NCBI GenBank assembly: GCA_963743305.1
Contig: CAVUPH010000014.1
Span: 464,746-528,745 of the forward strand
Length of the DNA stretch: 64,000 nt
Direction: 5' to 3'
Source: an uncultured delta proteobacterium
GTDB taxonomy: Bacteria > Desulfobacterota > RBG-13-43-22
Shown one piece after another: positions 1 to 64,000 of the stretch. The number at the start of each line of letters is the position of its first letter. Positions within the stretch are counted from its first letter, which is position 1. The translations under genes were made by a program, and so were the position numbers. Under the pieces are notes generated by a model. That model was not told the DNA's origin and did no database searches. It saw nothing but the letters and a program-made list of their open reading frames with translations.

Positions 1-420
1 AAAGACCGTCTGCGACTCTGGATTAGGCATCTTTTGGTGAACCGCATCGGCTTTCCGGGCTATCCGGATCAGGCCCGACTCTTCGGTCAGGATAAAGCCC
101 GCACTTACCCGTCGGTCCCAGACAGTGATGCGCTGTTACAAGAGCTACTCGAGCTTTACTGGCGGGGACTGCAAAAGCCCGTCCATTTCTTTCCGCACAC
201 TTCCTGGGTTTACGCCGAGGCCTTATGGAAAAAGAAAAAAAAGGAGGAGGCCTTGAAAATTTCCCGGATAGTCTGGGAAGGATCTGACTTCAACCGGGGA
301 GAGGACCAGGACCCCTATTATCGGGTCTGCTTTGAACACCGGGACCCTTTGGATGAAGAATTCGAGACCCTGGCCGAGAATGTTTTTCTGCCGGTGCTGC
401 AGTGCGAACGGAAGAGTTGA
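1..420 (+). CDS. recC: RecBCD gamma subunit, C-terminal part (5' end outside the window)
   Basis: Frame is open from base 1 (KDRLRLWIRHLL...YWRGLQKPVHFFPHTSW...DPYY); lies directly upstream of and overlaps recB. Confidence 0.85.
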   Translation, partial: KDRLRLWIRHLLVNRIGFPGYPDQARLFGQDKARTYPSVPDSDALLQELLELYWRGLQKPVHFFPHTSWVYAEALWKKKKKEEALKISRIVWEGSDFNRGEDQDPYYRVCFEHRDPLDEEFETLAENVFLPVLQCERKS

Positions 421-3400
421 CCTTGATCCCTCAAGACCTCAAAACCCCCGGTTTTGATCTCTTGAATAGTCCCCTGGAGGGAACCAACCTGATTGAAGCC
501 GGGGCCGGCACGGGAAAGACCTATACCCTCACCGGCCTCTTTCTGCGACTGATCCTGGAGAGGCGGCTGCCGGTAAACGAGATCCTGGTGGTGACTTATA
601 CCGTAGCCGCCACCGAGGAATTGCGCGATCGGATCCGCCGCAAAATCCGAGAAGCCCTGGAGGCTTGTTCCGGCGGAACCAGCCCGGATTCGTTTTTGCA
701 GAGTTTGCTCCTTAAAGTCCCGGACCGGGAAGAGGCGGCCGTCCTCCTGCACGCCGCCCTCCTGGATTTCGATGAGGCGGCTATTTTCACCATTCATGGC
801 TTTTGCCAGCGGACGCTGCAGGAGAGCGCGTTTGAAAGCGGCAGCCTGTTTGATACGGAATTGGAACCTGAAGAGGAAACCGAGCTGATAGCGGAAATCG
901 TCCAGGATTTCTGGCGCCGGCACTTTTATGATGCTCCCCGGGAGTGGGTCCAGTACGCCCTGAGCCTGAACCTCGGTCCGGTTACCTTCCTGGAGCTTTT
1001 GAAAAAAGGGCGGTTTCAGTCCGACTTGAAAATTATTCCCCGGACCGATCCGGTGGTTTTCACAACCCTGGAGCCTTTTCGCCGGGCCTATGTCGAATTG
1101 CGGAATGCTTGGCCGAAGGCTCGGGACGAGGTGGAACAGGCCTTCAGCGATCCGGCTTTGACCGCCGACTACAGGGATCAGGTAGCTGCCAGACTGAGTC
1201 TGATGGATGCCTTTTTAGAGGAAAACAGCCCGGTCTTTCCCCTGCCGGAAAAATTCGAAAAATTCACTTCCAGGGGTTTGGAGAAGAAAACCAGGAAAAA
1301 GTTGAAAACCCCGCGGCATCCCTATTTTCTATTGTGCGATGCCCTGAAACTGGCGGCCGAGGCGCTTCGCCTGGAAATGGACCGCCACTTGCTGTATCTA
1401 AAAGGGGCGGTTTTTCAGTTCCTGGGGCAGGAACTGCCGATTCGGAAGCAGCGGCGCAACATCCAATCGTTTGATGATCTCCTGATCCGCCTGCGCCGAT
1501 CTCTGGAAAAGCCTGGGGGGGACGAACTGTCCCGAGAGGTCAGGAAACGATATCGGGCCGCCCTCATTGATGAGTTCCAGGACACGGATCCCGTCCAGTA
1601 CGCTATCTTCAGGAATATTTTCGGACAAGGGGGCTCCATATTATTTATAATCGGCGACCCCAAGCAGGCCATTTACAGATTCCGGGGTGCCGACCTGTTT
1701 GCCTACCTGAAGGCTGCCGGTCGGGTGGATCGTCGCTACACCCTGGACCGGAACTGGCGTTCCGAACCGGGATTGATTGCCGCGGTCAATACGGTCTTCG
1801 GCTGCCGGGAAAACGCCTTTCTCTACCGGGAGATCCCCTTTGAACCTGCGGTAGCGGAGGAAGGGGGATCGCAGGCCTTTTTAACCATCCGGGGGAAAAG
1901 GGAACCGCCGCTGCACTTCTGGCAGGTTAATTCGGGCGATGGAGGCCTCATTAATAAAGGGGAGGCCGAAGCCCTGATTCCCGGGGCGGTGGCCGGCGAA
2001 ATCTCCCGCCTCCTGAGGCTCGGAAAGAATGGCGAAGCCCTCCTGGACAGCCGGCGGCTGCGCGAGGGAGATCTGGCGGTACTGGTGCGCACCAACCGGC
2101 AGGCCCGGCTGATGCAGACGGCCCTGGGCCGATTGAAAATCGCCAGTGTCCTTCATACTACCGGAAATTTGTTTGACAGCTACGAGGCACAGGAGGTGCA
2201 GCGGGTACTGGACGGGATGGTTCATCCCCTTCGGGAGGGTCGGATCAGGGCGGCGCTGGCCACCAACCTGCTGGGAGTGACCGGGGAAACCCTGGAAAGG
2301 CTCACCCGCGATGAGGCCGGGTGGGAGGAGTGGCTTTCCCGATTCAGGGAATATTACGACATAGGGGAAAAGAAGGGGTTTATCCGGATGTTCCGGTATT
2401 TTCTGCTTCGGGAAAAGGTCCGTTCTCGCTTGCTTGGCTTGCCTAACGGGGAGAGACGGCTGACGAATGTGCTCCACCTTTCCGAGGTGCTCCACCAGAG
2501 AGTTGTTGAAGAAAAGCTAGGCCTGACCGGACTCTCAAAATGGCTGGCCAGGCAATGCGACCCTGGTTCCCCGCGGCTGGAGGAACATCAGCTTCGGCTG
2601 GAAAGCGATGCCGAGGCCGTAAAAATCGTTACCATCCACAGGAGCAAGGGGTTGGAGTACCCGATCGTTTTTTGCCCCTTTAACTGGGATCCATCGAAGA
2701 TTAAAAAGGGGGCCTTTAGTTTCCACGACCGCGAGGAAGACTGGAGGCTCAACCTGGTGCTGGACCCGAAGGCGGGGGGGGATCGCGATTTGGTCGAATT
2801 GGCCGCACAGGAGGAACTGGCAGAAAACCTGAGGCTGCTCTATGTGTCGCTGACCCGTGCCAAAAACCGCTGTTATCTCATTTGGGGAAGGTTTCGGGAC
2901 GCGGAGACCTCCTCCCTGGCCTACCTGCTGGCTCCTCCCGGGGACACTGACGAAAATATTGTCCAAAAAGTGGAAACCCATTTTCAGGCCAAGACCGATG
3001 TCAGGCTCCGGCAGGACTTGGACGGACTGGCCCGGAAATCCGAGGGAATGATCCGGGTAACCGAGCTGCCGAGAGTCCCGGGTGAGGAAGTTAGCCCGGA
3101 TGAAATAGACTGGGATGAATTGAGCGGGAGGGTTTTCCGGGGGACTGTTTCCCGGGAATGGCAGATCGCCAGTTTTTCCCGACTGACCGTCGGGGTTAAA
3201 GAAACCTTTGATTCCCCGCAATCGGAAGACGCCTCCGCTGACCTGCCGGACCACGACCAGGCCCAGGACGCCGAAGAACCGTTTTTGGATCCGGAGCCGT
3301 TCTCCATTTTTGCCTTTCCCCGGGGGGCCAAAGCGGGGACTCTGCTGCATGATCTTTTGGAAAATCTGGATTTCAGCGAAACAGACCCTCTGGTCATAAT

Positions 3401-4055
3401 GAAATTGGTGGCGGATAAACTGGCAGAATACGGGTTTGATCCGAAGTGGCAGGATACGGTCGTCGGCTTAATCGGCCGGGTGCTGAAGGCGCCGCTCCCC
3501 TCCCCTTTCGGGAGCTTCAGCCTGGGGCAGATCTCCCGGGCCGAGCGTCTCAGTGAGCTCGAATTTAATTTTCCCCTTCAGCGGGTAACCCCCCAGGGGC
3601 TGGCAAAAATTTTTGCCGATCACGGGGGGATAGGGCTGTCGGCCGGATTTTCCACCCGGCTTGAAAACCTAGATTTTCAACCGGCCCGAGGGTTCATGAA
3701 AGGTTTCATCGACCTGGTTTTTCAATTCCAGGGGCGCTATTACCTGGTGGACTGGAAATCAAACTTTCTGGGGGGGAGAGCGAAAGACTACCACCGGGAG
3801 AACCTGGTTCGGACCATGGAGGACCATTTTTACCGCCTGCAGTTAAATCTCTACGTGCTGGCCCTGCACCGTTATTTAAAATACCGGCTCCCCGGGTATC
3901 GCTATGCAGAACATTTCGGCGGTGCCTTTTATCTCTTTCTGCGGGGCATAAACCTGGAGGAAGAAAAGGGATTCGGGATCTACTCTGAATCGCCGCGGGA
4001 GGGGCTGATTGAGGTCCTGAGCCAAAGCCTGATCGGGGAGGAGGCCGCTTCATGA
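402..4055 (+). CDS. recB: RecBCD beta subunit (helicase-nuclease)
   Basis: LIEAGAGTGKT Walker A, LIDEFQDTD, IGDPKQAIYRFRGAD, TIHRSKGLEY and C-terminal nuclease motif GFIDLVF...DWKSN; 1217 aa. Confidence 0.97.
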   Translation: MRTEELTLIPQDLKTPGFDLLNSPLEGTNLIEAGAGTGKTYTLTGLFLRLILERRLPVNEILVVTYTVAATEELRDRIRRKIREALEACSGGTSPDSFLQSLLLKVPDREEAAVLLHAALLDFDEAAIFTIHGFCQRTLQESAFESGSLFDTELEPEEETELIAEIVQDFWRRHFYDAPREWVQYALSLNLGPVTFLELLKKGRFQSDLKIIPRTDPVVFTTLEPFRRAYVELRNAWPKARDEVEQAFSDPALTADYRDQVAARLSLMDAFLEENSPVFPLPEKFEKFTSRGLEKKTRKKLKTPRHPYFLLCDALKLAAEALRLEMDRHLLYLKGAVFQFLGQELPIRKQRRNIQSFDDLLIRLRRSLEKPGGDELSREVRKRYRAALIDEFQDTDPVQYAIFRNIFGQGGSILFIIGDPKQAIYRFRGADLFAYLKAAGRVDRRYTLDRNWRSEPGLIAAVNTVFGCRENAFLYREIPFEPAVAEEGGSQAFLTIRGKREPPLHFWQVNSGDGGLINKGEAEALIPGAVAGEISRLLRLGKNGEALLDSRRLREGDLAVLVRTNRQARLMQTALGRLKIASVLHTTGNLFDSYEAQEVQRVLDGMVHPLREGRIRAALATNLLGVTGETLERLTRDEAGWEEWLSRFREYYDIGEKKGFIRMFRYFLLREKVRSRLLGLPNGERRLTNVLHLSEVLHQRVVEEKLGLTGLSKWLARQCDPGSPRLEEHQLRLESDAEAVKIVTIHRSKGLEYPIVFCPFNWDPSKIKKGAFSFHDREEDWRLNLVLDPKAGGDRDLVELAAQEELAENLRLLYVSLTRAKNRCYLIWGRFRDAETSSLAYLLAPPGDTDENIVQKVETHFQAKTDVRLRQDLDGLARKSEGMIRVTELPRVPGEEVSPDEIDWDELSGRVFRGTVSREWQIASFSRLTVGVKETFDSPQSEDASADLPDHDQAQDAEEPFLDPEPFSIFAFPRGAKAGTLLHDLLENLDFSETDPLVIMKLVADKLAEYGFDPKWQDTVVGLIGRVLKAPLPSPFGSFSLGQISRAERLSELEFNFPLQRVTPQGLAKIFADHGGIGLSAGFSTRLENLDFQPARGFMKGFIDLVFQFQGRYYLVDWKSNFLGGRAKDYHRENLVRTMEDHFYRLQLNLYVLALHRYLKYRLPGYRYAEHFGGAFYLFLRGINLEEEKGFGIYSESPREGLIEVLSQSLIGEEAAS

Positions 4056-5893
4056 AGCCCTCCTGGACGGCCGCTTTTTTGGAAAGAAAAATCCTTTCGC
4101 CGCTGGATGTCCATTTTGCCGGGCTGATGACTCGACTTGCCGGGACCGCAAGCGAAGCCCTCTTCCTGGCTGCCGCCCTGGTCAGCCATTACCAGGGGCT
4201 GGGGCATGTCTGCTTCGATCTCTCCGGTCTGGCCGGGAAGATGCTACTGGAGGACGCACCGGATTCCCCGGCCTGCCCCCCCTTGGAGCGCTGGGTTCAA
4301 GGGCTGAAAAAGGAAGGGGTGGTGGGGAGGCCGGGGGATTATAAACCCCTGATCCTAAATGGTCCCCGCCTTTATTTGTTCCGCTACTGGGAGTATGAAC
4401 GAAAACTGATCGATTTCCTGAAGGAACGAACCGCTGAAGAGGCTTTCCCGGCAAATGAAGCTTCCCTCCGGGACGGGCTGGCCCGACTTTTTCCTTCCCT
4501 AGACCCCGGAGAGACGGATTGGCAAAAGGTGGCTGCCCTGGCTTCGGCCTGGAAAAGGTTCTGCGTAATCTCCGGGGGCCCGGGGACCGGGAAGACCTTT
4601 ACGGTGGCCAAGATCCTGGCGCTTCTCCTGGAGCAAAATAGTCCCGGGAGGCTGCGGATAGCCCTGGCGGCCCCCACCGGAAAGGCCGCCGCCCGGGTGC
4701 AGGAAGCCCTAAAAAAGGCTCGAGAGCTATTGGAATGTACGGAGGCGGTTAAAGCCGCCCTGCCCCTAGAGGCCTTTACCCTTCACCGCCTATTGAAGCC
4801 TATCCCGGCGACTCCCTATTTCCGCTACGATTCGAAAAACCCCCTGCCCTTTGAGGTAGTGGTCATCGATGAGGCCTCGATGGTGGACCTGGCCCTATTG
4901 TCCAAGCTGGTCCAGGCCCTCCCCCCGCTATCCAAATTGATCCTGCTGGGGGATAAGGATCAATTGGCCTCGGTCGAGGCTGGGGCCGTATTGGGAGATA
5001 TTTGCGGCTTAGAAAATAAATACGGATTTTCGAGAGATTTCCGTGATGCCTATCAAAGAATTGTCGGGGAGAGGCTGGGGGGCGGGGCAGAGGAGGACCG
5101 CGGAACCGGGATGAGGGACGTTATCATTCCGCTCAAAAAAAGTTACCGCTTCGGGTCCTCAAGCGGGATTGGGGCCGTGAGTCGAGCTGTAAATGAAGGA
5201 GATGGCGCCGGCGCCTATGATCTGCTGAGAGCCAGCAACGCCGCTGATATCCGCTGGGGGGACCTTCCCAGCCCCGAAGCCCTGGGGGCGAGGCTAAAAG
5301 ATCTGGCGGTAAGGGAGCTTTCGGGGTATTTTCAGCCGAACCGGGCCGAGAATATTTTCGAATTGTTCAGCAGATTCCGGATCCTCTGCGCCCTGCGGGA
5401 AGGCCCTTATGGGGTCCAGGCGCTGAACCGGCTGATGGAGCAGCTTTTGCGGCAGGAAGGCCTGATCCGCCAGATAGGCCGCTGGTATCCCGGCCGGCCG
5501 GTCATGGTCACTAAAAATGACTACCAGTTAAGGCTTTTCAACGGGGATATGGGGATTACCTTGCCGGACCCTGACGGAAATCATGAGCTCAGAGTCTTTT
5601 TTCCCTCCCCGGAAGGCGGAGTTCGAAAATTTCCTCCCCGCCGGCTCCCGGAACATGAGAACGTTTATGCCATGACGGTGCACAAAAGCCAGGGGTCGGA
5701 ATTCGACCGGGTCCTCCTGATTCTGCCGGACCGGGATGTCCCGGTGTTGACCCGGGAATTGATTTACACCGGGATCACCCGGGCCCGGGAGCAGATGGAA
5801 ATATGGGGGAAGAAAACGACTTTTTTGCGGGCGGTATCCCGCCGCATCGAGCGCTCCTCCGGACTCCGTGAAGCCCTCTGGGGGGAAGATTGA
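4052..5893 (+). CDS. recD: RecBCD alpha subunit (5'-3' helicase)
   Basis: ISGGPGTGKT, AAPTGKAAAR, IDEASMVD, LGDKDQLASVEAG, YAMTVHKSQGSEF; ATGA overlap with recB. Confidence 0.97.
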   Translation: MKPSWTAAFLERKILSPLDVHFAGLMTRLAGTASEALFLAAALVSHYQGLGHVCFDLSGLAGKMLLEDAPDSPACPPLERWVQGLKKEGVVGRPGDYKPLILNGPRLYLFRYWEYERKLIDFLKERTAEEAFPANEASLRDGLARLFPSLDPGETDWQKVAALASAWKRFCVISGGPGTGKTFTVAKILALLLEQNSPGRLRIALAAPTGKAAARVQEALKKARELLECTEAVKAALPLEAFTLHRLLKPIPATPYFRYDSKNPLPFEVVVIDEASMVDLALLSKLVQALPPLSKLILLGDKDQLASVEAGAVLGDICGLENKYGFSRDFRDAYQRIVGERLGGGAEEDRGTGMRDVIIPLKKSYRFGSSSGIGAVSRAVNEGDGAGAYDLLRASNAADIRWGDLPSPEALGARLKDLAVRELSGYFQPNRAENIFELFSRFRILCALREGPYGVQALNRLMEQLLRQEGLIRQIGRWYPGRPVMVTKNDYQLRLFNGDMGITLPDPDGNHELRVFFPSPEGGVRKFPPRRLPEHENVYAMTVHKSQGSEFDRVLLILPDRDVPVLTRELIYTGITRAREQMEIWGKKTTFLRAVSRRIERSSGLREALWGED

Positions 5894-5938
5894 GTCCACT
5901 GATGACTTTCATACGAAAAAGGAAAACCTTCCGCTTTT

Positions 5939-7405
5939 TTACCGTTTCCGGCCGCTGCCGAAGAGGGACCCCAGAACCCCCCGGATGATTTGCCGACCGA
6001 TCTGGCTGCCGATGGCGTGGGCCGCGCTCTGGGCCATGGCCCCCAGCATTTTTGAAACCTGAGAGGATTCTCCCTGGGGACGAACTTTGGCCGCGGCCGC
6101 CTCCAGTTCCTCGTTTTGTCGCTTTACTGCCCGCTCCTTCAATTTTTCATAAGCCGATTCTCGGTCCACATCCCGGTCATACTGCCCGTAGAGCACGGAC
6201 CCACGGATGATTTGGGTCCGCTCCTCCGGGCTCAAAGGGGTTAATCGGCTTCGGGGGGGAAGAATCAGCGCCCTTTCCACCGGCGTAGGCGCACCCTTCC
6301 GGTCCAGGACCGATATCAGGGCCTCGCCCACTTTGAGTTCGGTGATGGCCTGAAAAACGTCAAGGGGTGGATTGATCCGGAAAGTCTCGGCGGCCGCCTT
6401 GACGGTTTTCTGGTCCTTGGGGGTAAAGGCCCGGAGGGCATGCTGCACCCGATGGCCCAACTGACCCAGCACCGCTTCGGGGATATCCAGGGGGTTCTGG
6501 GTCACAAAGTAAATACCCACTCCCTTGGACCGGATCAGACGCACCACCTGCTCGATTTTGTCCTGGAGGGCTTTGGGTATATCTTCAAAAAGCAGGTGGG
6601 CCTCGTCAAAAAAGAAAACCAATCGGGGTTTCTCGGGATCGCCCACCTCCGGAAGCTGTTCAAAAAGTTCGGACATCAGCCAGAGCAGCAGCGTGGCATA
6701 AACCTTGGGGGAGCGCATCAAACGGTCGGCGCTCAGGACATTGATGATCCCCTTACCGGAACCCTCCGTTTGGATAAAGTCCTGGATGTTCAGGGCCGGC
6801 TCGCCGAAAAATCGGGCGCCGCCTTCCTGCTCCAGGGTCAGCAGGCCCCGTTGAATGGCCCCGACGCTGGCCTTGGAGATATTCCCGTATTGCGTCGTGA
6901 ACCGTTCCGCCTGATCCCCCGCGAATTGCATCATGGCCTGCAGGTCGTTTAGATCCAGGAGCAGCAGGCCGTCATCATCGGCGATTTTAAAGGTTATATT
7001 CAGAACGCCGCTTTGGGTTTCGTTCAGGTTCAGGATCCGGCTTAGCAGTAACGGCCCCATCTCCGAAATCGTGGTCCGGAGAGGATGGCCTTGTTCCCCG
7101 AAGACATCCCAAAAAACTACCGGATTCCCTTCAAAGGCAAAGCCTTTGAGACCCAACTGCTGGACCCGCTCCGCCACCTTGGGGTTTTCTCCTCCGGGCA
7201 ACGGCAGTCCGGAGAGGTCGCCTTTGATATCGGCCAGAAAAACGGGAACGCCGATCCGGCTGAAGGCCTCGGCCAGGACCCGCAAAGTCACGGTTTTGCC
7301 GGTGCCCGTGGCTCCGGCGATGAGGCCGTGGCGATTGGCCATTTCGGCCAAGATGGCGATCTCCTCCCGGGCCTGGGCTACGGGCAGGGATAATGGTTCA
7401 GTCAT
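5939..7405 (-). CDS. DUF853/YjgR-like HerA-family ATPase
   Basis: [47 protein letters not shown]; ATG at 7405 follows an AGGAGA RBS. Confidence 0.9.
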
Positions 7406-7702
7406 CTCAGGTCTCCTTCTGCTATCCGGGATGAGTTCACTATAGGAAGTTGTCGGCTCTCTTGTCAACCTTCCTGAAAAGAGGGGGCGACAGTAGGGGA
7501 CCGAGGGCCGACTCGAACTGGAAACAACAATTTTCCGTCCCGGGAAAAGTGCAAATGGAGTATTTCATTTTCTCCTTGCTCATCGGGCCGTTTTCATTTT
7601 ATATTTTAGGATAATGCGATCAGCCCAATAAACAGGACGGGACCGGGGAATATTGACCGGGGGGGATAATTAATCACCAAACACGGTACCAGGGAGAAAA
7701 CA

Positions 7703-10474
7703 ATGGCAAAATCTTCGGCCCGAGGGAAGAATGAAAAACAGTGGGTTTATTTGTTTGATAACCTGGAGGCGGTGGAGGCCTATCTGCAGCCCAAGAGCTG
7801 GGATGAAGTGAAAGGTCTATTGGGCGGAAAGGGAGCCAACCTGTTTGAGATGACCCGCCTGGGCCTTCCGGTTCCGCCCGGATTTACCGTCACCACCAAG
7901 GCCTGCAACGCCTATTTGGACCACGAGCGGAAGTTCCCTCCCGGCCTCTGGGAACAGGAGATGGCCGCTCTGCGCCATCTGGAGGAAAAAACCGGTAAAC
8001 GCTTCGGGGATCCGACCCGCCCGCTTTTTGTTTCCTGCCGCTCCGGCGCCAAGTTTTCCATGCCCGGCATGATGGATACCGTACTCAATATCGGTCTCAA
8101 CGATGAAACCGCCCAAGGTCTGGTGGCGTTGACCAATGACCCGCGTTTTGTGTTTGACTCCTACCGGCGGCTGGTCCAGATGTTCGGGGTCGTGGTCCTG
8201 GGCGTTCCGGATGAACCGTTTGAAGTTTTTATTGAAAAAATGAAAAAGAGTCGGGGAGTACGGTTGGATGTGGAGTTGGAGGCCGAAGACTGGCTGCGCA
8301 TTACCGCGCACTTTAAAGGTCAGATCATGTCCTATACCGGCCGGGAATTTCCCCAGGATCCCAGCGAGCAATTGGAAATGGCCACTCGGGCCGTATTCAA
8401 CAGTTGGTTCGGCAAGCGGGCCGTGGATTACCGCAACGCGACCGGTATCCGCCACGACCTGGGCACCGCCGTCAATATTCAGGTGGTAGTCTTTGGCAAC
8501 ATGGGTGAGGACAGCGGAACCGGCGTGGCCTTCACCCGGAATCCGGTCAACGGGAACAAGGAACTCTATGGCGATTATTTGCTCAACGCCCAGGGCGAAG
8601 ATGTGGTGGCCGGCATCCGCAACACCTCGTCCATACAAAACCTCCAGCGGGACATGCCGGAGGCCTTCGCTGAGTTCGCCGCTATTTGTGAAAAGCTGGA
8701 GAGCCATTTCCATGAAATGCAGGACGTGGAGTTCACGATTGAAAACCGCAAACTCTGGATGCTGCAGACCCGGGACGGCAAACGCACCGCCCGGGCGGCC
8801 ATCAAAATTGCCGTGGATATGGTCGAGGAAGGCCTGATCGACAAGAAAAAAGCGATCCTGCGCGTCAATCCCGAACAGGTGGACATGCTGCTCCACCCGC
8901 AGTTCAGCGCCGTCGCCAAGGAGCAGGCCCGGGTCGAGGGACGGCGACTGGTCCAAAAGGCCGTCAATGCCAGCCCCGGCGCCGCCGTGGGCCAGGCTGT
9001 CTTTGATGCCGATACGGCGGAAAAATGGGGTAAGGAAGGCAAGGCGGTGATCATGGTTCGGCCGGAAACCAAGCCGGACGATGTCCACGGCATGATCGCT
9101 TCCAAAGGCATTCTTACCAGCCACGGCGGGGCGACCAGTCATGCCGCCGTGGTGGCTCGCCAATTCGGGACCCCGGCGGTCTGCGGGGCCGATGTGTTGA
9201 CTATCGATGTGGAGCACCGGTTATTCACGGTCAAGAAAGAATCCACCATCGAAGTGCGGGAAGGGGACTGGATCAGCATCGACGGGGGGACCGGCGAGGT
9301 CTTCCTGGGCCAACTGGAAACCCAGGACCCGGATTTCGAACGCGAAACCGATCTGAACGTGCTGCTGACCTGGGCCGATGAAGTTCGCCGCCTGGGTGTC
9401 TGGGCCAACGCCGATTATCCCAAGGACGCCGAACGGGCCCGCCGCTATGGCGCCGAGGGCATTGGCCTCTGCCGGACAGAGCATATGTTCTTCGAGGAAG
9501 ACCGACTGCCTATCGTCCAGGAGATGATCATGGCCACCAGCCGCGGGCGCCGGGTTCCCGCCCTGGCCAGACTGTTGCCCATGCAACGAAGCGATTTCGA
9601 AGGACTTTTCAAAGCCATGGACGGCCATCCAGTGATCATCCGGCTGCTCGACCCGCCGCTGCACGAGTTTCTGCCTGCCTACGACACCCTGGTACAGGAT
9701 CTGGCCGATCTGAAGGTCCGCATCCAGCACTATCATACCTTGAACGAGATCGACCAAGCCTTGGCTGAGCTGCGTCAGAAGGAAGATATCCTCAACCGGG
9801 TCGAGGCCCTGAAGGAATCCAATCCCATGCTCGGCCTGCGCGGCGACCGCTTGAGCGTGGTCATGCCGGAGATTTCCGAAATGCAGATCCGGGCCATCCT
9901 GGAAGCGGCCGTGTGGGTTAAGCGCGACGGCGTGGATGTCCATCCGGAAATCATGATCCCCCTGGCCAGTCACGTCAATGAATTGAAATTCATCAGGAAA
10001 ATCGTGGATGCCACCGCCAAGGCCGTCTTTGAAGAAACGGGCCTGAGCGTCGATTTCAGATACGGCACCATGATCGAGGTGCCGCGCGCCGCCCTGACGG
10101 CCGACGAAATGGCCGGGGAAGCGGAATTTTTCAGTTTCGGGACCAACGACCTGACCCAGACCACCTTCGGCATCAGCCGGGACGACGCCGAGGCCAAATT
10201 CCTCATCAAATATGTGGAGGATGGAATCCTGCCCCAGAACCCCTTTCAGCAATTGGACATCCAGGGCGTCGGCAAGCTGATCGAGATGGCGGTGGCCGGT
10301 GGACGACGGGTGCGGCCGGACCTGCAGGTGGGCATCTGCGGTGAACACGGCGGCGATCCCCAAAGCATCGCCTTCTGCCACCGGATGGGACTGAACTATG
10401 TGAGCTGCAGTCCCTTCCGGGTACCCATCGCCCGTCTGGCGGCGGCCCACGCGGCCCTCAAAGAAGGGACCTAA
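7703..10474 (+). CDS. ppdK: Pyruvate, phosphate dikinase
   Basis: LGGKGANL, SMPGMMDTVLN, AQGEDVVAG, catalytic GGATSHAAVVAR, GLCRTEHMF, FSFGTNDLTQ, GICGEHGGDP. Confidence 0.98.
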   Translation: MAKSSARGKNEKQWVYLFDNLEAVEAYLQPKSWDEVKGLLGGKGANLFEMTRLGLPVPPGFTVTTKACNAYLDHERKFPPGLWEQEMAALRHLEEKTGKRFGDPTRPLFVSCRSGAKFSMPGMMDTVLNIGLNDETAQGLVALTNDPRFVFDSYRRLVQMFGVVVLGVPDEPFEVFIEKMKKSRGVRLDVELEAEDWLRITAHFKGQIMSYTGREFPQDPSEQLEMATRAVFNSWFGKRAVDYRNATGIRHDLGTAVNIQVVVFGNMGEDSGTGVAFTRNPVNGNKELYGDYLLNAQGEDVVAGIRNTSSIQNLQRDMPEAFAEFAAICEKLESHFHEMQDVEFTIENRKLWMLQTRDGKRTARAAIKIAVDMVEEGLIDKKKAILRVNPEQVDMLLHPQFSAVAKEQARVEGRRLVQKAVNASPGAAVGQAVFDADTAEKWGKEGKAVIMVRPETKPDDVHGMIASKGILTSHGGATSHAAVVARQFGTPAVCGADVLTIDVEHRLFTVKKESTIEVREGDWISIDGGTGEVFLGQLETQDPDFERETDLNVLLTWADEVRRLGVWANADYPKDAERARRYGAEGIGLCRTEHMFFEEDRLPIVQEMIMATSRGRRVPALARLLPMQRSDFEGLFKAMDGHPVIIRLLDPPLHEFLPAYDTLVQDLADLKVRIQHYHTLNEIDQALAELRQKEDILNRVEALKESNPMLGLRGDRLSVVMPEISEMQIRAILEAAVWVKRDGVDVHPEIMIPLASHVNELKFIRKIVDATAKAVFEETGLSVDFRYGTMIEVPRAALTADEMAGEAEFFSFGTNDLTQTTFGISRDDAEAKFLIKYVEDGILPQNPFQQLDIQGVGKLIEMAVAGGRRVRPDLQVGICGEHGGDPQSIAFCHRMGLNYVSCSPFRVPIARLAAAHAALKEGT

Positions 10475-10503
10475 AGGATAGCCATTGAAAAAAGCCTGTA
10501 TCG

Positions 10504-10679
10504 ATGGATAAGGACAACGACACCCACCTGAAGACCGTCGGCTACATCCTCTGGCTCTTTGGCTTTACCGGCGCGCATCGTTTTTATTTCGGCAAGCCGC
10601 TTTGGGATACTTGTATGACCTTTGGACCTTGAACGACCAAGTTCACGAAATCAACAACGCCCTGGCGCAAACCTATTGA
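10504..10679 (+). pseudogene. Internally deleted TM2-domain membrane protein gene
   Basis: Own translation: MDKDNDTHLKTVGYILWLFGFTGAHRFYFGKP (TM2 N-terminus) joined out of frame to LGYLYDLWTLNDQVHEINNALAQTY* (family C-terminus). Confidence 0.75.
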
Positions 10680-10730
10680 TTTTAAAGCTACGCCCCGACC
10701 GAATGGGCCTCGTTTTTCTGCTTAAGGGAT

Positions 10731-11381
10731 TTAAAAAAATCCAGGGGAAAAAGCTAGAAGGAATTGGCCGGCGTAATACAGGGGAAGCCCGATCAGGCGG
10801 TTGAAAAATGTCTTTCTAATGAATTGATCGCGGGCCACAAAAAGATCCGAAAGGTAAAACAGGATGGCCCCCCAGAAAAGCAAGGCCTTTCCCGTCCAGG
10901 GCAGGTCAGGACTTTCGAAAACCGCCCAGGCCCCGAAGACCATCAGCGTAATAACCGCCACGTAGGCCAGAACCGGAAGCTTCATGGCCCCCAGATGGGA
11001 CCAAAGCCAGCAACAGGTTCCCAAACTGATGGCGAGAACAAGAAAGTCCCCGGGAGAAAACCAGCCCTTGAAAGGGATCAGGAAAGTGAAGGCCAGGATA
11101 TAGAGCACATGGCCAAGCAGGAAAGCCACCAATCCTGCCCTAAACCACTTCAGCCCCGAAAAAGCTAAGCAAACATCCCCTACCAGGCAAAAGATTAACC
11201 CCAGTGTCAAAAATCGGGTGAATGATTCGTTGCCGCCCGGCTGAAGAAAAACCGGGATTACAAAAAGAAGGGACAGCAAGGACTTGGTCACGATTCGGCC
11301 AAAGGGTTGTCCCATTTTTTCATAATAAAGAAGGACGATCAGCAAAAGGACCCCTAAGCCCGGAATAAGAAGATACCCCAT
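10731..11381 (-). CDS. YhhN/lysoplasmalogenase-family membrane protein
   Basis: Hydrophobic; motifs GD-V-C-L, GLVAFLLGH, YLSD...ARDQF, YYAGQ. Confidence 0.85.
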   Translation of the reverse strand: MGYLLIPGLGVLLLIVLLYYEKMGQPFGRIVTKSLLSLLFVIPVFLQPGGNESFTRFLTLGLIFCLVGDVCLAFSGLKWFRAGLVAFLLGHVLYILAFTFLIPFKGWFSPGDFLVLAISLGTCCWLWSHLGAMKLPVLAYVAVITLMVFGAWAVFESPDLPWTGKALLFWGAILFYLSDLFVARDQFIRKTFFNRLIGLPLYYAGQFLLAFSPGFF

Positions 11382-11485
11382 ACTATCCTTTCAATTGATG
11401 CTCGCCGGTATTGGATTCAAAGGCCTAACCAATAATAGTAGTCAGCGTTTTGAAACAGCCAGGGCTTGGAGTCCGGCAAAGGGCA

Positions 11486-12376
11486 TTATAGTTCCTCCTC
11501 CAGATCCTCGATCACCAACCTGACGATCTCAGGCAGGTCTTTCAGGTCATGGGGCCGGATAAGGCGCCGGAAGATGACTTGCCGGGCAAGACTGGCGGAA
11601 TGCAGGAAGTGTTGCCGTTGGTTTATCCCGGCCTTTAGGGATCGAGGGGTATAGGAATAACGAAGCAAGGCGATAACCGCTTCCGGCCGGCTAACCGGCA
11701 ATAGTTCGATATCTTTGCCTTTTTCGAGAAGGTAAATGCGCTTCAGTGGAAGAGGCGCGACTGAAAACCCCTTGAGTACCCTGGGGGTAATCTTTTCTTC
11801 AAGAGGATTCCCAGGAGGAGAATTTTCCGGATCGAAACCCAGGGAGGCGGCTGTTTCCGAATAGAGTTTTAGTTGAGGAAAAGCCGGGCAGATCAGAGGG
11901 GCGGCTTCATCGGTCCGGATGACCAAGACGTCGTCGGAAATGAGGGGATATTTGTCGCTGAAGGCCGCCGCCATGGTGGACTTGCCTTCACCGGAATGAC
12001 CTAAAAAAACCGCCCCTTGGCCGTCGATAGCCACGGCGCTTCCATGCAAAACGAGGGAGCCCCGTAGAAAGGCCAGAGTCCCGAGCACATTGCCCAAGAG
12101 AAAAAGACGCAACGAACCTTCGTCTACCCCGGGGGCCGGATCAATGAGAATTTTCCGGCTTTCACGAATCAAAAAAGAGCCGATGCCGGCATAAGAAAAA
12201 TAGGCTTCCCCGTTTGTCACCCGTATGGTTGTTTCCGAAAACCGGTCCGGGGAGCCGGCTTCACCCGGCCGGGGGAAAAAAATATTCACATCATATTTAC
12301 CCGCACTCCCCTCAATCAGTTCAGGAAGTTGCAGCTCAGAACGGATGGCCAAGCCAAAGGCCTGGTAGTAATACAA
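11486..12376 (-). CDS. HPr-kinase-like RiPP serine kinase (PadeK/ThcoK-like)
   Basis: LHGSAV...GHSGEGKST Walker A, LISDD, PAFPQLKL; N-terminal YQAFGLAIRSE typical of lasso-cluster kinases; adjacent to precursors. Confidence 0.85.
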   Translation of the reverse strand: MYYYQAFGLAIRSELQLPELIEGSAGKYDVNIFFPRPGEAGSPDRFSETTIRVTNGEAYFSYAGIGSFLIRESRKILIDPAPGVDEGSLRLFLLGNVLGTLAFLRGSLVLHGSAVAIDGQGAVFLGHSGEGKSTMAAAFSDKYPLISDDVLVIRTDEAAPLICPAFPQLKLYSETAASLGFDPENSPPGNPLEEKITPRVLKGFSVAPLPLKRIYLLEKGKDIELLPVSRPEAVIALLRYSYTPRSLKAGINQRQHFLHSASLARQVIFRRLIRPHDLKDLPEIVRLVIEDLEEEL

Positions 12377-12417
12377 ATCTATTCCCTATTGTCCTCGGAT
12401 TATTTTGAGGGCGCGGT

Positions 12418-12573
12418 TCAGACTGGGCCGCTTGGTTGGATTTGCCCCAATTTAAAACCTTCCGGATTGATCAGGTTTTCCTCGGTAATCTTTTCCACCG
12501 ATCCGTGAACGACCAATTCAGGTTTCTGGTAGGGCTTCTTTTTCCTCTGGATCAGAGTCTCTTTCTCTTTCAT
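12418..12573 (-). CDS. Lasso-type RiPP precursor A2 (51 aa)
   Basis: MKEKETLIQRKKKPYQKPELVVHGSVEKITEENLINPEGFKLGQIQPSGPV; YxxPxL..G...T leader motif; AGGGAGG RBS before ATG at 12573. Confidence 0.85.
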   Translation of the reverse strand: MKEKETLIQRKKKPYQKPELVVHGSVEKITEENLINPEGFKLGQIQPSGPV

Positions 12574-12679
12574 CTTCCGCCCTCCCTGGTTTTTCGTAGT
12601 CATCCCGGAATAAGTCCTGGACTCGGGAAGCTCCGCTGACGAAACTCCAGGGCCTCCATGATTGGAAAAAGGGTCGGGG

Positions 12680-12832
12680 TTAAACGGTGCCGGATATAGA
12701 AGCGTTGGATTTAAAACCTTCTCGGTTGATCAAGCTTTGTTCGGTGATCTTTTCCACCGATCCGTGAACGACCAGTTCGGGTTTTTGGTACGGCTTCTTT
12801 TTCTTCTCGATCAGAATTTCTTTTTCTTTCAT
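12680..12832 (-). CDS. Lasso-type RiPP precursor A1 (50 aa; absent from the ORF track)
   Basis: Own translation: MKEKEILIEKKKKPYQKPELVVHGSVEKITEQSLINREGFKSNASISGTV*; same leader motif and RBS as A2. Confidence 0.85.
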   Translation of the reverse strand: MKEKEILIEKKKKPYQKPELVVHGSVEKITEQSLINREGFKSNASISGTV

Positions 12833-13011
12833 TTTCTACCCTCCCTTGTTTTTCGTAGTCATCCCGGAATAAGTCCTGGACTCGGGAAGCTCCGCCCAGC
12901 ACTGGAATCCGGCCTTCGCCAGAATAACGACCTGATTAAACCAGATAATACCCTGTTATCATGCTTCCTGGGTATCCGAAGCGGATATGGGGAAATTATT
13001 TGTATTGGAGA

Positions 13012-13450
13012 TTACCTTTTGCGAAACTCCAGATTCTCCAGGGTTGGAAAAGCGATATATGGTTCAACCGCTCCCCCGAGCAGCACCAGTCCTTGGGATT
13101 CCAGCCAGGCGTGGGCCTTCACCCGCTTTTCGGATTCGATCCTTTAATACCCCGATGCGTAGGTCCGTCTGATGTCCATGTCGAGCCAGAAAGACTTGCC
13201 CGGCAATGGCCCGCACCAGGCAGGTGGCCCGGGGCACATTTCTCCCGGCGGTATCCATCGCCCCCAGCAATCGATTCAGTGGAAATGAAGCCGGTCCTCG
13301 TTTGATCGGGGCCCGCTTGATCAGGGTCAGCATCGTCCGGAAAGGAAGAAGCCGCAAACCGCATTTCGCCACCCAGAGGAACAGCAACGCTTTTATCAAG
13401 AGTCCCTTTTCGGATAAAGGCAGCTTTAGAAAATTATGCACCTTTTTCAT
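13012..13450 (-). CDS. Lasso peptide B2 leader peptidase (transglutaminase-like), frameshifted near 13110-13140
   Basis: TCLVRAIAG...LRIGVLK in one frame; catalytic-His motif KAHAWLESQG...EFRKR* in a shifted frame ending at 13012. Confidence 0.85.
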
Positions 13451-13736
13451 CGGTACACTCGATCAGGCCGTTGGCCAAAAGGTTCTTTATTAATTCGACT
13501 AAATCCCGCTCACATTGATCGGGCTCCACCTGATATTCCTTGAGGATTTGATCCTTGAGGCTGCTTATTTTAATCGGTTTTTGAATTGAATTCCAGATAA
13601 AGGTTCCCAATGGGTTCATACCATAGTACACCCCGGCCTTCAGCGCCAGAATAACCGATTCCCCTCCTAAGTCGCACGAGACCTGGTCCTGAACAGCGAC
13701 TACGGTTTGAGATATCAAGAAATCATCCTGCGACAT
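13434..13736 (-). CDS. PqqD-family RiPP recognition element (lasso B1)
   Basis: QVSCDLGGESVIL...GVYYGMNPLGTFIW...EYQVEPDQCERD...GLIE. Confidence 0.92.
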   Translation of the reverse strand: MSQDDFLISQTVVAVQDQVSCDLGGESVILALKAGVYYGMNPLGTFIWNSIQKPIKISSLKDQILKEYQVEPDQCERDLVELIKNLLANGLIECTDEKGA

Positions 13737-13832
13737 GGCGACTCTCTATCAAGATGTAACCCTGCGTTTTCCAAAATAGCCCATTGATTATTATATAAAA
13801 AGGAACTGGCGGATGAACTCGTTGGCGAAACC

Positions 13833-14054
13833 TCAGGCTTTGTGCCGGTGAATGATCAGACCGTGGGTGGGGTCATAGAGGGAAACGCCCACCGTCACCC
13901 TATCCCCATCGATGACTCGTATTTTGTAGCGCTTCATGGCCCCGGACAACTTAGCCGTGATGACGCCCCCACTCTCCAGGGTAATGACGTAGTTTCCCCC
14001 TCCCGTGGTTTTGGTGACGCGACCCTCAACATGGACCAAATCGTCCTTGGACAA
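13833..14054 (-). CDS. infA: Translation initiation factor IF-1
   Basis: MSKDDLVHVEG...LSGAMKRYKIRVIDGDRVTV...YDPTHGLIIHR. Confidence 0.92.
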   Translation of the reverse strand: MSKDDLVHVEGRVTKTTGGGNYVITLESGGVITAKLSGAMKRYKIRVIDGDRVTVGVSLYDPTHGLIIHRHKA

Positions 14055-14163
14055 TATCCCTTCTCCTTATACCTTTTTGCCGGACAGCGGAAACAAAAAT
14101 ATCCCTTTCTCCCTGGGGAGAAGTAAAAAGATAAGTTTCGATATCGGTTACGAAAGCGGCTGG

Positions 14164-14508
14164 CTAATAGCGGCCGCGGGGTTTGGAAGTTCGTCCTCTT
14201 CCGCCGCCTCCCCCCGGCCGGCCCTGTCCTCCTTTATAACCGCCGCCATCCTCACGCGGCGTTTGCGGACGGGCTTCGGACACTGTCAGCGCGCGTCCGT
14301 CAAATTCTTTCCCGTTCATCTTTTCAATGGCGTCCGCGGCTTCGGCCTCCGAATTCATTTCCACAAAACCAAAACCCTTGCTGAGCCCGCTGTAGCGATC
14401 CGTTATGATTTTGGCGGATTGTACCGTCCCGAAAGGGGTGAAAAGATCCTTCAGCGATTCGTCCGTGACAGTGAAACGAAGATTCCCCACATATAATTTA
14501 TTACCCAT
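14164..14508 (-). CDS. RRM RNA-binding protein with Gly/Arg-rich tail
   Basis: RNP2 KLYVGNL and RNP1 KGFGFVEM. Confidence 0.93.
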   Translation of the reverse strand: MGNKLYVGNLRFTVTDESLKDLFTPFGTVQSAKIITDRYSGLSKGFGFVEMNSEAEAADAIEKMNGKEFDGRALTVSEARPQTPREDGGGYKGGQGRPGGGGGRGRTSKPRGRY

Positions 14509-14863
14509 ACACCCTCCTTATAGCAGTAGGTTCCAGTTAAAGAGGTCGTGGGCAAAAGGACCAGGAACTCTTTAAGGGCAGTAATATTTTGATTCTTTTA
14601 TAACAAATTTTTTTCTCCTAATCCAGTATTATCTTCGAGTCGGCGGTCTTTTGGGTGAGTTCTCCCTCCTGTCTATCTGGTCTGGCCGATCTTAAGTTAA
14701 TCATCCCCATCGACTTCCAAGTATATCCAATCCTCCAGCAATCAGCAAGCCGTTTACCGCCCTTCTCTTTTACCTGAATTAAATGGCGTACCAATTTCCG
14801 TAACTCTTCCTTCTCCCAATACCAAAATTTTGAAAAATTTCCAGCAACTATCTCTCTTTTTCC

Positions 14864-14922
14864 TTGACAAGGCCCCTTTTTCTTATATATTAAACATAAG
14901 TGGGGAATTGTGGGGAATTGTG
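14864..14922 (+). promoter_or_regulatory. dcw sigma70 promoter and MraZ-binding direct repeats
   Basis: TTGACA (14864) ... TATATT (14886), then GTGGGGAATT-GTGGGGAATT-GTG with 10-bp period upstream of mraZ. Confidence 0.8.
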
Positions 14923-14955
14923 TTTTCATTTTCCAAACAAAGGGGAGTTTGAAAG

Positions 14956-15396
14956 TTGTTTCGAGGCCGTTCGCTTCATTTGATCGATCAAAAGGGCCGG
15001 TTGAATATTCCGACCCGCTTTCGTGAGATTTTGAAGGCCAAAGGGGATGGCCGTTTAATCGTCACCAACTGGGAGGATTGTCTGGCCGCCTATCCCTACG
15101 AAGAATGGCAGCGAATTGAAGAAAAGATGAGCCAATTGTCTTCGGTGGACCGGGATATTCGATCCTTCAAACGTTTCTTCATTTCCGGGGCCTGCGAATG
15201 CAGCCTGGACAGCCAAAGTCGGATTTTGATTCCACCGGCTTTGCGGGAATTTGCCGGCCTGGAAAAAGAAGTCATCGTAGCCGGTCAGTTGAAATATTTT
15301 GAAATTTGGGACAAATCAAAAATCGAGGAAGAGCTAAAAAGGGTCCAAACCAATTTACCGGCATTAGAAAACAAAATTGCCACACTGGGGCTGTAA
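14956..15396 (+). CDS. mraZ: Division/cell wall cluster repressor MraZ
   Basis: MFRG...IDQKGRLNIP...LDSQSRILIP...FEIWD. Confidence 0.96.
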   Translation: MFRGRSLHLIDQKGRLNIPTRFREILKAKGDGRLIVTNWEDCLAAYPYEEWQRIEEKMSQLSSVDRDIRSFKRFFISGACECSLDSQSRILIPPALREFAGLEKEVIVAGQLKYFEIWDKSKIEEELKRVQTNLPALENKIATLGL

Positions 15397-15404
15397 GAAA
15401 GACT

Positions 15405-16355
15405 ATCGAAGCACGAGTTCATCAACCGGTCTTAGTCAGTGAGGTGCTCGGCTATCTTCCCCGGGGGGAGGGGAAGATAATCGTGGATGGCACCGTAGGC
15501 ACCGGGGGGCACACCTTGGCCATCTTGCAGCATTTTCCCGAAACCACCCGCGTTCTGGGGTTCGACCGCGATGCTGAAAGCTTAGCTTTCGCCCGGGAGC
15601 GTCTGAAACCCTTTGCTGAGCGAGTGACCCTGGTCCAAGGCGCCTTTGGAGAACTGGCGGGACTCTGTTCTCAGGCAGGGTTCCGTCAGGTGGATGGGAT
15701 CTTATTGGATCTGGGTTTTTCCTCTTATCAGTTGGCTGCCACCGGTCGGGGATTCAGTTTTCAGCGGGCTGATCCTTTGGATATGCGTCTGGATCAAACC
15801 CAGGGCCGCACCGCCCTGGATTGGTTGAACCACCTGGATGAGCGGACCTTGGCCGACCGTTTGTTTGAATATGGGGAGGAGCGCCGTTCCCGCCGGATTG
15901 CTCGAGAAATTATGGCAACCCGCCGGTTGCGTTCCTTGGAAAATACCCAGGATCTGGTGGAGGCCATCCTGCGGGCCATCCCATCCCGTTGGCGGGAAAA
16001 ACGCCTGCATCCGGCGACCCGTACTTTTCAAGCCCTCCGTATCTTGGTTAACGATGAGCTGAACCAATTGCGTCAGTTTCTGGAAGGCGTTGCCCGGCTC
16101 CTGGCGGCGGGGGGCCGGGTCTGTTTGATTGCCTACCATTCCCTGGAAGACCGTCTGATCAAGCAGGCATTTCAATCTTTGGAAAAGGGGTTCAACCCCT
16201 TTGAAGAATCCGCCGGCGAGGCGGTCCAATCGTTTCTTCCTTTTCGACGGTTGACCAGAAAACCGGTTACCCCCAGCCGGGAGGAAATAGTAAATAACCC
16301 TCGGGCCCGGGGGGCCAAACTCAGGGTGGGGGAACGATACGAGTTAAACCAATGA
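15405..16355 (+). CDS. rsmH: 16S rRNA m4C1402 methyltransferase (start uncertain)
   Basis: HQPV, DGTVGTGGH, LDLGFSS, PLDMR, HPATRTFQALRI, YHSLEDR, NPRARGAKLR. Confidence 0.95.
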   Translation: MEARVHQPVLVSEVLGYLPRGEGKIIVDGTVGTGGHTLAILQHFPETTRVLGFDRDAESLAFARERLKPFAERVTLVQGAFGELAGLCSQAGFRQVDGILLDLGFSSYQLAATGRGFSFQRADPLDMRLDQTQGRTALDWLNHLDERTLADRLFEYGEERRSRRIAREIMATRRLRSLENTQDLVEAILRAIPSRWREKRLHPATRTFQALRILVNDELNQLRQFLEGVARLLAAGGRVCLIAYHSLEDRLIKQAFQSLEKGFNPFEESAGEAVQSFLPFRRLTRKPVTPSREEIVNNPRARGAKLRVGERYELNQ

Positions 16356-16684
16356 AATCCATTCTTAAGCCACAGCCCCATACCCGCAAGAAGCGCACCC
16401 AGGAACCCGGACAGTCCATTCCTCCTGTTTTAAAATATGCCGTCCCGCTGGCTTTCGTTTTGGTGATCGGCATAATTTTTTATGTCTGGCTTCAAGTTCA
16501 AATGGTGGGGTTGAGTTACGAGATTTCCAAGGCTCAAAACCAAAAGAAGGAACTGGTGGAGACCAATAAGAAACTACGCATCCAATGGGCCAGCCTGAGA
16601 TCACCGGACCGCATTGAACAGATTGCCTTAAATCAATTGGGCCTGCGGCCTCCGGAACGGGGACAAATCGAGATCCTCCCATGA
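16352..16684 (+). CDS. ftsL: Cell division protein FtsL
   Basis: One TM helix plus coiled coil, LRSPDRIEQIA; lies between rsmH and ftsI. Confidence 0.85.
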   Translation: MKSILKPQPHTRKKRTQEPGQSIPPVLKYAVPLAFVLVIGIIFYVWLQVQMVGLSYEISKAQNQKKELVETNKKLRIQWASLRSPDRIEQIALNQLGLRPPERGQIEILP

Positions 16685-18663
16685 ACGCGCCGGAATTCAA
16701 ATGGATCCACTTCCGCCTTTATCTGATTTTGGGACTGAGTTGTTTTTTATTTGTGGTTGTCGTCCTCCGGGCCGGGCAACTGCAGCTTTTAGAGGGCCCT
16801 CGGTTGTCGAAATATGCCGACCATGAATTTCGCAAACAAATTCCACGAACCCATAAAAGAGGGATTATCTTCGACCGTAATCGAAATGAATTGGCGCTAA
16901 CGGTGGAGATGGAATCCATTTTTGTGCATCCGAAAGAGGTGGCCGATCCGGAATTGGTCTCTCAGCGGCTTTCGCCCGCTTTGGGTCTGGATCGGCGGCG
17001 GATCCTCTTCCAAATGGCCCAGGGGAGGCCCTTCTTATTTTTGAAAAGACGGGCTACCCCGGATCAGGTTGAGGCGGTAAGGGCCCAGGGTTTGCCCGGG
17101 GTGGCCTTTACCAAGGAGGCCCAGCGTTTCTACCCCTATTCGGATTTGGCCTGCCACGTTATCGGCATGGTGGGCTCCGATCCCGACGGACTGGAAGGCA
17201 TTGAGCGACAATACAATACCTACCTGAAGAGCCCTTATCTTTATGAATCCAGCGTCCGAGACGCCCTGGGGCGTTCCCTCTATCTCAAGGACGTGGAGGC
17301 CGTTCAGGAGAACGAGGGGCACAGCCTCATCTTGACCCTGGATAAAAATATTCAATACCTGGCGGAAAAAGAGCTGAAAAAAGGAGTGATCAAAGCCCAG
17401 GCTAAAGGCGGAATGGCCGTTGTCCTCAACCCCAAGACCGGCGAGGTCCTGGCCCTGGCCAATCAGCCCGCCTACAATTTAAATGCCGCCAAGAGTTTCC
17501 CGCTACCCAACCGCCGAAACCAGGTGATCACCGATACCTTTGAGCCGGGCTCCACTTTTAAGACCTTTTTGATGGCGGCCGCCTTAGAGGAGAAAAAATT
17601 CAATCCCAACGAAATGATTTTCTGTGAAAACGGGTCCTATCACGTCGGGTCCCATGTCATTCACGATGCGCACAAACACGGCTGGCTTTCCTTCGCCGAT
17701 GTCCTTAAGGTTTCGAGCAATATCGGGGCTACCAAAATCGGCCGGAAGGTGGGTCCGAAGACTTTTTATTCGTACATCAAGAAATTCGGATTCGGCGCTT
17801 CCACCCGAATCGACCTGCCGGGCGAAGTACCCGGGTTAGTCTGGCCCTATCAACGGTGGGGCGAAATCGAAGCCTCCAACATTTGCTTCGGTCAGGGAAT
17901 TTCGGTATCGGCCCTGCAACTGATTACCGCTTTGGGCGCTATTGCCAACGATGGCCGTTTAATGAAACCCTACCTGGTTTCTCAGATCTTGGACCAGAAA
18001 GGGCAGCCGGCCAGGACCTTTGCCCCTCAACCGGTTCGCCAGGTCTTGTCGCCGGAAACCGCCCGCTTGATGCGGCAATTACTCATCAGGGTGACTGAAC
18101 CGGGGGGAACCGCACCCCAGGCGGCTATTGAAGGGATTGCCGTGGGGGGCAAAACCGGAACCGCCCAAAAAGTGGCTCCGGAAACCAGGCATTATGCCTC
18201 GGGGAAGTATGTTTCCACCTTCATGGGTTTTTTGCCGGCGGAGGAACCGGCCCTGGTCATCCTGGTGATTATCGATGAACCGAAAGGGAGTCATTACGGT
18301 GGGGTCGTGGCCGCCCCGGTTTTCAAAGCAATTGCCGAACAGTCTTTGCCGTTGATCGGCATCAAACGCTTAACTCCGGCGACGCCTGCCGCACCGGCGA
18401 TCGAACGGTCCGATCCCACGCCCTGGGTGATGGCCCAGCGGGCTTTGGAGCAGGGGCCCGTCCCGGCGGAACTCCAGGCCAAGAATCAATTGATGCCCGA
18501 TTTGCGAGGATTGAGCCTGCGTAAGGCCGCAGAGGTTTTGAAAAACTATCCACTCGAGACGATCCTGGAAGGAAGTGGAAAAGCGGTCTCTCAAAAGCCT
18601 TTACCGGGGACGGCGATAACCCAGGGAACCCGCTGTCAGGTGCAATTTCGTCCCTATCTTTAA
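16681..18663 (+). CDS. ftsI: PBP3 transpeptidase with C-terminal PASTA-like domain
   Basis: RGIIFDRN, EPGSTFK (SxxK), SSN, KTGTAQK. Confidence 0.95.
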   Translation: MNAPEFKWIHFRLYLILGLSCFLFVVVVLRAGQLQLLEGPRLSKYADHEFRKQIPRTHKRGIIFDRNRNELALTVEMESIFVHPKEVADPELVSQRLSPALGLDRRRILFQMAQGRPFLFLKRRATPDQVEAVRAQGLPGVAFTKEAQRFYPYSDLACHVIGMVGSDPDGLEGIERQYNTYLKSPYLYESSVRDALGRSLYLKDVEAVQENEGHSLILTLDKNIQYLAEKELKKGVIKAQAKGGMAVVLNPKTGEVLALANQPAYNLNAAKSFPLPNRRNQVITDTFEPGSTFKTFLMAAALEEKKFNPNEMIFCENGSYHVGSHVIHDAHKHGWLSFADVLKVSSNIGATKIGRKVGPKTFYSYIKKFGFGASTRIDLPGEVPGLVWPYQRWGEIEASNICFGQGISVSALQLITALGAIANDGRLMKPYLVSQILDQKGQPARTFAPQPVRQVLSPETARLMRQLLIRVTEPGGTAPQAAIEGIAVGGKTGTAQKVAPETRHYASGKYVSTFMGFLPAEEPALVILVIIDEPKGSHYGGVVAAPVFKAIAEQSLPLIGIKRLTPATPAAPAIERSDPTPWVMAQRALEQGPVPAELQAKNQLMPDLRGLSLRKAAEVLKNYPLETILEGSGKAVSQKPLPGTAITQGTRCQVQFRPYL

Positions 18664-18687
18664 GGTCCATTAGCAGAGGGTCCTGAT

Positions 18688-20214
18688 TTGAAATTATTGA
18701 AACTCATAAACGGACTGGCCCAACGATCGGTGCAGGGTCCTCTCGATCTGGAAATCACCGGGATCGCTTATGATTCGCGGAAGGTCGTTCCCGGTGGGCT
18801 TTTTGTGGCCGTTTCCGGGCATCGGCAGGACGGGCATCAGTTTATCGGCCAGGCTCTGGATCGGGGAGCCATAGCCGTGGCGGCCGAGCGAGAAATCCCC
18901 CAGGTACCGGCAGCGATTGCGCGCATCACCGTGCCGGACAGCCGGGAAGCCCTGGCCCGATTCGCCGCCGCCTTTTATGATCACCCGGCCAAAAAACTCC
19001 ATCTGATCGGGATCACCGGGACCAACGGGAAAACTACCACCGCCTATCTGCTGGAATCGATCCTCAAGGCCTCGGGGGTCCGGGTCGGAGTCCTGGGCAC
19101 CATCGAATACCGGATCGGGTCCCGAATCTGGCCGGCCCCGGTCACTACACCGGAATCTCTGGATTTGCAGTATTACCTTTCCGAGATGGTGGGAGAGGGC
19201 GTTACCCACGCGGTCATGGAGGTCTCCTCCCATGCCCTGGAACAGGGTCGCTGCCGGGGTTTAAACTTTGAAGTGGGGGTTTTTACCAACCTGACCCGGG
19301 ATCACCTGGATTACCATCAAAACATGGAGGCCTATTATCAGGCCAAAGCCAGGCTCTTCTTTCACTACCTGGGCGAAACGGCCATTAATCCGGGGACTCG
19401 GGCCATCATCAACCGAGATGACCCTTTTGGAGAAAGGCTCTGGTCGGAAGCCGCGGTCCCCAAAAGAGATTACGGGTTGGAGAAGGACACGGCCTATCGC
19501 CCCTTAACCGTACATACTAGTTTTCAGGGGACTCAGGCCAAAATTCAAACCCCCCGGGGCGTATTTGAAGTAACTTCGCCGTTGATCGGCCGGCATAATG
19601 TCTATAACTTTTTAGCCGCCTGGGCCGCGGGAGAAGCTCTTTATTTGCCGACTGAGCGGCTTCAGGAAGGGATCCGATCTTTGGACAAGGTTCCCGGGCG
19701 CATGGAACCGGTGCCCAACTCGAAAGACCTGTTCATTTTGGTGGACTATGCCCATACCCCCGAGGCGTTGCGCTTTGCCCTCACGTCCCTTAAAGAATTG
19801 ACCCCCAAAAAAATAATTACCGTCTTTGGGTGCGGCGGCGACCGCGATGCCACCAAGCGGCCGCACATGGGACAGATTGCCGGCGAATTAAGCCAATTGG
19901 CGATTATCACCTCGGACAATCCCCGATCGGAGGACCCGCTGAAGATCATTGCCGATATTGAAGCCGGGGTCAGGGGAAAAAAAATGCACCGCTATGACTT
20001 CGCTGCCCTGGAGCAAATGCCCAATCAACCCGGATATGTCGTCATTCCTGACCGCCGGCAGGCCATCCAACAGGCGGTTCATTGGGCCGGGACCGGGGAA
20101 GTGATTTTGATCGCCGGCAAGGGCCATGAAAATGTTCAACTGGTAGGCGGGCAAACCCTCTCTTTTGATGATCGTCAGGAGGCCTTGAAGGCCACGGAGG
20201 CTTCTCGTGTTTAA
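18688..20214 (+). CDS. murE: UDP-MurNAc-tripeptide synthetase (meso-DAP type)
   Basis: GITGTNGKTT, MEVSSH, VDYAHTP, SDNPR, AGKGHE. Confidence 0.97.
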   Translation: MKLLKLINGLAQRSVQGPLDLEITGIAYDSRKVVPGGLFVAVSGHRQDGHQFIGQALDRGAIAVAAEREIPQVPAAIARITVPDSREALARFAAAFYDHPAKKLHLIGITGTNGKTTTAYLLESILKASGVRVGVLGTIEYRIGSRIWPAPVTTPESLDLQYYLSEMVGEGVTHAVMEVSSHALEQGRCRGLNFEVGVFTNLTRDHLDYHQNMEAYYQAKARLFFHYLGETAINPGTRAIINRDDPFGERLWSEAAVPKRDYGLEKDTAYRPLTVHTSFQGTQAKIQTPRGVFEVTSPLIGRHNVYNFLAAWAAGEALYLPTERLQEGIRSLDKVPGRMEPVPNSKDLFILVDYAHTPEALRFALTSLKELTPKKIITVFGCGGDRDATKRPHMGQIAGELSQLAIITSDNPRSEDPLKIIADIEAGVRGKKMHRYDFAALEQMPNQPGYVVIPDRRQAIQQAVHWAGTGEVILIAGKGHENVQLVGGQTLSFDDRQEALKATEASRV

Positions 20215-21610
20215 TACCGGTGCCTTGCCCTGGTCCCAGATCCTGCAAAACCTCTCCGAGGGATTGGTCCAGGGGGATTTGGGCTTCCCGGCCTTGGGGG
20301 TATCCACGGACAGCCGGACGATTCAACCCGGTAACCTCTTCGTGGCCCTCTCCGGACCTCATTTCGATGGCCGGACCTTCCTCTCCCAAGCATTTGAACG
20401 GGGAGCGGCCGGTGCCTTGGTTTCCACCCCCTATACCCGGAATTCGATACCGGTTGATAAGATTATCATCGAGGTTGAAGATACCCTTAAGGCCTTGGGG
20501 GACCTGGCCCATCTCTGGCGGAAGCGGTTTTCCGTCCCGGTGATCGCGCTCACCGGCAGCAATGGGAAAACCACTACCAAGGAAATGCTGGCCGGTATCT
20601 TGGAGCCGACCGGCGCTACTTTAAAAAATCCGGGCAACTTGAACAACCTGGTCGGCTTGCCTCTGACCCTGCTGGGTCTCGGGCCCGAGCACCGGTTTGC
20701 GGTTCTGGAGATGGGGATGAACCGGTCCGGAGAGATCCGTCGTTTGAGCGCCATCGCCGTGCCCACGGTGGGCTTGATAACGAACATCGGCCCGGCTCAC
20801 TTGGAAGGGTTAGGATCCCTGGAGGCCATCGCCCGGGCCAAAGGAGAACTTTTTGAAGCCTTGACCCGGGAAGACTGGGCGGTTATCAATCAGGACGATC
20901 CTCGGATCCTGGAATTGTCTGCCGTCTGTCAAAGCCAAAAAATTACCTTCGGGCTGAACCCCCGGGCCGAAGTCCGAGCCGAAGGAATTCAACCGGCCGG
21001 CTCCGGGGTTGTATTTTTTCTCTGCTTTCAGGGACAGCGCCGTGAGGTCCGGATACCGCTTCCCGGCCGCCACAATGTCAGCAATGCCGTGGCCGCCGCT
21101 GCTGCCGCCCTGGTCCTGGGCTTGTCTATCGACCGGATTCAACGAGGACTGGAAGACTTCAGCCCTCCGGCCCATCGGCTTCAAGTACGACCCGGGCGAG
21201 GGGGCGCTCATTTGCTGGACGACAGTTACAACGCCAACCCGGCTTCCGTTCAGGTCGCCTTGAGTACCTTTCAATCCTTGAGGCAGGATCGACGAGGGGG
21301 AATGGTGCTGGGGGACATGCTGGAGTTAGGGGGTTTTTCCCGAACGGCTCATCAGGAGATCGGGACACGGATCGGTGAGCTGGGGATTGATTACCTGGTG
21401 ACCATCGGGCAACAGACTCCGGCCCTTATGACTGAGGCCCTTAAGGGTGACCGGCCGCCATCCCAGGCTTTTCACTGCAGCTCGCCGACGGAGTTGCTGG
21501 AACAGCTCGACCGGCTAATCCAGGCCGGCGATTGGGTCCTGATCAAAGGATCGCACGGGATGGCCCTGGAGACCATCGTGGCGGCCCTCCAACCCGAGGA
21601 GCAGGGATAA
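20207..21610 (+). CDS. murF: UDP-MurNAc-pentapeptide synthetase
   Basis: [32 protein letters not shown]. Confidence 0.96.
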
Positions 21611-21614
21611 GGCC

Positions 21615-22694
21615 ATGCTCTACCAGCTTCTCTATTCACTCCACACCCAATTTTCCTTCTTCAACGTCTTTCGGTACATCACGTTAAGAACCATCTACGC
21701 CACATTGACGGCCCTGATCATTACCTTCTTTTTAGGGCCGGTCGTGATCCGTCTTTTGGCTCGGCATCAGATCGGTCAGTACATCCGGGAGGAGGGCCCC
21801 CAGTCGCATTTAAATAAAAAGGGGACCCCTACCATGGGTGGCATCCTGATCCTTTTTGCCGTCACCTTGGCTACCCTCTTCTGGGCGGACCTGACCAACC
21901 TGTATATCTGGTTGGTCCTTTTGGTCACGTTGGGTTTCGGTCTTGTCGGTTTCATAGATGATTACCGGATGCTGATCAAGAAAAGAAACAAGGGGTTGAG
22001 CGGACGGAGCAAAATGTTCCTGCAGATCCTCCTGGCCCTGATCCCGGCCATAATTTTGGTCCTTCATTTTCAATACAATACGCGCTTGAACATTCCCTTT
22101 TTAAAAACCCTTACTCCGGATCTGGGCTGGGGATATGTCCTGCTGACCGTTTTCATTATCGTCGGGACTTCCAATGCCGTAAACTTGACCGACGGTTTGG
22201 ATGGGCTGGCTATCGGACCGGCCACCATCGCCTTCGGGACCTACCTGCTTTTTAGCTATTGTACCGGACACTTGAAGATCGCCAATTACCTTCAGATTCT
22301 CTATGTCCCCGGAGCGGGAGAACTGGCTATTTTTTGCGGAGCCCTGGTCGGCGCCGGCATCGGCTTCCTCTGGTTTAACGCCTACCCGGCCCAGATCTTT
22401 ATGGGGGATGTGGGCTCCCTGTCCTTGGGGGCGGCCCTGGGCACCGTATCCGTGGTTACTAAAAACGAGATTGTCCTCATCCTGGTAGGGGGTCTTTTTG
22501 TGGTGGAGGCCCTCTCGGTGATTTTCCAGGTGGGTTATTTCAAGATGACCCATGGCAAGCGGATCTTTCGGATGGCCCCTCTGCACCATCACTTTGAATT
22601 GAAGGGCTGGAGCGAACCGAAAATTATTGTCCGTTTTTGGATCATTGCCGTGATTCTGAGCTTGCTTTCCCTCAGCACGTTAAAATTGCGTTAA
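21615..22694 (+). CDS. mraY: Phospho-MurNAc-pentapeptide transferase
   Basis: [37 protein letters not shown]. Confidence 0.98.
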
Positions 22695-22704
22695 GGACGG
22701 TGCT

Positions 22705-24069
22705 TTGGATTTCAGCGGAAAAAAAATATTGGTAGTCGGTTTAGGCAAAACGGGCCTGGCATTGACGGAATATTTAAAACGGCAGGGGTCCCGGGTTTTG
22801 GTCTCCGATTCCCGTTCACGAGAGGAACTGAAACCACTGGTGTCCTCTGCTCTGGAAGGCACTTCCCCCTGGACCATTGAGGTCGGGGGGCATACGGTCG
22901 ACTTTTTTCTCCAGGCCGATCTCATCCTGGTCAGTCCCGGAATTCCTTTGGACATTCTTCCGTTAAAAGCGGCCAGGGAAAAAGGAATCCCCATTTGGGG
23001 GGAACTGGAGCTTTTTTCGAGGAAATGTCGGACCCCGATCATTGCCGTTACCGGGACCAATGGGAAAACAACCACTACCGCCTTGATCAACAAAATGCTT
23101 CTGGAGGGTGGATTTTCGACTTTTCTGGGAGGGAATATCGGTCGCCCCCTGGTGGAGTACCTCTTGAACGGTCAGGATAAAAACTTTGTGGTCGCTGAGA
23201 TCAGCAGTTTTCAATTGGATACGGCCCGACATTTTCGCCCTCGGGTAGGCGTGCTGTTGAATATTACCGAAGACCACCTGGATCGCTATCCCGATTTTCA
23301 GGGCTATATCCATTCCAAAGCCGGTCTCTTCCGCAATCAGGGTGAAGACAACGCCGCGGTTTTGAACTGGGATGATCCGCTGGTGCGCGGGATCGGGCAG
23401 CAGTTGAGAGTGCCGGTCTATTATTTCAGCCGGACCGAGCCCCTGACCCTGGGCGCCTATCTGGATCAGGATCGGCTGCGTTTAAATCTCAGCGGGTCGG
23501 CGGAAGAGTATGATCTGCGGGCCTTTTCCTTGTCCGGCGTCCATAATCGGGAAAATGCCCTGGCGGCTGTCCTGGGCGCCCGGCTGTTGGGGGCCGCCTC
23601 TGAGGACATACAACGGGCCTTGGAGCAGTTTAAAGGTTTCGGGCACCGCCTGGAGTGGGTGGCCGAGGTCCGGGGAATTCAATTCTTCGATGACTCCAAG
23701 GGGACCAACGTGGGGGCCGTGGTGAAGGCCCTGGAAGGTTTTTCCCAGCCGGTGATCCTGATAGCCGGAGGCCGCGACAAAGGGGGAGATTACGGACCCT
23801 TAAAAGGGCTGATCCGGGGGAAAGTCAAGTCCCTTATCTTGATTGGGGAGGCCCGGGAAAAAATGCAAGAACAGTTGGGGAATCTGACCTCCACTGAGTT
23901 GGCCGATTCCCTGGAAGCGGCGGTTTTCCGGTCTTTCAGACAGGGGGAACCTGGAGACGTGGTTCTTCTTTCCCCGGGCTGTTCCAGCTTTGATATGTTC
24001 AGGGACTATACCCAGCGGGGCGAGGTCTTTCAGCAGGCGGTCAGACAGCTTAAAAGGAATCATGAATAA
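22705..24069 (+). CDS. murD: UDP-MurNAc-Ala-D-Glu ligase
   Basis: VTGTNGKTT, EISSFQL, DHLDRY, DDSKGTN, LSPGCSSFD. Confidence 0.97.
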   Translation: MDFSGKKILVVGLGKTGLALTEYLKRQGSRVLVSDSRSREELKPLVSSALEGTSPWTIEVGGHTVDFFLQADLILVSPGIPLDILPLKAAREKGIPIWGELELFSRKCRTPIIAVTGTNGKTTTTALINKMLLEGGFSTFLGGNIGRPLVEYLLNGQDKNFVVAEISSFQLDTARHFRPRVGVLLNITEDHLDRYPDFQGYIHSKAGLFRNQGEDNAAVLNWDDPLVRGIGQQLRVPVYYFSRTEPLTLGAYLDQDRLRLNLSGSAEEYDLRAFSLSGVHNRENALAAVLGARLLGAASEDIQRALEQFKGFGHRLEWVAEVRGIQFFDDSKGTNVGAVVKALEGFSQPVILIAGGRDKGGDYGPLKGLIRGKVKSLILIGEAREKMQEQLGNLTSTELADSLEAAVFRSFRQGEPGDVVLLSPGCSSFDMFRDYTQRGEVFQQAVRQLKRNHE

Positions 24070-25258
24070 TTACAGCCAACCCTTAGAAGAAAAAACCGCT
24101 TTGGCCGGGAGAAGGATGACCGCCTCCCCGGGCGCAGAATCCGAAACGACGCTCCAGAGAGGCCGGAGCCTCAATTATGTCTGGCTGGGGCTGACGGTCC
24201 TCCTGGTGCTGGTCGGCATTGTTATGGTCTACAGCGCCAGTTCCCGCCTGGCGGCGGAACGTTATCACAACAGTTTTTATTTTGCCCAGAAACAAGCGGC
24301 CTTTGCCCTCTTCGGGTTCTTGGCGCTACTGGTCTTTCGGTATATCCCGTATCAGGTTTACCAGCGCTGGGTCTATTGGGCCATGGGAGCCAGCTTTCTC
24401 TGCCTGATTTTAGTTTTGATTCCGGGCATCGGGTCACGGGTGGGGGGAGCCTCCCGCTGGTTTCGTTTGGGCGGCGTTTCTTTCCAGCCGGCCGAGTTTT
24501 CCAAGCTGGTACTGGTGATTTTTCTGTCGTATTCCATGACCAAAAAACAGGCGGTCATGAAGACCTTATCCCAAGGCTTTCTGTTTCATGTGGGGGTGGT
24601 CTTGCTCTTTATGGCCCTGGTTTTAGCCGAACCGGACCTGGGCATGGCCATTAGTATTCTGCTGCTCACGGGGGTCCTTTTGTTTGTAGGCGGGGTCAGG
24701 CTGAAGCACCTGCTCGTGTCCCTGGTCCCCCTGATCCCGTTGACTTATTTTCTAGTCTGGCGGGTCCCCTATAGGCGGCTGCGAGTGTTGTCCTATCTGA
24801 ATCCCTGGGGAGACCCTTTGGGGTCGGGATTTCATCTGATCCATTCTTTTTATGCCTTTGGGGCCGGAGGGTTGACCGGCCAGGGGTTGGGGGGGAGCCA
24901 TCAGAAGCTTTTCTATCTGCCGGAACCCCATACGGATTTCATTTTTTCCATTCTGGGAGAGGAATTGGGTTTTTTCGGAGTATCGATAGTGGCCGCGCTA
25001 TTTCTGTTTTTTATGGTTCGATGCCTCCTGCTGGCCCTCCGGAAAAAAGACCTCTTTGGGATCTATCTGACGGTCGGGATTACGGTCATGATCGGTCTGC
25101 AGGCGTTTATCAACATGCTGGTGGTCATGGGTTTGTTGCCCACCAAGGGGTTGACCCTCCCCTTTTTAAGTTACGGTGGGACCTCATTGCTTCTCAACCT
25201 GATCTGCGTGGGCATCCTGATGAATATTTCCGCCCAAAGCCAGGAGGAAGGCGGATGA
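24062..25258 (+). CDS. ftsW: SEDS glycosyltransferase FtsW
   Basis: MVYSAS, FQPAEFSK, PDLG, LPEPHTDFIF, LPTKGLTLPFLSYGG. Confidence 0.96.
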   Translation: MNNYSQPLEEKTALAGRRMTASPGAESETTLQRGRSLNYVWLGLTVLLVLVGIVMVYSASSRLAAERYHNSFYFAQKQAAFALFGFLALLVFRYIPYQVYQRWVYWAMGASFLCLILVLIPGIGSRVGGASRWFRLGGVSFQPAEFSKLVLVIFLSYSMTKKQAVMKTLSQGFLFHVGVVLLFMALVLAEPDLGMAISILLLTGVLLFVGGVRLKHLLVSLVPLIPLTYFLVWRVPYRRLRVLSYLNPWGDPLGSGFHLIHSFYAFGAGGLTGQGLGGSHQKLFYLPEPHTDFIFSILGEELGFFGVSIVAALFLFFMVRCLLLALRKKDLFGIYLTVGITVMIGLQAFINMLVVMGLLPTKGLTLPFLSYGGTSLLLNLICVGILMNISAQSQEEGG

Positions 25259-26346
25259 AGGTCCTGATCGCCGGTGGAGGAACCGGCGGCCATTTATTCC
25301 CGGGGATTGCCATTGCTGAAACCTTTATGGCCCAAGATCCTGAAAACCAGGTTCATTTTGTCAGCACCCGTCGCGCCATCGACCAGCAGGTGTTGCCCTC
25401 TCGGGGATTTTCTTCCCAGACCATCGAGGCCGAGGGGATTAAAGGACGCGGAGTGCTCGGGCAACTGAAAGCCTTGTTTAAGATCCCCGGGGCCTTGAAA
25501 GAGTCCTGGCGGATCCTCCGGGAATTCCAACCCCACCTGATCATCGGGGTGGGGGGTTATGTTTCCGGACCGGTAGTCCTGGCCGGGCGGTTGAAAGGGA
25601 TCCCCACGGCCATTCAAGAGCAGAATTCGATTCCCGGCCTGACCAACCGGATATTAGCCCTGCTGGTAGATCGGATTTATTATTCCTTCGAAAAAAGCCG
25701 GGAATATTTTCCCGCCCGAAAATCGTTATGGACCGGCAACCCGGTCCGCCGGGAACTAAAGCGGGTCTTGGAAGAGCCCTCCAGTCCCCAAGCCCCCCTG
25801 ACCATTTTGGTTCTGGGAGGGAGTCTGGGCGCCCACCGGCTTAACCAATTGGTCACTGAAGCCCTGGACTTTTTAGTGGAACTCAATAAGGACTTGTCAT
25901 TTATCCATCAAACTGGCACAAAGGATGAAGATTGGGTCCGGCAGGCTTACCTGAAAAAGGGATTTCAACATCAGGTCCTGGCTTTTATTTCCGACATGGT
26001 TTGGGCCTACGCTCGGGCCGATATGTTGATTTGCCGTTCCGGGGCCACTACCTTGGCCGAAATAACGGCCTTGGGCAAGGCGAGCTTCTTGATCCCCTTC
26101 CCTTTCGCCACCAACAACCACCAGGAAGAAAACGCCCGTTCTCTTGTTCTGCGAGGTGCGGCCGAGATGATTCCGGAAAAGGAACTCACAGGCGCCGGAT
26201 TAGCCGCGGTCATCCAAAAATGGCGAAATGACCCCGAACACCGGGCCGATCTGGCCGCCCAAGCGAAAACCTTGGGCCGCTGGCAGGCGGCGGAGGAAAT
26301 TGTAGAAAACGCTATTCAGTTGGTTTGGAAAGGCAAGCGGAATTAA
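25255..26346 (+). CDS. murG: Lipid II GlcNAc transferase
   Basis: [42 protein letters not shown]. Confidence 0.97.
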
Positions 26347-27743
26347 TGGACCATAAACCCTATCCTCGTTTTCAGCATATTCACTTTATCGGCATCGGGG
26401 GCATTGGCATGAGCGGGATAGCCGAGGTGCTTCTCAACTTAGGCTACCGGGTCAGCGGATCAGATAGGAGAGAAACCGAGATCACCCGCAGACTGGCTTC
26501 TCTGGGAGGACGGATTTTTTATGACCACCGCCCGGAGCATATCCAGGGGGCTGAAGTGATCGTCACCTCTTCGGCGGTACGGCCGGACAATCCCGAGGTC
26601 ATCGCTGCCCGCCAGGCGTTGCTGCCGGTTATTCCCCGAGCCGAAATGCTGGCTGAACTGATGCGATTGAAATACGGCATTGCCGTGGCCGGGGCCCACG
26701 GCAAGACCACCACGACTTCCATGGTGGCCGCTGTTTTGGCCAGGGGGGGATTGGATCCGACCGTGGTCATCGGCGGGCGGTTGGACATTTGGGGGACCAA
26801 CGCCCGCTTGGGGCAGGGCCCTTTTTTAGTGGCTGAAGCCGACGAGAGTGATGGGTCGTTCCTCCACTTGACCCCCAGTATCGCCCTGGTCACCAACCTT
26901 GATCTGGAGCATCTGGATTTTTATCGGGACCTGCAGCATATCCAGGAGACTTTTTTGGCCTTTTTGAACCGATTGCCCTTCTACGGCTTGGCCATTCTCT
27001 GCCTGGATGATCCCTATTTGCCCTCCCTGATTCCGGAATTAAAAAAACGGTATCGGACGTACGGATTGACGGCGCAGGCCGATTTCCAAGCCCGGGATGT
27101 CCGCCAAGAGGGGTTGGTCACCCATTACCGGCTGTTCGCCCAGGGAAAGGAATGGGGTGATCTTCGTTTCAAGCTTCCGGGTCTGCACAACGTCTATAAT
27201 TCCCTGGCCGCCATCGCAGCCGGCTTTGAATTGGAAATCCCCTTTAACCTGATCCAGGAGGCCTTTGAACACTTAGGCGGGGTGCAAAGACGCTTTCAAA
27301 TAAAAGGCGAGTACGGGGGGGCCACAGTGCTGGATGATTACGGCCATCACCCTACGGAAATCCGGGCCACCCTCAATGCCATCCGAGGGTGTTGGCCCGA
27401 CCGCCGCTTGGTGGTGTTGTTTCAACCCCATCGCTATTCCCGCAGCCGGGCCTTGCGGGAAGAATTCACCACGGCCTTTTACCAGGCGGACCAACTGCTC
27501 CTGTTGCCCATCTACGGGGCCGGAGAAGACCCGATCGAAGGAGTGACTTCGGAAAAGCTCCTGGAAGGAATAAGGGCCAAAGGCCAAAAGGAAACGGCAT
27601 TTTTCTCCTTAGCCGGAGAGGTTCTGGGGTATCTCCAAAACCAGCTCAGGCCGGGGGATATTCTGGTGACCCTGGGAGCCGGAGATGTTTGGAAGATAGG
27701 AGAAGAACTTGTCTCCAAGAAGGCAGATTCGGCAAAGCCTTGA
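26346..27743 (+). CDS. murC: UDP-MurNAc-L-Ala ligase
   Basis: [44 protein letters not shown]. Confidence 0.97.
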
Positions 27744-28675
27744 AGCCCTCTGCCCTGGGCGGGTCAAAATCAGGGAGCCCTTGGCCCCGCTGACCACCTG
27801 GAAAATCGGTGGGATAGCGGATTGGCTGGTGACGCCCAAAGACGCGCTGGAAGTGCAACAACTCCTGGCCGTTGGCCGTGAATTCCGGCTGCCCTGCTTT
27901 TTTTTGGGCGCCGGGAGCAACATCCTGGTGGGAGAACGCGGAGTTCGAGGGATTGTGATTCACTTGACCCCTTTTTTAAATTGGATTGAACCCCGGAAAC
28001 GATCGGGGCGCGTACATTCCCTGGAGATCGGGGCCGGGACCCTCCTTTCCTCCGTGCTCCGTTACGGGGTTAAATACTCGCTGACGGGTTTGGAGTTCTT
28101 GGTCGGGATTCCCGGTTCTCTGGGTGGGGCCTGGGCCTTGAATGCCGGCAGTCAGGGGCGCGAAATTAAGGACCTGACCCGTTCGCTGAATATTATCGAT
28201 TCCCGGGGCCAGGTCATAAAACGTACCCGTAAGGCCTTGGATTTTGGTTATCGTCGTCTGAGCCCTCAACCCCGATGAAGTGATTGTTTCCGGTCTCTTG
28301 AAAGTAGCCCCTGGGAATCGAGAGGTGATCGTCCAGGAGATGCGCAAGCTGGTTAAAAAAAGAAGGGCTTCCCAACCTTGGCAATACCCCAGTTGCGGAT
28401 CGGTGTTTAAAAACCCTTCGGGAAACTATGCCGGACGGCTGATTGAAGCAGCCGGTATAAAAGGGAGGCAGCAGGGGGAAGCCCAAGTCTCTTGGAGACA
28501 CGCCAACTTTATCGTCAATCGCGGTCAGGCCCGGGCCCGAGACGTACTCCGCTTGATGCGGATCATCCGTCAGCGGGTACAACGCCAAAGTGGGATCATC
28601 TTGGAACCGGAGGTGCGATTCTGGGGTTGTTCTTTAAACCCTCGCCGACGGGTTCCGAAGGTCGTTCAAGAATGA
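27709..28675 (+). CDS. murB: UDP-GlcNAc-enolpyruvate reductase, frameshifted near 28265
   Basis: [23 protein letters not shown] in 27709-28278; [21 protein letters not shown] in 28280-28675; one extra C in AGCCCTC explains the split. Confidence 0.92.
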
Positions 28676-28735
28676 CGGACCCGCAGAAGGCCGTTTTTGG
28701 ATTTTTTGTGAGGTTATTGATCAGGGGAGAAAAGC

Positions 28736-29599
28736 ATGTATTTGGGAAAAACAAAACTGGGGGCCGCCGGTCGGAATGGTTTCCATCGGCCCCTAAAAGA
28801 AGGCGGGACCAACTGGTTTCAACGGCTGGGGCACCACTTCTGGATCGGATCGATTGTCATTATGATCCTGGTCGGGCTGAGTATTACCCTCTTGGTCGGA
28901 TATTTAGTCGCCTTATCGGCGCCTTTCTTCCGATTGGAGGATGTTAACTTTCAGGGGAATAAACAGGTTTCTCAGCTCGAATTGTTGCAAAAAGGGGGGC
29001 TGGAGGATAAGCTGAATATCCTTTCCCTGAACCTGAGCGACGTCAAAAAAAAGATGGAGGCCATTCCCTGGGTCAAATCGGTGCAGTTGCGACGCGAGTT
29101 GCCCAATAAGCTCCTGGTTGCCGTTCAAGAACGGCAGCCGTTAAGCCTGGTATTGGTGGATGGGCGTCTCTTTTTTCTGGACCAGGAGGGCTTGGCTTTT
29201 AAGAAGGTCGAACGCCGGGAGGGGTTCACTCTGCCGGTATTAACGGGTTTGCAAAAAGGCGACTGGCGAGAAAGCGGTTATTTGGACCCTGAGGTTCTTC
29301 AAGAGATCTCCACCTTGACCAGGTTGCTGGCGCAGGGAGTAGACCCGCTTTATCCCGACAAGCTTTCGGAAATTCATTATGATCCCGAATGCGGCTACTC
29401 CCTCTACACCCTGGATTATGGGGTTCGCATCACCTTGGGCCGCGGGGAGTTAAAAACGAAAATGGCCCGCCTGGAGAAGGTCTGGCGGAATCTGCAGAAA
29501 CGCCCGGATCTTATGAATCTTCGAGGCATTTCCCTGCAATACGGCCAACGGATTATCGTTCATGGCCTGCGACCCTCTTCGGGCGGGAAAAAGGGTTAA
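28736..29599 (+). CDS. ftsQ: Cell division protein FtsQ/DivIB
   Basis: TM helix plus POTRA (FQGNKQV...PWVKSVQLRRELPNKL..ERQP); precedes ftsA. Confidence 0.9.
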   Translation: MYLGKTKLGAAGRNGFHRPLKEGGTNWFQRLGHHFWIGSIVIMILVGLSITLLVGYLVALSAPFFRLEDVNFQGNKQVSQLELLQKGGLEDKLNILSLNLSDVKKKMEAIPWVKSVQLRRELPNKLLVAVQERQPLSLVLVDGRLFFLDQEGLAFKKVERREGFTLPVLTGLQKGDWRESGYLDPEVLQEISTLTRLLAQGVDPLYPDKLSEIHYDPECGYSLYTLDYGVRITLGRGELKTKMARLEKVWRNLQKRPDLMNLRGISLQYGQRIIVHGLRPSSGGKKG

Positions 29600-29654
29600 T
29601 CCCTTTGATGGAGAGGCCGCCGAGCAGAGCAATAGGAAAGGAGGTGAACGCCTG

Positions 29655-30875
29655 ATGGAATCGAATCTGGTGGTAGGGCTGGATATCGGAACGACCAAAA
29701 TATGCGCCGTGGTGGGAGAGGTTTCCGCCGAGGGGGTGGATATCATCGGTATGGGGACCCATCCCTCCGTGGGATTGCGCAAAGGGGTGGTGGTCAATAT
29801 TGAGAGCACGGTCAATTCCATCAAAAAGGCTGTGGAAGAGGCGGAACTCATGGCTGGCTGTGAAATCACCTCGGTCTATGCCGGGATTGCTGGCGGTCAT
29901 ATCAAGGGCTTCAACAGTCACGGGGTGATCGCCGTCAAAAGCCGGGAAGTTACCCGGGGGGACATCGAACGGGTGATCGAGGCCGCCAAGGCCATTGCCA
30001 TCCCCTTGGATCGGGAGGTCATCCATGTTCTGCCCCAGGAATTCATTGTCGATGACCAGGACGGGATCCAAGACCCGCTGGGAATGGCCGGCGTGCGTCT
30101 GGAAGTCAAGGTCCATATTATCACCGGGGCGGTCACCTCGGCCCAGAACATCATTCGCTGCGCCAACAAGGCCGGGTTGGATGTCTGCGATATCGTATTG
30201 GAATCGGTTGCTTCCAGCGAGACGGTGCTTTCCCCCGAAGAAAAAGAATTGGGAGTGGCGTTGATCGATTTCGGCGGCGGGACCACGGATTTGGCCATTT
30301 TTTCCAACAACAGCATCAAACACACCGCCATATTACCCTTGGGGGGTCATAACTTGACCAACGATATTGCGGTGGGCCTGAGGACGCCCCACCAGGCCGC
30401 CGAACGGATCAAGAAAATGCACGGTTGCGGTTTGAGTTCGATGATCAACAAGGAAGAGACCCTGGAAGTTCCCAGCGTAGGGGGCCGAAAACCGCGGATG
30501 ATCTCCCGGCAGATTTTGGGGGAAATCCTGGAACCCCGAGTGGAAGAAATTTTTACCTTGGTTAACCGCGAAATTCTACGGTCCGGATTCGGGGATTTGA
30601 TCGCTTCCGGGGTGGTGATCACCGGGGGATCTTCATTGATGGAAGGCCTTCCGGAGTTGGGGGAACAGATTTTTAATCTTCCCTGCCGCCGTGGTTATCC
30701 TCAGGGATTCGGCGGCATCACCGATGTGGTCAATAATCCCATGTATGCAACGGCCGTGGGACTTACCCTTTATGGGGCCCGTTCCATGCCCCGAAAGAAA
30801 TTTCGCATTCGCGATCAAAATATTTTCTATCGGGTCATGGAACGGATGAAACGCTGGTTTAAAGAGATGATGTGA
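29655..30875 (+). CDS. ftsA: Cell division protein FtsA
   Basis: VGLDIGTTK, DFGGGTT, VITGG; AGGAGGT RBS before ATG at 29655. Confidence 0.97.
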   Translation: MESNLVVGLDIGTTKICAVVGEVSAEGVDIIGMGTHPSVGLRKGVVVNIESTVNSIKKAVEEAELMAGCEITSVYAGIAGGHIKGFNSHGVIAVKSREVTRGDIERVIEAAKAIAIPLDREVIHVLPQEFIVDDQDGIQDPLGMAGVRLEVKVHIITGAVTSAQNIIRCANKAGLDVCDIVLESVASSETVLSPEEKELGVALIDFGGGTTDLAIFSNNSIKHTAILPLGGHNLTNDIAVGLRTPHQAAERIKKMHGCGLSSMINKEETLEVPSVGGRKPRMISRQILGEILEPRVEEIFTLVNREILRSGFGDLIASGVVITGGSSLMEGLPELGEQIFNLPCRRGYPQGFGGITDVVNNPMYATAVGLTLYGARSMPRKKFRIRDQNIFYRVMERMKRWFKEMM

Positions 30876-30985
30876 TCAGAAAACGGCCGATAGATCGTTT
30901 TTTGGGAAGGAATAATAAAATGATGTTGACCGCTAGCCCGGTTTTGGATACAAACAATAGACAGCAACGAGAGGGAGGAGAAGGG

Positions 30986-32167
30986 ATGAAGATCGAACTG
31001 GTCGAAATGGAGGCAAGGCCGATTCAGAAGGCCAAAATTCGGGTCATCGGCATTGGAGGCGGTGGAACCAATGCCGTGAACAACATGATTCAGTCCGACC
31101 TGAAAGGGGTGGATTTTATCGCCGCCAATACCGATATTCAATCCTTAACCTCCTCCCTGGCGACGGTTCAAATTCAATTGGGGGCCAATCTGACCGGCGG
31201 ATTGGGGGCCGGGGCCAACCCTGAAATGGGCCGAAATGCCACCTTGGAAGACACGGATAAGATTCGGGAAGAATTGGCGGGGAGCCATATGGTCTTCATC
31301 ACCGCCGGCATGGGCGGGGGAACCGGAACCGGCGGGGCCCCGATTATCGCTAAGATCAGCAGGGAACTGGGAGCCCTGACCGTGGCGGTCGTCACCAAGC
31401 CCTTTCACTTTGAGGGGCAGCGTCGCCTCAAGCAATCCGAGGAAGGCATTCGGGAGTTGCGAAATACGGTGGACACCCTGATCACCATCCCTAATGACCG
31501 TTTGATTTCCCTGGCCACCAAGAAAGCCTCTTTTCTGGAAATGCTCAAGAAAGCCGATGATGTTCTTCTGTACGCGGTCAAGGGAATATCCGACCTGATT
31601 ACGATTCCCGGTTTGATCAACCTCGATTTTGCCGATGTCCGGACCATAATGGCCGAAATGGGGATTGCGCTGATGGGGACGGGCCTAGCCAGCGGAGAAA
31701 ACCGGGCCATGGAAGCCGCCCAAAAGGCTATTTCCAGTCCCCTGCTGGAGGATATTACCATCTCTGGCGCCCGGGCCGTCCTGATGAACATCACCGCCAG
31801 TTCGAACCTGGGTTTTGAAGAAGTAAATGAGGCTTCCAGTCTCATTCAAAAGGAGGTCCACGAGGAGGCCAACATCATCTGGGGGACGGCCATTGATGAG
31901 TCCATGGGAGATGAACTTCGCATTACTGTAATCGCTACGGGAATCAACTCTCGGGAAGACCGGGTTCCGGTCGAATTGGAAAAGTTTCGGCCGACCATCC
32001 AGGACTCGATCAAAGAGCGCTCGGAAGACTTGGAAAAGCCCACTTTTATTCGCTCAGGCAAAGTCCTTGATCGGGTTGGACCACGCCGTCCGGCCAAACC
32101 GGCTGAATTTTATTTTGATGAAGAGGAGTTAGAGGTTCCGACCTTTATCCGCAAGGCGGCCGATTAA
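30986..32167 (+). CDS. ftsZ: Cell division protein FtsZ
   Basis: [28 protein letters not shown]-terminal EVPTFIRK. Confidence 0.98.
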
Positions 32168-32264
32168 ATCTTTTTTCAATCCTCCTCTCCCTGGTAAAAA
32201 CCGGAGTAGATCCGGAGTAAGGGATTCCCCGTTCGGGATTTAAGATCGGGTGGCTTCTGAACGG

Positions 32265-32293
32265 TTGACTTTTTCTGTCCGCGAGCTTATTTT
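32265..32293 (+). promoter_or_regulatory. Putative sigma70 promoter of Hsp20 gene
   Basis: TTGACT-N17-TATTTT. Confidence 0.45.
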
Positions 32294-32327
32294 TTTATAA
32301 AAAAGGGCCAAGGGATGGAGGATAACC

Positions 32328-32777
32328 ATGACCATGCCATTGATAAAAAAAGGGAGAAGGCCGGCCTGGATGACCCCTTTCGGTGAAGAGGGATGGGGCG
32401 ATATTTTTATGGATCGACTCTGGCGGGAATGGCCTCGTTGGAAAGGGGAGGAGTGGGTACCTACCTTTAATTTTTATGAAAAGGAGGGAAAATATTTTCT
32501 GACGGCGGAGATTCCGGGGGTCGAGAAAAAGGATATCGTCATTTCCATTGATCATAATGTGCTGACGATCAGCGGCAGGAAGGAAGTGAAAAAGGAAGAA
32601 GAGGGAGCAAATTATTATCTTCGGGAGTCTTCTTACGGCTCTTTTTCCCGAAGTCTTCGCCTGCCCGGGGATGTCCAGGAGGACCAGGTGGAGGCTTCTT
32701 TTAAGGAAGGGGTCTTAAGTGTAGTCATTCCCCAGGCTGAAAGCCCTAAAACCAAAAAAATAGAAATTAAAAGTTAG
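32328..32777 (+). CDS. Hsp20/alpha-crystallin small heat-shock protein
   Basis: AEIPGVEKKDI...LTISG...RESSYGSFSRSLRLP...FKEGVL. Confidence 0.93.
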   Translation: MTMPLIKKGRRPAWMTPFGEEGWGDIFMDRLWREWPRWKGEEWVPTFNFYEKEGKYFLTAEIPGVEKKDIVISIDHNVLTISGRKEVKKEEEGANYYLRESSYGSFSRSLRLPGDVQEDQVEASFKEGVLSVVIPQAESPKTKKIEIKS

Positions 32778-32835
32778 GCTAAAGAAAAGGGGTCAAGGGG
32801 TAAGGGTATCCTGACTCTTTGACCCGTTGAGAGTG

Positions 32836-33549
32836 TTAGGCTCTTTTCAAAATTTCGGTATAGGCTTTTTCCACCTTTAAGATGTAGCCTTGGGTTTCTT
32901 TCGGCAGGGCCTCCGGACGTTTTTCCAGATTCCCCATCCCCCAATTATAGGCGGCCAAGGCCAATCGTCGGTTCCCTTGATAGCGGTTCAGCAATTGACG
33001 CAGGTAACGGGCTCCCCCCTCAATATTCTGCGCCGGATCAAAAGAATTGGTCACGCCCATCTCGGTTGCTGTTTTAGGCATCAACTGCATCAGGCCTTGA
33101 GCCCCCACCGAGGAAACCGCCTCCGGATTACGGTTGCTTTCTACTTGTATGACCGCCCGGATCAGGGCCGGATCCAAATCGTATTTAGCGGCGGCTTCAC
33201 TGATCGGGTAGTCAAAATCTTGTCCCTTATTCTTGGGTTTTGACTCCCCCTGTCGTTCGCAGCACCTGTCCGCCGGTTGTCCCCATTCCAGGATTTGCGC
33301 AGGAACATCTTCCAGAGGAAGGGCAGGAGGAATGACGCTGCTGTCAGGTTCGATCCTGGCCTCAGCCAAAGTTTTTTCAATCAATTTAAATAATAAGGCC
33401 AAGAAGAAACTATCCACCGAAGAAGGAGGACTCCCCTGCTCTACAGGGGAGGAAGGGTTTGACCTCAGGTCTTTTTCCCAAGGGCGGTCAACCCACAACT
33501 TGGATTCCCAGGATGAGATTTTAGGGATCATGTTGGGCTTAATATGCAA
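32836..33549 (-). CDS. SLT-family lytic transglycosylase
   Basis: AVIQVES, GAQGLMQLMP, LAAYNWG, ETQGY; start uncertain. Confidence 0.9.
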   Translation of the reverse strand: MHIKPNMIPKISSWESKLWVDRPWEKDLRSNPSSPVEQGSPPSSVDSFFLALLFKLIEKTLAEARIEPDSSVIPPALPLEDVPAQILEWGQPADRCCERQGESKPKNKGQDFDYPISEAAAKYDLDPALIRAVIQVESNRNPEAVSSVGAQGLMQLMPKTATEMGVTNSFDPAQNIEGGARYLRQLLNRYQGNRRLALAAYNWGMGNLEKRPEALPKETQGYILKVEKAYTEILKRA

Positions 33550-33552
33550 TGT

Positions 33553-34779
33553 CTATGCCAAAAAATAGGATTTGATGGAAACCCCTTCCTGGTTGGGATC
33601 CAGGACGTTGGTAATCTTCCAGCGATCCTGTTGGGTGGAGGGGTCTTTTTCGTTTAACTGCACCATCCGGGTGGGGAAGTATTTCTCTCCCCCCTTTTTC
33701 ATTATGAGCAATACTGTGGGCTTGAGCGCTTTTTCCCTGTTGGCCGCCGCCACGATGCCCACTTCCGATTGATTGATCTCCACCAGGCTGCCGACCGGGT
33801 AAATTCCGAAACACTTAATGAAATTTTCCAGCAAACTCCGGTCAAAATCCCGGGGACTCCATTCGAACATGCGCTTTACCGCCTCATGGGGCAGGACTCC
33901 CCTTCGATATACCCGATCACTAGTGATAGCATCGTACACATCCACAATCGTGGCTATTTGGCCGAAAAGACTCAACTGTTCTCCTCGAAGCCCCTTGAGA
34001 TACCCATGACCCCCATAGCGTTCGTGATGCTGGCCGACCATCTGGACCCCTTTGGGTGGGAAGTGGGGGATGCGGCCTAAAATCTCAGTCCCATAGCGAA
34101 CATGATTTTTCATCTGATGGAACTCACCGTCAGTCAACCGGGCCGGCTTATTTAAGACCTCCAGTGGAATCTTCATCTTGCCGATATCATGAAGCAATCC
34201 TCCGATACCCAAAATTTGGAGGGCCTCCCGGGGAAGGACCAGGCTCCGGCCAAAAGCTACCGACAGGATGCTGACATTCAAGGAGTGTAGGGCGGTATAT
34301 TCATCTTTGTTCTTGATTTGGGCTAAGCAAACCAGGGCATCCCGATTGCGGATCACACTGTCGATAATATTCTCCACGGCTTCTTTGGCCCCTGAAGAAT
34401 CAATACTTTTTCCCAGACGGGCGTCTTCCAGGATCTGATCCACCACCTGTCTGGTCTGGTCGCGAACCTCGCGGGCCAGAGAAAATTCTTTATCCCATGA
34501 GACTTGACTGGATAAAACGGCGGCGGTCGGTTCCTTTTTCTCCAGGATCTGCTGAAGCATTCCCGGGCCCACCTCTTTAATCGGGAGTGAATGGTCGGTG
34601 TCTTTTCCCTTGTCCGTATCAATATAGACGTAACGGCAGTACGCTTTCATTTGAGAGAGCTGTTGGGGGGATTTGATCAGGACCCTGTGAAAAAAGAAGG
34701 GGGTGTCCAACCAGGATCGGTCCAGTTGGGTTATAAACATACCCAGGGTGAGATCGGAGGTGTTGATCTTTTTTATCAT
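33553..34779 (-). CDS. HD-GYP phosphodiesterase with DUF3391-like N-terminus
   Basis: LTLGMFITQLDRSW...PF; LLHDIGK, HHERYGGHGYL, DVYDAITSDRVY. Confidence 0.9.
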   Translation of the reverse strand: MIKKINTSDLTLGMFITQLDRSWLDTPFFFHRVLIKSPQQLSQMKAYCRYVYIDTDKGKDTDHSLPIKEVGPGMLQQILEKKEPTAAVLSSQVSWDKEFSLAREVRDQTRQVVDQILEDARLGKSIDSSGAKEAVENIIDSVIRNRDALVCLAQIKNKDEYTALHSLNVSILSVAFGRSLVLPREALQILGIGGLLHDIGKMKIPLEVLNKPARLTDGEFHQMKNHVRYGTEILGRIPHFPPKGVQMVGQHHERYGGHGYLKGLRGEQLSLFGQIATIVDVYDAITSDRVYRRGVLPHEAVKRMFEWSPRDFDRSLLENFIKCFGIYPVGSLVEINQSEVGIVAAANREKALKPTVLLIMKKGGEKYFPTRMVQLNEKDPSTQQDRWKITNVLDPNQEGVSIKSYFLA

Positions 34780-34858
34780 CCGATTCCCGGCAAGTCCTGA
34801 TCGGCGATCGAGATTTATCCCCGGATAAAAAGATTTGTTCTTCCGCGGACGTTTTTAA

Positions 34859-34885
34859 TAAAAAAAAAATAATATCTTCCGATAA
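34859..34885 (+). promoter_or_regulatory. Putative sigma28 (FliA) promoter
   Basis: TAAA-N15-TCCGATAA upstream of the HDOD-HisKA gene. Confidence 0.55.
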
Positions 34886-35038
34886 CCCTTAAGAGAGGTT
34901 GCCTTTCTACCCGGTCGGTCGGTCTTGAACCTTTGGCAGGCAGGGGAGTTCTTATTCGTCATCCTGAACGGCTATAAGAACTAAAGTGATCTTAATCATA
35001 CAGAAATATGACCGCTTCCTGCAAGGAAAATTAAACTC

Positions 35039-36721
35039 ATGATGGATTCGGAAAAAAAAAGCAGGATCTTGCATCAAATCGCCTCCAATGATTTTTTGCC
35101 TTCTCTTTCTCCTTTAACCATTCAACTTATCGAGGCGGCCTCGGACGAACGGACTTCGGTTCTGGATTTAAACCGCATTATCGAGCAGGATCCGGGTTTG
35201 ACCACCCGCCTGTTAAAAATGGTCAATAGCGCCTATTTTGGACGAAGAAACAAGATTTCTTCCATTTCCCATGCCATTATCATGGCCGGATTCAAACGGG
35301 TCCGATTGATGGCCCTGAATATTTCGCTCCGCGACACCTTCCCTCTGGGGCGGGTCGGAGGAATGGATTACGACCTTTTCTGGAAAACATCCCTTTATCG
35401 GGCACTGATTGCCCAGGGTTTTTCCCAAGCCAGCTTTTGGGCTGAAGAATTGGACCCGGAAGAGATCTTCACGGCCGGGCTAATACTGGAAATCGGGATG
35501 CTGTTATTATTCCCCGTTTGCCCAAAGTGGCTAAAGGAAGACTTTCCCGGTGGGGCCACCGACCTGACGGATTTAATCGCTTGGGAAACCGAGCATCTGG
35601 GGATAAATCATCGTGAAGTGGGACGGATTATCCTGCAACGCTGGCATTTCCCTGATCAAATTATTGAAAGTCAGAAATACTTCGGCCCGGAGGCGCTTCA
35701 GGGAGACCGTTCACCCCTAGTCAGAATTTTAGAATTTTCACGGATCTGCACCCAAATCTTCTTCGGGCCCCAAGATGATTTTCATTTACTGGACCGCTTA
35801 GCCCCGGGCCAGGGCTTGAGTCTGGAGAGAACAAATGAGATTTTGGTGACGACCTTTTCTCAGGTTGAAGAGGTTGCCGGCCAGCTCCGCTTAATGATCA
35901 ACTCCCAGGATGATCTGTTGATAGTTATGGAAAAGGCCAACCGGACACTGGCCAGGATAAATGGTTCTTTGGAATCCAGCTTTATCAAGGTCTTCAACCT
36001 CATTTCCGATCTGGAACAGTCTACTGTCCAGGAACCCACCGAAGAACTTGAGGAAAAAAACAAACTGCTGGAAAACACGCTGGAAGCCGTGGTTCACGAA
36101 ATCCGTAACCCCCTTATGGCCATCGGGGGGTTTGCCCACCGTTTAGCCAAAAATGTTGAACAGCGGGGCGATGTGATTGAATATGTTCACTTAATAACTA
36201 ATGAATCCCTCCGTCTGGAAAAAGTCCTCAAGGACCTGGTAGCCTATTCCCAAATCTATAAGCCTTTTATCATTACCCGCGACCTAACCCAGGTAGTGGA
36301 AAAAGTGCTGGCCGGCGAACAGGATCGCCTGACTGAAAAAGATATTCATTTGATCCGCCTTTATCGGCCCTCTTCGCTTCTAATTCCCCTGGACGAAGCG
36401 GAAATTTCCAAGGCCCTGCAGTGCCTCCTGGAAACCGAAATCCAAATCCTGGGGAAAATGGATCGGGAACTTTGGATCGGCCTGGAGGAGGTTCCGGAGA
36501 ACAGAGAAATCCGGATCAGTTTCAGTACGAAATCCGGGCAGTTTCCCGAGGAATTGCGCCACACCCTCTTAGGCAGGGATTTCTCCGGAAAGGCTTTCGG
36601 CCTAGGCCTGGCACTGTCTCTAGCCCGAAAAATCATTATCGCCCATGGGGGCCGGCTGGAACTAACCCAGGAAAACGACCTGAACACCCTTTCCGTTTTC
36701 TTGCCGGCCTCTATCGGCTGA
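35039..36721 (+). CDS. HDOD-domain histidine-kinase-like protein with degenerate ATPase domain
   Basis: HDOD (LPSLSP..DPGLTTRLLKMVNSAYF); H-box VHEIRNPL; G2-like GLGLAL but no N-box or DxGxG. Confidence 0.85.
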   Translation: MMDSEKKSRILHQIASNDFLPSLSPLTIQLIEAASDERTSVLDLNRIIEQDPGLTTRLLKMVNSAYFGRRNKISSISHAIIMAGFKRVRLMALNISLRDTFPLGRVGGMDYDLFWKTSLYRALIAQGFSQASFWAEELDPEEIFTAGLILEIGMLLLFPVCPKWLKEDFPGGATDLTDLIAWETEHLGINHREVGRIILQRWHFPDQIIESQKYFGPEALQGDRSPLVRILEFSRICTQIFFGPQDDFHLLDRLAPGQGLSLERTNEILVTTFSQVEEVAGQLRLMINSQDDLLIVMEKANRTLARINGSLESSFIKVFNLISDLEQSTVQEPTEELEEKNKLLENTLEAVVHEIRNPLMAIGGFAHRLAKNVEQRGDVIEYVHLITNESLRLEKVLKDLVAYSQIYKPFIITRDLTQVVEKVLAGEQDRLTEKDIHLIRLYRPSSLLIPLDEAEISKALQCLLETEIQILGKMDRELWIGLEEVPENREIRISFSTKSGQFPEELRHTLLGRDFSGKAFGLGLALSLARKIIIAHGGRLELTQENDLNTLSVFLPASIG

Positions 36722-36844
36722 TAGGAAAATAATTCCTTAGTCGCCCCGCTCTCTTGGAATATCCGCTTTCCCTTCGTTCCCTTCCCTGGTTTTCTATTAA
36801 ATAATATCAAGATGTTATCTTGTGAATGCCCTCTGTTCTCCCCT

Positions 36845-36860
36845 TGGCATAGTTTCTGCT
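36845..36860 (+). promoter_or_regulatory. sigma54 promoter of second stator operon
   Basis: TGGCATAGTTTCTGCT (GG-N10-GC). Confidence 0.75.
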
Positions 36861-36902
36861 TATAATTTTATAAAAAAAGACATCGAAAAAAGGAGTCCGC
36901 CC

Positions 36903-37724
36903 ATGGTAGCCCAAGTATTCATTTCTCTAATCCTGTTGGTTTTAATTTTTTTGGCCGCCTTCAATTTGGAAGTAAAGGAGTTGGGACTGGCTTCCAACTT
37001 AAATGCACTAATGATCGTCTTAGGCGGTACCTTGGCAGCCTCCCTGATGGCCTACCCCTGGAAAAAAATTCTTTGGACCTTCCGGCTGATGAAAAAGACT
37101 TTTACCTCCCGGGAGGAAATTGACTGGACCACCCAGACTTTGGTCAACTTAGCCCGTGTTTTTCGTAAGGGGGGGATCCGGTCTTTGGAACAGCAGGGAA
37201 ACGGATTGCCTCCCGGCATGATTAAAACAGGGGTGGACTTGATAACCTATCATTATTCCAAGGATAAGATCGAGCAAATCATGCAAAAAGAGGCCGATGG
37301 CATCTACGGACAGTATGAAGGCGGGTATAAAATCTTGAACAGCATGGCCCGCCTGGCCCCTGCTCTGGGCCTGACGGGGACCATTGTCAACCTGATTCGA
37401 ATTTTTGGACATATCAGTGATCCCCAGGGCCTAATCGGGTACATGGCCATCGCCCTGTTAAGCACTTTTTACGGCGTGGTCCTGGCCAACCTCTGTTTTG
37501 TTCCCCTGGCAAACAAATTGAAGGAATTTATGGATCAGGATGAAATGCGCTTGGAATTGGTCCAGGAGGGCATCCTGGATATATATGACCAGGAACACCC
37601 CAAGGCTATTCAATATAAACTGGAAACCCTGGCGGGGAACCTGTCAGCGCCTCAGCGCTCTTCCTTGAAACCTAAAATTGTATTGCTGTCACCCTATGAC
37701 CAGCCCAGAGGGGCCCGGGTATGA
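36903..37724 (+). CDS. Flagellar stator A subunit (PomA/MotP-like)
   Basis: IVLGGT, LAPALGLTGT, MAIALLSTFYG, PLANKL; AGGAG RBS before ATG at 36903. Confidence 0.85.
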   Translation: MVAQVFISLILLVLIFLAAFNLEVKELGLASNLNALMIVLGGTLAASLMAYPWKKILWTFRLMKKTFTSREEIDWTTQTLVNLARVFRKGGIRSLEQQGNGLPPGMIKTGVDLITYHYSKDKIEQIMQKEADGIYGQYEGGYKILNSMARLAPALGLTGTIVNLIRIFGHISDPQGLIGYMAIALLSTFYGVVLANLCFVPLANKLKEFMDQDEMRLELVQEGILDIYDQEHPKAIQYKLETLAGNLSAPQRSSLKPKIVLLSPYDQPRGARV

Positions 37725-38518
37725 ATCCCGTCCAACCCGACTATCAAATTCCATCTCAAGAATTCGAGCCCCTCCCGGTAAAGAAGAGCCGGACTCCCCC
37801 CAGATCCAGAAGACCGGCTTCTGGAGACAATGCCAATGAAATCTGGTTCTTAACCCTGAGTGATCTGCTTTTACTCCTGGTGATATTTTTTGTCCTCCTT
37901 TTCGGCCTGACCTGGAAGCAGCAAAGCCGGCAAACGTCCAGCAATCCCATCCTATCGCGACCGGCGTCCTTTCCGATCCCAGCTCCTCCAGCCCAACAAC
38001 CCGAAGCCTCGCGCCCCGATCCGCGCATAGCCGGCCTTCCAGGACAAAAAGAAATCCCGGAAAGTATGGAACAGTCGTTGTCCAGTTCTTTAGGACTGAA
38101 ACCGGAGGAGCAGGGGGTCACCATCGAACGCAGGGGACCCAAATTGATTTTGACTTTCCCGGAACAAATCGCCTTTGATACCGGACAGGCTGACCTTAAA
38201 CCCTCGGCCGAACCGATCCTGGAAAAAGTGGGGGCCTTCATCCAAAACAAACCCGAAATGCTGGTGGAAATCCATGGCCACACCGACGACCGTCCCATCC
38301 GGAACCCGCGTTATCCATCCAACTGGGAGCTTTCTGCCGATCGGGCGACCCAAGTGGCCAAGTCCTTGATCCGACGAGGGATCAATCCGGCTCAGGTGTC
38401 CGTGAAGGGATTTGGAGAGCACCGGCCTATAGTCCCTAACGATTCGGAAATGAATCGACTTAAGAATCGGCGGGTGGAAATCCATTTTACTATTCCCGAT
38501 AACGGGCCTCAAACTTAA
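37721..38518 (+). CDS. Flagellar stator B subunit (PomB/MotS-like) with OmpA-like domain
   Basis: [21 protein letters not shown]; [21 protein letters not shown]. Confidence 0.88.
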
Positions 38519-38526
38519 GACAGGAA

Positions 38527-38777
38527 TTAAATCAGGGGGCCGAACAGGAGGCCTCGGCTTCTCAACAGGTGTCCAATTCCAGCCTGAGCCTAGCAGAAGG
38601 GGCCTCGGAGCAAGCCGCCCCATCGAGGAAACTTCTTCTTCCATCGATGAAATTGCCTTCCAAACCAATCTGCTGGCCTTGAATGCCGCGGTCGAAGCGG
38701 CTCGGGCCGGGGAAGCCGGAGCCGGGTTTGCCGTAGTGGCCGACGAAGTCAGGAATCTAGCTATGCGGCGCAGATGA
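38527..38777 (+). pseudogene. MCP signalling-domain remnant
   Basis: Own translation: [27 protein letters not shown] / [49 protein letters not shown]; no start codon, one frameshift and an internal deletion. Confidence 0.85.
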
Positions 38778-38868
38778 AAAGATTTGTCAATGACTTGTCA
38801 ACCTAAATCGAAGGCACCGGCCGTCAGGCGGCAGATGGGGTGCTGAAAGAATCAACTGAAATTGGTCT

Positions 38869-38910
38869 CAATCAACCTGCCCCGGGCGGAAGCCCGGGGC
38901 AGGTTGATTG
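38869..38910. terminator. Perfect 19-bp hairpin between convergent units
   Basis: CAATCAACCTGCCCCGGGC-GGAA-GCCCGGGGCAGGTTGATTG. Confidence 0.7.
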
Positions 38911-38954
38911 GGGATGGAGAAAAAGGGGAGTTGGGTTAACGACAGGCTAGCGGA

Positions 38955-39413
38955 TTATTTGAAACACAGCTCGAGATGAAACCCCCCGTTGGCTGAGTCG
39001 AAGGGAATGGAAATAATGGGATCCTTGGTCACATGTCGTATCTCGTGCCCGGGTCCCGTAATAACCGAAGGGATGGCCCCCTGAAAGACGATCCCGGCCG
39101 TCTCCAGCCTCCGCCGGGCATCGCCGGATATCATATTGGTAAACTCGCCCACCGCATCTTTCACTTCCTCGGTGATCTCCGTAAAGGGCTCACCGAACAT
39201 ACTGCTGACGATGTGCAGGATGCACTCTTTGGAGAAAGATAGGCTTAAGGATCCTTCGCTTTCTCCGGTCATGCCCACAATCCCGGAGATGTCTCCGGTG
39301 GAAATACTCCCTTTTTTGAGAAAGGGTTTGCCCGGGGCCAGGTCCACGGAAGACATCGTTCTAATCACCGAAACCGTAGCCTCCAAAAAAGAATTTATTA
39401 TTTCAACTTTCAT
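38955..39413 (-). CDS. cheX: CheY-P phosphatase CheX
   Basis: INSFLEA, DISGIVGMTG, DAVGEFTNMISG (ExxN), IPSVITG. Confidence 0.92.
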   Translation of the reverse strand: MKVEIINSFLEATVSVIRTMSSVDLAPGKPFLKKGSISTGDISGIVGMTGESEGSLSLSFSKECILHIVSSMFGEPFTEITEEVKDAVGEFTNMISGDARRRLETAGIVFQGAIPSVITGPGHEIRHVTKDPIISIPFDSANGGFHLELCFK

Positions 39414-39507
39414 AGTCTCTGATTCCTTTCAATGACTAACCGCTAACATTTTTTAGAGAGAAAGAGAATAACAAAATACCCCTATCCAGGGACAGGGAAT
39501 AAAACCG

Positions 39508-40224
39508 TCAACCGACTTTTATTTTTTGTATCCCCAGACGTTGTTGTTCAAAGATCAACCGTTCCAGTTGGGAGCGGCTCGATCCCGGCATCTGTAAAAA
39601 TTCCAAAGCACCCTGAATGGTGTGCGGGGGAAAATCATCAATCCGCCGAATTTCAGCCGAAGGAATAGGGATGGTTAGGAGTTCCTCTCCCGAAGGGAAA
39701 AGTAATGCGTTATCCCGCAACGTAACATTGACCTCCAGATTCTTAAACCACTGTTCCCCCAGTTCCTTATAAAAAGCTAGCCCACCCGTGCTGTAATCTT
39801 TGACCCGGGCTTTATATTCTTGATGAAGCAAGTCTCGGACCAATATTTCCATCCCCAGCGAGGCCTTGACCCGGAAAAAGGCGCGCCGTTGCACCCGGTT
39901 GATCATCCGGGGCAGTTCCACCCAGATTTCCTTGGGTTGCAAGAAGCGGACCTCGGTAGAAAAATGGAAGGGGACACGGGTTCGATCAAAAAACGAGAGG
40001 GCAATGGTTTGATTCCTGGAAAAACGCAATGCTTGATCAAACCCGGCTACCTGGTCGATGATCAGCCAAGGTCTCCCCGGACCGGTCTCAAATCCCAGAA
40101 AGAGGGTAATCCAGGAAAATTCCGTTTGAGGGATCTCCATCCGTACTCGTTGCCGGGATTTGATGGCGGACTGGAGTATCAGGGGGATGTCCCCACCCTG
40201 GAGAGGTTGTGCCGGTTGTTCCAT
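39508..40224 (-). CDS. YcgR-like flagellar brake (PilZN-PilZ)
   Basis: QRRAFFRV (RxxxR) and DYSTGG (DxSxxG). Confidence 0.8.
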   Translation of the reverse strand: MEQPAQPLQGGDIPLILQSAIKSRQRVRMEIPQTEFSWITLFLGFETGPGRPWLIIDQVAGFDQALRFSRNQTIALSFFDRTRVPFHFSTEVRFLQPKEIWVELPRMINRVQRRAFFRVKASLGMEILVRDLLHQEYKARVKDYSTGGLAFYKELGEQWFKNLEVNVTLRDNALLFPSGEELLTIPIPSAEIRRIDDFPPHTIQGALEFLQMPGSSRSQLERLIFEQQRLGIQKIKVG

Positions 40225-40253
40225 TGAATCGGTTCTTTCCTTAAACCCTAACC

Positions 40254-40622
40254 CTATTCGGGGTCAAAGGGGTAATGAAGAATTTCGGCATCGATCGCCT
40301 CGGGGTTCCCCGAATTATAGTAAAGAAGGTTTTTCAGATGGACAAAGGAGGTCGGGTCCATTTCCAGAAAGCGGACACCGATTCCAGTCTCGTCTGCCCG
40401 GGCTACCATTCCCTTAATACTCAGGGTGAGGGGGTGATTCCCTAGGCCCAGGGCGATCTTTACTTCTCCGGTCGCACCTTTCTCCGGTCGGAGAGCGGTA
40501 ACAAAATAGACGCCCGTTAAGCTGAGATCTTTTGAATCGGAAGAGAGCAGCTCCTCCCCTTGAATGATGAATCGAACCCGGGTATGGAAAGGCACTCGAG
40601 TTCGGCGGCGGCGGTTGTTCAT
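40254..40622 (-). CDS. Stand-alone PilZ protein
   Basis: RRRRTRV and DLSLTG. Confidence 0.88.
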   Translation of the reverse strand: MNNRRRRTRVPFHTRVRFIIQGEELLSSDSKDLSLTGVYFVTALRPEKGATGEVKIALGLGNHPLTLSIKGMVARADETGIGVRFLEMDPTSFVHLKNLLYYNSGNPEAIDAEILHYPFDPE

Positions 40623-41416
40623 CCGGCGGTCCTTGGTTCAGGCCGGGGGTGCGATCCTCCTGGCCTGGGCTCGACGGCTTTGAGATTTGCAGGGGGTTGA
40701 CCGTCGGTTAGAGTATTCAGAAATTCCCGGGCCTCCTTGAAATCCTCTTTCAAGGTCAAGGCCTTGGTCATTTGTTCTATGGATTCCTCCCGGTCCTTTT
40801 TTTCGTAATAGGCCCGTCCCAGATTATAGTAGAGCACCGGATCTTCCGGATCGATGGCGATGGCCTTGACATAGTTGGAGACGGCCTCGTCATGAAGATT
40901 GCGCTTGCGCAATTCGATCCCGAATTCATTGAATATGTGTTTGTTCTCATTTTCATACAAGTCATCCATTTGGGATAGTTGGTCGAAAATTTCCTTGGCC
41001 TCCTTTTTATCTCCCCGGGCATAGAGGCTTTTCCCTTTGCCCAGATTGGCCTTCAGATCTTTTTCATTCAACGCCAGCGCCTTATTGAATTCTCGTTCGG
41101 CGCTGAAAAATTGTCGGTTATCATAGTGTTCTTCTCCCAATTCCACATATTTTTCCGCCAATTGGGCTTTCGGGTCCTTTTTATTTTCGAAGTATTCGGG
41201 ACAGTGGGTGTAGTCCTGGTCCAGCTCCTCCCGGGTGATCAGGGTCGCTTCTCCGAAGGGTTGATCGCTGATGTTCAACATACGAATGGACACCATATTT
41301 TCCTCGTCGGCCTCCTCGACTTGAAAATAGTTTTCAATAGTTGTGTCTCGGGAAGTGGACCCAAACCCCAGCCTGATTGTTTCCTGCTTCAAAAAAATTC
41401 TTCTATTTTGTTCCAT
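40619..41416 (-). CDS. Tetratricopeptide-repeat protein
   Basis: TPR-like repeats such as FNEFGIELRKRNLHDEAVSNYVKAI and LYYNLGRAY. Confidence 0.85.
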   Translation of the reverse strand: MEQNRRIFLKQETIRLGFGSTSRDTTIENYFQVEEADEENMVSIRMLNISDQPFGEATLITREELDQDYTHCPEYFENKKDPKAQLAEKYVELGEEHYDNRQFFSAEREFNKALALNEKDLKANLGKGKSLYARGDKKEAKEIFDQLSQMDDLYENENKHIFNEFGIELRKRNLHDEAVSNYVKAIAIDPEDPVLYYNLGRAYYEKKDREESIEQMTKALTLKEDFKEAREFLNTLTDGQPPANLKAVEPRPGGSHPRPEPRTAG

Positions 41417-41436
41417 TAGCGCTCCCCGCGCCTCCA

Positions 41437-41485
41437 GGGAATTTTTGCGAAACCGTCAAATGAGGGCGGATTCGCAAAAATTCCC
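41437..41485. repeat. Short palindromic (REP-like) hairpin
   Basis: GGGAATTTTTGCGAA...TTCGCAAAAATTCCC arms. Confidence 0.65.
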
Positions 41486-42093
41486 TTATTGGTAAAGAAA
41501 TTCATCAAAATATAACTTCTTGATTTCCCGGGAAGGCAAGCGCTGGTTCAGCCGGCCTAATAATTCTCTTTTAAGTTTTTCCCGGTATTCGGGGTTCATC
41601 AGATCCGTCAGTTGCTGGTCACCCAAGGTCAGAATTACCATATCCGTAAGGGGCGCAGTCCGCTCCTTAATTTTTTCCAGATCGTCCGCTTTCGCCAGTT
41701 CCAGGACAACCGCCACCTTGACAAAATGAAATCCTGAGGGTTCATTTAGATTGATAACCAGGGAACTCAATTTTAAAGTCGGCCCCATTTCCGGCGGCTT
41801 TTCCGGAGGTTTAGCGGCCATCCTGGCCCCCCCTTTATTCCCCGGAGCTTCCAGATTCGGACTGCTGATTTGAATCCAGCCCAGCAACAGGGCCCCCATG
41901 ATTCCCCCGCTAATAATCAACATGCCGGCCAAGATATAGATAACAACAGAGAAACGCTTCAGCCACCCGGAAGACTTCCCGCTGGAAACATCCGCTGATT
42001 GGCGCTCTCCGTCGGTCCCCCCTCGGCCGACCGACTCTTGACTGGGATCAATCTCCAATAGGTCTATTTCGGTTTTCTTATTGCCTTTGGCCA

Positions 42094-42094
<1 letters not shown>
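41486..42094 (-). CDS. fliL: Flagellar basal body-associated protein FliL
   Basis: Single TM helix; LVINLNEPSGFHFVKV...KKLYFDEFLYQ. Confidence 0.9.
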
Positions 42095-43685
<1,591 letters not shown>

Positions 43686-43722
43686 TTTTTCCTCTGTCCA
43701 TCAATTAAGTCCGGGAGGAAGG

Positions 43723-44199
43723 TTAGTCCTCCATCTGGATTTCTAACCGGATCATTTGGTCTTCAGCTAAAAAATCCAACTGGAGCCACTTCGGCGACGA
43801 CCCCGGGCCGGCCGAATCTCTGAACCCGATGACCTCGGTCTCAGGAATGGTCAAGGCATATCCGTAGGCTCGATCATACCGGGAAAAGAGATTACCGCAA
43901 ATCATGTTGGTTAATTCTTTTGTCATATCGATCACCTGCTGCTCGGAAGCCTCTTCCTCCAACCCCAGAAAATTGGTGGTCAGATCCCGAGCCAAGCGAA
44001 TGGGCAAAAAAAGTCGCAGATGTCCCCGCAGCTTACCCTTAAAGCCGAGCCGGCATTTAAGCCAGTGTTCATTTTGGGACCAGGGGTTGCCAGCGGAATC
44101 GCCCAAGTCCGGGGTGTACGGCTCCAGAAAAACAAAAAACATGGTCTCGAATACATGGCCAAGGGCCTCGACCGCCGCCGCCTGTAGTTCATTATCCAT
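43723..44199 (-). CDS. CheX/CheC-like phosphatase
   Basis: VFETMFF...NFLG...ELTNMICGN. Confidence 0.75.
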   Translation of the reverse strand: MDNELQAAAVEALGHVFETMFFVFLEPYTPDLGDSAGNPWSQNEHWLKCRLGFKGKLRGHLRLFLPIRLARDLTTNFLGLEEEASEQQVIDMTKELTNMICGNLFSRYDRAYGYALTIPETEVIGFRDSAGPGSSPKWLQLDFLAEDQMIRLEIQMED

Positions 44200-44578
44200 T
44201 GACCACCTCCAGGATGCCGGTCAGGGTATCCCGGACGGCTTCAGGGTAAAAAGGCTTCTGGATATACCCGTTAATCCCTAAGGCCTTGGCCTCTTGGATC
44301 CGCTCCTCGCTGCCTTCAGTGGTGATTAACACCACCGGGATATGGCGATAGTTTTCATCCTGCTTCAGCGCCCGGAGCAGTTCCAGACCGTTCATCCGGG
44401 GCATGTTGAGATCGGTCAGGATGATATCTACCCAGCGGTCGTTTAGGGCCTCCAGAGCCGCCTGCCCGTCGGCGGCCTCCCAGCATTCCCCGATCTCAAA
44501 ACCGGAAAGGGCGACGGTTTTTTTGATCACCGTTCGCATGGTCTGCGAATCATCGACGATCAGCACATTGTAAGCCAT
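44192..44578 (-). CDS. cheY: CheY-like response regulator
   Basis: LIVDDS, TDLNMP, TTEG, KPF. Confidence 0.85.
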   Translation of the reverse strand: MAYNVLIVDDSQTMRTVIKKTVALSGFEIGECWEAADGQAALEALNDRWVDIILTDLNMPRMNGLELLRALKQDENYRHIPVVLITTEGSEERIQEAKALGINGYIQKPFYPEAVRDTLTGILEVVNG

Positions 44579-44693
44579 GATCCTTCTCCGAGTACCTGCT
44601 TCTGCTTTAAAGGGTTCCCGCCATCGGGAGTGAATTCTCTCTGAGATGGGAATTGGCCAGGCCTCATAAAAAAAGGTTCAGCCATCCGACCTC

Positions 44694-45545
44694 TTATTCC
44701 ACTTTCAGCCAGGATTCGACTACCTGCAGACGGTCATTAAGCTGAACGATACATTTTTCCACGTCTTTTTCCCGGAGGCGGAAATGCTTCATAATTTCCG
44801 GGTCCCCCTCATAGTACAGGCCGTCTGAGCCGCCACCGATGCCGGTGATCAGGGCCATGCAGTTGGCCAAATGGATCAGGGCCACCAGGTCCGGATCTTC
44901 ACCCTGACACAACCAGGGCGTATGATGGTATCGAACCGCCTCGACAATCGAGCGGGGGAACTTCCAACTTTCAGCGATCAGCCCTCCCAGTTCGGCATGG
45001 TCCATTCCCAATACTTCCCGCTCCGCCGCAATGAACGAATAGCCCTTTTCCCCGACCAAGGTTTTGATCTCCTCGAAGGTCTCCTTCACAAAGGCGCTGA
45101 GGACCACTTTGCCCATGTCGTGAAGCAGGGCGGCCGTAAACTGGGTGGCGCTGGGTTCCCGTTGTATCCGCTGGGCGACAATCTCGGTCAGAATGGCGCA
45201 GCTTACCGAATGTTTCCACAAGGCCCCGGTGTCCAGGTCATATCCCTGGCAGGGATGGGCCAGAACGCGCTGGAAGGAACGGTTTAAAATGATCTGCATT
45301 AAGGTATTGAAACCCACGAACACCAAGGCTTCTTTTAAGGAATGGACCTGGCGACGGAGGTTGAAGTAGGCGGAATTACAGACCTTCAGCACCTGAGAGG
45401 TGACCCCCTGATCGTATTGGATGATTTCCACCACGTCCTGGGCGGAACTCCGAGGATCGTTGATGGACTGCAAGGCCCGGAGAATGATCGCCGGGAAAGG
45501 CGGAAGTTGGTCGATGGCCTGAACGATCAAGGCGATCCGGTTCAT
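44694..45545 (-). CDS. HDOD-domain protein
   Basis: LPPFP..VLKVCNSAYF..LWKHS..LLHDMGK..DHAELG..W.FP. Confidence 0.9.
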   Translation of the reverse strand: MNRIALIVQAIDQLPPFPAIILRALQSINDPRSSAQDVVEIIQYDQGVTSQVLKVCNSAYFNLRRQVHSLKEALVFVGFNTLMQIILNRSFQRVLAHPCQGYDLDTGALWKHSVSCAILTEIVAQRIQREPSATQFTAALLHDMGKVVLSAFVKETFEEIKTLVGEKGYSFIAAEREVLGMDHAELGGLIAESWKFPRSIVEAVRYHHTPWLCQGEDPDLVALIHLANCMALITGIGGGSDGLYYEGDPEIMKHFRLREKDVEKCIVQLNDRLQVVESWLKVE

Positions 45546-46021
45546 AATTCGGTTTCTCCTTCCCCCGAAGTCTTCAGCCAGACCTGGCCGGTGGACATCT
45601 CCAGGCGCATCGTCCGGTTGACCATCCCGCCTACATTTTCCGCCTTGATCAGAACGTTATTGCGCCATAATATCTTTCGCATGGCCGCATAGTTGCGTTT
45701 GCCGATATTAAAGAAACCGGCGTTATCCATAATTTGGGACCCGCCCGCCACCTTAACGATCATTCGTCCTTTTTCCGCCCCCAATTTATAGGATTCCTTG
45801 AAAAGCAGGGGGATCCCCGTGTCGGCAAACATCCAGGGATTACGCCTGGCCTTCTCCGGGTCGATCTGGGATTCCGGCAGCATCATATGCAGAAGTCCCC
45901 CCACCTTGGCGAGAGGATCAAACACCGCCACCCCGATGCAGGACCCCAGGGCATAAGTAATCAGGGTAGCCTCGGGGTTTTTGGTAACCTTCAGGTCAGC
46001 GATTTCTACTACGAGGCGCAC
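45542..46021 (-). CDS. cheD: Chemoreceptor glutamine deamidase, copy 1
   Basis: ALGSCIGV...LHMMLP...FADTG...IGKRN...ENVGG. Confidence 0.93.
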   Translation of the reverse strand: MRLVVEIADLKVTKNPEATLITYALGSCIGVAVFDPLAKVGGLLHMMLPESQIDPEKARRNPWMFADTGIPLLFKESYKLGAEKGRMIVKVAGGSQIMDNAGFFNIGKRNYAAMRKILWRNNVLIKAENVGGMVNRTMRLEMSTGQVWLKTSGEGETEL

Positions 46022-46032
46022 GCAAAAAATCC

Positions 46033-46881
46033 TTATTTTTTATAGATGGCCGGTTTAACATATTTAAAGGAGTGCGGAATGCCGGTCAGGCTCTCGGAGT
46101 GGCCAATAAAAAGGACGCCCTCCGGGCCCAGGCACTGGTAAAAACGGTTCACCAAGGTTTCCTGGGTTTTTTTGTCAAAATAGATCATCACATTGCGGCA
46201 AAAAATGCAATCAAAGGGTTCCTGGAAAGGAAAAGGTTCCATCAAGTTAAACCGTTTGAATTCCACGGGGTCTCTTAATCGGTTTTTGACTTTTACATAT
46301 TCCCGCCATTGCTGGTCCCCCTTTAAAAAGTATTTCTTAATCAGCGGGGAGGGGATATTGCGAATTCGGTCCTGCTCGTAGATCCCGGCCATAGCCTTTT
46401 TCAATACTTTGGTGGAGAGGTCCGTGGCCAAAATCTTGATTTTCCATTTTTCAGGAAGCGCCAACCCCTCCAGCAAGGTGATGGAAATGGAATAGACTTC
46501 TTCCCCGGAAGAGCAACCGGCGCTCCAGAGGCGGATTTGCGGGTCCCGGCCTTTCCGGGTCGCCGTCCATTGGGGGAGCAGTTCATTTTTCAGGTAGTCA
46601 AAATGGCTTTGTTCCCGGAAAAAACTGGTCAGGTTGGTGGAAATAGAGTCCAGGAGAAACACCAGTTCCTCTCCCGAGTTGTCCTCGACCACGTACCGGT
46701 AATAATCCCGGAAGGACTTAAACCGGCCCTGCCGGACCCGCTTGCTCAGTCGGGCCTTGATCAGCTCCTTTTTGCCGTCATGAAGCGAGATCCCGCTTTG
46801 CTCATACACCAGGCGGCTGAATTGTTCGAAGTCAACCTGGGTTAGTTCAAATTCGGAAACCGGTTGTTGCTGATTAGGCAA
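46033..46881 (-). CDS. cheR: Chemotaxis methyltransferase
   Basis: TNLTSFFRE, WSAGCSSGEE, FCRNVMIYFD, IGHSES; probable TTG start at 46881 after GAGGAG. Confidence 0.96.
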   Translation of the reverse strand: MPNQQQPVSEFELTQVDFEQFSRLVYEQSGISLHDGKKELIKARLSKRVRQGRFKSFRDYYRYVVEDNSGEELVFLLDSISTNLTSFFREQSHFDYLKNELLPQWTATRKGRDPQIRLWSAGCSSGEEVYSISITLLEGLALPEKWKIKILATDLSTKVLKKAMAGIYEQDRIRNIPSPLIKKYFLKGDQQWREYVKVKNRLRDPVEFKRFNLMEPFPFQEPFDCIFCRNVMIYFDKKTQETLVNRFYQCLGPEGVLFIGHSESLTGIPHSFKYVKPAIYKK

Positions 46882-47377
46882 ACACGGACTCCTCATCCGC
46901 CGATAGAACCCGGTCGATATCCAACAGGATTTTAACCTGTCCCTTGACCTTGGCCAGACCCAGGATATAATCCGTATTGAGCGCACTGCCCAGGTTGGGG
47001 GTGGGTTCGATGTCTTCTCCGGAAATATTCAAAACCTCGGAAACCGAATCCACTATTATCCCGATGGGGATGGACCCGCCACTGCCCAAAATTTCCACTA
47101 CGATAATACAGGTCCGATCGGTGTAGTCCTCCTCCGTGATTCCGAATTTGGACCGCAGCGAAATCACCGGGATGACTTTACCGCGCAGATTGATCACCCC
47201 CTTGATATGCTCCGGTGTGCGGGGAACCGAGGTGATCTCCAGAATACCGATGATTTCCCGGACCTTCAGGATCCCTATCCCGTATTCTTCCTGTCCCAGG
47301 GTAAAAGTTAAGTATTTCCCTTCTTTTCCTTTAAGGCCCTGATTAAGGCCTTCCATTTTTCTGGCTGCTTCTGCCAT
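46874..47377 (-). CDS. cheW: Chemotaxis coupling protein
   Basis: YLTFTLG, VREII, GVINLRGKVIPV, VDSVSEV. Confidence 0.96.
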   Translation of the reverse strand: MAEAARKMEGLNQGLKGKEGKYLTFTLGQEEYGIGILKVREIIGILEITSVPRTPEHIKGVINLRGKVIPVISLRSKFGITEEDYTDRTCIIVVEILGSGGSIPIGIIVDSVSEVLNISGEDIEPTPNLGSALNTDYILGLAKVKGQVKILLDIDRVLSADEESVFA

Positions 47378-47446
47378 TTTTACCCCCCGCTCTATCCGCC
47401 CGACCTCTTAAAAAGGCGGGGAGGATAAGTTAAAATTTTGATATGG

Positions 47447-49081
47447 TTAAAACTCTTTGAAATCTTCCTCATCCAAAGGAATTACCTGGCTGGGAGGAAT
47501 TTCCCGCCCTGGCACCGGGATTAGTCCTTTGGCCGTCGTCCGGGTCGCAGGGGCGGAGATTTGGTTGGCCCCGGCCGCCCTGGCGGCAGGCTGGCGGTGG
47601 CCGTTTTGTCCGGTTTTGAACATAGCCATGATGGAGGCCAGTTCTTCGGCCCCGGCGGCGTTCTGCTGGGTGACTTTATTCATTTCCGCGACGGCCTGGT
47701 TGATTTGTTCCAAACCCTGGGACTGTTCCCGGGTAGCCGCAGCCATTTCAGCTATCAAATCCCTGACCTTGCCGGAATTTATGGTCGCCTCGCCGAAATT
47801 TTTATTGGTCAGGGTGACTACCCCGACACCGCCCTGGATTTTTTTGACGATGTCCTCGATCAAGGCGGAGGTATTCCGGGCTGCCTCTGCGGCACGCATG
47901 GCCAGATTGCGAACCTCATCGGCCACCACCGCGAATCCCGCTCCCGCTTCCCCGGCTCGAGCCGCCTCCACGGCGGCATTCAGGGCCAGCAGATTGGTCT
48001 GGAAAGCAATTTCGTCGATGGTTTTGATGATTTTCTGGGTCTGTTCACTGGACGAGGCGATATCTTTCATCGATTGGGTCAATTCCGTCATGGAAATACT
48101 GGTTTTATCCATCAACTGATTGTTCCCGGTAATCAAGTTATTGGCTTGGTCGGCGTTCTCAGCGTTTTGCTTGGTCATGGAGGACATTTCCTCCAGGGAG
48201 GAGGAGGTTTCTTCAATGGAGGCCGCCTGTTCGGAAGCGGCTTCCGATAAGGACTGAGACATAGCCACGGATTGCCCCACCACTTCCCCGAATTTTTGCC
48301 GCATTTCATTGATCGCCGTGGACAGTTCCCCTATCTCGTCCCGAGAATTAACCTGCACCTCCTGGGTGAGGTCCCCCTGAGCGATTTGTTGCACTGAATG
48401 ATTGGCTTGTCGCACCGGGCCGGAGATCAAGCGGGCCAGGACGAAATTAAGCCCCAAGGACAAAAGGATCGCCGCGGCTAAGACCAGTGAAAAAACCCAA
48501 AGGGTTTGGGCAAAACTTTGTTCTGATTCCTCATAATGCCGCTGGCTCATCTTGTCCTGGGCGGTTAAGACCTCCTGCAGGCTTCGATTGAGAATCTGAT
48601 ATTTATCTTCTAAATCACTGCTGACCATCATAGCCGCTGAGTTGACATCCGCCTCCGCCATATCGATGGTAACCAGGGCCGTTTTCTGGTAGGCTTTCAC
48701 CTGTTCTATCAAGGCCTGAAGTTTTTTCATTTCTTCTACGCCCTGACCCGATTTCTTCAGGAATTTTTCCAGCCCATCCAGGTTGGCGGTTAGGATCTTG
48801 CCCTGGGCTTTGGCCAATACCTCTACCCGGGTTTTATCGGTATTGGAATTTATCCAATTCATCAACTTGTTGATATTGCCGTGCACGGTGCCCAATTCCT
48901 GTCGTATCTGGGACAGGGTCTGGTAGTCTTTGAACTTCACCCGATAGATATCGGCTAGGGCGCTTCTCTGGCCCAACAACCCCCGGTAGGAAAGACCGGC
49001 CAGAATCAGCATGAAAAGGATCACCACCACTGGACCGATCAGCAATTTTTTCATCAAACTCAGACGGCTGATTATCTGCAT
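47447..49081 (-). CDS. Methyl-accepting chemotaxis protein (TM-helical sensor-TM-HAMP-MA) with C-terminal pentapeptide
   Basis: [30 protein letters not shown]; HAMP DEIGEL; ends in DFKEF. Confidence 0.96.
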
Positions 49082-49141
49082 CCTCTAGACTCCTTAAAGA
49101 AAGGGCCGACCGATGGTCTTCGTCGCCAGCCCCCACCTTTC

Positions 49142-49591
49142 TTATTTATATATCCCGCAAGCAAAAATCAGGTCATCGACCTTTTTAGCAAAGGTCGATT
49201 TGGCTTCCACCTTTTTGGATACCGGATTGGTCCACTTATAATCCACCCAACCGCTTCCCTTGGCATTCGCCATTTCGACGGCCTCTTTGACGAATTGTTT
49301 GCCGTCGGTATCTTTGATCGGATACATATCTTTGCCGATCAATTTTTCATTGGCGCCGTGGGCCAGGATCACCCCTTTGGGGTCCCAAACAAAAACGTAC
49401 AAATCCCCTTTTACAAATTGACCTTGCTTGTTGCTGATTTCCGCCAGGGCCTTGTCTTTGCCATTGGCCTTATAAAAGACGATGGCTTTGTCCACCAAAG
49501 CCGTGGCTTCCGCCGCCGAACTGGCCAGGGCGGCGCCGGTCACACTCAAGAGAAAAATCCCCGTTAATAGCACTGCTAAAATTTTTTTCAT
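49142..49591 (-). CDS. Secreted stand-alone single-Cache protein
   Basis: Signal peptide; GDLYVFV..AHG..KDTDGK..GWVDYKW.NP...K. Confidence 0.88.
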   Translation of the reverse strand: MKKILAVLLTGIFLLSVTGAALASSAAEATALVDKAIVFYKANGKDKALAEISNKQGQFVKGDLYVFVWDPKGVILAHGANEKLIGKDMYPIKDTDGKQFVKEAVEMANAKGSGWVDYKWTNPVSKKVEAKSTFAKKVDDLIFACGIYK

Positions 49592-49719
49592 TTTTTCGTA
49601 CCCCTTCCACTTATTTTAATTGTTGAGGCGCACGTAATGTCCGCCCGCCGTTCGGGAGAGCCAAGCCTTTTTCCAGAGCCCTCCATGGGAAATTTTAGCA
49701 ACACCCCCCTTCGCTAGCG

Positions 49720-50190
49720 TTATTTTTTATAGATCCCGCAACCGATCAATATATCCCCATGTTTTTCAATGTACATCGCCTTGGGCTCGACTTTTTTGGT
49801 CAGGGGATTGGTGAATTTGTAATCCTGCCAGAACTTGTCTTTGCTCTTGGCCAGTTCCACCCTTTCCTTAACAAAAGCCTTACCATCCGGGTCCTTCAAT
49901 TCGATCATATCCTTGCCGGCCATCTTGGGGTTTTGCCCATGGGCCAGGCATTTGCCGTTCAGATCATAGACCGTCACATACAGGTCCCGGTCTTTAAACT
50001 GACCGTGAAGATTGCTGATTTCGGCAAATCCTTTATCCTTGCCGTTGGCTTTAATGTAGGCCGCGGCCTTTTTGACCATGGCTTCGGCTTCTGTCGCTGT
50101 GCCGTATTCGGCCGCTTGGGCCAGGCTTCCGCCCAAAAATAGCACAATTACCAGCAACCCCGCCCACCGTATTACTGTCTTTCTACCCAT
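49720..50190 (-). CDS. Secreted stand-alone single-Cache protein (paralog)
   Basis: Signal peptide; DLYVTV..AHG..KDPDGK..WQDYKF.NP...EPK; ATG at 50190 after GGAGGAG. Confidence 0.88.
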   Translation of the reverse strand: MGRKTVIRWAGLLVIVLFLGGSLAQAAEYGTATEAEAMVKKAAAYIKANGKDKGFAEISNLHGQFKDRDLYVTVYDLNGKCLAHGQNPKMAGKDMIELKDPDGKAFVKERVELAKSKDKFWQDYKFTNPLTKKVEPKAMYIEKHGDILIGCGIYKK

Positions 50191-50243
50191 CTTCTCCTCC
50201 TTATATTTTGTTTTCTCAAGCTCTTGGTTTTGTTCATTCCCGA

Positions 50244-52470
50244 TCAATTTTTATGCAGGTCAAAAATCCCGTTGATGTCCAGAATCAATCCGACTCGGCC
50301 GTCACCCATGATCGCCCCGCCGGCCACTCCTTTAACCTCTTTGAATTTTTCTCCCAGGGTTTTGATGACGACTTCCTGTTTGCCCACCAGGTCGTCCACC
50401 ATCAGGCAGCGTTGTTGACCTTCGTTCTCCACCACCACCACCAGGGCCTCCCAGGGGTCCTGCCGCTGGGGGACCACCCCCAGCAGACCGTAAAGCCGAA
50501 CCAGGGGCAGCAGCAGGTTTCGCACCTTAACCACCTCGCCCCGATTTTGGATGGTGGATACATCCGTTTGCAGAGGCCGGAAGGTTTCTTTGATGGCCAC
50601 AGTGGGGATGATATAGCGCTCTTCCCCGATGCGGACGATGATGCCGTCCATGATGGCCAGGGTCAGCGGGACCCGGATGCTGAGACGGCAGCCTTTTCCT
50701 TCCTCGGAGAAGACCTCCACCCGTCCTTTCAATTTTTCAATAGCCCTTTTGACCACGTCCATCCCCACTCCGCGTCCGGAAACATCGGTAATCTTCTCCG
50801 CCGTGGAGAAACCGGGTTCAAAAATCAAATTGTCGATCAGGTGGTTGGTCAATTGGGCCTCCTCGGAAATCAGGCCTCGCTCCCGGGCCTTGGCCAAGAT
50901 CCGCTCTCGGTTCAGCCCCTGGCCGTCGTCTTCAATTTCGATGACGATATTGCCTCCTTTTTGAAAGGCCCGCAGGATCAATTGACCGGCCTCGCCCTTT
51001 CCCGTCTCCCGACGCTTTAGCGGAAGTTCGATTCCGTGATCCACGGAGTTTCTGATCATATGAACCAGCGGATCATAGAGGGCCTCTACCATATTCCGGT
51101 CGATCTCGGTTTCTTCCCCGAACATGTTCAATTCCACCAGTTTTTCCGATTTTCTGGCCAGGTCCCGCACCAAACGGATCATCTTCTGAAAAGTCTGGCG
51201 AATGGGGATCATCCGCAGGGACATGGAGATCTTTTGCATTTCAGCGGTGATCCTTTTCAGTTGGGCGAAATCGCGGGAAAGCTTGGGATCGTTGAGGGAG
51301 GATAGGATTGGGTTTTGCTGTACCAGGGTCTCGGCGATGACCAGTTCGCCCACCATGTCCACCAGGTTGTCCAGTTTGTGGGTATCTACTTTGACGGTGG
51401 TTTCGGCAAACTCCCCGGCGATTTTTTTTTGATCCCTAAGGGCCTCGATGACCTGTCGGGGTTTAATTTTTTCCTCGGCAACTAAAATCTCCCCCAACTT
51501 TTTAACGGGCGGCTGGTCACTCTGGACCCTCAGGGCCTCCTGGACATCCGCCGGGGTAATGAATCCCTTGGAGGTCAATAATTCCCCCATCCGGGGAGGG
51601 GCGGTATCCTCTTCTTTCTCGGGCCGGAGGGCCGCCGGCGATTCGGTCCCGCCCTGCTGCAACCATTCGATTGTTTCGAAATAAGGGGCCAGGTCGAATT
51701 CCGCGTGGCCGATTTGTCCGGATTCGATGTTGGCCCGCAAATCAAAGATCATCTTCTTCAGGAGGTCGACGGCCTCTAAGATAAAGTCCACCATTTTCTG
51801 ATTGATGGCTAATTTGTCGTTGCGGACGTTATCCAGCAACGACTCCACCCCATGAGAAAAGCGGTGAATGTCCTTGAGATTCAGAAAACCGGAAACCCCT
51901 TTCAGGGTGTGAAAGGGACGAAAGATGGCATTGATGGTTTCTTTGTCTCCCGGAGACTGTTCGAGGTTGATCAGGTTCACTTCAATGGTATCTAAGTGTT
52001 CTAACCCCTCGGAAATGAAGTCCCGGTAGAGTTCCAGGTCCTGGGCCACAGAAAAGGCCTCATCCGGAGTTTCTTCCTGAGGAGGGGATGGTTCTTCCTC
52101 TTCCAGAGAAGACGCTTTTTCACCGGTAATTGGCCTCATTAGTTCCCAGAAGGCCTCCTCTTCGATTGTCACGGGTCCGGGCTTGCCGTCTCGAACTTTA
52201 ACCTGAAGGATCTTCACCCCCTGGTTTAGGAGTTCCGCGGCCTTATTCGGCTCAGGAAATTCATGCAAGATCAATTTTTCCACCAGGTCCTTGAGTCCCT
52301 GACCGATGGCCGTCGTCGATTTTGATCCCGATTCCACGAGCCTTTATCGTTAGTTTTTCCAGTAGCTCCAACAGGGAACCCAGGCCCATGATGTCTTCAG
52401 GGTCCACCAGAACCGTTAGAACGGCTATCTGTTCCACCGTCTCGTTTAATTGCTGCAGATGTTCCGTCAT
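50244..52470 (-). CDS. cheA: Chemotaxis histidine kinase CheA, frameshifted near 52320-52340
   Basis: HPT FHTLKG, LVDMVGELVI, RNSVDHG, DDGQG, GRGVGMDVV, CheW domain; N-terminal MTEHLQQ segment is in another frame. Confidence 0.95.
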
Positions 52471-52585
52471 TTTTTCCCCTTGTGAAGGCCGATGTCTATT
52501 TAACGGTGGGGACGCTGCCACACTGAATACTGATCGGAGAAATATTCTTGAAACTTGATAAATTTATTGAACTGTTTGGATAGGT

Positions 52586-52601
52586 AGCAAATTCAATGCC
52601 A
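52586..52601 (-). promoter_or_regulatory. sigma54 promoter of che operon
   Basis: Minus strand TGGCATTGAATTTGCT (GG-N10-GC). Confidence 0.8.
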
Positions 52602-52969
52602 TAGAAAACCGCAAACTAACAACAACCTCCGGCCTGGAGATTGGAAGGCCGGGAAGATCTTCGCGCGACCTTTTAACCGTCTGGAATGTAACCTATTTTG
52701 ACATTAGGTTCCTCCTTTCCCGGGAACTCCTCGGAAACGGCAACCAGCCGGGCACCCCGAGGGTTCCCGTCAAAAAGCTACCGGTACCCGTCTGATTATT
52801 GCCGGTTCCGGAGAGATCGCCGAGCGTTCGACGTTCAGGATTCGACCAACCAAAGAGGAGGTAAGTCCTTTCCGCTTATCGTCCGGTTTTTCTGTCTGGC
52901 ACGTGTCTTTCAGCCCTTCGACCCCCCGACCGATTGAGTCCTCGATAGCTTCCTTTTTTCACTTTCAGG

Positions 52970-52997
52970 TAAAGTTACACGAACCGCCAACCGATAA
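52970..52997 (+). promoter_or_regulatory. sigma28 promoter of flbD-motAB
   Basis: TAAA-N16-ACCGATAA. Confidence 0.75.
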
Positions 52998-53020
52998 TTA
53001 CAGTACGGAGGATAGGAAAG

Positions 53021-53221
53021 ATGATTCAGGTAACCCGATTAGATCACACGACGTTGATCGTCAATCCGGATTTGATCATATTTATGGAAGAGACACCGGA
53101 TACCATTATCACCCTGTCCAACGGGGACAAAATCATGGTCGAGGAACGTGTGAGCGAGATCATCCGTCGGGTCATCCAATTTCGCCGCAGTATCTTTAAT
53201 TCCTCCATTCCGATTGATTAA
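53021..53221 (+). CDS. flbD: Flagellar protein FlbD (SwrD family)
   Basis: MIQVTRL...NPDLI..MEETPDTIITLSNG...VEE; precedes motA. Confidence 0.92.
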   Translation: MIQVTRLDHTTLIVNPDLIIFMEETPDTIITLSNGDKIMVEERVSEIIRRVIQFRRSIFNSSIPID

Positions 53222-53233
53222 TTAGCCGAGCCT

Positions 53234-54013
53234 ATGGACAAAGCATCATTAATCGGCATCCTGCTGGGCGTCGGGGCGGTCATCGGGGGGATGGTTTTGG
53301 AAGGCGGCCACCTCGGTTCCATCATGCAGCTCACTGCCGCCATCATCGTGATGGGGGGGACCTTTGGGGCTGTATTCCTGAGTTTTCCCTTTGAGGGGGT
53401 CCTGACAGGCTTCAAGGACCTGAAAAGAATCTTTATAGAACCGGCCCTCAACCCTTTTCAGTATATCGACCTGATTATCAGTTTTGCCAATAAGGCGCGA
53501 AAAGAGGGGATCCTTTCTCTGGAAAGAGAGATCAAGAATATCGAGCACCCTTTTATGAAGAAGGCCCTGACCATGGCCGTCGACGGGGTGGAACCCAAGA
53601 TCATGCGCGAAGCCATGGAAACCGAACTGGCCTACATGGATGAATATGGGAAGTTAAGCGGCAAAGTCTGGCAGGCTGCCGGGGGCTATGCCCCGACCGT
53701 CGGGATCCTGGGGGCCGTATTAGGGCTTATTCATGTGATGGAGAACTTGAATGACCCCAGCAAACTAGGACCGGGGATCGCCGTGGCCTTCGTGGCTACC
53801 GTTTACGGCGTGGGTTCGGCCAATTTGTTTTTTCTGCCCATGGCCACCAAATTAACGCACCGTCATCAAGAGGGTTTAGTGATCAACGAAATGATCCTGG
53901 AGGGGGTGGTGGCCTTGTCCACCGGGGAAAACCCCCGGCTGATTGAAGAAAAACTGACCACTTATCTATCGGAACACCAGAAAAATAAGAACCCGAGCCC
54001 GAAAAAGGAATAA
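53234..54013 (+). CDS. motA: Flagellar stator A subunit
   Basis: ARKEGILSLE, YAPTVGILGAV, AFVATVYG, GENPR. Confidence 0.95.
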   Translation: MDKASLIGILLGVGAVIGGMVLEGGHLGSIMQLTAAIIVMGGTFGAVFLSFPFEGVLTGFKDLKRIFIEPALNPFQYIDLIISFANKARKEGILSLEREIKNIEHPFMKKALTMAVDGVEPKIMREAMETELAYMDEYGKLSGKVWQAAGGYAPTVGILGAVLGLIHVMENLNDPSKLGPGIAVAFVATVYGVGSANLFFLPMATKLTHRHQEGLVINEMILEGVVALSTGENPRLIEEKLTTYLSEHQKNKNPSPKKE

Positions 54014-54027
54014 TAAGGATATCCATT

Positions 54028-54867
54028 ATGGCTAGAAAGAAAAAGGCCGAGGAACACGAGAATTTAGAACGGTGGTTGGTTTCTTATGCCGATTTTATTA
54101 CCCTGCTCTTCGCTTTTTTTGTGACCATGTATGCCAGCTCCCGGGTGGATGAACAAAAAATGGGATCGGCGGTGGAATCCCTGCAACGGGCACTGGGCGC
54201 GGTGATCGCCGTGCCGGTCCCCAGCCGACAGGCTGGAGTATTTCATGATTTCAGCAATCCGGTCCAGGTGACCATCGTTCCCATCGGCGCCCCCCACGCC
54301 CAAGAGGTGAATAAGCTGGCTCAGGAGTTGAAGAAAAAAATTGAAGGACCCCAGGGAAAAGGCGGGAAAAAAGCCGGTGCCCAGGCCTACCAGGTAAGTT
54401 TTATACTTCAGGAGCGGGGACTGGTAATCCGGGTTTCAGACCAGTTTTTTTTCCAGATCGGAGAAGCGGCCATCCGTCCCGAAGTCCAGCCCTTTTTGAA
54501 GGTCCTCGGACAGACATTGCAGGGTTTGGATAATTCTATCCGCATTGAAGGCCATACCGACAATGTCCCGATCAACACCGCACAGTTCCCTTCTAACTGG
54601 GAACTTTCCACGGCCCGGGCGACTACCATCATCCGTTATTTCCTAACCAACTTCCAATTCGACCCTCAAAAACTTTCTGCCGCCGGTTACGGGGAGTTTC
54701 GACCGATCGCCGCCAATGACACCCCAGAGGGGCGGGATCAAAACCGCCGGGTGGACGTGGTGATCTTGAACAGCCAGGAAAAGAAGAATGAACCGGCGGG
54801 CCTGATGAAAAAAGAAAAGGAGGCCGCCCAGAGTCACCCCGGCGGCCTCCCTAAAACTAAAAGCTGA
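54028..54867 (+). CDS. motB: Flagellar stator B subunit
   Basis: RWLVSYADFITLLFAFFV; EGHTDN, SNWELSTARA, NRRVD. Confidence 0.95.
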   Translation: MARKKKAEEHENLERWLVSYADFITLLFAFFVTMYASSRVDEQKMGSAVESLQRALGAVIAVPVPSRQAGVFHDFSNPVQVTIVPIGAPHAQEVNKLAQELKKKIEGPQGKGGKKAGAQAYQVSFILQERGLVIRVSDQFFFQIGEAAIRPEVQPFLKVLGQTLQGLDNSIRIEGHTDNVPINTAQFPSNWELSTARATTIIRYFLTNFQFDPQKLSAAGYGEFRPIAANDTPEGRDQNRRVDVVILNSQEKKNEPAGLMKKEKEAAQSHPGGLPKTKS

Positions 54868-54949
54868 TCCTTCCCCTATAAATTCCTTTTCAGGCTGAAC
54901 CTCGAGCCCGGCACGGGTACCCCGAAGCATGAAAATAGTTGAGATACCC

Positions 54950-55046
54950 GTCATTGCGAGGAGCGGTGCGACGAAGCAATCCCCCCGGTAGTTTATAATA
55001 GTCTCTAAGCTCTACCGGGAGATTGCTTCGCTCCGCTCGCAATGAC
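54950..55046. repeat. GTCATTGCGAG-type palindromic element (REP/MITE-like)
   Basis: GTCATTGCGAG..GAAGCAATC..CCGGTAG / CTACCGG..GATTGCTTCG..CTCGCAATGAC long inverted repeat. Confidence 0.8.
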
Positions 55047-55125
55047 ATGAGGGGGCGGCTTTGCGGTGAAGAAATCCGGCAGGGGTTCTCCTCCCAAAGT
55101 TCGCTTCCTGAAACCACTGTCGGTC

Positions 55126-56697
55126 CTAACCGGCAACCATCACCGACTCCGTCAGCCGCCCTTCCTGGTTAACCATAGCCGCGTTCAGGGGATTGTCTCC
55201 GGTATTCACGATTTCCACCAGGGCTTCCACCACCTGCGGGTCGAACTGCGATTGACTGCAGCGGGTGATCTCCTGGAGGGCCTCTTCTTGATTCAGGGCT
55301 TTGCGGTAGGAGCGGTCGGAAGTCATGGCATCGTAGGCGTCCGCCACCGAAATAATCCGGCAGAGGAAAGGTATTTGATTCCCTTTTAAACCATCCGGAT
55401 ACCCGGCCCCATCCCACCGTTCGTGGTGGTGGCGGATGATCGACTTTTCCATGGCGGAAATTCCCAATTGATTGATGATCCGCTCTCCGGTGGTAGGATG
55501 CATCTTGATCATATCGTATTCATCCTTATTTAGCCTGGAAGGCTTCAGCAGAACATAATCCTGAACTCCGATCTTCCCGATGTCGTGCAGTGGTCCGGCA
55601 AAGGCCAGGGCGGCAATTTCTTCTTCGGGGCGGTTCATTTTCCGGGCAATGGTCATGGCCAATTGGGTTACGCGCTCAGAATGCTTCATGGTGTAGGGGT
55701 CCTTGGCCTCTATAGTGCTGACCAGGGCCTTCAACGTGGCATAGAGATTTGAGACCACGTTTTCATACAGGGCGATATTTTCGATGGTCATGGCCGCCTT
55801 TTCGCTAAGAATCGAAAGCAAGAAAAGGTCTTCTTCGGAAAAGGGCCTCCCCTGATCCCGATCGGCCAACTGCAACACTCCGAAGGTTTCCTGGCGAATC
55901 TTTAGGGGCATGGCCAAAAAGGATGAAGGCTTTCCTCCCAGGGACTCGTCGGGAAAAGAGAGCAGGCCTTCTTCTCCCAAACCGAGGACGGGCATCCCGT
56001 CCTGGGCCACCTTGCCCACAACCCCTTGGCCCAGGGGTACTACCAAGTGATTGATCAGGCTGGGATCCATTCCCACACCGGCAATCAATCGCAGTTGACC
56101 CGCCTCCCGATTCCAGATGAAAAAAGCCACCATCCGGGCATCTGTCAGATGGGCGGCCATGTTGACAATCTGGTGGAAGAGGTCCTCTTTGCCCCGGACC
56201 TGGCTCAACTGGTCCATGATGGTATACAAAATGGTTTGTTCCTTGACTTTCTTTTCCAGCTTCAGGTTCAGTTCTTCCAGGATTTTCTTGGCCCGGACTT
56301 CTTCCGTCAGCATCTTATTTTCATTGAGCAGTTTCTTCTCTTTGGTCAGTCGTTCCAGGGTCAGACTCACCTGTTCCAACTGGAAGGGTTTGATCAGGAA
56401 GTCCGAGGCCCCCTTTTGGATGGCCTCGATCATAATTTCAAAGGAAGGCTGGCCGGTCATGAGGACGATCATCACGTCCTTGTTGAGCTGTTTGATTCTG
56501 CCCAGGGTCTCCAGCCCGGTAAACCCTGGCATGTACATGTCCATGAAAACACAGTCCATTTCCACCTTCTGGATCCAATTGAGTCCCTCAATCCCGTCGG
56601 TGGCCAAAAAGACATTGTTGCCTTTGAACTCCCGCAGGTAGGCATCCAACAAATTACGAATAATCGGATCGTCATCAACCACCAGTATGTTCATCAT
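55126..56697 (-). CDS. REC-GAF-HD-GYP c-di-GMP phosphodiesterase
   Basis: REC (LVVDDD, DMYMP, KPF), GAF, HSERV, LHDIGKIG, HHERWDGAGYPDGL. Confidence 0.93.
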   Translation of the reverse strand: MMNILVVDDDPIIRNLLDAYLREFKGNNVFLATDGIEGLNWIQKVEMDCVFMDMYMPGFTGLETLGRIKQLNKDVMIVLMTGQPSFEIMIEAIQKGASDFLIKPFQLEQVSLTLERLTKEKKLLNENKMLTEEVRAKKILEELNLKLEKKVKEQTILYTIMDQLSQVRGKEDLFHQIVNMAAHLTDARMVAFFIWNREAGQLRLIAGVGMDPSLINHLVVPLGQGVVGKVAQDGMPVLGLGEEGLLSFPDESLGGKPSSFLAMPLKIRQETFGVLQLADRDQGRPFSEEDLFLLSILSEKAAMTIENIALYENVVSNLYATLKALVSTIEAKDPYTMKHSERVTQLAMTIARKMNRPEEEIAALAFAGPLHDIGKIGVQDYVLLKPSRLNKDEYDMIKMHPTTGERIINQLGISAMEKSIIRHHHERWDGAGYPDGLKGNQIPFLCRIISVADAYDAMTSDRSYRKALNQEEALQEITRCSQSQFDPQVVEALVEIVNTGDNPLNAAMVNQEGRLTESVMVAG

Positions 56698-56904
56698 GAT
56701 CTATTCCTTTATCTTATTACTTCTGGCGTCGAATCAACGCCCTAATCATCCTTTCGACTTTAACGAAGGTTTCCTTAAATTTTTTCTATCTCGTCCCGTC
56801 TTCGTCTGTGTGTGCCTGTCGCTAAAAAGGGCGTTAAAACAAAACCCCCTTGCTCTCAACTTTCGAGGCAAGGGGGATCACGCGGTAACTTATCAAAGTT
56901 ATTC

Positions 56905-57327
56905 TCATTTAACCATATCAACAAACCGTGGCGAATAGCCCTGCGGTGGAATATATTTCTTAACACCCTGAACCTCCCGGCCCAGGGTGGCCATTTCCTG
57001 CTTCAAATCCCGGCAGCGCACCTCGGCGTACTGGAGGCACTCCAAATTCAAGTCAAAGATCTCTTGCCAGGTTTCCTTAATCTTTCCGATCCAGGTCGCC
57101 AGTAAGGGTTCTCCTTTTTTCTCCAGAGGAACGGCTCGCCGTCCGGGGTAACCCTCCCGGGCGAGTTGTATGTCCACCAGATCGATGGTTTTTAGGATTT
57201 CTTCCCGCTCCCTGGTCAACTGGCTGATATGAGCGCCCATTCCCTCTTCCAGGGCTTTCTTGAATCTTTCCATGTTGGTTTTTAGCCGGCGATAGAGTCC
57301 GTGTTTTTTCTGTAGCAAGTCGGTCAT
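56905..57327 (-). CDS. FlgN/FliT-like helical flagellar chaperone
   Basis: Helical 140 aa protein in late flagellar operon; C-terminal Y...PRFVD motif shared with the 57974 gene. Confidence 0.55.
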   Translation of the reverse strand: MTDLLQKKHGLYRRLKTNMERFKKALEEGMGAHISQLTREREEILKTIDLVDIQLAREGYPGRRAVPLEKKGEPLLATWIGKIKETWQEIFDLNLECLQYAEVRCRDLKQEMATLGREVQGVKKYIPPQGYSPRFVDMVK

Positions 57328-57457
57328 CAGGTGCCCCTTATTCCCCTAAGTTTCTTAAAGGTAAGGCGCTCGGTCTCTGCGCCATGCTCTTACCCCGTAA
57401 GATCTTATGATCGCAAATGCTGGTTCCTTGAGAAGCAATTCTGGCCAGGCTTTTGCC

Positions 57458-57799
57458 TTAAGCCTTATGGTCAAATATCAGCCCAACGGACTCTTGGAAT
57501 CTCGTTGCCAGATCCTGCAACACTTCGGGCGGAATTTCTCTTATCACCTCGCCCGTATCCTTGTCGACAACGGAAATCACTATCTGCCCTGAAGATTGAT
57601 TGACGGAAAAATTCAAATTGACATCACGAAGCCCTTTAATTTCAAGGTCCTTTACAGGTGACTCCACCCTTCTCTCTTCCGCGGCATTTTTCCTCGGCGC
57701 CGGAGAAGACTGACCCTGACCGACCATTTTCGCTGCCACGCCCAAGTCTAACATCGGATTCGAATTTTTCACTGCCATAGAAACGCTTTCTAGTAACAC
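57458..57799 (-). CDS. flaG: Flagellar protein FlaG
   Basis: LNFSV...VVDKDTGEVIREIPPE...GLIFD; start GTG at 57799 or ATG at 57778. Confidence 0.92.
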   Translation of the reverse strand: MLLESVSMAVKNSNPMLDLGVAAKMVGQGQSSPAPRKNAAEERRVESPVKDLEIKGLRDVNLNFSVNQSSGQIVISVVDKDTGEVIREIPPEVLQDLATRFQESVGLIFDHKA

Positions 57800-57831
57800 C
57801 GGTATCACCGCCCTTTCGTTTTGGAACCATG

Positions 57832-57963
57832 GAAACGAGATCTTTCGCGGAGTTTGCCCTGCACCCGTAATTCCGAGCACTCCGCCTTCCTGTTATCCTG
57901 AGCCCCGCCGCAGGCGGGATAAACTCCGCGAAGGATCTCGGTTCTCGGCTCAGGGTAAACTCC
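57832..57963. repeat. Palindromic REP/MITE-like element
   Basis: GAGATCTTTCGCGGAGTTT..CCC pairs with GGGATAAACTCCGCGAAGGATCTC; a further partial arm CAGGGTAAACTCC follows. Confidence 0.7.
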
Positions 57964-57973
57964 ACTGAGACGA

Positions 57974-58434
57974 TCACCCTCTGGCGTCAATATAGCGGGG
58001 AATGCGCCTTTCTCTGGATCCGTACCCTTTCGCGGCCTGCTTGACCTGTTTCATCTTTATAAGCTCTTCTTTAACGCCCCGGCTTTCTTCCCGAACCATG
58101 ACCATCACCTCGGCGTCCATCGGCGCAATCTGCTCCACCAGGCCTTTGAGCCGCTGCAGATAGCCGTTCAACTTCCCCTTCAACTCCCGGGAAATCCGGG
58201 AGAGTTCTCCTGCGCCCAAGCTTCTGATTTTCTTGAGGGACTGATCGATCTTTTCTATTTTATCGATGCAATCCTGGCGTCTCGCCAATAACCCTTCCAG
58301 CACGGCCTCTTTTTCGCGCCAAGAACGATTCCTTCATGGTCCTGGTGAGGGACAGGTATTGGTTCATCAAGGCAACCTTCTTCTCCAGGAACAGAAAAGT
58401 ATATTGTGACCGGATCGAACGCCTTCGGAGTCAT
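57974..58434 (-). CDS. FliT/FlgN-like chaperone, apparently with two frameshifts
   Basis: ATG at 58434; LFLEKKVALMNQYLSLT..KESF in one frame, LEGLLARRQDCIDKIEKID...PRYIDARG in another. Confidence 0.55.
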
Positions 58435-58483
58435 AGTCCTTTACGCCCCCATATAATGGGCCATGGGCCCCGTCATCCGTTTT

Positions 58484-58892
58484 TCAGTAACCTGAACCGG
58501 CGCGGGTATGAGGTTTTGATCTGGGCACCTCGATAATTTCTTTCCAGGCGGACAATAGTTCCGCCAGCATTCCGATAACTTCATCAAGACCGGCAAGGTC
58601 TTTTTTGACATCCGCCAGGAGAATTCTTTTGTTCATGTATTTATAAAGGGCCTGGAGATTTCGAGCAATTATGCCGCCTTTTTCATAGTCGAGCGAGCCT
58701 AACAATTCGTCGATAATGTCCATGGCCTTTTTGAGGGCCTGACACTTTGCCTTCATAATCTTTTTCCCGATATTTCGTTTTGGCGATTTTTAGTTGAAGG
58801 ATCGCACCTTCGTAACACATTAAAATCAGTCTCCCGGGATCTGCAGTCAGCACTTGGGTATTCTGATATGCCCCAAACCCTTTGTTAACCAT
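58484..58892 (-). CDS. fliS: Flagellin chaperone FliS, frameshifted near 58745
   Basis: AYQNTQVLTADPGRLILMCYEGA plus KAMDIIDEL..SLD...NLQALYKYM...ELLSAWKE. Confidence 0.92.
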
Positions 58893-58925
58893 TACCTCCT
58901 CCTTCTCTTCTCTATTAATCGTGAT

Positions 58926-61900
58926 CTATCCATTCGATTTCGACAAGGAATTGAGCTGGCTGGTAAGCCAGTTGCTCTGGGTCTGCATTTTGGAAAGGAG
59001 CGTTTCCATAACTACGAACCGGTTGGTCATCGTTTCCATCTTTTGGTTTAACCGGGCTTCCATTTGATCGATCTGGGTGGTAAAGCTGTCGATGCTGTTC
59101 TGAAGAGATTGTTGTTTGAAGCCGACGTAGCCGTCAATCGGATCCGTAATATTGAATAAGGTACGATCAAAGAGTTCCGCCACCCCGAGGGTGAGTTTGA
59201 CCGTGGCCGACGTTGACGCCGGTTGTTGGCCCCGGTGTATTTTACGGAAAGGCCGGCCGTATTGGCGTTACCAGCAGCGCCCGTCAGCGTTTGCCCGGAC
59301 CCGGTGGCCGTTTCCCCATTGATGGTCCCGGCTACGTCCAGGCCAACATAGGTGCCACCGGTAATCCCCAACGAGGCATTAGCGGAAACCGAAAAACTGC
59401 CGGCGCTTCCATAGTCGTTATTGGTCAGCATCAGCTTATTATCAGCCGAGGCGGAGGCGGTCACCGACAGCGCATATCTTCCTTCCCGGCTCCCATCGGC
59501 GCCCGTGGGGTCCACGTCAATGGTCCCGAAATCCAAGTTGCGTCCCAGGGGGCCGGTTATGGAAAGGGCTGCCTGGCTGGTTCCGGTAGACTTGTCGGTC
59601 AGGGTGATCCGGCCGTTAGCATCGATAACGGCCGATACGGTGTTGTTAAACGAGGTTTCAATGGTCGATAGCAGCCCTTGAATCGTATTTATATTGATGT
59701 CGGAAATGGTGTAGCTTCCGCTAACGTCCGAACCGTTGCGCGCCGTTCCGCTGAAGCTGATGGTGTCGTCGTTTTGCAGACCGGCCGAAACCCCTCCCGT
59801 ATCGAACACACTCGCCCAGGTGGTGGCGTTGGTTATGGCCGCGGTCTTACCGGCATCGGCGTAGAGTGGTTGATCTCCGACGATTTTCCAGTTATAGGCC
59901 TGGGTGAGTTCTGAGTTGACGGCGTCCACGATCTGGTTCAGAGTCATTCCGTTGGTCAGCTTCACGCTGGCGGTCCCGCTGCCGTTTGTCAGCGTCAGGG
60001 TCGTATCTCCTACCAGTCCCCCCGCAAGGTCCAACGTCCCGGTGGCCGTTCCCTGGGTAGCCGCCTGAGTAATGTCCACCGTATAGCTGCCCGCTTTGGT
60101 TTCCAATCCATGCGTGATGTATTCCAGTGTTCCAGTAGTTGTCGTCCCGTTAGCGGCAAACAGATTCAGGACATCGTTGAAATTGGTTTCCAGGTATCCT
60201 TTCAGTGTGGTCTCATCAACCGAAAGTTGGCCCTGGTTATCCAGGTTGATTCCTACCAGCCCCATAATGGAAAATTGAGACGAGACTCCCGAAATTTGGT
60301 TCACAATATTGTTCGTCAGGTCGGTTTTGACGGACATTAATGTCCCGTCTCCAAAAAGAGGGCCGCCTCCTTGTTTCTTCTCAGTGTCATAAGTAGACTC
60401 GGTCTGGATGAAACTCATGACGTCGTTATATTTATTAACAAAATCCTCAATGAGATTGACCAGTCCATTAGTATCCCGGTTAACATTCAGGGTAACGGTG
60501 GTCCCCTGTTCCGCCTTTTTCAGGTTCAGGGTGACGCCGGTGATAGCGTCGGTAATGGTATTAGAGTTCCGGGTTAGGTAGTTGCCATCGACCTTTAACT
60601 GGGCGTCCCGTCCGGACTGAATTTCCATGGTATACCCTTGAATGGAGGCCGCTAAGGTCCCCAGGTTCAACCCGGCCCCGGCCTGGTTGTTGGTCACCAG
60701 GCTGATATTCAGGAGGCTGTCCCCGGAAGAGCTGTCGGTCACCTGGATCTTACCATCCGCCGTAACGGTAGCCGAGCCGGCCGAGACTCCGAACAGTCCT
60801 TCAAGTTGAGTAAGCAGCCCTTGGACGGTCTGGGTGGTTTTATCGGTAATCGTATAGGTCCCGGAAACGGCCGTTCCGTCGTGTTTGGTTCCGGTGATGG
60901 TGATGGTATCCCCGTTGGTGACATTATTGGCATCCCCCCCGGTGTTGATGCTCTCCCAGGTATCCGCGGCGGCAATATTTCCGCCACCGGTGGCCGTGGT
61001 CTTGGTATTGGCCGTGTCCCCGAGCAGGACTTCGTTGACGCTCTCGGCGGTTCCCTTCAGGATTCCCAGGCTCTGAAGCACATTGTTGGCATCCGTGTAA
61101 TCGGCCGCCGAGGTAGTACCATCGATGGCAATCCGGTAGGTCGTGGCCCCGTTTTGGGTGGAGCCGACCACCTGGGCGGTTACCCCGGTTAAGGCGCTAA
61201 TCTGGGAAGCGATCTGACCCAACGTACTGGAGAGATCAAGGGTAACGGCCTGGCCATTGATGGTCACGGTTCCACTGGTTGGACCGGTCAAGCCGAGCAG
61301 AGAATAAACCGCGGTCCCGGAACTGCTGAAGGCGTCGGTGCTGGCCCCGCTGCTGGTAGCATTCTTCAGGGCCAGGGTAGCGCTGACGAAACCCAAGGAC
61401 TCTAGTAGGTTGCTTGATCCGGCCTGCTGTAAGGCCATGCCGGCCGCCCCCTCTGTTTGGCTGGAAAGGACCAAGCGGTAGTCGGTTGCGGAATAGGAAA
61501 CTATGGAGGCCGTCACCTGGGTGGCGTTGGTTCCGCTGTTCAGGTTGTTGATTTTATTTCGGACACTGGTTAAGGTGTCAGTGGCCTCGATACTCACCGC
61601 CCGTCCATTGATAAGGAAACTCCCGGCGAAGGATGCCCCCAGCGCGGCAGATTGGTTGGTGAAGCTTTTCCCCGACATTTTCTGGGCCTGTGCGGTTTGG
61701 ATCACCTCCAGGGCATAAGTGCCGTTGCTGGCCGTTGTGCCCGCCGAAGCGGTCAGAATATCCGCGGCCGCAGTGGGAGAGGAAGAAGTGAGAGACGAGG
61801 CAAACAGATCGAATGCGCTAATATCTTTAATTTTATCGGCGGCGGTTTTGAGGGCCAGAAGCTTGGTATTAGCGGACTGCCATTCGGTGAGCTGAGTTTG

Positions 61901-62026
61901 GGTATCCGTTTTTTTGGCGGTCACCAGATCGATAGGTCGGTGATCAACGGCCTTAAGTTGGGTTATCATGGACTGCCAATCAAACCCGCTCGAAAGTCCC
62001 GCTACTGAAGTGGTGCCTGTGGCCAT
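58926..62026 (-). CDS. fliD: Flagellar filament cap protein, ~1030 aa, frameshifted near 59200-59230
   Basis: GLSSGFDWQSMITQL; DAQLKVDG..RNSNTITDAITGVTLNL; FVNKYN; C-terminal RFVVMETLLSKMQTQSNWL. Confidence 0.93.
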
Positions 62027-62092
62027 GGGCGCATCCTTTCTTTTCAACTATACTCAAAATCAGCCGGGAATATGCTGCCGAACTTGTTCTTT

Positions 62093-62120
62093 TTATCGGA
62101 AAAATCTGCCCGAAACTTGA
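62093..62120 (-). promoter_or_regulatory. sigma28 promoter of fliD operon
   Basis: TCAA-N16-TCCGATAA on minus strand. Confidence 0.7.
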
Positions 62121-62126
62121 GACTTA

Positions 62127-62560
62127 ATGGGGGGGAGAGGGGGGGGGGGGGGAGAGGAGAGAAAAGGAAAAGAGAAAAGAAAGGGGAGACGGGGGGGGGA
62201 AGGGGGAGGGGAGGGAGGAGCGGACGAGGAGAGGACCAGGAGGGGAGAGGAGGAGAAAAGGTGGAGAGTCGGCGCGACGGCGCCACACAGGAAACCACGA
62301 AGGACGAAGGCGACGGGCCACCGGCCGGACAGCAACAAATATCAAGGTCGGGGCGCGGGAACCGCAAGGAAAGCGGATCGAGTGGCCGGGAAACTAGAAA
62401 AGGGACACTCACGAAAGGACAGAAAAAACACGGAAACGCATCAAACGCGGACCGGCGGAGAGGAAACCGGCGAAAGCGCCCGAAGCAAGAAAGCGCGCAG
62501 CGAAGCGACCGGGCGAGCCGCGGCGCGCGCCGGCAAAGGGAGACGGCGGCCGGGAGCGGG
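62127..62560. other. Low-complexity, G/A-rich, T-depleted block (probable sequencing/assembly artefact)
   Basis: Poly-G and GA runs with almost no T on the + strand; ORFs are nonsense Gly/Arg/Pro strings. Confidence 0.6.
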
Positions 62561-62607
62561 GGTGTTTTTATGTCCGGTTTGATAATTAGCAAAAGGCCTG
62601 CCAAATA

Positions 62608-62649
62608 ACAAAAACCCCGTTTCCTTGGTTCCGGAAACGGGGTTTTTGT
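62608..62649 (-). terminator. Rho-independent terminator after fliC (bidirectional form)
   Basis: ACAAAAACCCCGTTTCC-N8-GGAAACGGGGTTTTTGT. Confidence 0.88.
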
Positions 62650-62674
62650 AGTACTTCTAATGCCTGTTAGGGGT

Positions 62675-63786
62675 TTATTTGAATAGAGACAAGACGTTCT
62701 GAGGCGCGCTATTGGCCTGAGCCAACATGGCCGTACTGGCCTGGAGCAGGATCTGGTTCTTGGTAAAACTCGTCATTTCATCGGCCATGTCCACATCCCG
62801 GATGACCGATTCGGCGGCCTGGGTGTTTTCAATGGTAGTTGCCAGGTTCGCGGCGGCATAAGTGAGCCGGTTCTGGGCCGCACCGATGTCTCCACGCGTT
62901 GCGTTCAGTTTTCCAATGGCCGTGTCAATAGTCGCCATGAATGTCTGCGCTTTGGCAGCGGTATTCATTTGATCGACAGCTACTCCCAGTACGGCACTGG
63001 TAGCGCTACCGATCAAGACTCCGATCCTATCGTTGCCGGTATTCTTTGCTCCCACCTGGAAGTCTGGAGGCCGTAGCAGTGTTGGATACAATGGTGCCAT
63101 CCAAAGCCAACGCCAAACTCACTATTAATTTTCAAAGTGAGTCCCAGGGTAGCAAAGCTCACCTCTTTGGTTGTTCCGGCAGCAGGAGCGGTGACGCCAT
63201 AAACGGTTTCGGAGAACCGCTGACCGCCGGCCAGCGTGGCCGAGACAGTAATATTCCCGTTAGTAGCGGTAGCCAACGTTGTAGGTTTGCGCTCGATTCC
63301 ATCCCTGTCGCTCCGGAAAATCCCAGGGTTGATTGCAGATACCACTGAAGAAACAGTGACCCCGAAAGTTCCGTTCAGGAGCTTGGATCCCGCGTATTCC
63401 GTGGAATTGGCGATACGGTCGATTTCGTCGATCAGTTTATTTCCTTCGGCGTTGATTTTGTCCAGGTTTGACCCGGCATTGGCCGAGGCCGCCTGGGTGG
63501 CCAGTTCCTTCAAGCGGGTAAGCATGTTGCCGATCTGGTCCACGGCGCCTTCAGTTACCTGGAGAAGGGAAGTGGCCTCCGACGTGTTTCTGCTCGCCAC
63601 CTTGAAGCTGGCAATGTCCGCTCGGAATTGTTGAGAAATGGATAAACCGGCCGCATCATCAGCAGCCCGGTTAATCCGGAAACCGGATGACAGCCTTTCC
63701 AGATTTTTGCTGAGATTGGTATCTGAAATGCTTAACTGTCGGTGGGCATTCATTGCCGCAATATTGTTCTGAATTCTTAATCCCAT
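62675..63786 (-). CDS. fliC: Flagellin, frameshifted near 63060-63120
   Basis: LERLSSGFRINRAADDAAGL; FQVGA; RGDIGAAQNRL; AESVIRDVDMA; AQANSAPQNVLSL. Confidence 0.95.
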
Positions 63787-63815
63787 TGTTTTAATCCTCC
63801 ATGATTAAATTTTTC

Positions 63816-63829
63816 CGGCATCCTTGCCG
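63816..63829 (-). promoter_or_regulatory. CsrA-type hairpin in flagellin 5' UTR
   Basis: CGGCA-AGGA-TGCCG just upstream of the ATGGAGGA SD region. Confidence 0.7.
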
Positions 63830-63941
63830 AATTGGTTTAAAAGGTCTACTTATCCTTCTGGTTTCATCTGTGAGATTTTCCGTTGATAACGATTCCCTCC
63901 CTAGTCACCCCTTTCTGTTAAATTTGCCATATTTGAACTTG

Positions 63942-63969
63942 TTATCGGGAAAGAAGCCGGAATACTTTA
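63942..63969 (-). promoter_or_regulatory. sigma28 promoter of fliC
   Basis: TAAA-N16-CCCGATAA on minus strand. Confidence 0.78.
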
Positions 63970-64000
63970 ATTTTTTTTGATCATCGGATGTCGGCCCCAC

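Follow-up and report, generated by a model that had tools for sequence, protein, structure and literature searches.

Five genes between infA and a YhhN-family gene appear to descend from a kinase-bearing, split-B lasso cluster (B1-B2-C-A-K), to have lost its macrolactam cyclase C and to remain functional as a cassette that matures peptides without a cyclase, a reading in which we have about even confidence. The genes are located in the window, which is the whole 64-kb stretch of DNA that was analysed (C14:464746-528745 of the source genome, G000). The product would probably consist of leader-cleaved, Ser-phosphorylated short linear peptides, and it is the phosphorylation, the cleavage site, the linearity, and any export or function of the product that we infer. 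The linear-phosphopeptide reading is backed by the linear polyphosphorylated peptides (LPPs; lppA-K-B-S-D-N) of Bacillota, a precedent from the literature (Popov et al., Nat Commun 2026, PMC13381572). The same syntenic locus is present in two congeners, G002 and G003.

Lasso pathways are defined by the pair of a B protease and a C cyclase, and genome miners search by that pair; the B-plus-C mining rules in current use would miss a cyclase-less class. A clade that is without C, but in which strong selection acts on the RiPP recognition element (RRE), on the protease and the kinase, and most of all on the precursor cores, would mean that the leader-recognition/protease/kinase module has a life of its own. 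Five genes and cores of 19-20 residues would also make a small, tractable set for asking about the role of such peptides.

Genes of the locus and predicted maturation

The co-oriented B1-B2-A1-A2-kinase cluster bounded by infA and the YhhN gene, as claimed in the original prediction, was confirmed by open reading frames and profile matches, with all five genes found on the minus strand:

13833..14054, minus strand: infA (IF-1), upstream flank; a housekeeping gene outside the system (PF01176)
13434..13736, minus strand: B1, a discrete PqqD-family RRE of 100 aa (PF05402, NF033536)
13012..13450, minus strand: B2, a transglutaminase-like Cys leader peptidase read across two frames, at 13064-13450 and at 13012-13122 (PF13471/NF033537)
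12680..12832, minus strand: A1, a precursor of 50 aa (lasso leader models NF033521/528/534)
12418..12573, minus strand: A2, a precursor of 51 aa from its MKEKE start (lasso leader models NF033521/528/534)
11486..12376, minus strand: K, an HprK-like peptide kinase of 296 aa with a TTG start, N-terminus MYYYQAFGL and P-loop GHSGEGKST
10731..11381, minus strand: YhhN-family membrane protein, downstream flank (PF07947, E 6.9e-38)

The YhhN-family gene, whose synteny extends to G002 and G003, probably does not belong to the system. On the other side, the adjacency of an RRM protein gene and infA is kept in four family relatives, whose loci were anchored on the RRM protein and end soon after. Between 10600 and 14700 there were no promoter-like sites (mean of 2.8 in shuffles) and 10 terminator-like sites (mean of 7.1 in shuffles). 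Neither an NTP transferase (PF14907) nor an MsbA-like exporter is encoded between infA and YhhN; a PF14907 gene lies about 205 kb from the locus, adjoining another PqqD/HprK-like pair. Among the eight proteins scanned there was no Pfam match to a signal-peptidase family, and B2 is the only peptidase of the locus.

B1 matches the PqqD family PF05402 (E 4.9e-16) and the model lasso_PqqD_Bac, NF033536 (74 bits). Its best match in the PDB is the lasso PqqD chaperone 9x90_B with 54.7 bits, while TbiB1 scored 38 bits and the other PqqD-family entry, 9x8z, only 23.2 bits. The stop of B1 overlaps the start of B2 by 17 nt. Both pieces of B2 match PF13471 and lasso_biosyn_B2 (NF033537), at profile positions 4-99 and 103-122, and the family Cys (ATCLVRA) and His (AHAW), two of the three triad residues, are kept. 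Relative to both congeners, G000 has one extra base near 13138-13142 that splits the frame, which is undivided in G002, G003, L110 and L112. Contigs from four public sequencing runs were compared with the stretch, and none spans 13117-13210. The earlier mention of a B2 in need of repair fits the source assembly, in which the frameshift comes either from an error of assembly or from a recent lesion confined to this strain.

The kinase matches Hpr_kinase_C weakly (E 2e-4, under the Pfam cut-off), its matches to HprK_rel_A/B are also weak, and a search of the PDB with it found nothing at E <= 0.01. It has the invariant G131-K-S-T and D148-D149, and 415 kinase homologues have precomputed PF27840/PF07475 assignments. 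One 151-nt contig from an RNA library matches the kinase gene at 12046-12193 with one mismatch.

The leader of A1 ends in PYQKPELVVHGSVEKITE and is followed by the core QSLINREGFKSNASISGTV, and the sequence AGGGAGGG is located 6-7 nt upstream of the A1 ATG. A2 has the core ENLINPEGFKLGQIQPSGPV and a leader as in A1. Both precursors match NF033521, NF033528 and NF033534 and fit the pattern YxxPxLxxxGxxxxxT-x, and the YxxPxL...T(-2) spacing of lasso leaders is found in PYQKPELVVHGSVEKITE. A2 is a tandem duplicate of A1, as seen from a 187-nt direct repeat of 89% identity (12450-12636 and 12709-12895), and A2-type paralogues also occur in L110, L111 and L113. The cores are 19-20 residues long. 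Of the clade's 12 precursors, 11 have Gln and one has Glu at position 1; Glu is found at position 7 in 10 and at position 8 in one, and one has no acidic residue at positions 7-9. Residues 1-10 of the A1 core are identical in four orthologues, with synonymous changes only. A Ser is present at Thr+3 in 9 of the 12 and fourth from the C-terminus in 11 of the 12; the A2 of the source genome has Asn instead of Ser at Thr+3.

In the maturation that we envisage, B1 would first bind the YxxPxL leader of A1 and A2. The HprK-like kinase, aided by B1, would then phosphorylate a Ser of the precursor, for which there are two candidates: the Ser at Thr+3, the position phosphorylated in Bsf and the LPPs, and the Ser located fourth from the C-terminus. 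Next, B2, with the leader presented by B1, would cleave after ...KIT-E or ...KIT, and a peptide of about 19-21 residues, phosphorylated and not lasso-tied, would be released.

Search for the cyclase

The window contains no PF00733 match, in agreement with the claim that no asparagine-synthetase-like gene is visible in the 64 kb. Over the whole of G000 the same profile gave four matches, on C7, C18, C20 and at 341 kb on C14, of which only the C7 protein was a full match (315 bits). This protein starts with MCGICGF, keeps the glutaminase Cys2, and is encoded next to genes for a carbamoyltransferase-like product and for a large membrane protein. With the asparagine synthase model TIGR01536 it reached 516 bits (cut-off 267), and with NF033535, the lasso cyclase model, only 313 bits (cut-off 525). 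As judged from its sequence, it is a glutamine-hydrolysing AsnB, not a lasso cyclase. A custom cyclase HMM was also built; its seeds were the lasso cyclase of L015 and the AsnB of G000, and it comprised 68 Asn-synthase-family hits collected at kinase loci. In the six frames of G000 it found the C7 AsnB alone, with the next match at 41 bits. A weak match of this HMM at C14:252.7 kb was rejected as a cyclase, because it corresponds to GlmS (GATase and SIS). In G002 (97% complete) and G003 (94%) the data showed one Cys2 AsnB each, the rest at <=33 bits, and no lasso cyclase. As a positive control, the PF00733 search recovered the lasso cyclase of G029, a genome of the same phylum, with 96 bits. 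The absence of C from the window, on which the original prediction was built, extends to the whole of G000, in which one AsnB-type enzyme is the only candidate, and to G002 and G003, which are without C both in the homologous locus and in the genome.

These searches bear directly on the alternative that this is an ordinary lasso pathway with a cyclase acting in trans, encoded on DNA missing from the three drafts or too divergent to be recognized, and that the products are true phosphorylated lassos with a seven-residue Gln1-Glu7 ring. We consider this unlikely, but the cores do look lasso-competent: Glu7 in 10 of the 12 and the conservation of the first ten residues are the pattern expected if a ring was still made, which counts against a cyclase-free reading, and it is this ring-like decapeptide that is under the strongest constraint. 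Cyclase-bearing clusters of cyanobacteria, L043 and L049 among them, also combine Gln1 with an acidic residue at position 8, and low-scoring Asn_synthase genes occur elsewhere in G043 and G044, which are genomes with cyclase-less loci. Moreover, G000, G002 and G003 are draft bins, 90-97% complete, and a cyclase on an unbinned replicon would escape all three alike. On the other hand, neither PF00733 nor the custom HMM found a second Asn-synthase-family gene in these three genomes, while the lasso cyclase of G029 was detected by the same search. The sole AsnB retains its glutaminase Cys2, and G005, a relative without a close homologue of the kinase, likewise has an AsnB of full length. A cyclase located far from the locus would also depart from the arrangement seen in a scan based on an 11-sequence kinase alignment, in which 57 of the 80 kinase loci in genome_contigs have an Asn-synthase-family gene within the examined DNA, usually directly adjoining B2 or K.

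Descent of the locus and selection on its genes

The gene order in G029 is B1-B2-C-A-K, and the nearest kinases outside the clade, which are those of L033, L114, L115, L118 and L121 (38-44% identity), are all located in B1-B2-C-A-K clusters; therefore, the locus looks like such a cluster minus C. Some leaders of the C-bearing clusters are nearly identical to those of the window, for example YQTPELMVHGSVEKITE. In the kinase tree the window clade is one branch, and its sister clade includes the C-bearing L033, L114 and L121, as well as a locus with a kinase and a precursor and no B1, B2 or C nearby (L031/L116/L117). The gene order and the kinase tree support the loss of C from a B1-B2-C-A-K ancestor. 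The loss would be old, because the layout shared with G002, G003 and L110 is also found on L112, a contig whose kinase is 47% identical. Twelve of the 80 kinase loci have K, B1 and B2 and no C in the examined DNA, which in six of the 12 extended 10 kb to either side; an acidic residue at positions 7-9 is missing from some of the cores at these 12 loci. The cyclase-less loci of other phyla are separate lineages on the kinase tree, where at least eight changes are required to account for the cyclase-less label.

Rather than decaying, the genes are under purifying selection, the enzymes as well as the precursors. The dN/dS values were 0.26-0.31 for B1 (three species), 0.13-0.34 for B2 and 0.19-0.28 for the kinase, while those of the flanking infA and YhhN genes were 0.01-0.05 and 0.22-0.26, respectively. 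For the leader and the first ten core residues the values were 0.02-0.28, with dS up to 1.6, and these ring-like ten residues are the most conserved part of the cores. The purifying selection therefore implies that the remaining genes still work. Since C was apparently lost and the locus was yet kept by selection, short linear phosphorylated peptides are probably made. Hence, among the options raised originally, those of a lost C and of a cyclase-independent route to predicted linear phosphopeptides are supported by the gene order, the kinase tree, the purifying selection and the LPP precedent.

The selection data also bear on the possibility that the cassette became useless after the loss of C and is eroding, with the B2 frameshift as one of its lesions, which we regard as distinctly unlikely. 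It is true that B2 is frameshifted in G000 and the kinase in G002, that the second precursor copy of L109 has an internal deletion, and that the locus is only 87.8% identical between G000 and G002, compared with about 96% in the flanks. However, every gene has a dN/dS far below 1, with the minimum in the precursors, the layout persists to 47% kinase identity, both precursor paralogues are kept in several members, and of the 22 kinase clusters that are closest (70-89% identity) 15 have the full length of 294-296 aa. In addition, the housekeeping PPDK gene is frameshifted in G002 and G003, and therefore single-base indels in these assemblies are weak evidence of decay.

A slim chance is left to a product that is capped or cyclised without an Asn-synthetase-type cyclase, either by pyroglutamate formation at the N-terminal Gln or Glu, or by a ring onto Glu7 activated by another enzyme, for example as an acyl phosphate made by the kinase. 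The nearly invariant Gln1, replaced by Glu in one of the 12 cores, and the conserved Glu7 would fit it, and Gln1 is also found in the cyclase-less L106 (3/3 precursors) and L076 (1/3); but it also occurs in cyclase-bearing clusters and hence is not specific to cyclase-less ones, for which reason pyroglutamate capping was rejected as a marker of the loss of C. No feature of the locus suggests an acyl-phosphate activity, and HprK-like kinases are not known to form acyl phosphates. Similarly doubtful is the proposal that the Gln1...Glu7 decapeptide is still ring-closed or capped without such a cyclase, for instance with Glu7 activated by the kinase, or, in a lesser form, that the locus is a minimal member (RRE, B2, kinase) of a widespread undescribed family of B2-dependent linear phosphopeptides in bacteria and archaea. 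Were a ring made without an Asn-synthetase-type cyclase, lasso-like or lactam peptides would have a second route, unrelated to the first. The cyclase-free cassette stays our preferred reading, against which we also counted the lack of a nucleotidyltransferase and an exporter in the locus, the lesions, the Asn of A2 and the draft state of the bins.

Comparison with known systems

In phosphorylated lassos of the paeninodin/pseudomycoidin type it is the C-terminal Ser that is modified. In the bsf system of Bradymonas sediminis, BsfK phosphorylates Ser3 with the assistance of B1, which helps both the kinase and the protease, and the precursor is phosphorylated before leader removal (PMC10368454). 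The window locus and bsf have in common the split B1/B2, the HprK-like kinase and the YxxPxL leader (PMC10368454). In contrast to the window locus, the bsf and paeninodin/pseudomycoidin clusters have a cyclase C and make threaded lassos, and phosphorylated lasso clusters mostly add an ABC exporter and a nucleotidyltransferase, both of which the window locus is without. Among canonical B1-B2-C-A-K clusters, L033, L114, L115, L118, L121 and the same-phylum L015 have nearly identical leaders and the gene order of the window locus, save for an Asn-synthetase-type cyclase of 630-650 aa between B2 and the precursors.

Cyclase-less loci of other phyla (L058, L066, L076, L084, L094, L104 and L106) resemble the window locus in having K, B1 and B2 without C, together with lasso-type leaders. 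They differ from it in that K comes first in the gene order, and four of the eight other cyclase-less loci scanned add PF14907 and an ABC exporter; some of the genomes also hold possible cyclases elsewhere. Full-text searches of the literature turned up no paper on B2-type cyclase-less cassettes; such clusters may be listed in the co-occurrence tables of PMC13381572 (Supplementary Data 1-2).

The LPPs are made by an RRE, an HprK-like kinase and a leader peptidase without a cyclase, giving linear peptides phosphorylated on Ser3, and they are said to be restricted to Bacillota (PMC13381572). The window locus shares with these clusters the HprK-like kinase and discrete RRE without a cyclase, and a YxxPxL leader where LPP precursors have YxxP. 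When the window pattern Y..P.LV.HG.V.KIT..S is aligned by eye with the printed LPP motif YxxPxVLxHQxIxFETxxS, the Y, the P, two aliphatic residues, the H, the I/V, the T and the S coincide, the last being the Ser at Thr+3 that is phosphorylated in LPPs and that is Asn in A2. The differences are that the leader peptidase there is the SipW-like signal peptidase LppS, while here it is the lasso-type Cys protease B2; that the NTP transferase and MsbA-like exporter of LPP clusters are both missing from the window locus; that the studied LPP has a 45-residue core, compared with 19-20 residues here; and that the host is outside Bacillota. B1 is also nearer to the lasso B1 structure 9x90 than to 9x8z. 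The window pathway is best read as a B2-dependent cousin of the LPPs, in a minimal form without nucleotidyltransferase or exporter, which would carry the LPP discovery of 2026 outside Bacillota, add to it a B2 protease of the lasso type, and reduce the pathway to a minimum of three enzymes.

The genes of the cassette

The arrangement noted in the original prediction, with an RRE, a peptidase, two precursors and a kinase and no cyclase, was confirmed, as five co-oriented minus-strand genes were found between infA and a YhhN-family gene, and none of the four PF00733 matches of the genome (G000) falls in the window.

13833-14054, minus strand: infA, bounding the cassette on one side
13434-13736, minus strand: B1, PqqD-family RRE, 100 aa (PF05402, E 4.9e-16; lasso model NF033536, 74 bits)
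13064-13450 then 13012-13122 (two frames), minus strand: B2, lasso B2 family (PF13471, NF033537)
12680-12832, minus strand: A1 precursor (NCBIfam lasso leader models)
12418-12573, minus strand: A2 precursor (NCBIfam lasso leader models)
11486-12376, minus strand: kinase, 296 aa (P-loop GHSGEGKST and the family-invariant Asp-Asp)
10731-11381, minus strand: YhhN-family gene, bounding the cassette on the other side

B2 overlaps the stop of B1, and the solved structures nearest to B1 are lasso B1 proteins (9x90_B, 54.7 bits; TbiB1, 38 bits). The precursors are 50-51 residues long, and their leader (...PYQKPELVVHGSVEKITE) matches the lasso motif YxxPxLxxxGxxxxxT-x. A1 and A2 form a tandem duplication of 187 nt with 89% identity, and a 30-nt echo (83%) of the B2 3′ end (13022-13051) lies between them (12640-12669), so that the duplicated precursor unit included the end of B2. 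The precursor pair is flanked by a 20-nt inverted repeat with 80% complementarity, possibly due to chance, whose arms lie just past the B2 stop (12987-13006) and where the kinase begins (12370-12389). Among 415 homologues of the kinase the majority have precomputed PF27840/PF07475 assignments. The kinase region 12046-12193 matches, with one mismatch, a 151-nt contig from a metatranscriptome library, which is too little for a claim of transcription.

The two frames of B2 reflect one extra base, either a real lesion or an assembly error, at about 13138-13142 compared to both congeners with a syntenic locus (G002 and G003), where B2 is uninterrupted, as it also is in the metagenome contigs L110 and L112; public contigs matching the stretch leave this site uncovered. 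The housekeeping PPDK gene is frameshifted in G002 and G003 relative to the window, and so is the kinase of G002, so that single-base indels are common in these assemblies.

Lasso cyclase search and gene order in related loci

The original prediction allowed for a cyclase (C) acting in trans, for its loss, or for a cyclase-independent pathway to linear phosphorylated peptides. When the whole of G000 (4.9 Mb, 90% complete) was searched with PF00733, as had been proposed, no lasso cyclase was found; the single full match was on contig C7, and the other three were partial and weak. The C7 protein begins with MCGICGF and so carries the glutaminase nucleophile that marks true amidotransferases. It scores above the cut-off of the asparagine synthase model TIGR01536 (516 versus 267 bits) and below that of the lasso cyclase model NF033535 (313 versus 525 bits). 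This AsnB is neighboured by a carbamoyltransferase-like gene and a large membrane protein. Our own cyclase HMM, built from 68 Asn-synthase-family matches from kinase loci and seeded from a single lasso cyclase plus the AsnB of G000, found only the same AsnB in all six frames of G000, the next match scoring 41 bits; a 26-bit match was rejected as a cyclase because it is GlmS. The congeners G002 (97% complete) and G003 (94%) likewise yielded one AsnB each, with all other matches at 33 bits or lower. This search detected the lasso cyclase of G029, a genome of the same phylum, with 96 bits, and hence it can see such enzymes.

In G029 the order is the canonical B1-B2-C-A-K, followed by a methyltransferase-sized gene, and an Asn-synthase-family gene was found near the kinase, within the sequence around each, in 57 of the 80 loci from genome contigs. 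The nearest kinases beyond the window's clade (L033, L114, L115, L118, L121; 38-44% identity) are all in B1-B2-C-A-K clusters, and the leaders in some C-bearing clusters nearly match those of the window (for example YQTPELMVHGSVEKITE in L118). In a FastTree phylogeny of 125 kinases, a single starred clade unites the window with G003 (as L029), L109-L111 and L112. Its sister clade includes the nearest C-bearing clusters as well as L031/L116/L117, a locus in which a kinase and a precursor occur with none of B1, B2 and C close by. On one 19-kb contig (L031/L117) the kinase at about 10001, 44% identical to that of the window, adjoins a lasso-type precursor (..YGKPLLTAYGSVNVITRGDAETT..), and B1, B2 and C were not found in the 7-10 kb to each side of it. 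Judging from gene order, the B1-B2-A-A-K arrangement of the window is the ancestral one minus C, because the nearest kinases beyond its clade sit in B1-B2-C-A-K clusters. The same cyclase-less layout is present in G002, G003 and the short contig L110, and in the short contig L112, where kinase identity is down to 47%, a single precursor lies in the roughly 200 nt that separate the end of B2 from the kinase, so that the loss of C predates a deep split.

The kinase, B1 and B2 without an Asn-synthase-family gene were found, within the sequence around each, in 12 of the 80 genome loci, six of which (L029, L030, L058, L076, L094, L106) have 10 kb of sequence to either side, and the cyclase-less label requires at least eight changes on the kinase tree, so that this state arose repeatedly. 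A Pfam scan covered 78 of 114 ORFs around ten cyclase-less loci, leaving out small ORFs and all those of L052 and L089; PF00733 was absent from the scanned ORFs of the other eight (L058, L066, L076, L084, L094, L095, L104, L106), and PF14907 occurred together with an ABC transporter in four of these (L066, L076, L094, L104). The window's locus contains neither a nucleotidyltransferase nor an exporter, and its gene order also sets it apart from other cyclase-less loci, which points to C having been lost independently. Among the genomes with these other cyclase-less loci, G043 and G044 have low-scoring Asn_synthase genes elsewhere, and none was found elsewhere in G045. The precursor core at L066:6148-6417, from a gammaproteobacterial genome, is His/Gly-rich with no acidic residue (GGRLPHHPIFNPWGHGHGHGHGHSGS), and one of three precursors at the haloarchaeal locus L076:8531-9976 has a core that is a run of about 20 Gly; these two cores cannot form a lasso ring.

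Conservation of precursors and enzymes

The cores of the 12 precursors compared in the window's clade show the pattern expected of a lasso, in that the ring-like decapeptide is best conserved and the tails are variable. All 12 cores begin with Gln or Glu, and a Glu follows at position 7 in ten of them and at position 8 in an eleventh; in the first precursor copy of L109 Glu7 is lost (QISTNPGG..). This conservation keeps two alternatives alive, namely that a cyclase is encoded on unassembled DNA, or that the peptide is capped or closed by other means. Gln1 itself was rejected as diagnostic, because cores of cyanobacterial clusters that have a cyclase begin with it too.

A further alternative, that the cassette is decaying after the loss of C, could draw on lesions in B2 of G000, in the kinase of G002 and in L109, where the second precursor copy (about 300-480) has an internal deletion removing ..SVEKITEQSLINR.., and on the 87.8% nucleotide identity of the cassette (10603-13800) to G002, compared to 95.7-96.8% in the flanking 8-9 kb on each side. 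Against it stand the dN/dS values, which among G000, G002 and G003 were 0.26-0.31 for B1, 0.13-0.34 for B2 and 0.19-0.28 for the kinase. The neighbouring YhhN gene gave 0.22-0.26, and infA, an RRM protein and PPDK 0-0.09, so that the cassette is constrained at the level of ordinary accessory genes. The constraint is stronger on the precursors, where dN/dS for the leader and first ten core residues was 0.02-0.28 with dS up to 1.6 (nine precursors of the close clade, leaving out L112_A and L109_A1, whose cores differ). The decapeptide QSLINREGFK is identical in four A1-type orthologues with synonymous changes only, and both paralogue types are kept in several clade members.

A candidate linear phosphopeptide

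Among the three options of the original prediction, the cyclase-independent pathway appears best supported, and the product of the cassette is probably a linear phosphopeptide. We infer this chemistry from the precedents of the linear polyphosphorylated peptides (LPPs) of Bacillota and of the Bsf lasso system, from the likeness of the precursors to the LPP motif, and from two conserved serines, one at Thr+3 in 9 of the 12 clade precursors and one fourth from the C-terminus in 11 of 12. B1 would present the precursor, the kinase would phosphorylate one of these serines, and B2 would remove the leader to give a peptide of about 19-21 residues. Full-text literature searches, LPP-paper supplements apart, turned up no paper that describes B2-dependent cassettes without a cyclase. 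A second cyclase-free module lies about 205 kb from the window on the same contig (G000:C14:259358-262951; L178:9358-12951), with a PqqD domain fused to TPR repeats (381 aa), a seemingly split PF14907 nucleotidyltransferase (207 + 116 aa) and an HprK-like protein (393 aa). It might supply the nucleotidyltransferase missing from the window's locus, or be an unrelated system.

In the Bsf system, Ser3 of the precursor is the residue that the kinase phosphorylates, B1 accelerates both the kinase and B2, and the penultimate leader residue is Ile (PMC10368454). LPP clusters lack a cyclase; they encode an RRE and an HprK-like kinase along with a SipW-like peptidase for the leader, an NTP transferase and an exporter, and their product is linear and multiply phosphorylated on core Ser3 (Popov et al. 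2026; PMC13381572). Compared by eye, the precursors of the window's clade correspond to the LPP motif reported there, YxxPxVLxHQxIxFETxxS, at its Y and P, both aliphatic residues, H, I/V and T, and most of them also at S, where A2 of the window has Asn.
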